The notes under the pieces were generated by a model. That model worked only from the letters and a program-made list of their open reading frames with translations, did not search any database and was not told the origin of the DNA. From UHGV virus genome UHGV-1360357: a stretch of DNA of 29,070 nt; one strand, given 5' to 3'. Both the position numbers and the translations under genes were made by a program. Every line of letters starts with the position of its first letter. Position 1 is the stretch's first letter. Shown piece after piece: positions 1 to 29,070 of this stretch. The DNA comes from a virus.

Positions 1-42
1 CAGAAGCAACGCGGAAAATCAATTCCAGCTTATTACGATTGA
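1..42 (+). CDS. 3' end of an upstream early-operon ORF (partial, last 13 codons, stop TGA at 40-42)
   Basis: Open frame running into the window from the left and ending at TGA 40-42; GAGGTGA Shine-Dalgarno for the next ORF overlaps its end. Confidence 0.25.
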   Translation, partial: QKQRGKSIPAYYD

Positions 43-50
43 GGTGAGCC

Positions 51-188
51 ATGCTCAAGAAAGTCAAACGCCGACTTTACAAAGAAGGTAGATATTCATG
101 CCAGTTGCCAAAATGCGACACAACAAAATGGAGTGTCGATGATTGGTGTAACTGGATAGATAGATACGGAACTTGGTGGAATAAATAA
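51..188 (+). CDS. small Cys-rich hypothetical protein (45 aa)
   Basis: ATG at 51 preceded by GAGGTGA RBS; 45 codons to TAA at 186-188; contains four Cys (C-x4-C ... C ... W-rich), possible metal-binding peptide. Not in the >=60 aa ORF track. Confidence 0.4.
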   Translation: MLKKVKRRLYKEGRYSCQLPKCDTTKWSVDDWCNWIDRYGTWWNK

Positions 189-242
189 CAGGTAACTTAA
201 GCGTATTTACTTTCGAAGCAAACAACTTATTTGAGGTGATAT

Positions 243-692
243 ATGGAAGAACAAGCAAACAAGATTCTCGTAGAACTACTGAAAAAAGCCAGTAATGGAA
301 TAGACGCGGCTGTTTCATTTAGCCAGGCACAGATTCCTGATGTTGTTCATCAGTTGCTGCTATGGAATATGGTTGACAGTCTGATTAAAACATTAATGGC
401 CATTCTAACAATCCCACTGGTTTTCTGGTTTATGAAGAAGCAGTGCCAAAGAGTTGAGACAGGTAAAATCGGTGATGAAGGATATTCATGGGAGAAAGGA
501 AATCACAAATACAGGCCGACAATGGTTTGGGATAGCAAAGGTGATATTAATCTTCTTATCATGCCATTGGTTGTAGTTTTGACTCTGTGGGGGATTTTTA
601 TTATTGGTGTAGTAACCAATATGACTTGGTTAAAAATTTGGCTGGCCCCAAAGCTTTACCTTATCGAATATGCAGCATCATTGGTTAAGTAA
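243..692 (+). CDS. hypothetical membrane protein (149 aa, two hydrophobic helices)
   Basis: ATG 243 with GAGGTGA RBS; two long hydrophobic stretches (LIKTLMAILTIPLVFWF and LLIMPLVVVLTLWGIFIIGVV) suggest inner membrane localisation; followed by a hairpin terminator. Confidence 0.6.
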   Translation: MEEQANKILVELLKKASNGIDAAVSFSQAQIPDVVHQLLLWNMVDSLIKTLMAILTIPLVFWFMKKQCQRVETGKIGDEGYSWEKGNHKYRPTMVWDSKGDINLLIMPLVVVLTLWGIFIIGVVTNMTWLKIWLAPKLYLIEYAASLVK

Positions 693-696
693 TTTC

Positions 697-722
697 AGGC
701 CGCATAGTCGGCCTTTATTTTT
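697..722 (+). terminator. hairpin plus T-run, putative intrinsic terminator
   Basis: AGGCCG-catagt-CGGCCT stem-loop followed by TTTATTTTT directly after the stop of the 149-aa ORF. Confidence 0.5.
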
Positions 723-744
723 GGCATAAACAACAGAGGTGGAT

Positions 745-1023
745 ATGAAAGAGTTTAAGGGTACGCCTGGTAAATGGAAGTACACGGTTAGAAACGTCAA
801 CGAGATGATGACTACGTTCCATGGTGTGACGATTGGTGACACATACATTGAAGCAGCAACAAGAAATGAAAGGGAGGATGCGCTACTGATAGCAGCAGCT
901 CCTGATTTGCTTGAAGCACTGCAAGAGCTTGTCTTCATTTACGAGCATGACGAAGGGTGCAGAGAGTTAACCGAATACAAACGAGCCAAGGCAGCCATCA
1001 GCAAGGCTCTTGGGGAAGAATGA
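745..1023 (+). CDS. hypothetical protein (92 aa) with Ea22-like IAAAPDLLEAL motif
   Basis: ATG 745 with AGAGGTGG RBS (the track ORF starts at an upstream GTG at 739); the IAAAPDLLEALQEL segment resembles the conserved AxEFIAAAxPAxVLALLDELE segment of the Ea22-like ORF at 5191. Confidence 0.55.
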   Translation: MKEFKGTPGKWKYTVRNVNEMMTTFHGVTIGDTYIEAATRNEREDALLIAAAPDLLEALQELVFIYEHDEGCRELTEYKRAKAAISKALGEE

Positions 1024-1181
1024 TGAATAAGAAATACATTGTTGAAGTTATAGAGCGAGAAACGAAAGAAGTAATTAAACATTTCGAATTTGATAATTAT
1101 AGAAAAGCTGACCGCGTAGAAGAAGGATTGTTGCGACAAAGTAATCTCGAAAAATTTGATGTTGTCATGCGATGCGAATAA
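1020..1181 (+). CDS. hypothetical small protein (53 aa)
   Basis: ATGATG at 1020 overlapping the upstream stop (ATGA coupling), GGGGAAGAA RBS; charged, no hydrophobic segment. Confidence 0.4.
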   Translation: MMNKKYIVEVIERETKEVIKHFEFDNYRKADRVEEGLLRQSNLEKFDVVMRCE

Positions 1182-1272
1182 GCACCTATAGCAGATTTGC
1201 GAGTCTGCTATGTGAGCAATGTCGCTCGTAACTAAACAGGAGTCGACTTGTTCTGATTATTGGAAATCTTCT

Positions 1273-1302
1273 TTGCCCTCCAGTGTGAGGGCAATTTTTT
1301 TT
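1273..1302 (+). terminator. strong hairpin plus T8 intrinsic terminator
   Basis: TTGCCCTC-cagtgt-GAGGGCAA stem-loop followed by TTTTTTTT, immediately upstream of a GGAGG RBS and ATG 1315. Confidence 0.6.
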
Positions 1303-1314
1303 GATGGAGGAATT

Positions 1315-1731
1315 ATGGAAATTACAGATATTCTGGTTAATCCAGATAATTACGACCAATTCAATATCTCTACTCAATCAGTTGATTTGGGTTGTGCAAC
1401 TGTCAGCGCATGGCTACTTAATGGTAAACAGTTGGATAAATGCCTTGATGCACATATGACGGTTAACAGCTTCCTTGCAGAAAAAACACACTGGCAAGAT
1501 GCTGGAGGGAAATATGCTGGATGGCTTGAAAGCATGGGATTTGAATATCAATCTGATGAAGGTTGGTGGAGCCTTATAGCTGTAACGCCTGAGACAATAG
1601 AATGCTTCGTTAAATACTCAAACGACGATGACTATAAACACCAGGTGGATTCTGCGATAGAAAGATACAAAAGAAAATCGTTCAGCCACGAAATATCATC
1701 AGTTCTTGATTTCATAGAAATCTTCAAATAA
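1315..1731 (+). CDS. hypothetical protein (138 aa), candidate early accessory gene
   Basis: ATG 1315 with GGAGG RBS 5 nt upstream; the longer track ORF from 1219 would read through the terminator hairpin, so the internal start is preferred. Confidence 0.55.
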   Translation: MEITDILVNPDNYDQFNISTQSVDLGCATVSAWLLNGKQLDKCLDAHMTVNSFLAEKTHWQDAGGKYAGWLESMGFEYQSDEGWWSLIAVTPETIECFVKYSNDDDYKHQVDSAIERYKRKSFSHEISSVLDFIEIFK

Positions 1732-1814
1732 GCCGCCAAGCGCGGCTTTACCGCATACCAATAACGCTTCACTTGAGGCGTTTTCGTTATGCAATCAAAC
1801 AGAAGGAGCATCCT

Positions 1815-1985
1815 ATGCAACAGTTCGCTATTGCAGGGGCGGCATCGGTTCGCCCTTTCAACCCAATTTTATCGGTGCAGCATTCACGAAAAAACATTTT
1901 AACCGGAGCAGACTTTAAACAACCAAGAATGAAAAGTTTGCTCGAAAAGCTTTGGGATATTTTGAAACAACAAGGCCGCCCATGA
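1815..1985 (+). CDS. small protein (56 aa) with lambda CIII-like termini (possible FtsH-inhibitor family)
   Basis: ATG 1815 with AAGGAG RBS; N-terminus MQQFAIAG and C-terminal SLLEKLWDILKQQG resemble lambda CIII (MQYAIAG ... ESLLERI ... IDILNQPG) as recalled from memory; position upstream of the recombination genes fits the cIII/kil slot. Confidence 0.35.
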   Translation: MQQFAIAGAASVRPFNPILSVQHSRKNILTGADFKQPRMKSLLEKLWDILKQQGRP

Positions 1986-2140
1986 GTTTTACAGATAACT
2001 GGTCAGACGAAGAATTCATTCTTCAGATGAAAGAATTAATCGGTAACGAAGGAGATATTCATGTCACTTGCAACCACAGTGAAGGAGAGCAAGTTACAGA
2101 GACGCATGTACACGCAGAAAGCTCTCTGGTATCGCCATAA
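1982..2140 (+). CDS. hypothetical small acidic protein (52 aa), at the kil-like position
   Basis: ATG 1982 overlapping the upstream stop (ATGA); 52 codons; no recognisable domain. Confidence 0.35.
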   Translation: MSFTDNWSDEEFILQMKELIGNEGDIHVTCNHSEGEQVTETHVHAESSLVSP

Positions 2141-2239
2141 TGGCGACCGCGAAGGAATGCGGGTATGCCTTAATTTGTCCCGAGTCGAAGTATTAAATCA
2201 GCGTTATTTCCTTGGGCCGTGTCCATTCTGAGGTGAATT

Positions 2240-2947
2240 ATGGATTTGAATAAATTCGATGAGCCATTCAGCCCTGAAGATATCGAATGGCGAATACAGC
2301 AAAGCGGTAAAACACGCGATGGCAAAGTGTGGGCTATGGTGCTGGCTTATGTCACGAACCGGGCAATCATGAAACGCCTGGACGATGTTTGCGGCAAAGC
2401 AGGATGGCGCAATGAATACCGCGATATTCCCAACAACGGCGGAGTTGAATGCGGCATATCAATCAAAATTGATTCCGAATGGGTAACCAAATGGGATGCT
2501 GCTGAAAACACGCAAGTAGAAGCCGTCAAAGGTGGTCGTTCCGGTGCAATGAAGCGCGCTGCCGTTCAATGGGGAATCGGTCGGTATCTGTATAACCTTG
2601 AGGAAGGTTTCGCACAAACATCTCTCGATAAAAAGCAGGGGTGGCACAGGGCAAAACTGAAGGATGGAACAGGGTTTTACTGGCTCCCTCCAACGCTGCC
2701 CGGCTGGGCAATCCCAGCATCAGATAACAAACCATCACCAGAAAATACCAACCAGAAATCTCCATCGGTTGACTGCGAACAAATCCTGAAAGACTTCAGC
2801 GATTATGCATCGAAAGAAACTGATAAGAAAAAACTCATCGAGCGTTATCAGCGTGACTGGCAATTAATGGCTGGAAACGAGGAGGCGCAGGCTAAATGCG
2901 TTCAGGTAATGAACATCAGAGTTAACGAGCTAAAACAGGCGGCATAA
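2240..2947 (+). CDS. Rad52/22-family single-strand annealing protein (phage recombinase)
   Basis: GAGGTGA RBS; 235 aa; contains the Rad52-family signature region KGGRSGAMKRAAVQWGIGRYLY. Confidence 0.85.
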   Translation: MDLNKFDEPFSPEDIEWRIQQSGKTRDGKVWAMVLAYVTNRAIMKRLDDVCGKAGWRNEYRDIPNNGGVECGISIKIDSEWVTKWDAAENTQVEAVKGGRSGAMKRAAVQWGIGRYLYNLEEGFAQTSLDKKQGWHRAKLKDGTGFYWLPPTLPGWAIPASDNKPSPENTNQKSPSVDCEQILKDFSDYASKETDKKKLIERYQRDWQLMAGNEEAQAKCVQVMNIRVNELKQAA

Positions 2948-3463
2948 ATGGCAAGCAGAGGCGTAAATAAGGTGATCATTATTGGTCGCCTTGGGCATGA
3001 TCCAGAAATCAGATATTCACCATCAGGAACGGCATTTGCAAACCTTACAGTTGCTACGTCAGAACAATGGCGTGATAAGCAAACTGGAGAGCAAAAGGAG
3101 CAGACGGAGTGGCACCGCGTGGTAATGAGCGGGAAACTGGCAGAAATTGCCAGCGAATATCTGCGAAAAGGCTCTGAGGTTTATCTTGAAGGAAAATTGC
3201 GGACAAGAAAATGGCAGGATCAAAGCGGACAGGATCGGTTCACTACTGAAGTCATCGTGGGCGTTGGTGGAACTATGCAAATGATTGGTGGCAAGCAAGG
3301 AGGCAATGAACAGTCTTCACCTCAGCGAAATGACGGTCAGCAACAAAGACAACAACCTCAGCAGCAAGGGAATCACAGCGAACCACCTATGGATTTTGAC
3401 GACGATATCCCCTTTGCACCAGTAACTCTCCCTTTCCCTCGTCACGCTATTCACGCAATTTAA
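2948..3463 (+). CDS. ssb: single-stranded DNA-binding protein
   Basis: N-terminal OB fold ([23 protein letters not shown]...), Gly/Gln-rich linker and acidic C-terminal tail ending DDDIPF, typical of bacterial/phage SSB; start ATG adjacent to the annealase stop. Confidence 0.9.
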
Positions 3464-3471
3464 GGACTTAC

Positions 3472-4020
3472 ATGAATCACTTGATGGTTGACCTTGAAAC
3501 AATGGGCAACGGGCCATACGCGCCAGTTATTTCTGTTGGGGCGGTATTCTTTGACCCGAATACCGGAGAAACAGGAGAAGAGTTCTCGGTAAATATCTCG
3601 CTTGAGTCATCAATGCGATATCGGGCGCGTCCTGACGCTTCAACGATTTTATGGTGGCTGGAACAGAGTGAAGAAGCCAGAAAATCGCTAACCAGCAACA
3701 CTCAAGAGCTTTCAACGGCTCTTTCATGGTTATCTGAATTCATCATAAAGAACGCCAACCACAAACTCGTTCAGGTTTGGGGGAATGGAGCATCATTTGA
3801 CTGCGTTATTCTCCGCAACAGTTATTCGCTGACAGGGAAGCCAGTTCCGTGGCAGTGGTGGAATGACCGCGACGTAAGAACAATCGTCGAACTTGGGAAG
3901 GTAATAGGATTCGATCCTAAGCGAGATATGCCATTCAAAGGAACTCGCCACAACGCGCTTGATGATGCCATCCACCAAGCCAAATACGTTTCAGCGATCT
4001 GGAAAAAGTTAGCTAAATAA
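3472..4020 (+). CDS. DnaQ-like DEDDh 3'-5' exonuclease
   Basis: Exo I motif VDLETMG, Exo II GNGASFDCVIL, Exo III HNALDDAIHQAKY; 182 aa; AAGGA RBS. Confidence 0.85.
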   Translation: MNHLMVDLETMGNGPYAPVISVGAVFFDPNTGETGEEFSVNISLESSMRYRARPDASTILWWLEQSEEARKSLTSNTQELSTALSWLSEFIIKNANHKLVQVWGNGASFDCVILRNSYSLTGKPVPWQWWNDRDVRTIVELGKVIGFDPKRDMPFKGTRHNALDDAIHQAKYVSAIWKKLAK

Positions 4021-4037
4021 TCAACAGGAGAAAAACC

Positions 4038-4331
4038 ATGCCAGCGCCTCTGTATGGTGCGGATGACCCGCGCCGCTGTTCCGGCAATTCCGTATCGGAG
4101 GTGCTGGATAAATTCAGAAAAAACTACGATCGAATAATGTCTCTACCACAGGAAACGAAAGAGGAAAAGGAATTTCGCCACTGTATATGGCTTGCAGAGA
4201 AAGAAGAACGAGAGCGAATTTACCAGACATCAATCCGACCATTCCGCAAAGCCACATATACCCACTTCCCTGAAATTGACCCGCGCCTACGTAATTACCG
4301 CTCACGCTATGGCGCTATCAGTAATGACTGA
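4038..4331 (+). CDS. hypothetical protein (97 aa)
   Basis: ATG 4038 with AGGAG RBS; basic/acidic mixed small protein. Confidence 0.5.
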
Positions 4332-4341
4332 GGAATTTACC

Positions 4342-4506
4342 ATGAGAGGACTTGCATACAATCCCGGCACTCTTCCGGCAGAAATGATTATTCGCCAACG
4401 CATAAAGCCAATGCCATCGAGAGAGGAATTGCTTAAGAGAAATTCTTTTCCTTCAGTGAATCAAAACAAATATCTGAATGCGATGTGGCGGAGTGGGAAG
4501 AAATGA
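4342..4506 (+). CDS. hypothetical small protein (54 aa; alternative start 4324)
   Basis: In-frame ATG 4342 preceded by GAGGAA; the track ORF from 4192 overlaps the previous gene and was trimmed; stop overlaps the next start (ATGA). Confidence 0.3.
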
Positions 4507-4949
4507 AACAAATATCACTAATTGAGATGGATGGTTTTCTGAAAGGTAAATGCATCCCACGAGATTTAAAGGTTAACGAAACAAATGCTGAATATCTGGT
4601 GCGTAAATTTGCTGAAGCTGAGGCCAAGTGCGCGGCACTGGCGGTGGAGAATGCGGGAATAAAGTCTGCAATTCCTCAACTACGGGATATTGATGCTGAC
4701 AATGACAATATGGATGACGTATCTCTTGCTGAAGACTTCGGATTCAATCATGCAATAGAACGGATGAGGAGACAGATACCTGAAACCCCAGCCACCGATG
4801 CTTTTCTGGCTGAAGTGCGGGCGCAGGGTGTGGATTCAGCGATTAACACAGTCATTGCGATGATGAACCATCAGCATCCTGTCACATCGAAGGCAATCGA
4901 CATAATGCGCGTCCATGCCTACCAAATTCGCAAAGGAGTGCAGTCATGA
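4503..4949 (+). CDS. hypothetical protein (148 aa), early-region accessory protein
   Basis: ATG 4503 with GGAG...GAAGAA upstream and overlapping the previous stop; Ala/Glu-rich helical sequence. Confidence 0.55.
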
Positions 4950-5194
4950 GTACTCGTCGCAAAATTAACAAAATTCTGAAAGAGAAAGGCCTGACGGCTA
5001 ATGTCGAGTACGACGGAAGCGGTGCCGGTAGAGATGAATATGGTTGGTGGACCGTTACTTTCGAACCGGCATCTGCTGATTTTATTCGTCTTAAGCTGAA
5101 TGAGCCCGAATTCACTGGCTCGATAGAATTTTGCGAACTCGAAGATGGGTTTGAGCAGCTTTCGGAGTTACCCGCAGTGGAGGCCGCCCAATGA
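4946..5194 (+). CDS. hypothetical protein (82 aa)
   Basis: ATG 4946 overlapping the previous stop, AAGGAG RBS. Confidence 0.55.
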   Translation: MSTRRKINKILKEKGLTANVEYDGSGAGRDEYGWWTVTFEPASADFIRLKLNEPEFTGSIEFCELEDGFEQLSELPAVEAAQ

Positions 5195-5715
5195 GCAACA
5201 TCGACAAACAGGTGCTGCGTGAAAAGGCAGAGAAAGCAACGAGTGGTGTGTGGTCGCTCGAATATGGAGAGGAGAGATTTGATGCTGGTGATGCGCTAAT
5301 TCATCGTGAAGTTGTTGGATATCTTCCCATTTGCAGAATTGAAGGAGCGCATCCTGAAAGCGGTTTCGATGAAGATTTCCAAATGGAACAGCAGGCCAAT
5401 GCTGAATTCATCGCCGCAGCCAGTCCGGCTACTGTGCTGGCGCTGCTGGATGAGCTGGAGAAGATGCAGGCGCAATCGTCCAAATGGTGCGAAGCCTTCC
5501 ATAAAGCCGTTTCCGTTGGCGCTCGGTATGAGGAGCGGATTGCTGAACTGGAGGCTCGGGAGCAGAAGAATTTAGCGGAGGAGCGCCAACGTGTGATTGA
5601 TGGTCTTTGCACTATCGGTGAAACGGCGTGGGAAATTGAGGAGTACATGAAAGAATGGGACGCAAAGCACCCGCATGAAGCGGCCACCGCTGGCATTGGC
5701 GTGAAGGGGGAGTGA
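5191..5715 (+). CDS. Ead/Ea22-like protein
   Basis: 174 aa; contains the characteristic EQQANAEFIAAASPATVLALLDELEKMQ segment of the lambdoid Ea22-like family; GGAGG RBS, ATGA overlap. Confidence 0.7.
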   Translation: MSNIDKQVLREKAEKATSGVWSLEYGEERFDAGDALIHREVVGYLPICRIEGAHPESGFDEDFQMEQQANAEFIAAASPATVLALLDELEKMQAQSSKWCEAFHKAVSVGARYEERIAELEAREQKNLAEERQRVIDGLCTIGETAWEIEEYMKEWDAKHPHEAATAGIGVKGE

Positions 5716-5716
5716 G

Positions 5717-5917
5717 ATGGCTACCGTAACAGAAATTCGAGCAAAGCTGCGTGCCGGTGAAGTAGTGATTATGCCGGGGAATTCTGTATTCCTGTTCATG
5801 AGTGAATGCGAGCGCCACCTGGAAGGTGATGAATGCTACCACATCGAACCTCACTCTCATGGGTACTCAAAAGTTTTCGACCCTAAGCGGGCGAAAGGAG
5901 AACACCATGACAACTAA
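5717..5917 (+). CDS. hypothetical small protein (66 aa)
   Basis: ATG 5717 with GGGGGAG RBS; Cys/His-containing (C-x-R-H ... C-Y-H ... H-S-H). Confidence 0.5.
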   Translation: MATVTEIRAKLRAGEVVIMPGNSVFLFMSECERHLEGDECYHIEPHSHGYSKVFDPKRAKGEHHDN

Positions 5918-6434
5918 CAACCACCCGGCGCACGGCCCTGTATCACTCGATCGCCTGCACCAGATACGCGAAGTACTCAGCAAAGCAGCAGCACAAAGCG
6001 ACGGCGGTAATCTCGGCTACGCAATGGCTGATGCTGTCAAGGTGATTGATAAGGCTATTGCTGCGTTTAATGCGGAGCTTTATGTTCCTACCGTTCAGTG
6101 CTGGTCATGCAGAGAGGTTATTGAAGTTTCCGCAGTAGGTGACTGTGATGGTTATTGCCCGAAATGCGACTCGCCAATTGATCTCGATGAAGAGCCATAC
6201 GATGCCGCCATACTTCAGGCTGGCAACTCTCCGGTGATTCCGGATGGTTGGATAAGCTGTAGTGAGCGAATGCCGGATAAGTTAATTCCGGTAATGGTCA
6301 TGTATGAAGACGGTGAGATGTGGTCTGCAATGTGGAATGGCAATCGCTGGGATGATGGCACCGAATATCCGGATCCGCACTCAGTTACGCACTGGCGTGA
6401 AATGCCAGCAGCACCACAGCAGGAGGTGAAGTGA
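5907..6434 (+). CDS. DUF551-like protein with CxxC...CxxC zinc-ribbon (175 aa)
   Basis: ATG 5907 with AAAGGAGAA RBS (the track start at 5802 is an upstream alternative start overlapping the previous ORF); zinc ribbon CWSC...CPKC; C-terminal WISCSERMPD...HWREMP resembles the DUF551 domain common in lambdoid early regions. Confidence 0.65.
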   Translation: MTTNNHPAHGPVSLDRLHQIREVLSKAAAQSDGGNLGYAMADAVKVIDKAIAAFNAELYVPTVQCWSCREVIEVSAVGDCDGYCPKCDSPIDLDEEPYDAAILQAGNSPVIPDGWISCSERMPDKLIPVMVMYEDGEMWSAMWNGNRWDDGTEYPDPHSVTHWREMPAAPQQEVK

Positions 6435-6712
6435 TGTACTCCTTCGCGAAATATACGATTATTGACTGGATAGCCTTCCTTCAGGTTTTGCTCATCTGGT
6501 TTTATATGGCTTACAGGAGTGGACAGTGGATTGTCAGTGTATCCTGTAGCAAGGGATGGCGTTGGTGGAACCGAAAGAATAAAAAAGCGCTGGCCTTGGA
6601 TTCGTTTTACGAAGCATTCAATCTTAACAGTCTTCAGCCTGGTTCTGTCATTGTAGTCACCACTCAAAGCGGCATGACCATTCAGATTCATAAACCAAAA
6701 GAGGAAAAATGA
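6434..6712 (+). CDS. hypothetical protein (92 aa) with N-terminal hydrophobic segment
   Basis: ATG 6434 seven nt after AGGAGG; hydrophobic N-terminus (IIDWIAFLQVLLIWFYMAY). Confidence 0.45.
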   Translation: MYSFAKYTIIDWIAFLQVLLIWFYMAYRSGQWIVSVSCSKGWRWWNRKNKKALALDSFYEAFNLNSLQPGSVIVVTTQSGMTIQIHKPKEEK

Positions 6713-6798
6713 TGTGGCCTATATGTGTTAATTGCGGACGGATGTGCCTATCTGGATGGTGCCGAAAGTGCGACAAATGCACGAAGAAAAGACAATAA
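6709..6798 (+). CDS. 29-aa Cys-rich micro-protein (MMWPICVNCGRMCLSGWCRKCDKCTKKRQ)
   Basis: ATG overlapping the upstream stop, AAGAGGAAAA RBS; six Cys in 29 residues (CxxC, CxxxC, CxxC spacing). Confidence 0.3.
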   Translation: MMWPICVNCGRMCLSGWCRKCDKCTKKRQ

Positions 6799-6857
6799 CA
6801 ATCCTCGCACTCGCGGGGATTTCTTTTATCTGAACTCGCTACGGCGGGTTTTGTTTT

Positions 6858-7169
6858 ATGGAGATGATTATGGTCTGTTCAACATTCAACCATCTAACGT
6901 TACAGAAATACCAGCCGGACCCTGAAGATTTATGCTCACTGTGTGGCGGAAATCATGGTAAAGCCGCCATGATCGAATGTAAGGACAAAATCCACATTTG
7001 CCTTAATTGCGTTGATGTCCTCGTTGATATCAAAAATGAGAGAGAAGATAAAAAGCGTAGCGAGGCTGTTCGCGCCTTAGATTCATGGATGCGGGATGGA
7101 TATAGTGCCGCGCAAATTTATGACTTAGCAATATCAAAAGGCGAAATACCAGGAGTACGCATCGAATAA
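6858..7169 (+). CDS. hypothetical zinc-finger protein (about 100 aa; likely start 6864-6870)
   Basis: CSLCGG ... CLNC Cys pairs; GGAG 6 nt upstream of ATG 6870; last gene before xis. Confidence 0.5.
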   Translation: MEMIMVCSTFNHLTLQKYQPDPEDLCSLCGGNHGKAAMIECKDKIHICLNCVDVLVDIKNEREDKKRSEAVRALDSWMRDGYSAAQIYDLAISKGEIPGVRIE

Positions 7170-7210
7170 GACGTAACCAATATTCGAATTGAAGAACTGA
7201 AAGAAAACCA

Positions 7211-7233
7211 AGCCGCCTGATGGCGGTTTTTTC
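7211..7233 (+). terminator. hairpin plus T6, putative intrinsic terminator upstream of xis
   Basis: GCCGCC-tgat-GGCGG(T) stem followed by TTTTTT. Confidence 0.45.
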
Positions 7234-7247
7234 TTGCGTGTAATTGC
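7234..7247 (+). promoter_or_regulatory. cII-type activator box TTGC-N6-TTGC (PI-like int promoter -35 region)
   Basis: TTGCgtgtaaTTGC directly upstream of the xis start, matching the TTGC-N6-TTGC CII recognition pattern known for lambda PI/PRE/PaQ. Confidence 0.5.
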
Positions 7248-7259
7248 GGAGACTTTGCG

Positions 7260-7478
7260 ATGTACTTGACACTTCAGGAGTGGAACGCACGCCAACGACG
7301 CCCAAGAAGCCTTGAAACAGTTCGTCGATGGGTACGCGAGTGCAGGATATTCCCTCATCCGGTTAAGGATGGAAGAGAGTATCTGTTCCACGAATCAGCG
7401 GTAAAGGTTGACTTAAATCGACCAGTAACAGGTAGCCTTTTGAAGAGGATCAGAAATGGGAAGAAGGCGAAGTCATGA
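7260..7478 (+). CDS. xis: excisionase Xis (lambda-type)
   Basis: 72 aa, MYLTLQEWNARQRRPRSLETVRRWVRECRIFPHPVKDGREYLFHESAVKVDL..., recognised as lambda Xis; overlaps the int start as in lambda. Confidence 0.9.
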   Translation: MYLTLQEWNARQRRPRSLETVRRWVRECRIFPHPVKDGREYLFHESAVKVDLNRPVTGSLLKRIRNGKKAKS

Positions 7479-8526
7479 GCGCCGGGATTTACCCCCTAAC
7501 CTTTATATAAGAAACAATGGATATTACTGCTACAGGGACCCAAGGACGGGTAAAGAGTTTGGATTAGGCCGAGACAGGCGAATCGCAATCACTGAAGCTA
7601 TACAGGCCAACATTGAGTTATTTTCAGGACACAAACACAAGCCTCTGACAGCGAGAATCAACAGTGATAATTCCGTTACGTTACATTCATGGCTTGATCG
7701 CTACGAAAAAATCCTGGCCAGCAGAGTAATCAAGCAGAAGACACTCATAAATTACATGAGCAAAATTAAAGCAATAAGGAGGGGTCTGCCTGATGCTCCA
7801 CTTGAAGACATCACCACAAAAGAAATTGCGGCAATGCTCAATGGATACATAGACGAGGGCAAGGCGGCGTCAGCCAAGTTAATCAGATCAACACTGAGCG
7901 ATGCATTCCGAGAGGCAATAGCTGAAGGCCATATAACAACAAACCCTGTCGCTGCCACTCGCGCAGCAAAATCAGAGGTAAGGAGATCAAGACTTACGGC
8001 TGACGAATACCTGAAAATTTATCAAGCAGCAGAATCATCACCATGTTGGCTCAGACTTGCAATGGAACTGGCTGTTGTTACCGGGCAACGAGTTGGTGAT
8101 TTATGCGAAATGAAGTGGTCTGATATCGTAGATGGATATCTTTATGTCGAGCAAAGCAAAACAGGCGTAAAAATTGCCATCCCAACAGCATTGCATGTTG
8201 ATGCTCTCGGAATATCAATGAAGGAAACACTTGATAAATGCAAAGAGATTCTTGGCGGAGAAACCATAATTGCATCTACTCGTCGCGAACCGCTTTCATC
8301 CGGCACAGTATCAAGGTATTTTATGCGCGCACGAAAAGCATCAGGTCTTTCCTTCGAAGGGGATCCGCCTACCTTTCACGAGTTGCGCAGTTTGTCTGCA
8401 AGACTCTATGAGAAGCAGATAAGCGATAAGTTTGCTCAACATCTTCTCGGGCATAAGTCGGACACCATGGCATCACAGTATCGTGATGACAGAGGCAGGG
8501 AGTGGGACAAAATTGAAATCAAATAA
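7456..8526 (+). CDS. int: tyrosine integrase Int (lambda-type)
   Basis: 356 aa; N-terminal arm-binding domain MGRRRSHERRDLPPNLYIRNNGYYCYRDPRTGKEFGLGRDRR, catalytic region with the conserved R...H-x-x-R...Y residues (HELRSLSARL, LLGHKSDTMASQY); recognised as lambda Int. Confidence 0.95.
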   Translation: MGRRRSHERRDLPPNLYIRNNGYYCYRDPRTGKEFGLGRDRRIAITEAIQANIELFSGHKHKPLTARINSDNSVTLHSWLDRYEKILASRVIKQKTLINYMSKIKAIRRGLPDAPLEDITTKEIAAMLNGYIDEGKAASAKLIRSTLSDAFREAIAEGHITTNPVAATRAAKSEVRRSRLTADEYLKIYQAAESSPCWLRLAMELAVVTGQRVGDLCEMKWSDIVDGYLYVEQSKTGVKIAIPTALHVDALGISMKETLDKCKEILGGETIIASTRREPLSSGTVSRYFMRARKASGLSFEGDPPTFHELRSLSARLYEKQISDKFAQHLLGHKSDTMASQYRDDRGREWDKIEIK

Positions 8527-8529
8527 TGA

Positions 8530-8760
8530 TTTTATTTTGACTGATAGTGACCTGTTCGTTGCAACAAATTGATAAGCAATGCTTTTTTATAATGCCAACT
8601 TAGTATAAAAAAGTTGAATGTGAAACGGTAAAAACAATTAATATCAACAGCTTATAATTGATTCAGTCTAAAAAATAGACTGCATAATGCTACAAAACAC
8701 AACATATCCAGTCACTATGAATCAACCACTTAGATGGTATTAGTGACCTGTAACAGAGCA
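8530..8760. other. attP attachment site (P' arm - core - P arm), lambda-type
   Basis: Core TTAGTATAAAAAAG at 8600-8613 (reverse complement of the lambda common core GCTTTTTTATACTAA, one mismatch at the edge); arm-type Int sites containing GTCACTAT on both sides (8539-8554 tandem, 8706-8715, 8741-8750). Both arms look phage-derived. Confidence 0.8.
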
Positions 8761-8802
8761 TTAGCGCAAGGTGATTTTTTTGTCTTCTTGCGCTAATTTT
8801 TT
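8761..8802 (+). terminator. sib / tI retroregulation hairpin and terminator
   Basis: TTAGCGCAAG ... CTTGCGCTAA 10-bp stem followed by TTTTTT, matching the lambda sib/tI sequence as remembered; lies distal to attP relative to int. Confidence 0.75.
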
Positions 8803-8989
8803 GTCAACACACTGGGTTAGCTGAATTTACAACCACGCTCAGTATCTCGATAAGCGCAGAGAAATGATGCAGTGGTGGGCGGACTGGCTTGATGAAAAGG
8901 TTGAGTGAACGACATTATGAACAACAGGAGAACACACAAAACCTCGCAAAAATTACAAAGATTTGTGTGTTAGTACTTATCATTGCGAT

Positions 8990-10936
8990 TTAAAGAATAA
9001 TTCTTTCAACCTTCCAAGTTGCAGATCTACTTCCTGAAATTCCAACTCCATTTGAATCTTTGAGAAGAATTCTAAATGATGTTTCTGTTACCAAATCATA
9101 CGTTGCATTTATTGCTGCGCCATCTCCTATCGATATTGAGATAAAATCAGGCACAACTCCAAGTCCGTGAGTTATTATTTGTCCATTTGAATAAACCCCA
9201 GTTCCTATTTTAGTCGTTGCATACCCGGCATTGTTTGCAAGGACAACATTAACCGAATTTGCTCCTAATTTAGCAATCTTCCTATCAGATGAAATCTCTG
9301 TAGATTGTATTGCATTATTTGAAATAACTGCATCTTTTATAGCCCTGAAATCTCCAGGTGTTCCTGATACAGCATTAACAAGTATTGCATACTGCATACT
9401 TCTATCACTTCTTTTATTGCCGAAAGCATTACCGCAAATTGTTGTCCCGGTAAATCCAGATGCTCCCGTGTTATCAAGAAGAATTCCGCACCTATATGTA
9501 TTTGATGTATCAGAAGGCAAACCTATACCTCTTATGGAATTATTGGATACTATATTATTATCTGGCTTGACATTTGCATTATTGCAGTAAATGCGAATTC
9601 CAACATCACAAAATGCATCTAATACATTATCAGATATAACATTACCCGCTCCCCACACATCAATACCCATAAACGAATCAGCACCATCTCCAAAAAATTT
9701 ATTTTGAGTAACTATTGTTCCGCTACCCCTAATCAATATAGCAGGCCTTGGAATGCTTGAAGTCTTTTTGCTATCATTGTAGCCATGATTATCGTTTATA
9801 TGAGATTCCCCCCCCGCACTATCTATGCAGCAATTACACGAATCTATTATATTTTTATTTATCCTTACATAGACAGAATCGTGTTTTATACCTGTAATAA
9901 AATTTGATATGGAATTTGATACAAAACTAGTTGCCTTACATGGCAATGAAACGCCATGTATAGCGTCCTTAGACGCTCCTATGGCAACAAAATGTATCCC
10001 TGTAACAATTGCTGGGTTCTCATTAGATGATGTGTCACCTATGGTAATAGCAAAAGAATTCTCATCTTCAGGACCATCAATTGTTAATATCGTTTGTGGC
10101 GTATATCCTTGAGATATTTGCGATCCATTTCCTGAACCAAACCCTCTCATACTTACAAAAGATGGGATTCTTAGTTTTTCTGTTACTCTACAGTTGCCCC
10201 CCCAAAAAAATTCCTCTTTAACATGGGCAGCGGCCAGCATGATTGGAATTGTATCATCTTTAACTCCATCAAGCGTCGCTCCATAATTTCTAAGGTCATT
10301 GGTTTCATACCCATTTAAATAACCAATACATCTCCATCCTGTTGAGGTATATCTGGCAAATTTATCATCTGGGGGAACAGTAAAAGGAGGAACTGTCATT
10401 TCTCCTCCAGTTATTTCATTTTCATATACCCAAAACAACCCATCATAATCTTTGATTGCGCATCGGTTGTCTCGAATGATATTTTGCTTGTCATAGTTCC
10501 CACAATATGAAAAACCAGTTGCTAATTTCTGTAGATTTGTTCCTGATGCTGAGTTTATTAATGATGCGCCATTTTCGCTAGTTAATACATTATTTAGAGG
10601 GTCAGGATCATACTTCAGCACATTAGGAAAATAGAACTGCTGCGCACCGTACGCATCATAAACAGCCATAGAATGGCCTTGCACGGTTACGAATTTGGCA
10701 ATCTGTCCGTTATATGCAGGATACCCGCCAGCGTTAATGATGATTGGCTGTGCAACAGGAACGTGAGAACCGTCTTCATTCTCTACATAAACCTGAATCT
10801 GGTTTTCAGGATTTACCGGGTCAGTGTCAATTTTTCCGATATAAATTTTGCCATTGGCAACCGCTTTAAAAGAACGCGCCATAGTGAAGAGTTGCGAAGG
10901 CATGCTTACCACAACATTTGCGGTGATATCTGTCAT
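8990..10936 (-). CDS. tailspike protein (P22 gp9 family; conserved head-binding domain, divergent receptor-binding beta-helix)
   Basis: 648 aa; first ~115 residues ([58 protein letters not shown]...) match the P22/HK620-type tailspike head-binding domain; the rest is Asn/Gly/Ser-rich with beta-helix-like repeats but unrelated to the P22 endorhamnosidase domain. Confidence 0.9.
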
Positions 10937-10993
10937 TTAATTTGCTCCAGATACAAGGAATCGCCGCAGCATGGCTACGGTGAATTTTGGGCA

Positions 10994-11020
10994 TAAAAAA
11001 ACCCAGCCGAAGCTGGGTCG
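10994..11020 (-). terminator. intrinsic terminator downstream of ant
   Basis: On the - strand CCCAGC-ttcg-GCTGGG followed by TTTTTTTAT, between the ant stop and the tailspike RBS. Confidence 0.6.
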
Positions 11021-11036
11021 TTGCGTTGGTTATCTG

Positions 11037-11993
11037 TCAGTAGTTATGTACTGAAGGAGGTAATTCTTTATTCTTAAGTCTCATCCATGCGGAAAGATTC
11101 GTTGGTCCGTCTGGCTCATTGATATCAACATCTCGTGTGTGATTGATTAAAACGTCTCTCGCCATATCGATAATACGGGAGAACTCATAACCGCAGTCAT
11201 GACATCTGCCGGAATAGTTCGATTGAATTTGTTTTAGCGCCGGATACAATTCGCGGAATAATGCCTGTGAGCGGTTGGCATAATCCCATAACCATACAAG
11301 GCTGTTTGCTTCTTTTGCAGAAAGCTCGTCGGTTTTCTTCTCTTGTTTGCCGATAAATTCACCTTCAAGCACTACCCTGTGGATGTACTCTACGGCCAGC
11401 GGGATTTGTTCAATTGAAAGTTCATCAATGCTGTCAATGCCAAAACGCTGATGAACCATATTGTATGCATCGTCATAGCGAAGTCCTTTCTTTCCTACCA
11501 GCATGTTTACTGCATCGCGTAGCGGTGTGCGTTCAGCTACTGAAGTTTTACCGCCAATAGCCTTCCTCTCTTGTGTGGCAGTAACTATTGCGTCATATGC
11601 GCGGATAACCTTCAGCGCAAATGCTGCGCTAATCCACATGGCGTAGGAGTAAACAAGCTCCTTGCACACGTATGTTCCACCATATCTACCTTTCTTAGAA
11701 ATGACGGGATTCTTATTCTGCATATCCGCAGAATTAAAAATTTCATTAATCAATTCAATAGTTTCATTTCTACGCATGAAGAAAGCTGGCTGATGTTTTT
11801 CCTCCTTTCCAGACGCTACATGAAGGTCATTAAGCGAGTAACGACCCTCTGAATCCATATGAATCTTGACGTCAGAAATGATGATGCTATTAGTGCAATT
11901 TACAGTTGACTTTGCTAAGCTTGACATATCAATAATACCTCGTAAGTTTTGTTGATACCGAAGCCCTGACTGTTCCCGCAGTTGGGGCTTCAC
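11037..11993 (-). CDS. ant: KilA-N domain antirepressor-like protein at the ant position
   Basis: 318 aa; N-terminal KilA-N-like motif (...[13 protein letters not shown] ... [23 protein letters not shown]); located downstream of arc and upstream of the tailspike as P22 ant is; the symbol is by position, orthology to P22 Ant unverified. Confidence 0.6.
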
Positions 11994-12211
11994 TGTTTTT
12001 GTAAGTCACTGTAGCTATAAAGCCACTGACCACTCATTTTTGATTTGATTGACTCTACTGAGTCACGGCAAGGAATGATTCCGCCTGACATCATTCTGAT
12101 CTCCGTAAATTCACCACTCCTTATCGATTCAATGCCATCAATGTTAACTAAAGATTTACCTCTACCAAGTGCATTCTCATAGCCAATCTCATCAACCTCA
12201 ATAAATCTCAT
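11990..12211 (-). CDS. hypothetical protein (73 aa) inserted between arc and ant
   Basis: ATGA overlaps at both ends (with the arc stop and the ant start) indicate translational coupling; no recognisable domain. Confidence 0.5.
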
Positions 12212-12348
12212 ACCGTTATCCCCTCTCTCTTCAAGCTGTCCATCACCCGTTTAATTACTTCTGCGCTAAATGAGCGACACTCTTCCTTTGCTTTTTCTTC
12301 AAGAATTTTTTCTAGCTTCTCTGGCATACGCAGTGTTTTTACCTTCAT
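12208..12348 (-). CDS. arc: Arc-like ribbon-helix-helix repressor (46 aa)
   Basis: Found by hand (below the 60-aa track cutoff): [46 protein letters not shown], aligning with P22 Arc (...FNLRWPREVLDLVRKVAEENGRSVNSEIYQRVMESFKKEGRIGA); GGAGG RBS. Confidence 0.7.
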   Translation of the reverse strand: MKVKTLRMPEKLEKILEEKAKEECRSFSAEVIKRVMDSLKREGITV

Positions 12349-12453
12349 TGCATCCTCCGTTGTATGTGGTACGCATACATAGTATTTAGGTACGCATTGA
12401 TAGTCAATAGATACCTACATATCCTGTGGTAAAAAATTATTCAGGATGCGCCT
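12349..12453. promoter_or_regulatory. divergent Pant/Pmnt-type promoter-operator region
   Basis: 105-bp intergenic region between divergent arc and mnt; inverted repeat TGTATG-N7-CATACA (12361-12379), direct repeats GGTACGCAT spaced 21 bp (12368, 12389), inverted repeat ATCCTG-N14-CAGGAT (12421-12446) overlapping the mnt RBS. Confidence 0.5.
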
Positions 12454-12705
12454 ATGTCTGATCGTAAGTACAAAAACCCTCAAGTGAATCTGAGGCTTCC
12501 TGTAGAGATAAAGGAACGTCTTATTGAACTGGCTGAGGCTAATTCTCGTTCATTAAATGCTGAGATGGTAGCAGCACTTGAGGCATGGACTGAAAAAAAT
12601 AAACATATTCAAGCACTAGATCTTGCAACTATAGCATCGCGGTTGATAGAGCTTGAGCATGAGGTTGAGAAGTTAAAATCTATACATGGCAACAGTGAAA
12701 AATGA
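12454..12705 (+). CDS. mnt: Mnt-like ribbon-helix-helix repressor
   Basis: 83 aa; PQVNLRLPVEIKERLIELAEANSRSLNAEMVAALEAW aligns with P22 Mnt (PHFNFRMPMEVREKLKFRAEANGRSMNSELLQIVQDAL); divergent from arc as in P22 immI. Confidence 0.75.
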   Translation: MSDRKYKNPQVNLRLPVEIKERLIELAEANSRSLNAEMVAALEAWTEKNKHIQALDLATIASRLIELEHEVEKLKSIHGNSEK

Positions 12706-13016
12706 AACGTATCGCTATTTTGTTAATATTGTTCTTCTCTACAATAGTTTTCGCCAAACCAAAATCAGATAATGGCGATCTTAAAGGCCTGCAAGAACTC
12801 ATGATAACTTCGAAATTTGCTGGCATGTGCGGCACAATCAAACAAATGGCAACATTTCAAGAATCAACAAAAATGCCTGGCGGAGATGAGTTCTTACAGC
12901 GTTTTCTGACCACAGAGCAAGCAAGACTAGGAATGAATCCACAGGAATTTCTTGAAGCATGCCAGAAGTCAATTTCAGCTTATACCAATTATTACAATCT
13001 AACTTCTGATAAATAA
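12702..13016 (+). CDS. secreted (signal-peptide) protein, 104 aa, unknown function
   Basis: ATGA-coupled to mnt; N-terminal signal peptide MKRIAILLILFFSTIVFA with an AxA-like cleavage site; mature part contains two Cys. Confidence 0.65.
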   Translation: MKRIAILLILFFSTIVFAKPKSDNGDLKGLQELMITSKFAGMCGTIKQMATFQESTKMPGGDEFLQRFLTTEQARLGMNPQEFLEACQKSISAYTNYYNLTSDK

Positions 13017-13041
13017 TAGAAAGGATTTTATAAATAACTTT

Positions 13042-13527
13042 ATGAAAAAATCACTATTAATTGTCCCGCTTCTGCTGGCTGGATGCGCAAAAGTAAGTGA
13101 CTACCAAGCAAGTTGCGAACAACGCTATCCAAAGCTTAGTGATATGGCTAATTGCCTTGATGCCAGCGTGAAGAACGACTCACGCATGGCATCAGCACCA
13201 ACACCTAAGCTGTATGTCCTTGCTGCGAAGATGCTCGGGCAAGGTGTCGATCAAGGCAAGATAAGTGACGCACAGGCAAGACTTGAGCTTCAGAATCTTT
13301 ATGTTCAATTACAAAGCCAAGAACAAGCCCAACAAATAGCACAAAGCCAAGCATTCCAGCAGGCTTTATTGAATTATCAGGCTGTAAACACAATGCAAGC
13401 GATCGAGCAAAAAGCGCGCCAGCCTGTTATAACTCAACCTTACCCAACACGCGTTGACACATATACAAACTGCAATTCAGGTTTTGGAAACACGGTAACA
13501 TGCAACAGTAGCAGTAATATCAGGTAG
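13042..13527 (+). CDS. lipoprotein (lipobox LLAGC, +2 Ala), 161 aa, Gln-rich
   Basis: MKKSLLIVPLLLAGC lipoprotein signal; residue after the Cys is Ala (not Asp), consistent with outer-membrane sorting; Gln-rich helical middle, Cys/Asn-rich C-terminus. The RBS is weak or distant. Confidence 0.65.
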   Translation: MKKSLLIVPLLLAGCAKVSDYQASCEQRYPKLSDMANCLDASVKNDSRMASAPTPKLYVLAAKMLGQGVDQGKISDAQARLELQNLYVQLQSQEQAQQIAQSQAFQQALLNYQAVNTMQAIEQKARQPVITQPYPTRVDTYTNCNSGFGNTVTCNSSSNIR

Positions 13528-13541
13528 TTATATCTTATCTT

Positions 13542-15389
13542 TTATTGCTGTTCTGCTGTAATTTGGCTTGAAAGTATAGGGCGTATCGCATTTGCAGCAT
13601 TATTTAGCGCTCTTTCATAGGCTGGTGTTCCTGCTTTGGTGTTTGCCAAACGTAAGAGAGCATTCCTTGCTGCTTTGGACTCATACAAGCGCATCATTGC
13701 ACCGAAACCAGCCTCAAGCCCCATTGATACGCCAAGAGTCGCAGTTGCGCCAATCGTCCTTATCCTGTTGGCTTGCGATTGCCCCGTCTGAGTTACTACA
13801 TTTGCGGTGTCTGACCTTGCTGTTTGCTGCAGAACTTCATGAAGAGCATCAAGTTCTTTCATGTGCTTTCCAGAAAAAATAGTGTTGTAAATTTCACCGC
13901 CTGACTGAGATTTCAGCTTATTAACTTCAGTGATGAACTTGGCTGGAGAGTCACCGGCCTTTTCCGCTATTTTGCTGACGTAAGCTGCACGCATAGCATC
14001 TTTCCCTTTATCATCCAGTGCGCTCCAGATTCGTTTCACGTCAGATGGTTTTCTGCTTAATACAACGGTATTTATAAGTTCAGGACTGGCTTCACTGCTT
14101 GCCTTGTTGAGTTTGTTAGCAATGTTTTTATTAAGCACCTTATTATAAACGTTTGCATAATCGGAATTTGCTTTAAGGTATTTTGCTGCGTCTGATGCAC
14201 CGAGGTTTTTAGCAACTGCGTTACGAAGGTCTTTTGACATTGCATTCTCTACCATATTGGTAGCTGCTTTTGCCTGGTTGGGGAAGACCATAGCATCTCC
14301 CTGAACATTAGATCTAAATGCTGTTCTGTGCTGACGCAAGAGATCAAACGTAACATCCAAATCAGTTGCAGGGTTTGCTAATTCTTCACGTAGGTTACGC
14401 AAGGATGTAAGCAGGCTTTGATTGGCAGACGTCCCAAGTCGTTCCTGTCTTGCGATCGCTGTATTCAGAGCATTCATGGTATTTGTGGTATCAACTGCGG
14501 CATTACCCATTTTATTGGTGACGTCATTGATAACAGCGCCAGCGGCATCCTTCCTCCCCCTTAACGTGGTGGTCAGAGATTTCACCACATCATCAGGGTT
14601 GTACTCACCAAAACGGTCAAAATAATTACTTACCAGCTTACTACGCGTTGCATATTGCTCCGCTCGCTTTGAGCCTGTCCCGAGCAAAGCCCCCTCGGCA
14701 TCCTGAGTAAGGCCGCGAGTGAAAGCATTTTTCGGCGGGATAACATCAGATGTCATTGGTGTCACGCCCATCGATTCTGATGTGGCAATTTTCTTCGCCA
14801 CTTCTGGCGCAATATCACCTTTTATAGCCGTTATTCCACGCCCTATTCCCTTTGCTGCGGCGGAAAGAACACCCTGAGCGGCAAGGTTAACTCCGGCATT
14901 TTTAGCTGCATTTTGTGCGAAATCGCCTTTCTGATTTGCGGCCTCTGCCAGTGATCCAATAGCCATGCTTCCTGCCGTTCCAACTCCTGGAACTAAATAC
15001 CCACCAATTGTTTCACCGGCTTGTGCGTAGGGGTCTGTCGGTCTGTCTACTGGACGATAAACATCATCCAAAACCTTGGGTCCACCAAGCCCCTGACTGA
15101 TTGCATTAATCAGACTTGCGCCACCCTGCAATACGTCAAATGGTATGTTTACCAGACCACGACCAGCCTGTTCTGCAATTTGCCCTGCACTTTGACCACC
15201 AGTGAGCCAATCGCCAGCTTGTTGCATCAATGATGGTTCTTCCCGTGTTGGTGCATTATTGTCCTGATTAACTGTTTGTTGCTGAACAGCCTGACCAGCA
15301 AAATACTCATCAATGGCGGCCCCAATATCTTCCGTGCTCGTACCATCAGGGAAGGTAAATGTCTTACCGTTTGCAGTTACTTTCATCAT
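13542..15389 (-). CDS. ejection (injection) protein, P22 gp16 homolog
   Basis: 615 aa; N-terminus (M)[32 protein letters not shown]; size and position match P22 gp16. Confidence 0.8.
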
Positions 15390-16852
15390 TCCACCGTAAA
15401 TTGAATGCCTGATTTTGAGGTATATGATCCGGATTGACTCTGCTGCTGTTGGGTATTTGTCGGTTGTTGGCTATTGCTCTGTTGTTGACTATTTGCAGCA
15501 CTTGAAACCACCAAAGCATCATAAACGCGACCAGACTGACCACGTAATGAGTTATATTGGCCCTGCATTTTTCGCATTTTTGTTTCAGTAGCAGCCTTGG
15601 AATCACCGGGCTGAGGCAGGTACATTTTGGAATACTCCTGCATCTCTGGCAGAGTAATTGCTGCACCTGTTTCTGGGCGCAAAATTGCATACAAGGCGTC
15701 TCTCGCATTTACCATATATTGCTGCTCCGCTGGTGATAGGCTTAAATTTGCAATAGTCCCATCACCAAGAGAGCGATTTATTAATGCAACTCGCTTAGGG
15801 TCAATGCTTTTACTAAGCTGATTCATTGAGTCCATTGAATCTTTTAATCGCAAAGCAAATCCTGCCGCCTTCTTGGAACCCTCATTAGCCTTATCTATGA
15901 TGCTTTGCGCTTGTGGCAAGCTAATTGGTTTAATGCCATCACCAGATATAGGTTGGTTTAGTTTTCCTGCTTCCTCGCTGCCATCGGTGTAATACTTAGT
16001 TACCGAGCCATCAGGATTGGTTTCAACCTTAAGTAATTTCTTAGCATTGGGATTAATTCCCGCCGCTGCCGCAAATGCCGCTGCACCATCTGGATCCGCC
16101 TTTAACATTTGCGCGTACTGATTGTAATTCTGCATTGCGGCTGTTGGTGCATATGCTGACGTTAACGCATTTGCTCGGCTAATATCCTGCCCTCTCGCCT
16201 GAAGTGCTTCGCTGGCCTGATTGCTGCGGATTGTCTCTGCCAGCCTGCCTCGGTCAATTTCACGACCAGCCATCTTGTCCTGAACATTGAAGTAATCAAT
16301 CGGACCAAGCGCAGCCATCCCAAGATGATCAACAAACTCACCAAATCCTGAAGGATTCTGCTGATACATCTGAGCAACGCTGTTAGGGTCAACACCGACG
16401 CGAGTCAGTTCCTTGGCGTTGTTTTGCAGCCATGATTGCATTGCTTCTGGAGACGATGACGCAAGGCGTGCGCCAGCCGCTAAGGTGCCGATAGAATTAC
16501 GCTGGTCTTCATCAATGAATCCCATGCCTTTACGAACGGATTCAATCTGGTCTGGATATTGAGTAGCCAACTGACGCAAAGCACCGCGATCACCAGACGC
16601 ATAAGCATTAGCGTATGCCTGCTGAAATTCTTTCTGCCGCTGAGCCTGCTTTTCCTGCTGAAACACCCCCGCAATACCTGAAAGGCCTTGCAAAGCAGTC
16701 AGCCCAACATTGTTAGCGCCTGAACGCTCAATATCATTGTTCTTCCTGATAAGCTGAAGCGTATTGCCGATGTCATTTACGCTCGGAGCGTTTGAGTTGA
16801 CGCCGCCGATACCAGCCAACAATCCGCCGTTTGTTCCTTGCCAAGTAGCCAT
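15386..16852 (-). CDS. ejection protein, P22 gp20 homolog
   Basis: 488 aa; Gln/Ala-rich; position between the gp7 and gp16 homologs; ATGA coupling to gp16. Confidence 0.8.
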
Positions 16853-16861
16853 GATTACCCC

Positions 16862-17554
16862 TTAAAACAACGAGCCAAGCAGGCCAAGTCCGCCGCCAAT
16901 TGCCGCACCTAATCCAGTGCCAAGTCCTGGAACAATAGAGCCAAGAGCAGCGCCAGTCATAGCCCCTGAAGCTCCGCCGCTAATTGCTGTCTGAAGACCT
17001 GATGGTTTATTGGCATTAGCAGCGGCAAGAGCCGCACTTTGCTGCGAAATCTGACTCATGTTGTTGGCATATGTCTGCCCGGCGTTTGCCTGACCTTGCA
17101 GTGCGCCAAGACCAATATTTGCCAGATTCTGGTAGTTGTTCATCTGACCAGACAGCCACTGCTGACCAAGCGTTGGTGCGATTGTTGCTAACTGATTACC
17201 GGTTGCAGTGGAACCCAATCCACCTGTTGCTTCCGCTGCCGCCAGACTCTGATAGCGAGCCTGACCAGCAAGATCTTTGTACTGCTGAGAGTTGTAATAC
17301 TGGTTAAGTGCCTGACCTTGCCCCTGAAGAGAGGAAAGATTCTGCAATTGTGATACGTACTGCTGAGCGAGTGGCGTGAACGGAGCAAGGTTTTTCATGA
17401 TCGTCTGCCACTGCTGATTCTGCAGGTCTGCGGCATACTTCTGAGCTTCTGCTGCATACTTTGCGCTTTTATCGGACCCACCTTTCCCGCCTTTTTCAGG
17501 GCAATAAGGTTCCTCGCCGCGCAGTTTTCTGCCCAGCTTAAATGCATATAACAT
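16862..17554 (-). CDS. ejection protein, P22 gp7 homolog
   Basis: 230 aa; N-terminus MLYAFKLGRKLRGEEP; Gly/Ala-rich C-terminus; synteny. Confidence 0.8.
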   Translation of the reverse strand: MLYAFKLGRKLRGEEPYCPEKGGKGGSDKSAKYAAEAQKYAADLQNQQWQTIMKNLAPFTPLAQQYVSQLQNLSSLQGQGQALNQYYNSQQYKDLAGQARYQSLAAAEATGGLGSTATGNQLATIAPTLGQQWLSGQMNNYQNLANIGLGALQGQANAGQTYANNMSQISQQSAALAAANANKPSGLQTAISGGASGAMTGAALGSIVPGLGTGLGAAIGGGLGLLGSLF

Positions 17555-17556
17555 GG

Positions 17557-18012
17557 CTATCTCCCGTGATTCAGGAAGTCGATTAGTTCTTCGCGTGTGG
17601 CGCTGTAAAAAGTCACGTCATCCACGCCTTTGAAGTATTTCTTGATGGTTCCTACACGCTTAAGGCCAATCATTGCGCAGTACATCTGACCGTGGCGGAA
17701 TTTGCGTGCAGCGAACGATGTTACGCACTGAACGGTGGTGTTAGTCAGAATGTATCGCCAGAACGCCAGCCCGATTTCCTTGCTGAATCCACGAATCTCT
17801 GGCAGGTACATGGCGTGGCAATCGAATGTCAGCGGCTGAATCTCATGATAGTAAACAATGCCGCCGAACTGCCCGTGCACGTTCACCTCAAAGTAACGGC
17901 AATCATGTTTATAGTCGTATCCATCACCGTTGTTGCTCCCGGCAATAATGTCAGGGTGATTTCCGACTGCTTCGATCAAGTCGATGTTTCGCGTTGGTTT
18001 GAACTGAATCAT
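17557..18012 (-). CDS. P22 gp14 homolog (tail-associated assembly/ejection protein)
   Basis: 151 aa; [51 protein letters not shown]... matches gp14 as recalled. Confidence 0.8.
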   Translation of the reverse strand: MIQFKPTRNIDLIEAVGNHPDIIAGSNNGDGYDYKHDCRYFEVNVHGQFGGIVYYHEIQPLTFDCHAMYLPEIRGFSKEIGLAFWRYILTNTTVQCVTSFAARKFRHGQMYCAMIGLKRVGTIKKYFKGVDDVTFYSATREELIDFLNHGR

Positions 18013-18965
18013 TACTGCTCCGCGATTATCTTGATGGTTGTGGCAGTAAACGCCGCACCATTCGACTGAATGGTTAACGTACTGCCATTTGTGGCAAGAA
18101 AGCCGTCTTTATCCACACTGAAGAACGTAGCTAACAGGATGTTGTCGGTTGTTGTCGCCGCATTACGACTGCTTACCAGTGTGTCAGGAACAGAACCGGA
18201 AAATGTTAGCTGCATTGACCTGTTGGCGGTTCCGCTGGGCCACGTCCCGACAATCGACAGCTTGAAGAACAGGGTTTTGTTCTCGTTGAACACAACCATC
18301 TTGTTGTTAACGGTGTCGAAGAATGGTGCCAACGTGCCGGATGACGGCGTGAACGTTTTCAGCAGGCTAACAAGGTTGGTAGGCGCTGTCGGAATTGTTA
18401 CCGATACCCCTGAGTAAACAACCTCTGATTTCTTGCGCGTGGTGGCATACTCAAGCGCAGATATTCTTGTTGAGTGATCACCAACTGTGCTTTGTAGCGT
18501 CGAAATACTTCCCTCTGCCGCTGTGAGCCTGGTATCAAGTGCGTCGATATCGGTTGTATTCTGAGTTATGCGCGCATCATGGTTTGCTAACTCAGATTCA
18601 TTGGCAGCAATTCTCGTCTCGTGATCAGCCAACTCTGTTTCAGCAGCCGTAATCCTTGTTTCATGATCTGCAAGAGTGCTTTCCGCTGCTGCAATTCTAT
18701 GCTCATGATTGATGAGAGTTTCTTCAGCTGCTTCAATTCTGGATTCATGGTCTGCAAGGGTGACATCCTGCTCATCGTTCCTGACCTGTGCATCATAAGC
18801 GCCCTGTCCGGCCTCGTTGGCTTTGTTAGCCACGTTACCAACATCAGTACCCTGTGCGATAACGTAAAGCAGATATGACTGCGAGAAGATATTGCGTGGA
18901 AGGACTGATGTGTCGAGCCGTGTAGCCTGAATGATTACCGGCACATTGAGATTCGAATCCGCCAT
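18012..18965 (-). CDS. tail needle protein (P22 gp26 family) with extended coiled coil and C-terminal knob-like domain
   Basis: 317 aa; N-terminus [43 protein letters not shown] as in gp26; heptad repeats LADHETRI...; C-terminal ~140 aa beta-rich domain absent from P22 gp26 (Sf6/HK620-like knob). Confidence 0.85.
18567..18776. repeat. five imperfect tandem 42-nt repeats (14-aa double heptads) inside the tail needle gene
   Basis: DNA units such as aattctcgtctcgtgatcagccaactctgtttcagcagccgt / aatccttgtttcatgatctgcaagagtgctttccgctgctgc recur with 42-nt period; encode [70 protein letters not shown]. Confidence 0.6.
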
Positions 18966-20383
18966 TACTCAATCCTTATCTGGCAGCCAGACAGAGTGAC
19001 AGGTGACTTCGTGATAACGCGCAATTTGAAGCCGACATTTTTCCTGATGCGCCCGACTCGCTTCCACAAAACGCGTTTGTCGTAAACGAACGGTTCATTC
19101 TGCTCAATCATCTGCTCACGCCCGTAATTGATGCCGTCAGTAGTTGCAGAGAGGAACAGGCGGTCAGCATACTGCGCAACGCCAGTTGAAGATTCAACTT
19201 CAAGGTCGAAAACTCTGGCGTTATCCGCTTTGAACAACGGAGTAAACAGCAGGTGTTCCTGTTGCTTGTCGTACTGGCTGCTGATATCGAATTGCAATTT
19301 CCCGGTCACGGACTCCAGCTTGTCGCCGCACGTTATCTGATTGCCTTCGTAAATGAAGTCGATAGCGCGGTACACATCGTCATACAGGCCTGTTTTCAGT
19401 ACACACCATTGCGGACCATTAGCGCTTGAAGATGCGTCATACACTAGGACGTGGCGCGGCAGGTGGATAATCAGCAACTCATGAGCATCAAAGCGCAACG
19501 ATTCCATCACGCCATCAGCCAGTTCATCAGCAGTGTAGGAGCGGAGGATTTTCTCAATGCTCGCACTGGCGATTGGTGATACCTGACCGGAACCGATGAT
19601 GTACACAGACGGCGCACCCGTTGCCGGATTACTGATGAACGCATACGAATCAGCAAACGGCGTTTTGCAGTAAGTCCCGGCAATGCCTTTCTGCACCATC
19701 AGCGATGGCTGGGCGACATACAAAGCAGCACCAACGGTGGTTGCACCAGTCAGGGAAAAATACTCAATCGTCGATGAACCAAAGCAGACGATGAAGTCTC
19801 GCCATGTTCCGATGCCGATGATGCCGTCAGGCTGAGACTCAGCACGATATTGTGCGCTGTATCGGTCAGGATGTGATTCGTCTTCAAGGTCAGTGATAAA
19901 CCATGAATCAGTGCCGTCTTTTGACCACGCATAACGCCCACGTAAACGCGTAATGTCGCGAACCGAACCTAACTCATACTGTGTGAATCCGCTGTCTGTA
20001 GGCCAGTTTGAGACTGTTTTAACTGTGCCATCATAGCGGTATTCGACCAGTTGCCCGTTAACACCTACCGCCTGTGATGTCCGACCATGTGCCATTGATA
20101 CGCGACCACTTCCGGCAACGTCACCGACTTCACTTTCGCCTTTGTAGAGCTTGCCACCACACACACGATAAACAGCATTCTGCGCCATGTTGTACTCGAC
20201 GCCTCGAGATACACCGTTCACATCAGAACGTTTGGCAATGCCCGGGAATGAGCGAAGATATCCGCTGCTGTTGAGGATTTCTTTGGGTGTAGCCAACATA
20301 TTCACTGGCAGATAGTCGATATAGTCGGCGTTTCTAAAGTCTTTGCCGACGCCTTTCATGAGCGGAAGTTGCTGAATCGGCAT
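18965..20383 (-). CDS. tail hub protein, P22 gp10 homolog
   Basis: 472 aa; near-identical along its length to P22 gp10 as recalled ([49 protein letters not shown]...). Confidence 0.9.
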
Positions 20384-20392
20384 TTATTCACC

Positions 20393-20854
20393 TCACGTAC
20401 TCGGATCATCTTTCTCGATGTAAAACCGATTCCACGTAAACGCGCTTTTGTTACCACTACCGCGAGGCATGTCATTTCGTCGCTCAAGTGGTGGTATTTT
20501 GGTTAAAGCGATACAGATTGTCTGATATGCACTGTCAGCAGCGGTCAGGAGAGCATCCGACGGCTGAATGACGTTATCCATGCACACTTGCACAGCGAGC
20601 TTCAAAGCGACGCCATCATTTGCCCATGCAGGGATACCTGAATCATCGTCAGGTAACGGCATGATGCCGTTTTCTGTATCCGCAAACTGATATCCAAGCT
20701 CGATACCTTTCGCCTGCCATGCTGCCATCATGTCTTCGAGGTCATTAATGGCATCTTCAATTGCCTGAGGGTCGGCATCTGTCAACGTGGCATTGGAATA
20801 CAGCCCGGCTTTTCGTAAAGCCTTAAGAACGAGATCACCCTTCGTTTTCGCCAT
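20393..20854 (-). CDS. head-to-tail adaptor, P22 gp4 homolog
   Basis: 153 aa; MAKTKGDLVLKALRKAGLYSNATLTDADPQAIEDAINDLEDMMAAW aligns with the gp4 N-terminus. Confidence 0.85.
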   Translation of the reverse strand: MAKTKGDLVLKALRKAGLYSNATLTDADPQAIEDAINDLEDMMAAWQAKGIELGYQFADTENGIMPLPDDDSGIPAWANDGVALKLAVQVCMDNVIQPSDALLTAADSAYQTICIALTKIPPLERRNDMPRGSGNKSAFTWNRFYIEKDDPST

Positions 20855-21023
20855 CTTCTTCCGCCTTAGCCACTTTTTGCTTCGTTGCGGTTTCTTCAGG
20901 AGTTTTTACCCAACCTTTTTTCAGGTGAGATTTAACTTCTTCGTCATCAACAATGATGTAATCGACAGCAAACTGACCACAGGTGATCATGTTGCCAGGC
21001 TTATAGAGCATTGTTCGTGCCAT
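20835..21023 (-). CDS. hypothetical small protein (62 aa) between coat and gp4
   Basis: ATG at 21023 (complement) with GGGAGAAG RBS just after the coat terminator hairpin; the track ORF extends upstream to a TTG inside the hairpin, which is unlikely. Confidence 0.4.
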   Translation of the reverse strand: MARTMLYKPGNMITCGQFAVDYIIVDDEEVKSHLKKGWVKTPEETATKQKVAKAEEDGENEG

Positions 21024-21029
21024 TGTCTT

Positions 21030-21060
21030 CTCCCAATAAAAATGGGGCCGAAGCCCCACC
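21030..21060 (-). terminator. hairpin plus T-run after the coat gene (partial terminator)
   Basis: On the - strand GGGGC-ttcg-GCCCC followed by ATTTTTATT immediately after the coat stop. Confidence 0.5.
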
Positions 21061-21064
21061 AAAA

Positions 21065-22318
21065 TTACTGCCCGGCAATAACGATGCCCGTATATTCAGG
21101 AACCAGTACAGAGCAACCGTACAGAGTGGTGAAACGCGCAGTGGTTACGCCTTTGATGTGGTCGAAGGCGTAAGACATGATCAGCGTAGCGCCCTGCTCG
21201 GTGGTTGCTGTCATTACCTGTGGGCCCTGACCAGTTGGGAACGCCAGTTTGCCGTACATCAGTTCAACAGAACCATCAGCCCAGAACAGGTTAGCCGGTG
21301 CGGCATTTTTGTTGAGAATGGTGATTGCTGCGCTACTTGCCGCATTAGCATCAACGTTTGCATATGGACGGCTGGCGACATCCGCGTTGTCAGGCGGCAG
21401 AATTTTCGGGGAGATAGTTACTGTCGTTCCGCTAACTGCCAGAACGCGGAATACCTGCGGCTGCCCGGTGGTATCTTTGGTGATCTGGTGTACAGAATTC
21501 ACCCCTGCGATGGTAAACGCATCGCCAACCTGCAAACCTTCAGCAGATACCGTAATGGTGCCCTGTCGGTTATCCACTGGCATATCGTTAGCATCTTTCG
21601 CTTCAACCTTGTGCGCAGGTGCTGCTGCCAGCGTAATGGAAGTTGCTGTACCCTTCGGAACACGACCAGAAATATCGGTCTTGTAGCTATCGAAGGACGC
21701 AACCGGAGGGATTTGCGCTTTTTCGTATGCTGTCAGGGTTGCGCCCTGAGCATAGGCACGGTGACCAAGCTCGCCAGCAAGGTCTTTGTAGTTGAAGGGG
21801 TTCCAGAAAGAGCGACGGTTGATACCCTGAGGTACACCAATCGCCGTCATGGTGGCATCAATACCTGCCGCACAGTTCCACAAATCACGGCCCTGTGAAC
21901 CTGTGGTTGAGTCAGCCATCGTGATCACGTTAGTAGCACGCTGCGTAACCATGGAAATCAGGTCAGAGTCAATCTGTGCAGCAAGGCGCATACCTGCGGC
22001 GCGACCAGCTTCAGTTTTATGTTCCGGGTCACGCATTTCACGCGCATCCAGAGTGTACAGAATGTTTTTCGGCTCCTTGAACACAGAAGGAACAAGGCGC
22101 TGAACCAGTGCTGTTGGCGTTTTGCTGCTGAGGTCGAGGCCTTCCTCAATATTCATGTGGTAATGCTGCGGACGATACAGAACATCACCTGCTCGCTGCA
22201 TTGCTGTATCACCGGGACGGAATTTTTTAGCGTTACGGGAAACTACGCAGGCGGCCTCAAAGCCTTCAACGTAGTTTTCGAACATGATTTCAAGGTCTTT
22301 TGCTAATTGGTTAGCCAT
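21065..22318 (-). CDS. major coat protein (P22 gp5 / Sf6 gp5 family)
   Basis: 417 aa; position after scaffold, size and general similarity to P22-like coat proteins; strong RBS. Confidence 0.85.
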   Translation of the reverse strand: MANQLAKDLEIMFENYVEGFEAACVVSRNAKKFRPGDTAMQRAGDVLYRPQHYHMNIEEGLDLSSKTPTALVQRLVPSVFKEPKNILYTLDAREMRDPEHKTEAGRAAGMRLAAQIDSDLISMVTQRATNVITMADSTTGSQGRDLWNCAAGIDATMTAIGVPQGINRRSFWNPFNYKDLAGELGHRAYAQGATLTAYEKAQIPPVASFDSYKTDISGRVPKGTATSITLAAAPAHKVEAKDANDMPVDNRQGTITVSAEGLQVGDAFTIAGVNSVHQITKDTTGQPQVFRVLAVSGTTVTISPKILPPDNADVASRPYANVDANAASSAAITILNKNAAPANLFWADGSVELMYGKLAFPTGQGPQVMTATTEQGATLIMSYAFDHIKGVTTARFTTLYGCSVLVPEYTGIVIAGQ

Positions 22319-22336
22319 GCTTAATGCTCCGATAGG

Positions 22337-23230
22337 TTATTTTTTTGCCTTTTTAGCGGCGAAATACGGCGTCCAGTCACCAGTTTCCAGCGCCTTGGCT
22401 TTCAGTTTGTCGAGGTTGTTGATTACTGCGCCGTTGCTCCCCTTAACTGTCGGGGTTGTGGCTGCCGTGGTTTTTGCTTTTGGCATGATTCTGGCCTTCG
22501 ATTCGATACGTTCCAGCAGACGACCAATTGCTACGGGGTTGGTAGCTTCTGCCAGTTGCTTGCGCAGTTCAGCGTTGCGACCGAGTGCCAGAACAACGAT
22601 TTCCGGCTTCTCTGACTCAAACAAGATCGCGTTTTGTGTCTCGATGGGGATTTCCTCTAGTACGGCCTGCTCAGCTTCCTGATAGCCAGGAACTTTGAGA
22701 GCCTTAACACGTTGCTGATATTTGGATAATCGCTCTTGATAGGCAGCCTGAAGCTCCTGCTCCTTCTGCTTGCGAGCCATCTCCTGTTGCTGGTACTTGC
22801 CGTTATCCTCTGCCCACTTAGCCATGCGTTGCTGGTAGATTTCTTCATCGAAACCGATGTCCTCATCATCCAGTTTTGGCATTCGCGGTGGTTGAGTGAT
22901 TACCGGCTGCTGCTCGACGGGTTTCTGAGACTGACGCATCAGCTCTTTCAGCTCACGGTCTTTCTCTTTAATCGTCTTGCGCAGGTGTTTTACCAGTCCA
23001 TGCTCTGCGCCATCTTCGCTGGTTGGCGAATCCAGCTTTTCGTCACCAAAGTAGAATTCCTGTTCTGATTCGTCGTCATCAGTTTCAGTAGCTTCCTCTA
23101 CATCATTGCCGGATGACTCACTGCCATCTTCTGTTTCGACTTCTTCAGCCAGTTCGACATCATCAGGAATCTGCTCTGACGCGTCGGTTTCGATTTCAAC
23201 TTCTGGTGTGTTTTCTGCCATCTGGTCCAT
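22337..23230 (-). CDS. scaffolding protein (P22 gp8-like)
   Basis: 297 aa; highly acidic N-terminus, Glu/Gln/Lys-rich helical middle, basic C-terminal helix-turn-helix-like tail (...LDKLKAKALETGDWTPYFAAKKAKK) like the gp8 coat-binding domain; synteny. Confidence 0.75.
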   Translation of the reverse strand: MDQMAENTPEVEIETDASEQIPDDVELAEEVETEDGSESSGNDVEEATETDDDESEQEFYFGDEKLDSPTSEDGAEHGLVKHLRKTIKEKDRELKELMRQSQKPVEQQPVITQPPRMPKLDDEDIGFDEEIYQQRMAKWAEDNGKYQQQEMARKQKEQELQAAYQERLSKYQQRVKALKVPGYQEAEQAVLEEIPIETQNAILFESEKPEIVVLALGRNAELRKQLAEATNPVAIGRLLERIESKARIMPKAKTTAATTPTVKGSNGAVINNLDKLKAKALETGDWTPYFAAKKAKK

Positions 23231-23320
23231 TTGTTACCCCTGTTTACTCGATGTTCAGCCCATCGGAAGGCAATAGGGTGCCAGGCCTCATAAAGACAGC
23301 CATTGCACGTTATGGGTTAA

Positions 23321-25519
23321 TTACTGCTGTGGTTGTTGCTGAGTTGATTTTTGCAGGATGCTGCTGATGTCCATGCGCTGCGCATGGCCATGTGCCTGAC
23401 TTTTCAGGACAAGCTCTGCATCAGCACGGGCATTGTCTCCTTGCTGTTGCTGGAACTGCCCGAGCAGTTTCAGAGCCTCGCGGATATCAGATTTCTGCTG
23501 GCTATCAGCAGATGCGAGGATTTTCACAACGTTTGCCGCTGCAACCTGAGCATCAGTCTGTGCCTGGAATGCTTTAACCTGAATGGCTGCCTGCTCGTTC
23601 TGCGCTTTCTGCAATTCAGCCTGACCAGCAAGAAGCTGACCTTGCGCAGCAACCATAGCCGGATCTGGCTGACTGGCCTGTTGTTGTTTCGCCTGCTCAA
23701 CCATCTGCTGTTCTTCTGGCGTTCTCGGCTTGATAACTCCAGACAGAAGCAACTGATTGCGGTTGTATTCTTTAAGGTCGTCCATCCCTTCGCCGTCCAT
23801 ATTGTCGAGGATCATCGACGATACAAGGTCGTGTTTCGGCGTTCCTGGCGGGATAAGTGCCAGCATGGAAAGTAACGACTTAACCGTTGCGTCACGGCGA
23901 GTAGCGAACGACTGACCGACATCGACAGTCACTTCATAGTTACCCTGAGAAAGGTCGTTAAGCGCGATAACCTGCCCTGTCTGACGGTCAACCACTTCAC
24001 CAGTCATCAGCGCCACGTCATCGCTGCCGTCCTCATTAACGATACGCATCGGCGTATCACTACCATAGACCTCACGTGCCATAGAAAGCCACACGACGCC
24101 AGCGCGACGCATGGATTTAGCCATGTTGTCCATGTAGATATAGGACTGCGTATCCATCCGGTTAAAAATGCTATCAACGGTATCGGTGGCGACGTTGCTC
24201 GGCATGTTCTCAAGCTGCGACGCACCTGTAATTTGCTGAATAGCCGTTCCGGTGTACTGCAATAGCCCGGCAAGAGCTGGCGGCATTTGTGTCGGAGGTG
24301 TCCAGCCAGCAACCTGAGCTTCTGAAATGACTGTTCCGTTTTTGTCCTTCTTGCTGGTCATAGGAAGAACTGCAGGTCTTTTCTTATTCCTCTCTGCCCA
24401 GTGATTCATTAATGGGCCGGGAATGAAATCAACATCCACGATAGGAATGCCATCACCGCCAGCCTGAGTAGCGTTATCTGCAATCATGGAAACCATCAGG
24501 TTCTCAAGACGCTGTGCATCCATCGCTTTTGCTGCGTGGCCTTCGATTCGCTCCTGATTATCAACAAATGAACGACGCCCATATACCGGGATGAGAGGAA
24601 TATGTTCGCCCGGAATACGCTTAGGTTCTTCCAGCCATTCAGCGCCAGACAGAAGACCGCAATAAACTCTGCGTTTCTTCACCGTCCGCTCACCGATCAG
24701 TTCGAATGCACCATCGGTTAGCTCATCGACAATATCTTTGATTTGATCTTCATCATAGATTGCCGTTTCTCCGCTAACAGGGTTGCGCCATGCCGTGAGC
24801 TTCACCTTCTCTATGCGAACTTCGTAGTAGCGCCCAACATAGATGGCATCTGGCGTTGACCAGTCATATTGAGTGCCAGTGTCATCACGAGAAAGGCTTG
24901 CCGCGATGGAATCAGGGTATTCAGCCTCAAACGCTTTAGGCGTCATGGAGAACATTTCCATAGCCCACATAGCATCAGAACGGTCATATTGCTTGCTGTC
25001 CTGATCGAAGAAGACGCATGTCGCTGGGTCGTAAACAGGAAGAAGGCTGATGCGTCGCTGCTCGTTACTCGGATCCATTTCATCTTCGTAATCGGCACAC
25101 ATGCGGAAACAACCGAATCCACCTGTTACGGCATCATCAAATGCGTTATCACACGCTTCGCCACCGGATGTTTCCTGATAGTCAGCGCGGAATTTGCCGT
25201 TCATTTTTTCGGCTAACGCTTCCGATGCCTTATCGTCCTTCGGCCTGAATTTAACGCTGATGCGATTCTGTCGATACTCGCCAATGATGCGATCACATTC
25301 ACGGGCAATCTTATTCAGTTCAAAGCGCGGGTAATGCTCAAACCTGCCTTCATCAAATGAGTAACCAGCGTTTGTGCTGCCTTCCCACTGTGCGCCGGAT
25401 ACCCGGACGAAACGTTGAGCCTCAATAATCTGCTCACGCATATCCTGCGTTGCTGACCAGGCATTATCAAAGTTGCACAGCACCTTGCGATGCCAGTCAG
25501 TCATCTTTTTTTCTGCCAT
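23321..25519 (-). CDS. portal protein (P22 gp1 family)
   Basis: 732 aa; alignable with P22 portal (EHIPLIPVYG, KPRTPEEQQ..., Gln-rich C-terminal barrel helix); synteny after large terminase. Confidence 0.9.
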   Translation of the reverse strand: MAEKKMTDWHRKVLCNFDNAWSATQDMREQIIEAQRFVRVSGAQWEGSTNAGYSFDEGRFEHYPRFELNKIARECDRIIGEYRQNRISVKFRPKDDKASEALAEKMNGKFRADYQETSGGEACDNAFDDAVTGGFGCFRMCADYEDEMDPSNEQRRISLLPVYDPATCVFFDQDSKQYDRSDAMWAMEMFSMTPKAFEAEYPDSIAASLSRDDTGTQYDWSTPDAIYVGRYYEVRIEKVKLTAWRNPVSGETAIYDEDQIKDIVDELTDGAFELIGERTVKKRRVYCGLLSGAEWLEEPKRIPGEHIPLIPVYGRRSFVDNQERIEGHAAKAMDAQRLENLMVSMIADNATQAGGDGIPIVDVDFIPGPLMNHWAERNKKRPAVLPMTSKKDKNGTVISEAQVAGWTPPTQMPPALAGLLQYTGTAIQQITGASQLENMPSNVATDTVDSIFNRMDTQSYIYMDNMAKSMRRAGVVWLSMAREVYGSDTPMRIVNEDGSDDVALMTGEVVDRQTGQVIALNDLSQGNYEVTVDVGQSFATRRDATVKSLLSMLALIPPGTPKHDLVSSMILDNMDGEGMDDLKEYNRNQLLLSGVIKPRTPEEQQMVEQAKQQQASQPDPAMVAAQGQLLAGQAELQKAQNEQAAIQVKAFQAQTDAQVAAANVVKILASADSQQKSDIREALKLLGQFQQQQGDNARADAELVLKSQAHGHAQRMDISSILQKSTQQQPQQ

Positions 25520-25520
25520 A

Positions 25521-26936
25521 TCAACCTACACCACAAGGAATTGAGTAACTGGAATAGTCGGGTTGCGCAGCCGACTCCGGGCAATGCATACACATCATCA
25601 GCGCATCAGCCAGGTTAGGAGATGGAATCCCGAGCTTCTGTTTCATTTCGACCTTAGTCATAAGCTCCAGCTTCCCGTTGTTATTGAATTTGCGCTGAAT
25701 CTGCGTCAGTTCTGCAAACAGCTTCTCCAGCATATTCTCGCCTATCGCTTCTTTGTCGAAACTCAGCATGTCGTCGGGGTCTGCATACTCACCGTAAACA
25801 ACCGCCCGATATGTCAGATACAGCCTGTCAGCCAGCGCGTAATAGAATTGCGCTCGCTTATTGCGGAACACATCACCAATAGTGCGAACGTTGTCGCCCT
25901 GTACGACTTCATCAGCCCATGCTCCGGCCTGATACGGCGCATCTTCATCGAATGGCGATTCACTGCCCTTGAACATCGTGGCGGTGATTTTCTTGCCGGA
26001 GAACGCTTCCGTTGTCTGTCTGCGTAGGCCCGCACCGACGCCATCACCATCCCACAGGTAATGGTCAGCGCCGTCTTCAATTGCCAGCGAAGTAGCCCAG
26101 TCAGCACCCTCGTTGATATCCATCAGCAGACCTTCGGCAATGCGCTTAACTACCGAACCGTGACGCGATGCATAACCTTTAGCATCTGGCCCTGTATCTG
26201 ATGGGTCATGCGCAGAGACAACAGCGCCTTTCGCTTTCCATCCGAGTTTCTTGTGCGCATCTGTTGCGGCTTCAAGCCATTCACGTTTGATGATTGCCAT
26301 ATCACTTGCGCTTACTGGCTCACCAAGCCAGATATGACGATACAGTGTCGGATTTCTGCGTTTGCACTCTTCCATCTCCAGACGGAGAACTTCAGGAAAG
26401 TGCGGGTTGTCGGTGTAGTTCACCGTCAGCAGACAAATATCATCAGGAGGATTTACGACGAATCGCTGATAGGTATCGTCGAGGATGTTCTTCGGGTTAA
26501 AGCTCACCCATATTTCAGAGAACGGCTTACGGATGGTTGGAATCAGGATATCCCATGATTCCTTCGTTACCGCTTCCGCTTCTTCCACCCAGCAGATATC
26601 AATGCCTTCGAGCGATTTAATCTTCGTCGGGTTGTTTTTGATGCCGTAGAACATGAATTCAGCATTCGTTCCGAGATGACGAATCATTGAGCGCTGAATT
26701 TCAAACTCAGCCGAATACCCTTCACGCTCGATGGTATCTTCAAGCAACCGGATTACCGAATCGCTGATACTGTTTTGCAGTTCACGAGCGCAGAGAATAC
26801 GCACAGGCTGCCGACGCGCCGCTTCAACAAGCAGCCTCGCAATTGCCCATGACTTACCGCTACCTCGACCGCCTTTGGCGACTTTGTAGCGATGCGCCTC
26901 AATGAACGGTTCAAAGATAGGATTAATCGAGGTCAT
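25521..26936 (-). CDS. terminase large subunit (Sf6 gp2-like)
   Basis: 471 aa; Walker A KGGRGSGKS, Walker B/catalytic ICWVEEAE, C-terminal RNase H-like nuclease domain. Confidence 0.9.
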   Translation of the reverse strand: MTSINPIFEPFIEAHRYKVAKGGRGSGKSWAIARLLVEAARRQPVRILCARELQNSISDSVIRLLEDTIEREGYSAEFEIQRSMIRHLGTNAEFMFYGIKNNPTKIKSLEGIDICWVEEAEAVTKESWDILIPTIRKPFSEIWVSFNPKNILDDTYQRFVVNPPDDICLLTVNYTDNPHFPEVLRLEMEECKRRNPTLYRHIWLGEPVSASDMAIIKREWLEAATDAHKKLGWKAKGAVVSAHDPSDTGPDAKGYASRHGSVVKRIAEGLLMDINEGADWATSLAIEDGADHYLWDGDGVGAGLRRQTTEAFSGKKITATMFKGSESPFDEDAPYQAGAWADEVVQGDNVRTIGDVFRNKRAQFYYALADRLYLTYRAVVYGEYADPDDMLSFDKEAIGENMLEKLFAELTQIQRKFNNNGKLELMTKVEMKQKLGIPSPNLADALMMCMHCPESAAQPDYSSYSIPCGVG

Positions 26937-27355
26937 TTTCCGAATAGAGTGCTCATCGGTGATGTTTCAATCTGAATTGCGCCGCCGTCCTTACCGACAA
27001 GCTCGTTAGTTACCCTGTCGCCATACTTACGGGGATTCATTCGGGCCAGCGCCCATTTGCGGGTATCAACGCGAAGTCTTGCCTTTGCCACCTCAGCAGC
27101 ATCTGGAATCGCATTGTCAGCAATTTCGAATATCTCTTCGAAAATAGAATCAGCTCGTGCCTCAGTTGCCTTCGCGTACTTGTCGCGAAAATCCTCATGC
27201 TTTGCCAACCAGCGGAAAACAGTGGACTTATCCGGCATACCAGGACGCTTACATACTTTCAGCAAACTTTCGCCAGAAGAAAGCAACGAGCAGATATCGT
27301 CAGCCACCTCCGGCATATAATCAGAGGGGCGACCAGCTTTTGGTTCAGTCGCCAT
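26933..27355 (-). CDS. terminase small subunit (Sf6 gp1-like); alternative start at 27361
   Basis: MATEPKAGRPSDYMPEVADDICSLLSSGESLLKVCKRPGMPDKSTVFRWLAKHEDFRDKYAKATEARADSIFEEIFEIADN... recognised as Sf6-type small terminase with N-terminal HTH; ATGA overlap with TerL. Confidence 0.8.
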   Translation of the reverse strand: MATEPKAGRPSDYMPEVADDICSLLSSGESLLKVCKRPGMPDKSTVFRWLAKHEDFRDKYAKATEARADSIFEEIFEIADNAIPDAAEVAKARLRVDTRKWALARMNPRKYGDRVTNELVGKDGGAIQIETSPMSTLFGK

Positions 27356-27377
27356 ATTCATCTCACTTAATTGTCAT

Positions 27378-27557
27378 TTCAGGCTGAGGACTCTTTCGCG
27401 CTTTCAATCAGTGACTGCTTCAGCAATTCGAGTGTGCCAATCGCCTCGCATAAACTGATTTCACCATCGTAATCATGGATGACGCTTTCCAGCCGCTCGT
27501 ATAGCTCTTGAGTAATTGGGAATTTCTTCTCCTTACCAAGATCAACGACGCTTGTCA
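27378..27557 (-). CDS. hypothetical small protein (59 aa)
   Basis: Found by hand; ATG at 27557 (complement), AGGA-type RBS; acidic helical peptide MTSVVDLGKEKKFPITQELYERLESVIHDYDGEISLCEAIGTLELLKQSLIESAKESSA. Confidence 0.4.
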
Positions 27558-27567
27558 TAGAGGATTC

Positions 27568-27855
27568 CTATAATTTTGAATATCCAGACTCAAATACCTC
27601 AGCAGGAGAATATGATTCATATCCATCCTCATAGACAACGTAATAGCCTCCAGACATTGGTCGGTGCTTACAGATATATTCCGCGCTAACATCAAATGCT
27701 GCGTATTTCTTATCATCCGGATGAATAATTGCCCCATAACTAGAAGAGCCAGTCTTACCAGACTGATCTGGGTTTGGCTTATGTTCTATAGAGCCAATCT
27801 TCAGGGCACGAACTTTTTTGTGGCACTGGTATCTCGGCATTTCTTGTTCAGTCAT
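27568..27855 (-). CDS. hypothetical protein (95 aa)
   Basis: Track ORF; compact spacing with neighbours; unknown function. Confidence 0.5.
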   Translation of the reverse strand: MTEQEMPRYQCHKKVRALKIGSIEHKPNPDQSGKTGSSSYGAIIHPDDKKYAAFDVSAEYICKHRPMSGGYYVVYEDGYESYSPAEVFESGYSKL

Positions 27856-27858
27856 CTC

Positions 27859-28101
27859 TTACACTCCGGTGGTGAACAGGTCTAACGCTTCCTTCGATTT
27901 ACGCACCGCTTCAAATGTGCGGATCGTGATATCTGAATTAGCGCCGCCTGACTGGAAGTGAATTTTGAATAGCTCAAGCTTCAGCTCGTCAGTGCCAATG
28001 AATTGAAATGCTTCCTCTGCGGCTGCGTTCTGGTTCATGACCAGTTTGTAAATCTCTAACTGGAATTTCTGTTCTTCAGTCATGGGAATAATCTCTGCCA
28101 T
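27859..28101 (-). CDS. hypothetical protein (80 aa)
   Basis: Track ORF with ACGGAG RBS; unknown function. Confidence 0.5.
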   Translation of the reverse strand: MAEIIPMTEEQKFQLEIYKLVMNQNAAAEEAFQFIGTDELKLELFKIHFQSGGANSDITIRTFEAVRKSKEALDLFTTGV

Positions 28102-28459
28102 TGTTGGCTCCGTTTATCCGTTAAAAGGGATATCAGTTAAGTTATCCCGTGTAGGGTATAAGCCATTGTCGAGACCACTCATTGAATGGCCTCTGCAATA
28201 ACCGATGTCTTTCCATCAGTCCGCCACCACAAAGAATCTTTTTTGCCATAAGGCTGGAGGTTCATCTTTCAGTGGCTGCCAGTGTTATTTCCCCACTTAC
28301 TGGCTTGGGTTGTTTCGTGGTACTGCTGTTAATTAGTGACCAGAAATTAACTCCGGTTTCATTATCAAGCCCACCCGTAGATGGGCTTTGTAATGGATAG
28401 CCGTTGCTCAGTTCTCGTAATGCTTTGATTTTTCCGATAACGCAGTTTTGCGTTTGCCA

Positions 28460-28981
28460 TCAGCACGCGATATCGAGAGTCAACTGCAGTTGCTCGCGCC
28501 AGTACTCAACATTTGCTTCAATAACCGGCTTATCCCATCGCCAGCGAGCCATCTCTCTTGCCCCATTGCTGGCTTTTGATTTCCGGTCATCGCGAATGCG
28601 ACATGCTTGCTCATATTTCTGCTGCTCAGTCAGTTCACCGCGAAGCAGACTATCAATGTGCAGGTCGCACCATACGGAGAATTTCGGATCGCACCATCTT
28701 GCAAAGGCAACTGATAACTTTGGATGCAGCCATGTTCCGCCACCCCTGTCCTTTCGTGCCTTGCTTGTTTTTACATACCCGGAATCACGGGTATGTAGAA
28801 TTTTCGATGGTTCACCTGAATAAACCTCATCCAGAGCTCTAACGTATTCGAGAGTTTCAGCGTTGGACAACCAGTGATCCAGACGCTTCCCGAAACGTTT
28901 TGCAATATCAGTGGCATTAATCCAGCCATCAGTATTGAAGCGGATAGGTTCGCCTTTGTAATTCAGTGGAACGATATTCAT
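28460..28981 (-). CDS. KilA-N domain protein (173 aa)
   Basis: Canonical KilA-N motifs: INATDIAKRFGKRLDHWL ... GGGTWLHPKLSVAFARWCDPKFSVWCDLHI. Confidence 0.7.
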   Translation of the reverse strand: MNIVPLNYKGEPIRFNTDGWINATDIAKRFGKRLDHWLSNAETLEYVRALDEVYSGEPSKILHTRDSGYVKTSKARKDRGGGTWLHPKLSVAFARWCDPKFSVWCDLHIDSLLRGELTEQQKYEQACRIRDDRKSKASNGAREMARWRWDKPVIEANVEYWREQLQLTLDIAC

Positions 28982-29070
28982 AGCGTCTTACCTTTTAGAA
29001 AGATGAGCCTGTTCGCACAGAAAAGCCGCCCCGAGATGGTCGCCACCATATACGGCAGTTCTCAGGCTCA

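Follow-up and report, generated by a model that had tools for sequence, protein, structure and literature searches.

The window (the whole stretch of 29,070 nucleotides that was analysed) is mosaic DNA of a P22-like (Lederbergvirus) phage or prophage of E. coli, and its positions 12349-12453 are the region that controls an immI-type module. The best explanation for this region, and one we consider probable, is that it serves a heterotypic immI (antirepressor-control) module as a promoter-operator for both directions, in which candidate operators for both ribbon-helix-helix (RHH) repressors would be superimposed on the two promoters. The original prediction of a divergent control region of Arc-family and Mnt-like genes, with operators other than those of P22, held, and the block was found to be under purifying selection; the hairpin it had proposed for mnt became doubtful. 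The phage switch is well known, but the variant of it seen here is uncharacterised; otherwise the module is the expected mosaic variation in a known module. A literature search for this immI variant, within the library that could be searched, returned no specific study.

The region is, as had been stated, the gap between arc and mnt, and it measures exactly 105 bp from the start codon of the arc-like gene (CAT at 12346-12348, minus strand) to the ATG of the mnt-like gene at 12454. On one side of it the module holds the arc-like gene (12208-12348, minus strand), which encodes a ribbon-helix-helix repressor of 46 aa starting with MKVKTLRMPE, followed by ORF73, ant and sar, while the mnt-like gene (12454-12705, plus strand), encoding 83 aa, lies on the other side. 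A Shine-Dalgarno sequence of arc, GGAGGA, was read at 12353-12358 (minus strand).

The ant gene (11037-11927, minus strand) encodes an antirepressor of 296 aa, identified by Pfam KilA-N and P22_AR_C and by the Emek annotation. Its start is the ATG at 11927, which is aligned with the ATG of P22 ant, and not the GTG at 11993 of the mechanically called ORF (11037-11993); the 66 nt between the two are the sar/terminator region. ORF73 (11990-12211, minus strand) belongs to phrog_11805, with unknown function, is annotated as orf73 in phage Emek and showed no match in a Pfam search. P22 has nothing at this position, whereas in the window ORF73 separates arc from the sar terminator, and CUS-3 has a different sequence in its place.

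Two genes with unknown function (12702-13016 and 13042-13527, plus strand; phrog_19844 and phrog_6067) follow mnt in the same direction, and the N-termini of their products, as read from the sequence, resemble signal or lipoprotein leaders. They are probably prophage-expressed cargo at the position of P22 sieA. A DNA-injection gene lies beyond them, and the tailspike gene (8990-10936, minus strand) lies beyond ant.

The immI module of P22 (Sauer et al. 1983, X01916) is likewise flanked by the DNA-injection genes and the tailspike gene, with divergent arc and mnt RHH genes ~100 bp apart, arc co-transcribed with ant, and a sar antisense RNA at the ant ribosome-binding site. It also has a dyad that covers the Pant start and a second element that touches both promoters, as described below for the window. 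In gene content the module of the window is that of immI (divergent arc and mnt, an antirepressor in the arc operon, and sar), but it does not have the P22 operator sequences, and its predicted promoters do not fully overlap as those of P22 do.

An antisense RNA of the sar type had been declared beyond assessment by eye. We searched Rfam over 10500-14000 at E up to 10, and a sar homologue on the plus strand at 11929-11994 (RF00262), outside the gap, was the sole match, with nothing detected inside 12349-12453. The match scored 61.7 bits against a gathering score of 43, covers the ant ribosome-binding site and has a terminator hairpin at its end. The RNA folds into two hairpins (-27.9 kcal/mol, z = -5.8), and its terminator hairpin, which a terminator scan also finds, aligns to the arc-ant spacer of P22. 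The Rfam match, the fold and the alignment to P22 therefore place an antisense layer in the module, outside the gap. By analogy with P22, the sar RNA would add antisense control over the translation of ant.

Both flanking proteins exceed the cutoff of Pfam Arc PF03869 (20.4), with 37.0 bits for the Arc-like and 40.3 bits for the Mnt-like protein, and the closest solved relatives of these two small proteins are P22 Arc and P22 Mnt. The arc-like gene showed coding-type conservation, with 0.73, 0.78 and 0.55 at codon positions 1, 2 and 3, respectively. In the alignment of the Arc-like protein with P22 Arc, T5 corresponds to N11 and R7 to R13, and the 46-aa protein has V-T-R where P22 Arc has Q-N-R. 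That Q-N-R triad is present instead in the N-terminal strand of the Mnt-like protein, PQVNLRLP, which differs from the reading strand of P22 Mnt, His6-Asn8-Arg10 (PHFNFRMP).

The similarity of the Mnt-like protein to P22 Mnt, as aligned by BLAST, is confined to residues 8-39. PF11423 (Repressor_Mnt, the C-terminal tetramerisation domain) gave no match in it at E up to 0.01; for comparison, this domain scored 72.9 bits in P22 Mnt and 56.3 bits in the second Mnt of CUS-3. Residues 56-76 of the Mnt-like protein show a clean a/d heptad pattern (L56, I59, L63, L66, V70 and L73), and this stretch is probably an oligomerisation helix different from the tetramerisation domain of P22 Mnt. The variant protein would then carry the reading triad of Arc on a new C-terminal domain. 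The motif YK(N/H)PQVNLR(L/M)P is kept in every Mnt-like relative, and the Arc-like partners all have [T/S]-x-R-[M/F]-P, in the form of KVKT[LIV]RMP, SSVRFP or VSVRMP.

The arc-gap-mnt unit was identified in phage CUS-3, which is 93% identical to the window over arc, gap and mnt and differs in the genes after mnt, and in phage SEN22 (82%, from arc codon 13 onward). It was also present in 111 of 5,426 complete E. coli genomes (~2%), on 79 IMG/VR contigs, and in Arsenophonus, Phlomobacter, Xenorhabdus, Photorhabdus and Chimaeribacter, where the Mnt-like proteins are only 49-59% identical to that of the window. A search with the Arc-like protein added ~20 further lineages. The 69 distinct sequences over which conservation was measured have an effective number of 54 and come from Escherichia, Salmonella, Arsenophonus, Xenorhabdus, Photorhabdus and other genera, with Mnt-like proteins 49-100% identical to that of the window.

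Over these 69 sequences, a core of 58 bp (12361-12418), which holds the predicted promoters and the candidate operators, had a weighted identity of 0.90, against 0.55 at codon position 3 in the neighbouring parts of mnt and arc and 0.50 in the remaining gap. Thus, selection on the core is as strong as on codon positions 1 and 2. CUS-3 and SEN22 each have 57 of the 58 core bases in common with the window.

A consensus scan with a threshold of 9/12 detected two candidate promoters in the gap, which the first reading of the gap had missed together with sar. The Pant-like promoter, on the minus strand, consists of a -35 TTGACT (12402-12407), a 17-bp spacer and a -10 TACTAT (12379-12384), and scored 9/12. 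All six positions of its -35 are at least 95% conserved, and its -10 reads TAnTAT in the family (12379-81 at 100%, 12383-84 at 95-97%, and 12382 variable). The Pmnt-like promoter, on the plus strand, has a -35 TTGATA (12397-12402), with TTG at 100% and the remaining positions at 79-97%, and, after a 17-bp spacer, a -10 TATCCT (12420-12425). Conservation of the latter is that of the classical TAnnnT signature, since T12420 and T12425 are at 100% and A12421 is at 94%, with 12422-24 freely variable. Apart from A12400 (79%) in TTGATA, both -35 hexamers are conserved at 95% or more; they share base 12402 and together form the palindrome ATTGATAGTCAAT.

Consensus and conservation thus point to two sigma-70 promoters placed back to back, whose -35 hexamers meet at 12402. 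The Pant-like promoter would read leftwards into arc-ORF73-ant and the Pmnt-like promoter rightwards into mnt. The predicted starts are at ~12372 (minus strand) and ~12432 (plus strand), so that the leaders would be ~24 and ~22 nt long, and both contain a good Shine-Dalgarno sequence. In P22 (X01916 annotation), Pant has its -35 at 302-307 and its -10 at 325-330, and Pmnt, on the other strand, has its -35 at 330-335 and its -10 at 307-312. Hence Pant and Pmnt of P22 overlap on the same 35 bp of opposite strands, whereas the promoters predicted here abut at their -35 hexamers.

The repeats of the gap were judged, for their significance in the single sequence, against dinucleotide shuffles. An inverted repeat, TGTATG (12361-66) and CATACA (12374-79) with 7 nt between them, is present as had been described and extends to 8-N3-8 with one mismatch; alone it is weak, as 7/8 matches were reached in 6% of the shuffles. 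We refer to it as dyad O1, TGTATGTG-GTA-CGCATACA (12361-12379), which spans ~-7 to +12 of the Pant-like promoter. The two reported copies of a direct repeat, GGTACGCAT, were recovered at a spacing of exactly 21 bp, with 16 of 21 bases identical over the whole unit, and they are the only exact copies in the 29-kb window. An exact direct repeat of at least 9 bases occurred in 2.4% of the shuffles (P=0.024).

Box 1, the first copy (12368-12376, plus strand), is located at the Pant-like start site, and box 2 (12389-12397, plus strand) in the Pant-like spacer. Another 21 bp on, in the Pmnt-like spacer, there is a degenerate third copy, GATACCTAC (box 3, 12410-12418, plus strand), whose position reads GGTACGCAC or GGTACGCA in several lineages. 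The strongest repeat had been overlooked: a 31-bp imperfect palindrome, TAGGTAcgcATTGAtagTCAATagaTACCTA, at 12387-12417 with its centre at 12402 (P=0.006 in shuffles, and 0.0006 for 18-nt arms). This is dyad O2, TAGGTAcgcATTGA-TAG-TCAATagaTACCTA, which is centred on the shared -35 hexamers and reaches both spacers.

The family as a whole keeps these symmetries. Peaks of dyad symmetry occur at two centres only, 12370 and 12402; O1 reaches 6.0/8, against at most 4.4 for other centres, and O2 reaches 10.7/16 and is nearly perfect in locus L064. Box 1 matches box 2 at 7.8/9 at an offset of +21 only, and box 2 matches box 3 at 5.5/9 at +21, the top value among the offsets tested.

Several of the best conserved bases lie outside the hexamers. 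These are TACG-A at 12391-96 in the Pant spacer (100%), TA at 12412-13 and A12417 in the Pmnt spacer (99-100%), and GCATAC at 12373-78, downstream of the Pant -10 (92-97%). As spacers and the bases downstream of a -10 need no conservation in a promoter, these positions are candidate operators beyond the hexamers. They amount to three GGTAYGCA-type boxes, with the consensus G-R-T-A-Y-S-Y-A, at 12368, 12389 and 12410, exactly 21 bp apart. We infer from this the operator function of the repeats and, more tentatively and by way of P22, which repressor would bind which site. The same bases may be read either as three direct repeats on one helical face or as the two dyads O1 and O2, two readings that the sequence does not separate.

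The elements follow one another along Pant in the order O2, -10 and O1, the same order as in P22 (-35, Arc operator, -10 and Mnt operator), and O1 occupies the position of the P22 Mnt operator. By analogy with P22, a repressor on O1 would block only the arc/ant promoter, as expected of the Mnt-like protein in maintaining the prophage state, and the adjoining mnt promoter may thereby be relieved of competition. A repressor on O2 would shut both promoters, the role that Arc plays in P22 after infection. This assignment, Mnt to O1 and Arc to O2, could be reversed or mixed, since the Mnt-like protein has the Q-N-R triad and TAG triplets recur at several places in the core (12380, 12387, 12401 and 12408); in P22 Arc this triad reads TAGA boxes (PMC12645479). 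The centre of O1 is also not fixed, as loci L060-63 have GTATGCATAC without a spacer and L066 has GGTATG-N4-CATACC, and it is therefore a poor fit to a rigid dimer site.

Assignment of the operators by covariation with the type of Arc-like strand (KVKTLRMP, SSVRFP or VSVRMP) was attempted and rejected, as no operator position tracks the protein type. The sole consistent change in the operator region, from ATAGTA to ATATTA, is a variant of the -10 and is seen in L070 as well, whose strand is of the KVKTLRMP type. Among 80 loci, none pairs the Arc-like strand with a different Mnt. Natural deletions did not discriminate between the sites either: L085 keeps mnt and the right two thirds of O2, and L025 and L027 have mnt without the core.

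The third inverted repeat that had been reported, ATCCTG (12421-26) and CAGGAT (12442-47), is present and overlaps the mnt Shine-Dalgarno sequence (AGGA, 12443-46), with a spacer of 15 nt and not the 14 given. A perfect 6-bp inverted repeat occurred in ~40% of the shuffles, and thus this repeat alone is not beyond chance. Of the explanations that compete with a bidirectional promoter-operator, the one that survives best, although we hold it to be unlikely, is that this repeat (IR3, 12421-12447, plus strand), and perhaps the first one (IR1), are RNA hairpins, with a stem between the mnt -10 and the Shine-Dalgarno sequence that throttles mnt translation on a transcript starting upstream. A folding energy of -8.5 kcal/mol (z ~-2) was obtained for the segment that runs from the mnt -10 as far as the ATG, and lineages keep the complementarity of the arms with different bases (CCATG/CATGG, CCTGTAA/TTACGGG, TCTTA/TAAGA and TACTCT/GGAGTG), with P=0.003-0.005 when the right arms are permuted among 8-10 lineages. 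Several of the changes, in CUS-3, L073 and L075, are compatible with G-U pairing on the plus strand only.

However, the left arm takes up positions 2-7 of the mnt -10 region and lies inside the invariant TAnnnT, and the Pmnt RNA should start ~6 nt after it. The arm should therefore lie upstream of the transcription start and be missing from the Pmnt transcript. As the predicted leader alone is unstructured (~0 kcal/mol), a hairpin controlling translation, as originally proposed, is not supported for the main mnt transcript. Nor is there a good promoter upstream on the plus strand; the best, TACATA-17-GATAGT (12376-12404), matches 7/12 by eye against the scan threshold of 9/12. In addition, L059, L060 and L084 have a weak stem or none, and the lineages with long leaders have hairpins elsewhere. 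Possible sources of the lineage-specific complementarity of the IR3 arms are RNA from the weak upstream promoter copy (TACATA-17-GATAGT) or read-through RNA. Other mnt -10 sequences that would put IR3 in the mRNA (TAGATA, TACCTA, TACATA and GATAGT) were rejected, as they have no invariant T at position 6 or have lost A2 in the L088-type lineages.

Somewhat less probable again is a shared array of three sites, in which the two RHH repressors, as paralogues that differ in their reading strands, compete or co-assemble on the GGTAYGCA boxes, together with a real stem between the -10 and the Shine-Dalgarno sequence on a longer mnt transcript. RHH repressors that act on arrays of short repeats are known, as with MetJ on its met-boxes, omega on its heptads, and CopG. 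In these systems short boxes in a fixed helical register are read by a two-stranded beta-sheet, and cooperative oligomers span promoter elements. The likeness has limits, as the period is 7-8 bp in those systems, while here it is 21 bp (two turns) with direct and dyad readings coexisting, and two different RHH proteins presumably share one array here, unlike in MetJ, omega and CopG. If true, a three-box array on one helix face would determine in which direction a back-to-back promoter pair is read, and such an array would be a switch geometry not described for immI.

It is still harder to see the repeats as promoter parts only, namely the abutting -35 hexamers and the ATAGTA of the -10, with no operator in the repeats that were originally listed. 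The palindrome ATTGATAGTCAAT is indeed two -35 hexamers and ATAGTA is the Pant -10, and these account for ~23 of the 58 core bases, but 12391-96, 12412-13, 12417 and 12373-78 are as conserved as the hexamers (92-100%). The conserved bases outside the hexamers also repeat in a strict 21-bp register, and the two flanking RHH genes encode invariant DNA-reading strands whose sites must be somewhere. That the repeats arose by chance in an AT-rich gap and have no function of their own can practically be dismissed. IR1 (P ~0.06) and IR3 (P ~0.4) are singly not significant in one sequence, but the 9-bp direct repeat and the 31-bp dyad are (P=0.024, and P=0.006 or lower), and the conservation of the whole block across genera, far above neutral sites, already contradicts it.

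Returning to the bidirectional promoter-operator that we prefer, its candidate sites are not those of P22. As the original prediction had it, the gap shows no resemblance to them; the P22 Arc operator ATGATAGAAGCACTCTACTAT and Mnt operator AGGTCCACGGTGGACCT are absent from the window at up to 3 mismatches, and a search of CUS-3 for the P22 Arc and Mnt operators found none. P22 has one Arc site of 21 bp and one Mnt site of 17 bp, whereas the window has three boxes phased at 21 bp with unrelated operator sequences.

The 160-odd loci that were recovered with one or the other protein nearly all combine the core, the PQVNLR strand of the Mnt-like protein and the [T/S]xR[M/F]P strand of the Arc-like protein. 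The exceptions are L085, which has mnt and part of the core, and L025 and L027, which have mnt without the core. Where the strands differ, as in the relatives L089-L091, Emek and an O157 prophage, so do the repeats. Emek, with a P22-type Arc, has ATAGTA...TACTAT, the O157 prophage has TGTGATATCACA, and an Armatimonadia MAG has GGACCACCGTGGTCC. The core is thus inherited with the DNA-reading beta-strands of both proteins, as a separate repressor-operator specificity predicts, and this pattern in the sequences argues for the distinct specificity that had been suggested.

Mosaic joints inside arc, at ~12254 and ~12308, show the same. Emek is 97% identical to the window up to 12254 and then has a P22-type Arc N-terminus and operators, and the SEN22-type arcs join at ~12308 and share only codons 1-13 with the window. 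Thus, arc codons 1-13, the gap and mnt move as one unit. At the mosaic joints the reading strand always stays with the operator.

In the Armatimonadia MAG, which belongs to a distant phylum (JBDKRC010000165, L089 ~1560-1650), three copies of GGACCACCGTGGTCC lie between divergent RHH genes, and they resemble the P22 Mnt operator GGTCCACGGTGGACC.

Textbook accounts of how beta-sheet repressors read DNA, and of a switch made from overlapping promoters, use P22 Arc and Mnt as models. The variant described here would be a natural second solution, with other operator words and a different, predicted promoter geometry. Its 58-bp core, strongly conserved from E. coli to Photorhabdus, is a compact substrate for the specificity rules of RHH proteins.

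The 'ant moron' of phages CUS-3 and SEN22 is the same variant as in the window, sequenced but not analysed. A comparative paper from 2008 (PMC2629481) described arc as apparently lacking in CUS-3 and inferred that the control of ant differs there. We found that CUS-3 does carry a 46-aa arc, unannotated, in the 'bsq2 boundary sequence' (L001 3725-3865, minus strand, which is CP000711 6759-6899). The variant would thereby explain the control of ant in CUS-3-type phages, which the literature had left open.

CUS-3 also has a second, P22-type mnt downstream of the window-type mnt (L001 3971-4500 for the two), with no P22 Mnt operator within 6.7 kb. A contig from IMG/VR (IMGVR_UViG_2541047931_000005, L025 1495-2536) has a third immI type (strand GIRIP), followed by a window-type Mnt without its own core and then by a P22-type Mnt. 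Prophages thus line up, in one direction of transcription, Mnt-type repressors that differ in specificity, and these stacked arrays suggest trans-immunity against foreign ant operons.

Follow-up and report, generated by a model that had tools for sequence, protein, structure and literature searches.

In the window (the whole stretch of viral DNA that was analysed, UHGV-1360357, 29,070 nt), the gene at 18012-18965 is an allele of the HS1 prophage needle gene and very probably supplies a P22-like (Lederbergvirus-type) phage of E. coli with its tail needle. The shaft of this needle contains an array of 42-nt tandem repeats, each of which encodes a double heptad. As each repeat unit spans complete heptads, the coiled coil stays in phase when units are gained or lost, and the natural relatives of the protein consequently form a length ladder.

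Identity, domains and genomic setting of the needle

The gene is orthologous to P22 gene 26, Sf6 gene 9 and HS1 EcHS_A0316. The sequence-only reading had placed a gp26-like needle at this site, within limits that are exactly those of one minus-strand open reading frame including its stop codon. The translated protein is identical to the needle of the HS1 prophage (E. coli HS) at 311 of 317 positions without any gap, and the two genes, both 954 nt long, are 98% identical in DNA. Given this identity and the equal length, the window gene is allelic to the HS1 gene, whose product has been purified and genetically swapped into P22, and whose knob has been crystallised. None of the observations contradicts this identification. 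Leavitt et al. 2013 treat the HS1 protein as a tail needle, citing Bhardwaj 2009 for the family (PMC3741392). The 98% identity to HS1 further suggests that the product would form a homotrimeric fibre, close the gp4/gp10 tail channel as a plug and keep the DNA inside. Plus-strand reading frames inside the gene (e.g. 18070-18417 and 18621-18878) were judged to be antisense artefacts, as the coding gene is well supported.

A PDB sequence search assigns the parts of the needle to several solved structures. The knobs of HS1 (4K6B, E = 1e-89) and Sf6 gene 9 (3RWN, E = 8.6e-89) align with residues 165-317 at 98-99% identity. At the other end, P22 gp26 (2POH/3C9I, E about 1e-41) aligns with residues 1-139, HK620 gp26 (5BU5, domain E 9e-40) with residues 1-79 and the in-virion fragment 8EAP with residues 3-64. 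The Pfam family PF16532 (Phage_tail_NK, the Sf6-type needle knob) is found at residues 136-317 with 355.9 bits against a cutoff of 27 (E = 4e-107), the match spanning profile positions 1-175 of 175. The traits of the P22 gp26 family are present: an N-terminal hub-binding domain of ~60 residues, an unbroken heptad shaft and the characteristic gene position.

In Sf6, the N-terminal hairpins of the needle were observed by cryo-EM as a quasi-sixfold plug inside the tail hub (PMC9728967). At the opposite end of the window needle, the knob proper comprises ~144 residues (about 174-317). Its identity of 98-99% to 4K6B and 3RWN, which extends over 153 residues, indicates that it would adopt the TNF-like jelly-roll trimer fold. 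Using the ligand residue list of PMC3741392, we found all of the L-glutamate-binding residues (E181, K235, S283, D285, L290 and K312 in HS1 numbering) as well as the phosphate-binding triad S266-R267-N268 to be kept. The single-sequence AlphaFold2 model of the knob, built without an alignment, is poor (mean pLDDT 60) and adds nothing on the fold. A β-rich C-terminal domain of ~140 residues, replacing the P22-type tip with a knob, had been proposed from the sequence; the Pfam and PDB matches and the identity to HS1 agree with this description.

Position a of the shaft is occupied by L, I or V. Within the repeat array it is L or I throughout, while position d alternates between His and Ala. Single-sequence AlphaFold2 predicts one continuous helix over residues 42-179, with pLDDT >90 for about residues 75-165. 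The published heptad count of HS1 is 16, compared with 11 in Sf6 and P22; P22-like needles span 11-16 heptads and come with two alternative tips (PMC3741392). The NxxQD motif, which lies in the first heptad of the window shaft, coordinates Ca2+ in P22 gp26 (3C9I; PMC13580157), and by analogy the motif of the window needle may bind an ion. Further polar layers are predicted in the trimer core, with His at d in six layers (heptads 2, 4, 6, 8, 10 and 15) and, besides NxxQD, Asn at d in two (heptads 9 and 11). Such positions might bind ions or render the shaft sensitive to pH.

The genes that surround the needle (Table 1) are the virion-assembly module of a P22-like phage. They follow the order gp4, gp10, needle, gp14-like, gp7, gp20, gp16 and tailspike, with the portal, scaffold and coat genes upstream. 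The TAA codon of the tail hub gene overlaps the needle ATG by 1 nt (TAATG, 18963-18967), and the ATG of the gp14-like gene overlaps the needle TAA, also by 1 nt (18010-18014). The location of the needle between gp10 and the gp14/gp7/gp20/gp16 genes is shared with HS1 and 16 further loci. For the window as a whole, alignments to mosaic P22-like phages and prophages of E. coli cover no more than about half of its length, with 91-96% identity.

Two further features of the window lie outside this gene order. A lambda-type integrase gene (7456-8526, plus strand) and the tailspike gene converge at a distance of ~460 bp, whereas they are found at opposite ends of the integrated HS1 prophage. The window thus resembles the unintegrated (virion or circular) form, and the segment 8527-8989 looks like the place where attP should be expected. 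Just past gp16 and in the opposite orientation to the ejection genes, an ORF of 161 aa (13042-13527, plus strand) gave no Pfam match. A 161-aa gene, likewise without a Pfam match, occupies the same position in loci L010, L011 and L013, and the ORF may be a moron or accessory gene.

Table 1. Features of the tail needle gene and its neighbours in the window
Feature	Position	Strand	Basis or remark
Tailspike with P22 head-binding domain	8990-10936	(-)	Pfam
gp16 ejection protein homologue	13542-15389	(-)	Position; PF26808 P22_gp16 on the matching gene in related loci
gp20 ejection protein homologue	15386-16852	(-)	Pfam
gp7 ejection protein homologue	16862-17554	(-)	Pfam
DUF2824 (P22 gp14-like), immediately downstream of the needle	17557-18012	(-)	PF11039, E = 2.5e-52
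Tail needle gene, 317 aa	18012-18965	(-)	Single ORF including the TAA stop
Sf6/HS1-type C-terminal knob (TNF-like jelly roll, by identity to solved knobs), residues 175-317 and stop	18012-18443	(-)	PF16532, 4K6B, 3RWN
Coiled-coil shaft, 16 unbroken heptads, N63 (position a) to A174	18444-18779	(-)	Heptad register table
Distal isolated 'VGDHSTRI' half-unit, residues 161-168	18462-18485	(-)	Putative partner of unit 4 in the recombination behind the 268-aa variant
Five tandem 42-nt/14-residue double heptads (LADHETRI type), residues 68-137	18555-18764	(-)	Autocorrelation, repeat search
NxxQD polar core motif (N63, Q66, D67), first heptad	18765-18779	(-)	Read from the sequence
N-terminal tail-hub-binding 'plug' domain, residues 1-62	18780-18965	(-)	HK620/P22 gp26 alignments; plug function from the literature
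gp10-type tail hub, immediately upstream of the needle	18965-20383	(-)	PF11134, E = 1.8e-301
gp4-type (P22) tail adaptor	20393-20854	(-)	Pfam

The 42-nt repeat array and the length ladder

Units 1-4 of the array are clear, with 52-74% nucleotide identity among themselves, and unit 5 is degenerate (31-57% to the others). Tandem Repeats Finder reported no array, even at a score of 30, the lowest allowed, because the units are too diverged. We therefore used lag autocorrelation with codon shuffles instead. The lag-42 identity in 18567-18776 is 0.595, compared with 0.307 ± 0.035 in the shuffles (z = 8.2), and none of 20,000 shuffles reached the observed value. Lag 42 is the best in-frame lag and was matched at any lag by none of 3000 shuffles; its signal is 0.50-0.60, against 0.38 for lag 21. 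The repeat search recovered four tandem copies spaced 42 nt apart and a distal copy (18450-18489) at a distance of 147 nt from the array.

The sequence-only reading had described five consecutive 14-residue units at 18567-18776, visible as a 42-nt periodicity in the DNA. The periodicity holds against the codon shuffles, and the interval denotes this array with its register shifted slightly. The count of five holds, with four clear units and a weak fifth.

Among the best 120 cluster representatives, the knob-type needles are 268, 282, 289, 296, 303, 310, 317, 331, 338 and 345 aa long, which corresponds, in this order, to 9, 11, 12, 13, 14, 15, 16, 18, 19 and 20 heptads; the 338- and 345-aa alleles were each seen in one draft assembly, and 84-nt expansions could be assembly errors. 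The 303- and 289-aa alleles are found in complete chromosomes and the 331-aa allele on five contigs. It had been predicted that copy number varies between relatives, and the comparison of repeat number across them was set beforehand as the test. The number is not invariant but extends from 9 to 20 heptads in these 120 representatives, and the variants compared in DNA show in-frame changes of 42, 84 or 147 nt.

We compared the DNA of five length variants (303, 289, 268, 345 and 331 aa) with the window gene as the reference. The 303-aa allele lacks exactly 42 nt, with the junction in the AGAATTG stretch common to units 1 and 2, and the 289-aa allele lacks 84 nt. In the 268-aa allele 147 nt are missing, and the junction lies at TGATCAC (window 18621-18627), which unit 4 shares with the VGDHSTRI half-unit. 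The 345-aa allele, as assembled in its single draft, contains an additional 84 nt that duplicate units 1-2, the copies being identical at 81 of 84 positions. The same 84-nt duplication is combined with a 42-nt loss in the 331-aa allele. All of these gains and losses map within the repeat array and keep the heptad phase.

A second shaft lineage of knob needles contains a 28-residue unit (RIAQNES DIASLDT RVQSLES QVSDHET) in one, two or three copies, forming a series of 296 aa (P0064), 310 aa (P0052) and 338 aa (P0051, the single draft observation). Since this lineage expands a different unit, repeat expansion arose independently at least twice in the gene family.

Several homologues fall outside the ladder. 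Non-integral heptad counts were obtained for P0055 (285 aa), P0048 (298 aa), P0053 (309 aa) and P0005 (316 aa), which could reflect errors in sequencing, stutters in the coiled coil or alleles without function. Extra heptads in homologues of 324 and 394 aa were considered and rejected, as both have 16 heptads and the surplus reflects different start calls or a fusion. The entries of 257-263 aa are partial. In many chromosomes of E. coli O157:H7 only the knob half is present (93.9% identity over query nt 507-952), under the annotation 'tail needle knob protein'. Small P22-remnant prophage fragments are mentioned in PMC3741392, and the O157:H7 genes fit this description.

Origin of the length differences and roles of shaft and knob

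The needle projects past the tailspikes and is thought to sense the outer membrane and to trigger opening of the channel (PMC6024685, PMC3741392). In the mechanism that we propose for the window phage, three chains would assemble into a fibre whose ~60 N-terminal residues plug the gp10 hub channel and retain the packaged DNA, a function taken from the literature. Residues 63-174 would form the trimeric 16-heptad shaft, and residues ~174-317 the jelly-roll knob, with a fold and three bound L-glutamates as in the published structures. During adsorption, digestion of the O-antigen by the tailspikes would allow the needle tip to reach the outer membrane. Release of the needle would then clear the way through the channel for the ejection proteins (the gp7, gp20 and gp16 homologues) and the DNA.

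The 42-nt double heptads (L at a, H at d, I at a, A at d) probably originated by internal duplication. From the junctions and end products of the length variants, we infer that recombination or slippage between units, at short common stretches, would add or remove 14, 28 or 49 residues and could have produced the ladder. Genes for a Rad52/Rad22-family (Erf-like) annealase, an SSB and an Rv2179c-like 3'-5' exonuclease lie consecutively in the window (2240-4020, plus strand; annealase and SSB at 2240-3463). As a speculation, the phage's own Rad52/Erf-type annealase could promote short-homology recombination in the needle array.

It is possible that the variation in shaft length is neutral recombination noise in a repeat-rich gene, tuned to nothing; we see this explanation as evenly poised between right and wrong. 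In its favor, an identical 303-aa needle (P0010) occurs beside six or more divergent tailspike receptor domains (527-740 aa) and together with two distinct terminase/portal/scaffold sets, and the three 317-aa needles (window, HS1 and L015) are accompanied by three unrelated tailspikes. In addition, P22 tolerates replacements of both tip and shaft (PMC3741392). Other observations speak for an effect of the shaft: replacement of shaft residues altered the kinetics of K+ release in hybrids (PMC3741392), and Bhardwaj et al. 2009, by the title given in PMC3741392 and PMC6024685, report that structural stability correlates with coiled-coil length. Whole heptads are kept in nearly all variants, which also weighs against pure noise, yet shows selection for foldability only and not for a particular length.

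The loci with the P0010 needle (L007-L014, needle at 10001-10912) have one of two head modules, Terminase_6N, Phage-scaffold and a portal of 721 aa or Terminase_3 and a portal of 732 aa, and their ejection proteins vary in length. They show how mosaicism proceeds gene by gene around a gp10-needle-gp14 block that itself hardly varies. A coupling of needle length to tailspike type was rejected after an informal comparison on a small sample.

Needle length could have a selective value of some kind. A fuller reading takes the array as a recurrently expanding and contracting length module (9-20 heptads, a difference of ~110 Å) in two independent lineages, with the annealase acting at 7-nt homologies. 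Copy number would then possibly be selected, either as a ruler for the envelope, O-antigen or capsule or as a setting of plug stability and ejection timing. Taken with all of its parts, we consider this reading unlikely.

A role of the knob as a host-specific secondary-receptor-binding domain (e.g. for OmpA or OmpC), by which the needle would determine host range, appears more doubtful still. The TNF-like fold does resemble the receptor-binding knobs of adenovirus and PRD1, and efficient entry of Sf6 needs OmpA or OmpC (PMC3741392, PMC9728967, PMC6024685). However, P22 fitted with either knob, that of HS1 or that of Sf6, shows normal infection of Salmonella and keeps its host range, with tip changes slowing K+ release and shifting the kinetics of DNA delivery, and virion function is not visibly affected by mutations of the glutamate site (PMC3741392). 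The knob is also near-invariant (98-99%) across phages with unrelated tailspikes, unlike a specificity determinant.

Finally, it is hardly credible that the 42-nt periodicity is a mere by-product of coiled-coil amino-acid constraints, through convergent heptad composition, rather than a true duplicated array that gains and loses units: the units are indeed degenerate (31-74% nucleotide identity) and invisible to Tandem Repeats Finder, and a 21-nt periodicity, here 0.38, is expected of any coiled coil, but the dominant lag is 42, composition-keeping codon shuffles never reproduced the periodicity, and relatives differ by exact unit-sized changes within the array, among them 84-nt duplications whose copies agree at 81-82 of 84 positions.

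Comparison with known needles

The protein, its 16-heptad shaft, the knob structure and the phenotypes of knob swaps are already known from the 98%-identical HS1 allele, and beyond correct annotation the finding matters little. Our survey of public sequences makes one modest addition. Knob-type needles extend over 9-20 heptads, compared with the published 11-16, by clean phase-preserving changes of 42, 84 and 147 nt, and an unchanged needle pairs freely with tailspikes unrelated to one another. The variants constitute a ready natural allelic series in which needle length could be related to virion stability or DNA-ejection kinetics.

The closest known system is the HS1 needle (EcHS_A0316/WP_000785558; 4K6B), which shares with the window needle its length of 317 aa, the 16 heptads, the five double-heptad units, the knob ligand residues and the gene neighbourhood. 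It differs by six substitutions (E82A, D100E, A107D, T138A, F205L and A269S, window to HS1). The surroundings of the two genes are mosaic, and the tailspikes of the two phages are unrelated.

Sf6 gp9 (3RWN; PMC9728967) has the same role in the tail, and its plug domain and knob are near-identical to those of the window needle. In contrast, it is 282 aa long with 11 heptads and lacks the four to five tandem LADHETRI units. Its divergent shaft, published as 67% identical to that of HS1 (PMC3741392), is no simple deletion derivative.

The gp26 needles of P22 (2POH, 3C9I) and HK620 (5BU5), both of which plug the gp10 hub, resemble the window needle in the plug domain, the proximal coiled coil, the NxxQD motif and the LADHExRI heptads. 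P22 gp26, with 233 aa and 11 heptads, contains no knob and instead terminates in a triple β-helix and a short coiled-coil tip.

An engineered parallel to the array is provided by the extended P22 gp26 fibre (4LIN, 300 aa), to which residues 1-184 of the window needle align. That fibre is man-made, contains the P22-type tip and has a different block duplicated. There, an in-register duplication of the helical core resulted in a stable longer fibre, and the natural array of the window needle follows the same principle.

Follow-up and report, generated by a model that had tools for sequence, protein, structure and literature searches.

Gene content of the region upstream of the small terminase gene

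The window, that is, the whole analyzed stretch of 29,070 nucleotides of virus genome UHGV-1360357, contains a P22-like (Lederbergvirus) late operon on its minus strand. Read along that strand, a gene for a 173-aa KilA-N domain protein (28460 to 28981; PHROG 129) is followed by a 358-bp gap, ORF80 (80 aa; 27859 to 28101), a rare gene for a 95-aa protein (27568 to 27855; PHROG 11049), a homologue of ORF59C (59 aa; 27379 to 27558; PHROG 3546, E = 1.9e-41), and the gene for an Sf6-type small terminase subunit (26933 to 27361; Pfam PF20901, E = 1.8e-44), the first head-assembly gene downstream. The late operon is Q/gp23 dependent, and the gap is a spacer within it, located between the lysis cassette and the head genes. 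The coordinates given in an earlier, sequence-only reading of this DNA all agree with the ORF list, which places every gene on the minus strand and bears out both the length and the bounds of the gap (28102 to 28459). Its canonical KilA-N protein is likewise supported by Pfam PF04383 (85.5 bits against a cutoff of 23.8, E = 2.8e-24, residues 7 to 114). The two ORFs of 80 and 59 aa that it listed as unknown can be assigned. ORF80 is a full-length DUF2560 match (Pfam PF10834, E = 2.6e-42, profile positions 1 to 72 of 72) and a homologue of P22 ORF80 and HK620 hkbM, while the 59-aa ORF corresponds to HK620 hkbN and P22 ORF59C, with 96 to 99% DNA identity to HK620, P22, and BTP1. ORF80 is preceded by a GGAG ribosome-binding site (28111 to 28108), so that the two together span 27859 to 28111, and this start context (GGAGCC..ATG) recurs in ST64T, Serratia, and others. 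We found 90 DUF2560 homologues, all from Enterobacterales or metagenomes; a scan of species-representative genomes for distant DUF2560 loci returned only six near-identical loci, and the divergent loci were obtained through exact look-ups of distant homologues.

The KilA-N gene and the 95-aa gene as optional cargo

The position of the KilA-N gene is filled differently in related phages: P22 and BTP1 carry Rha, HK620 carries another KilA-N pair (hkbK and hkbL), some relatives carry an Acb2/Tad1-like gene, and ST64T and locus L101 carry nothing. By this comparison, the KilA-N gene is dispensable, interchangeable cargo in a slot after the lysis cassette. The possibility raised beforehand that its product is an essential late regulator is contradicted because relatives swap or omit the gene. 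A search of four window proteins against defense families returned nothing besides a weak, partial PADLOC match (24 bits over 30 residues) for the KilA-N protein, which the sequence-only reading had put forward as a candidate regulator or abortive-infection protein, and an NCBIfam scan of the same four proteins gave no match. The KilA-N allele brings its own 3' untranslated tail (28400 to 28459, minus strand), recognized by its fold and by locus comparison, with a small hairpin, AACGCAAAACUGCGUU, at 28454 to 28439; this sequence stands ahead of the gap hairpin HP1, described below, only in loci with this KilA-N allele (E212, L002, L008, L052, L068, and L069). The 95-aa gene, located between ORF80 and the ORF59C homologue, is present in 3 of about 110 loci and absent from P22 and HK620. 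Its product is 100% identical in phage CurroJimenez_Bas106 and has distant homologues in Ralstonia and Pseudomonas phages. The KilA-N gene and the 95-aa ORF are dispensable cargo in two slots of the region other than the gap.

The gap is noncoding and contains a nearly invariant block

Comparison of reading frames and stop codons across P22, HK620, E212, ST64T, and the IMG/VR loci indicates that the gap is a real, widely conserved noncoding spacer, in line with the earlier impression that it holds no convincing ORF: in relatives, the small ORFs it contains have undergone truncation, frameshift, or fusion. That one of them encodes a small protein is extremely improbable. Three candidates do exist in the window, namely, a 35-aa ORF (MAKKIL..., 28249 to 28142), a 28-aa ORF (MNLQPYGKK...), and a plus-strand 43-aa ORF (MSFHQS...); parts of the gap are annotated in some records as an extended 118-aa “DUF2560” protein or as the P22 “ORF25,” and of the five most frequent polymorphisms, three are synonymous in the frame of the plus strand. 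However, none of the gap ORFs is preceded by a Shine-Dalgarno sequence, and their ends vary, with the 35-aa ORF shortened to 27 aa in P22 and, in ST64T, joined in frame with DUF2560; the true start codon of that fusion is probably M39, located after the conserved GGAG site. The 35-aa ORF lacks a start codon in L026, is frameshifted in L042, and matches neither Pfam nor PHROG, and a 2-nt indel in P22 puts all gap frames out, the plus-strand 43-aa ORF included. Most matches to the gap in Escherichia coli genomes have no PGAP annotation beneath them.

Polymorphism counts and the mapping of insertions delimit a conserved block from 28205 to 28339 across which no reading frame is kept. Its core (28300 to 28211) is nearly invariant, with 0 to 3 polymorphic sites per 15 nt; in the same loci, the figure for the ORF80 coding sequence is 5 to 10. 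Upstream of it, alignment and diversity profile define a variable linker (28340 to 28359) with two homologous alleles (mean minor-allele frequency of 0.198 at 28345 to 28331), replaced in HK620-type phages by a third, unrelated form that is 58 nt longer. The near-invariance of this block of about 135 nt lies outside what the hairpin model described below accounts for, and a recent sweep or frequent gene conversion, instead of function, could be its cause. RNAalifold, applied to 17 window-type gaps, found too little variation outside the two family hairpins to assess other helices, those of the block included. For the gap as a whole, the folding z score is -6.4 on the minus strand, compared with -3.7 on the plus strand.

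Parts of the gap are present in 2,556 of 5,426 complete E. coli genomes, and the gap is also found in HK97-like cos phages. We considered and rejected a packaging site, since the same gap precedes terminases of the P22 type, the Sf6 type, and the HK97 type (cos, HNH).

Three hairpins in the gap

The hairpin that the sequence-only reading had pointed out, AAGCCCA-N8-TGGGCTT at 28367 to 28388, is present and is the sole match to this pattern in the window, with 0.01 expected by chance. Its extent was drawn too small: it is part of a 36-nt structure, has a paralogous copy, and shares the gap with a third hairpin. The complete structure, HP1 (28360 to 28395), reads on the minus strand, in the sense of the late transcript, from 28395 to 28360 as CAUUA-CA-AAGCCCAUC-UACG-GGUGGGCUU-GA-UAAUG, with a 5-bp lower stem, a CA/GA internal loop, a 9-bp upper stem, and a UACG loop; it scores 57.6 bits (E = 3.7e-12) against covariance model R1. 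HP2 (28200 to 28164), the copy located 195 nt downstream, has the same plan with a 10-bp upper stem (UAUUG / CA / GAGGCCAUUC-AAU-GAGUGGUCUC / GA / CAAUG) and scores 51.8 bits (E = 1.1e-10); its substitutions in P22, E212, ST64T, and Serratia keep all pairs. The folding energies of these 36- to 37-nt hairpins are -19.1 kcal/mol for HP1 and -17.9 kcal/mol for HP2. Directly after their stems comes GAUAAUGA or GACAAUGG, without a U-rich tract. An RNase III site extends over about two turns of an RNA duplex, which often includes an internal loop; HP1 and HP2, with 14 to 15 bp plus a 2x2 internal loop, are shorter than the classical sites. HP3 (28148 to 28127) is a smaller hairpin, GGGAUA-N10-UAUCCC followed by UUUUAA, identified by its fold and by the junctions of P22 and ST64T around it.

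A hairpin family conserved in structure and strand

The search for covariation that the earlier reading had called for supports a structured element. When 25 distinct members are aligned with MAFFT, pairing holds for 97.7% of the cells, and 8 of the 14 pairs have changed on both sides; out-of-register controls with slid partners gave 33 to 53% pairing, and the covariation score was reached by 0 of 500 shuffles. Model R1 yielded 131 hits in 84 loci, with 96.7% pairing and both-side changes in 9 of 14 pairs, and all hits lie on the late-sense strand except for two weak echoes. Members of the first alignment (A2) had been prefiltered by folding energy. A scan that fixes the flanks only, and with them the three outermost pairs of the upper stem, removes most of this bias and recovered 43 distinct variants, about 40 of them with 5 to 8 consecutive inner pairs and representing at least 10 unrelated inner stems. 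The upper stems contain 59 G·U pairs versus 0 A·C pairs, and the sense fold is the more stable one in 40 of the 43 variants, by 4.55 kcal/mol on average. The hairpins are therefore conserved by structure rather than by sequence and fold preferentially on the strand of the late mRNA. They may have a role at the RNA level, the argument for which consists of this strand asymmetry and of their position; a DNA hairpin on the sense strand is also possible, because G·T mismatches are tolerated in single-stranded DNA as well.

The family is apparently undescribed. A literature search for the hairpin sequence itself found nothing, and a scan of positions 27000 to 29070 against Rfam 15 (E values up to 10) gave only chance-level matches (13.8 to 18 bits versus thresholds of 37 to 70, E = 1.3 to 8.8), among them Proteo-phage-1 with 16.8 bits, below its gathering score of 42. 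With covariance-model searches, no family member was detected in phage lambda, and in HK97 members were found only in the homologous gap.

Hairpins at gene ends and mosaic junctions

At least 120 viral contigs carry the hairpin. Of 120 instances, 90 lie 0 to 19 nt downstream of the end of a sense ORF of at least 40 aa, and 57 different upstream contexts and 56 different downstream contexts are represented. Sequence conservation begins exactly at CATTAC, the start of HP1, after at least seven different upstream sequences, and a unit of ribosome-binding site, PF13876 gene, and hairpin is 92% identical at two operon positions, with homology stopping at the last base of the hairpin. One class of loci, 98 nt long, corresponds to a deletion between HP1 and HP2, and the crossovers of such deletions lie at differing points in and beside the 3' arm (L044, L047, and L037). 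Usually, then, a hairpin directly follows the stop codon of a late gene, the genes being unrelated to one another, and its edges fall on mosaic junctions; in many phages of E. coli and Salmonella, it marks the boundaries of gene cassettes.

Short conserved boundary sequences were reportedly proposed as sites of module exchange among lambdoid phages by Susskind and Botstein and, for HK620, by Clark et al. in 2001, as cited in PMC3029335. The hairpin has the traits of such a sequence: it is short, shared by genomes with unrelated flanks, and placed in the same exact manner at mosaic junctions, and deletions between HP1 and HP2 are observed. It goes beyond a passive patch of homology, because here the boundary element is also selected for base pairing on one strand.

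An unoccupied accessory-gene slot

Locus comparison further indicates that the gap is the unoccupied form of a known accessory-gene slot, which holds pid in P22 and other cargo elsewhere. The window shares its genomic site with the P22 pid locus, and the flanks are 93 to 96% identical to P22 and BTP1 (28339 to 28143 and 28115 to 27864). Between the equivalents of 28143 and 28115, P22 and BTP1 contain about 630 bp with pid (2200 to 2829 of the P22 locus, L005), where the window has 27 bp. While the P22 locus has pid, a promoter, and a terminator on the opposite strand, the window has none of the three and corresponds to the empty, PS34/HK620-like state. Pid itself or a remnant of it was rejected as an explanation of the gap, as the window has nothing that corresponds to the roughly 630 bp of P22 DNA. 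Cenens et al. (PMC3573128) described the pid site as carrying no insert or another insert in related phages; the flanking hairpins and the conserved block are not described in that 2013 paper or by Wolput et al. 2022 (PMC8835761). In the IMG/VR loci, at least eight different sense-strand cargos of 45 to 246 aa are inserted at about 28203 to 28208, the downstream end of the conserved block. The filler segment that contains HP3 (28127 to 28148) has very low diversity; it is replaced by the pid gene unit in P22 and BTP1 and deleted in ST64T-type phages, with the junctions of P22 and ST64T at about 28150 to 28157 and 28115.

Some related phages have neither gap nor hairpin, as seen in L101 (18 nt from Rz to DUF2560), L107, and L106, and because of this the hairpin element is considered dispensable.

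DISCUSSION

We propose, with a probability of roughly 0.55, that the gap is a slot spacer in which a block of about 135 nt lies between HP1 and HP2, and that the hairpins act in cis on the late mRNA and have flanks that double as recombination boundaries. Within the long late transcript, they would be stable 3'-flanking structures, with the potential to impede 3' exonucleases, to guide processing, or to attenuate transcription weakly. Each of these effects would uncouple the optional cargo genes, in stability or expression, from the essential head genes downstream. At the DNA level, the conserved bases (ATTRCA.AAG...CTT.GAYAATG) might offer short homologies to phage or host recombinases, which would swap, insert, or delete units of gene plus hairpin at the hairpin bases. 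Of the ideas put forward in the sequence-only reading, an element of the late transcript fits the conserved, strand-specific structure in late-transcript sense, but a separate small RNA finds no support.

Possible, if unlikely, is that the hairpins are intrinsic terminators of accessory gene units, which would stop unmodified RNA polymerase in the lysogen, let Q/gp23-modified polymerase read through, and so shield the head genes from leaky or cargo-driven transcription. Their place directly 3' of ORFs in sense orientation, their G+C-rich stems, and their stable tetraloops (UACG and UCCG) would fit such a role, and canonical terminators do occur in these late operons (after Rz in E212 and mEp235, and as many putative ones in HK97). 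However, almost all members are followed by GAUAAUG(G/A) rather than by a U-tract, a run of six U being found only after the divergent member L096; a terminator scan called no family hairpin on the sense strand, the conserved lower stem and CA/GA internal loop are untypical of terminators, and in HK97 and mEp235 other terminators were annotated but never the family hairpins. Quite improbable, in our estimate, is that the conserved block is or contains a small RNA, processed or made from an unrecognized promoter, that acts in trans on targets in host or phage. In favor of this, conservation of the block exceeds that of the neighboring protein-coding gene, the gap has strong structure, about half of the complete E. 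coli genomes carry parts of it, and several regulatory small RNAs are known to come from prophages (AgvB, AsxR, and the Pas RNAs). Yet our scans for promoters and terminators, which covered the window region and E212, detected no promoter-like site or U-tract terminator on either strand of the block and none on the sense strand of the gap, sigma-70-like promoters included, and no Rfam family matched. In the BTP1 expression table there is no entry, noncoding RNAs included, between rha and pid, and in the LF82 prophage Gally, which has the gap sequence, no gene except the repressor was transcribed above background. As to individual candidates, the known prophage small RNAs AgvB, AsxR, STnc100, and Esr41 are all in Rfam and none was matched, and the Pas RNAs were ruled out by their position between Q and the holin gene.

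The mobility of the units raises the further possibility, very improbable in our view, that the hairpins are single-stranded-DNA recombination sites of a cassette system, comparable to integron attC sites, through which a recombinase would move units of gene plus hairpin. This would agree with the finding that the homology shared by units of ribosome-binding site, ORF, and hairpin in different places of the operon stops precisely at the hairpin, with the great diversity of the upstream and downstream contexts, and with conservation of structure on one strand; attC is likewise an imperfect palindrome 3' of the cassette gene that is strand specific and conserved in structure. In contrast to attC, the consensus shows no core sites (GTTRRRY) on inspection, the loci examined have no recombinase or integrase gene linked to a hairpin, and the HP1/HP2 crossover points vary, as in homologous recombination, instead of reflecting a fixed cleavage.

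Our preferred reading, of cis-acting hairpins whose flanks are recombination boundaries, brings the element close to several known arrangements. By the definition quoted in PMC3029335 and PMC2629481, a moron of HK97/HK022-type lambdoid phages is a gene that has been inserted into an operon together with a promoter and a terminator. As with morons, optional genes lie here between essential late genes, each followed by a stem-loop, and the KilA-N gene, the 95-aa ORF, and the cargo of the gap slot vary between closely related genomes at the same site. Unlike in morons, the 3' stem-loops have no U-tract but a conserved lower stem and internal loop. Our promoter scan, which found no sigma-70-like site on the sense strand before the KilA-N gene or in the gap and no promoter-like site before the cargo genes, covers consensus-like promoters only, and the -10 box of the real pid promoter is weak (AATCCT). 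The REP elements of the malEFG operon are intercistronic hairpins that stabilize mRNA. They too are stable stem-loops immediately 3' of a cistron in a polycistronic transcript and in a single orientation, but the hairpins described here share no sequence similarity with REP and are phage borne and tied to cassette boundaries. The promoter-early stem-loop (PeSL) cassettes of T4-type phages, reportedly described as regulatory by Arbiol et al. in 2010, also consist of repeated short stem-loops that flank small variable genes and are thought to drive shuffling by recombination; whereas PeSLs have an early promoter and belong to early hyperplastic regions of virulent phages, the window-type hairpins are promoterless and belong to late operons of temperate lambdoid phages.

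A bolder version of our proposal, which we regard as unlikely, would make the hairpin, with its 5-bp lower stem, invariant CA/GA loop, and covarying 8- to 10-bp upper stem, a new class of phage cis-regulatory RNA that is bound by a specific nuclease or RNA-binding protein and, being carried at the 3' end of each optional late gene, doubles as a portable junction through which such genes, including Tad2 and Acb2/Tad1-type anti-defense genes, can be exchanged as cassettes among lambdoid phages; in that case, the block of about 135 nt would be another functional RNA.

As regards the window itself, the practical consequences are modest: the gap does not stem from an annotation failure, none of the small ORFs inside is a gene, and the KilA-N gene belongs to the optional cargo. 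Since the hairpin marks slots of optional genes, some of them anti-defense genes, it could be a search handle for new accessory genes. Whether the mosaic junctions of temperate phages originate through recombination at conserved linkers or through illegitimate joining on which selection then acts is an old question. The hairpin is a concrete and abundant junction element that is also selected for RNA pairing, and with it the linker hypothesis becomes testable.

A covarying hairpin family in the spacer upstream of ORF80

The spacer at 28102-28459 separates, on the minus strand, the gene for a 173-aa KilA-N protein (28460-28981, minus strand; PF04383, E = 2.8e-24) from ORF80 (27859-28101, minus strand), an 80-aa DUF2560 protein (E = 2.6e-42). 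Beyond ORF80 lie a 95-aa ORF (27568-27855, minus strand), a 59-aa homologue of hkbN/ORF59C (27379-27558, minus strand), and the Sf6-type small terminase gene (26933-27361, minus strand), with the large terminase and portal genes downstream. The genes of the sequence-only reading were recovered exactly, all on the minus strand, and its KilA-N assignment and gap size of 358 bp proved right; it also gave the correct lengths for three short ORFs that it called unknown, a label that no longer fits those of 80 and 59 aa. Lederbergvirus (P22-like) phages, among them E212, EC.P3, HK620, ST64T, P22, and BTP1, share 89-98% identity with this region, whose late-strand order runs from the lysis cassette through optional gene(s), the gap, ORF80, optional gene(s), and the ORF59C homologue to the terminase. 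The KilA-N and DUF2560 proteins are ordinary members of known families, and in gene content the locus is unremarkable.

Folding the gap as RNA gave z = -6.4 for the minus strand and -3.7 for the plus strand. The repeat AAGCCCA-N8-TGGGCTT at 28367-28388, noted from the sequence alone, occurs once in the window (0.01 expected by chance) and is enlarged here to a hairpin, HP1 (28395..28360, minus strand; CAUUA / CA / AAGCCCAUC-UACG-GGUGGGCUU / GA / UAAUG). The same spacer holds a paralogous hairpin, HP2 (28200..28164, minus strand; UAUUG / CA / GAGGCCAUUC-AAU-GAGUGGUCUC / GA / CAAUG), and a small third hairpin in the fold of the gap (28148..28127, minus strand). Since neither Rfam nor the literature searched contained a match to these hairpins, they appear to form an undescribed family, marked by a conserved lower stem and a CA/GA internal loop; a covariance-model search found no member in phage lambda.

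The gap thus holds two members of a hairpin family that covaries in the alignment, the model hits, and the flank scan, as the check proposed in the sequence-only reading had sought. A MAFFT alignment of 25 distinct members has 97.7% of its cells paired and 8 of 14 pairs altered on both sides, a covariation score reached by none of 500 shuffles, with slid controls at 33-53%. The covariance model built from this alignment (R1) found only the two copies in the window, at 57.6 and 51.8 bits, and its 131 matches in 84 loci (96.7% paired, 9 of 14 pairs altered on both sides) all lie on the late-sense strand, save two weak reverse echoes. Because the seed alignment had been prefiltered by folding energy, we also scanned IMG/VR with the flanks only (ATTACAAAG-N12-24-CTTGATAATG), which returned at least 120 loci and at least 43 distinct variants, about 40 of these 43 with 5-8 consecutive inner pairs and at least 10 unrelated inner stems among them. 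The upper stems of these variants contain 59 G·U pairs versus 0 A·C, and the sense fold is the stabler one in 40 of the 43 listed (mean, 4.55 kcal/mol). Pairing is therefore under selection on the late-mRNA strand, although single-stranded DNA of the same strand is a possible alternative.

Divergent DUF2560 loci (Serratia, Shimwellia, and several metagenomic phages) carry members with differing yet complementary upper stems, and some differ in the lower stem as well. Two loci (L104, 4954-4984; L093, ~2880-2925) keep the CA/GA loop and upper stem with UUCUG/CAGAA in place of CAUUA/UAAUG, and the family is probably broader than R1 captures. A weak R1 match at the start of the portal gene (25462-25492, minus strand; 16.4 bits, E = 0.11) keeps the lower stem and CA/GA loop with a short upper part and is probably due to chance.

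Conservation and coding potential of the spacer

The spacer is widely conserved: 209 phage records match it at 80-99% identity, among them HK97-like cos phages and, over part of its length, Stx phages, and 2,556 of 5,426 complete E. coli genomes hold parts of it (659 hold at least 80%), with PGAP mostly leaving these matches without annotation. In HK97 (L233, 38637-39053), the same unannotated gap lies between gene 61 and an HNH gene, with HP2 intact (51.8 bits) and two broken pairs in the HP1 copy (34.6 bits). Loci L089-L092, from metagenome-assembled genomes labelled Cellvibrionaceae, Bacillota, and Collinsella, encode proteins 96-97% identical to those of this E. coli phage region, most likely through binning contamination.

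That the gap might encode small proteins is disfavored by frame breaks in relatives, and its apparently non-coding character was upheld by a frame comparison in which no internal small ORF is conserved. A 35-aa ORF (28249..28142) is cut to 27 codons by a stop in P22, continues in frame into DUF2560 in ST64T, has lost its start codon in L026, and is frameshifted in L042; a 2-nt indel in P22 disrupts all gap frames, including that of a plus-strand 43-aa ORF. Two annotated 118-aa "DUF2560" proteins (ST64T orf-118, L006 2151-2507; L002, 3321-3677) are extended by gap sequence in frame. Their start is probably annotated 38 codons too early; in ST64T, a conserved GGAG ribosome-binding site ahead of M39 suggests that ORF80 normally starts there. 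P22 "ORF25" (L005, 2160-2261), which starts at an ATG in the HP2 loop and extends into the region of the pid terminator, is unlikely to be a gene, since its window counterpart has 22 aa and a different end. Across the loci compared, polymorphic sites number 0-3 per 15 nt in the core at 28300-28211 and 5-10 in the ORF80 coding sequence, a conservative comparison because these loci were chosen for near-identical ORF80.

An accessory-gene slot and its cargo

P22 and BTP1 align to the window at 28339-28143 and 28115-27864, with ~630 bp carrying pid on the opposite strand in between; pid has its own promoter and terminator, mapped by Wolput et al. (PMC8835761). In IMG/VR, loci that share this ORF80 carry inserts at ~28203-28208 that comprise at least 8 different sense-strand cargos (45-246 aa), and the cargo-bearing loci rejoin the window sequence at 28206, 28194, or 28184. 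The gap is thus the uninserted state of an accessory-gene slot that is itself already known from the pid work.

The KilA-N position varies too, being occupied by Rha in P22 and BTP1, by a different KilA-N plus hkbL in HK620, and by an Acb2/Tad1-like gene in a Serratia prophage, and being empty in ST64T and L101. Because relatives lack this KilA-N gene and carry Rha, other genes, or nothing there, it is not an essential late regulator, the role that the sequence-only reading had named as a refutation. A second, distantly related KilA-N-like ORF of 318 aa lies upstream of the tailspike gene (11037..11993, minus strand); its similarity to the 173-aa protein is weak (21% identity, E = 0.005), and it is probably the "first" KilA-N or antirepressor-like gene to which that reading alludes. 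Within the KilA-N gene, a 13-bp inverted repeat (28769-28800, plus strand; TTTTACATACCCGG-AATCAC-GGGTATGTAGAA), followed by TTTT on the antisense strand and also kept in E212, resembles a terminator oriented against the late operon; a weak Rfam mir-10 match there was dismissed as chance.

The 95-aa ORF is a rare cargo, absent from P22 and HK620 and present in only 3 of ~110 fetched loci. It is similar to the N-terminal portion of longer proteins from phages, matching only the first half of the PHROG 11049 and 872 profiles (~170-180 positions). Visual comparison finds its C-terminal GY.S.SP..VFE motif again within the N-terminal half of a protein of viral contig L127 that is Tad2-like (Thoeris anti-defence), and the ORF may represent that N-terminal domain on its own. 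The Tad2-like gene of L127 is followed by a family hairpin, and in a Serratia marcescens prophage the slot that follows the lysis cassette is taken by a gene of the Acb2/Tad1-hairpin family (L095, 2371-2652); these slots may therefore gather anti-defence genes.

Hairpins at mosaic junctions and their possible role

The hairpins lie after late genes and at mosaic junctions. Among the matches listed, 90 of 120 hairpins lie 0-19 nt downstream of the end of a sense ORF at least 40 aa long, and the 120 comprise at least 57 distinct upstream and at least 56 distinct downstream contexts; the upstream genes include those for Rha, hkbL-like, tail tube, and Tad2-like proteins, as well as small membrane ORFs. 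At HP1, the left edge of sequence conservation is exactly CATTAC, preceded by at least 7 unrelated sequences. A unit of ribosome-binding site, PF13876 gene, and hairpin is shared at 92% identity between L107, where it precedes the holin gene, and L052, where it sits in the gap slot, and homology stops at the last base of the hairpin. A 98-nt locus class represents a deletion between HP1 and HP2, with crossover points that differ among L037, L044, and L047. Such variation is more in keeping with homologous recombination between short stretches of homology than with a site-specific enzyme and, together with the lack of a recombinase gene in the loci covered, disfavors an attC-like cassette system.

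It is plausible that the hairpins are terminators of the accessory genes they follow. However, they lack a U-tract, their tail being GAUAAUG, and neither terminator scan called them, so that we reject a canonical intrinsic terminator; the terminators marked in the late operons of the HK97 and mEp235 records do not include these hairpins. E212 has a canonical sense-strand terminator (AGCCTCGCATTCGCGGGGCT + TTTTTT; L001, 2419-2438) between Rz and the KilA-N gene, ~60-80 nt beyond window position 29070, and the late operon therefore contains true terminators needing read-through. A separate small RNA, suggested for the gap from the sequence alone, found no support, as promoter scans detected no promoter-like site in the gap and the BTP1 expression table has no entry that falls between rha and pid. 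Because those data are gene-level and from lysogens, a processed late-phase RNA is possible, and the otherwise unexplained near-invariance of 28300-28211 leaves room for one; a trans-acting small RNA in this block is a less likely rival explanation.

We favor a role in cis on the late transcript, where the hairpins may serve as 3'-flanking barriers or processing sites or may weakly attenuate transcription, a variant of the known intercistronic stem-loops. Their conserved flanks could serve as recombination boundaries for "gene plus hairpin" units, similar to the "boundary sequences" reportedly proposed for lambdoid module exchange by Clark et al. in 2001. For the question of how mosaic junctions arise in phages, the hairpin is a concrete element that is both abundant and amenable to experiment.
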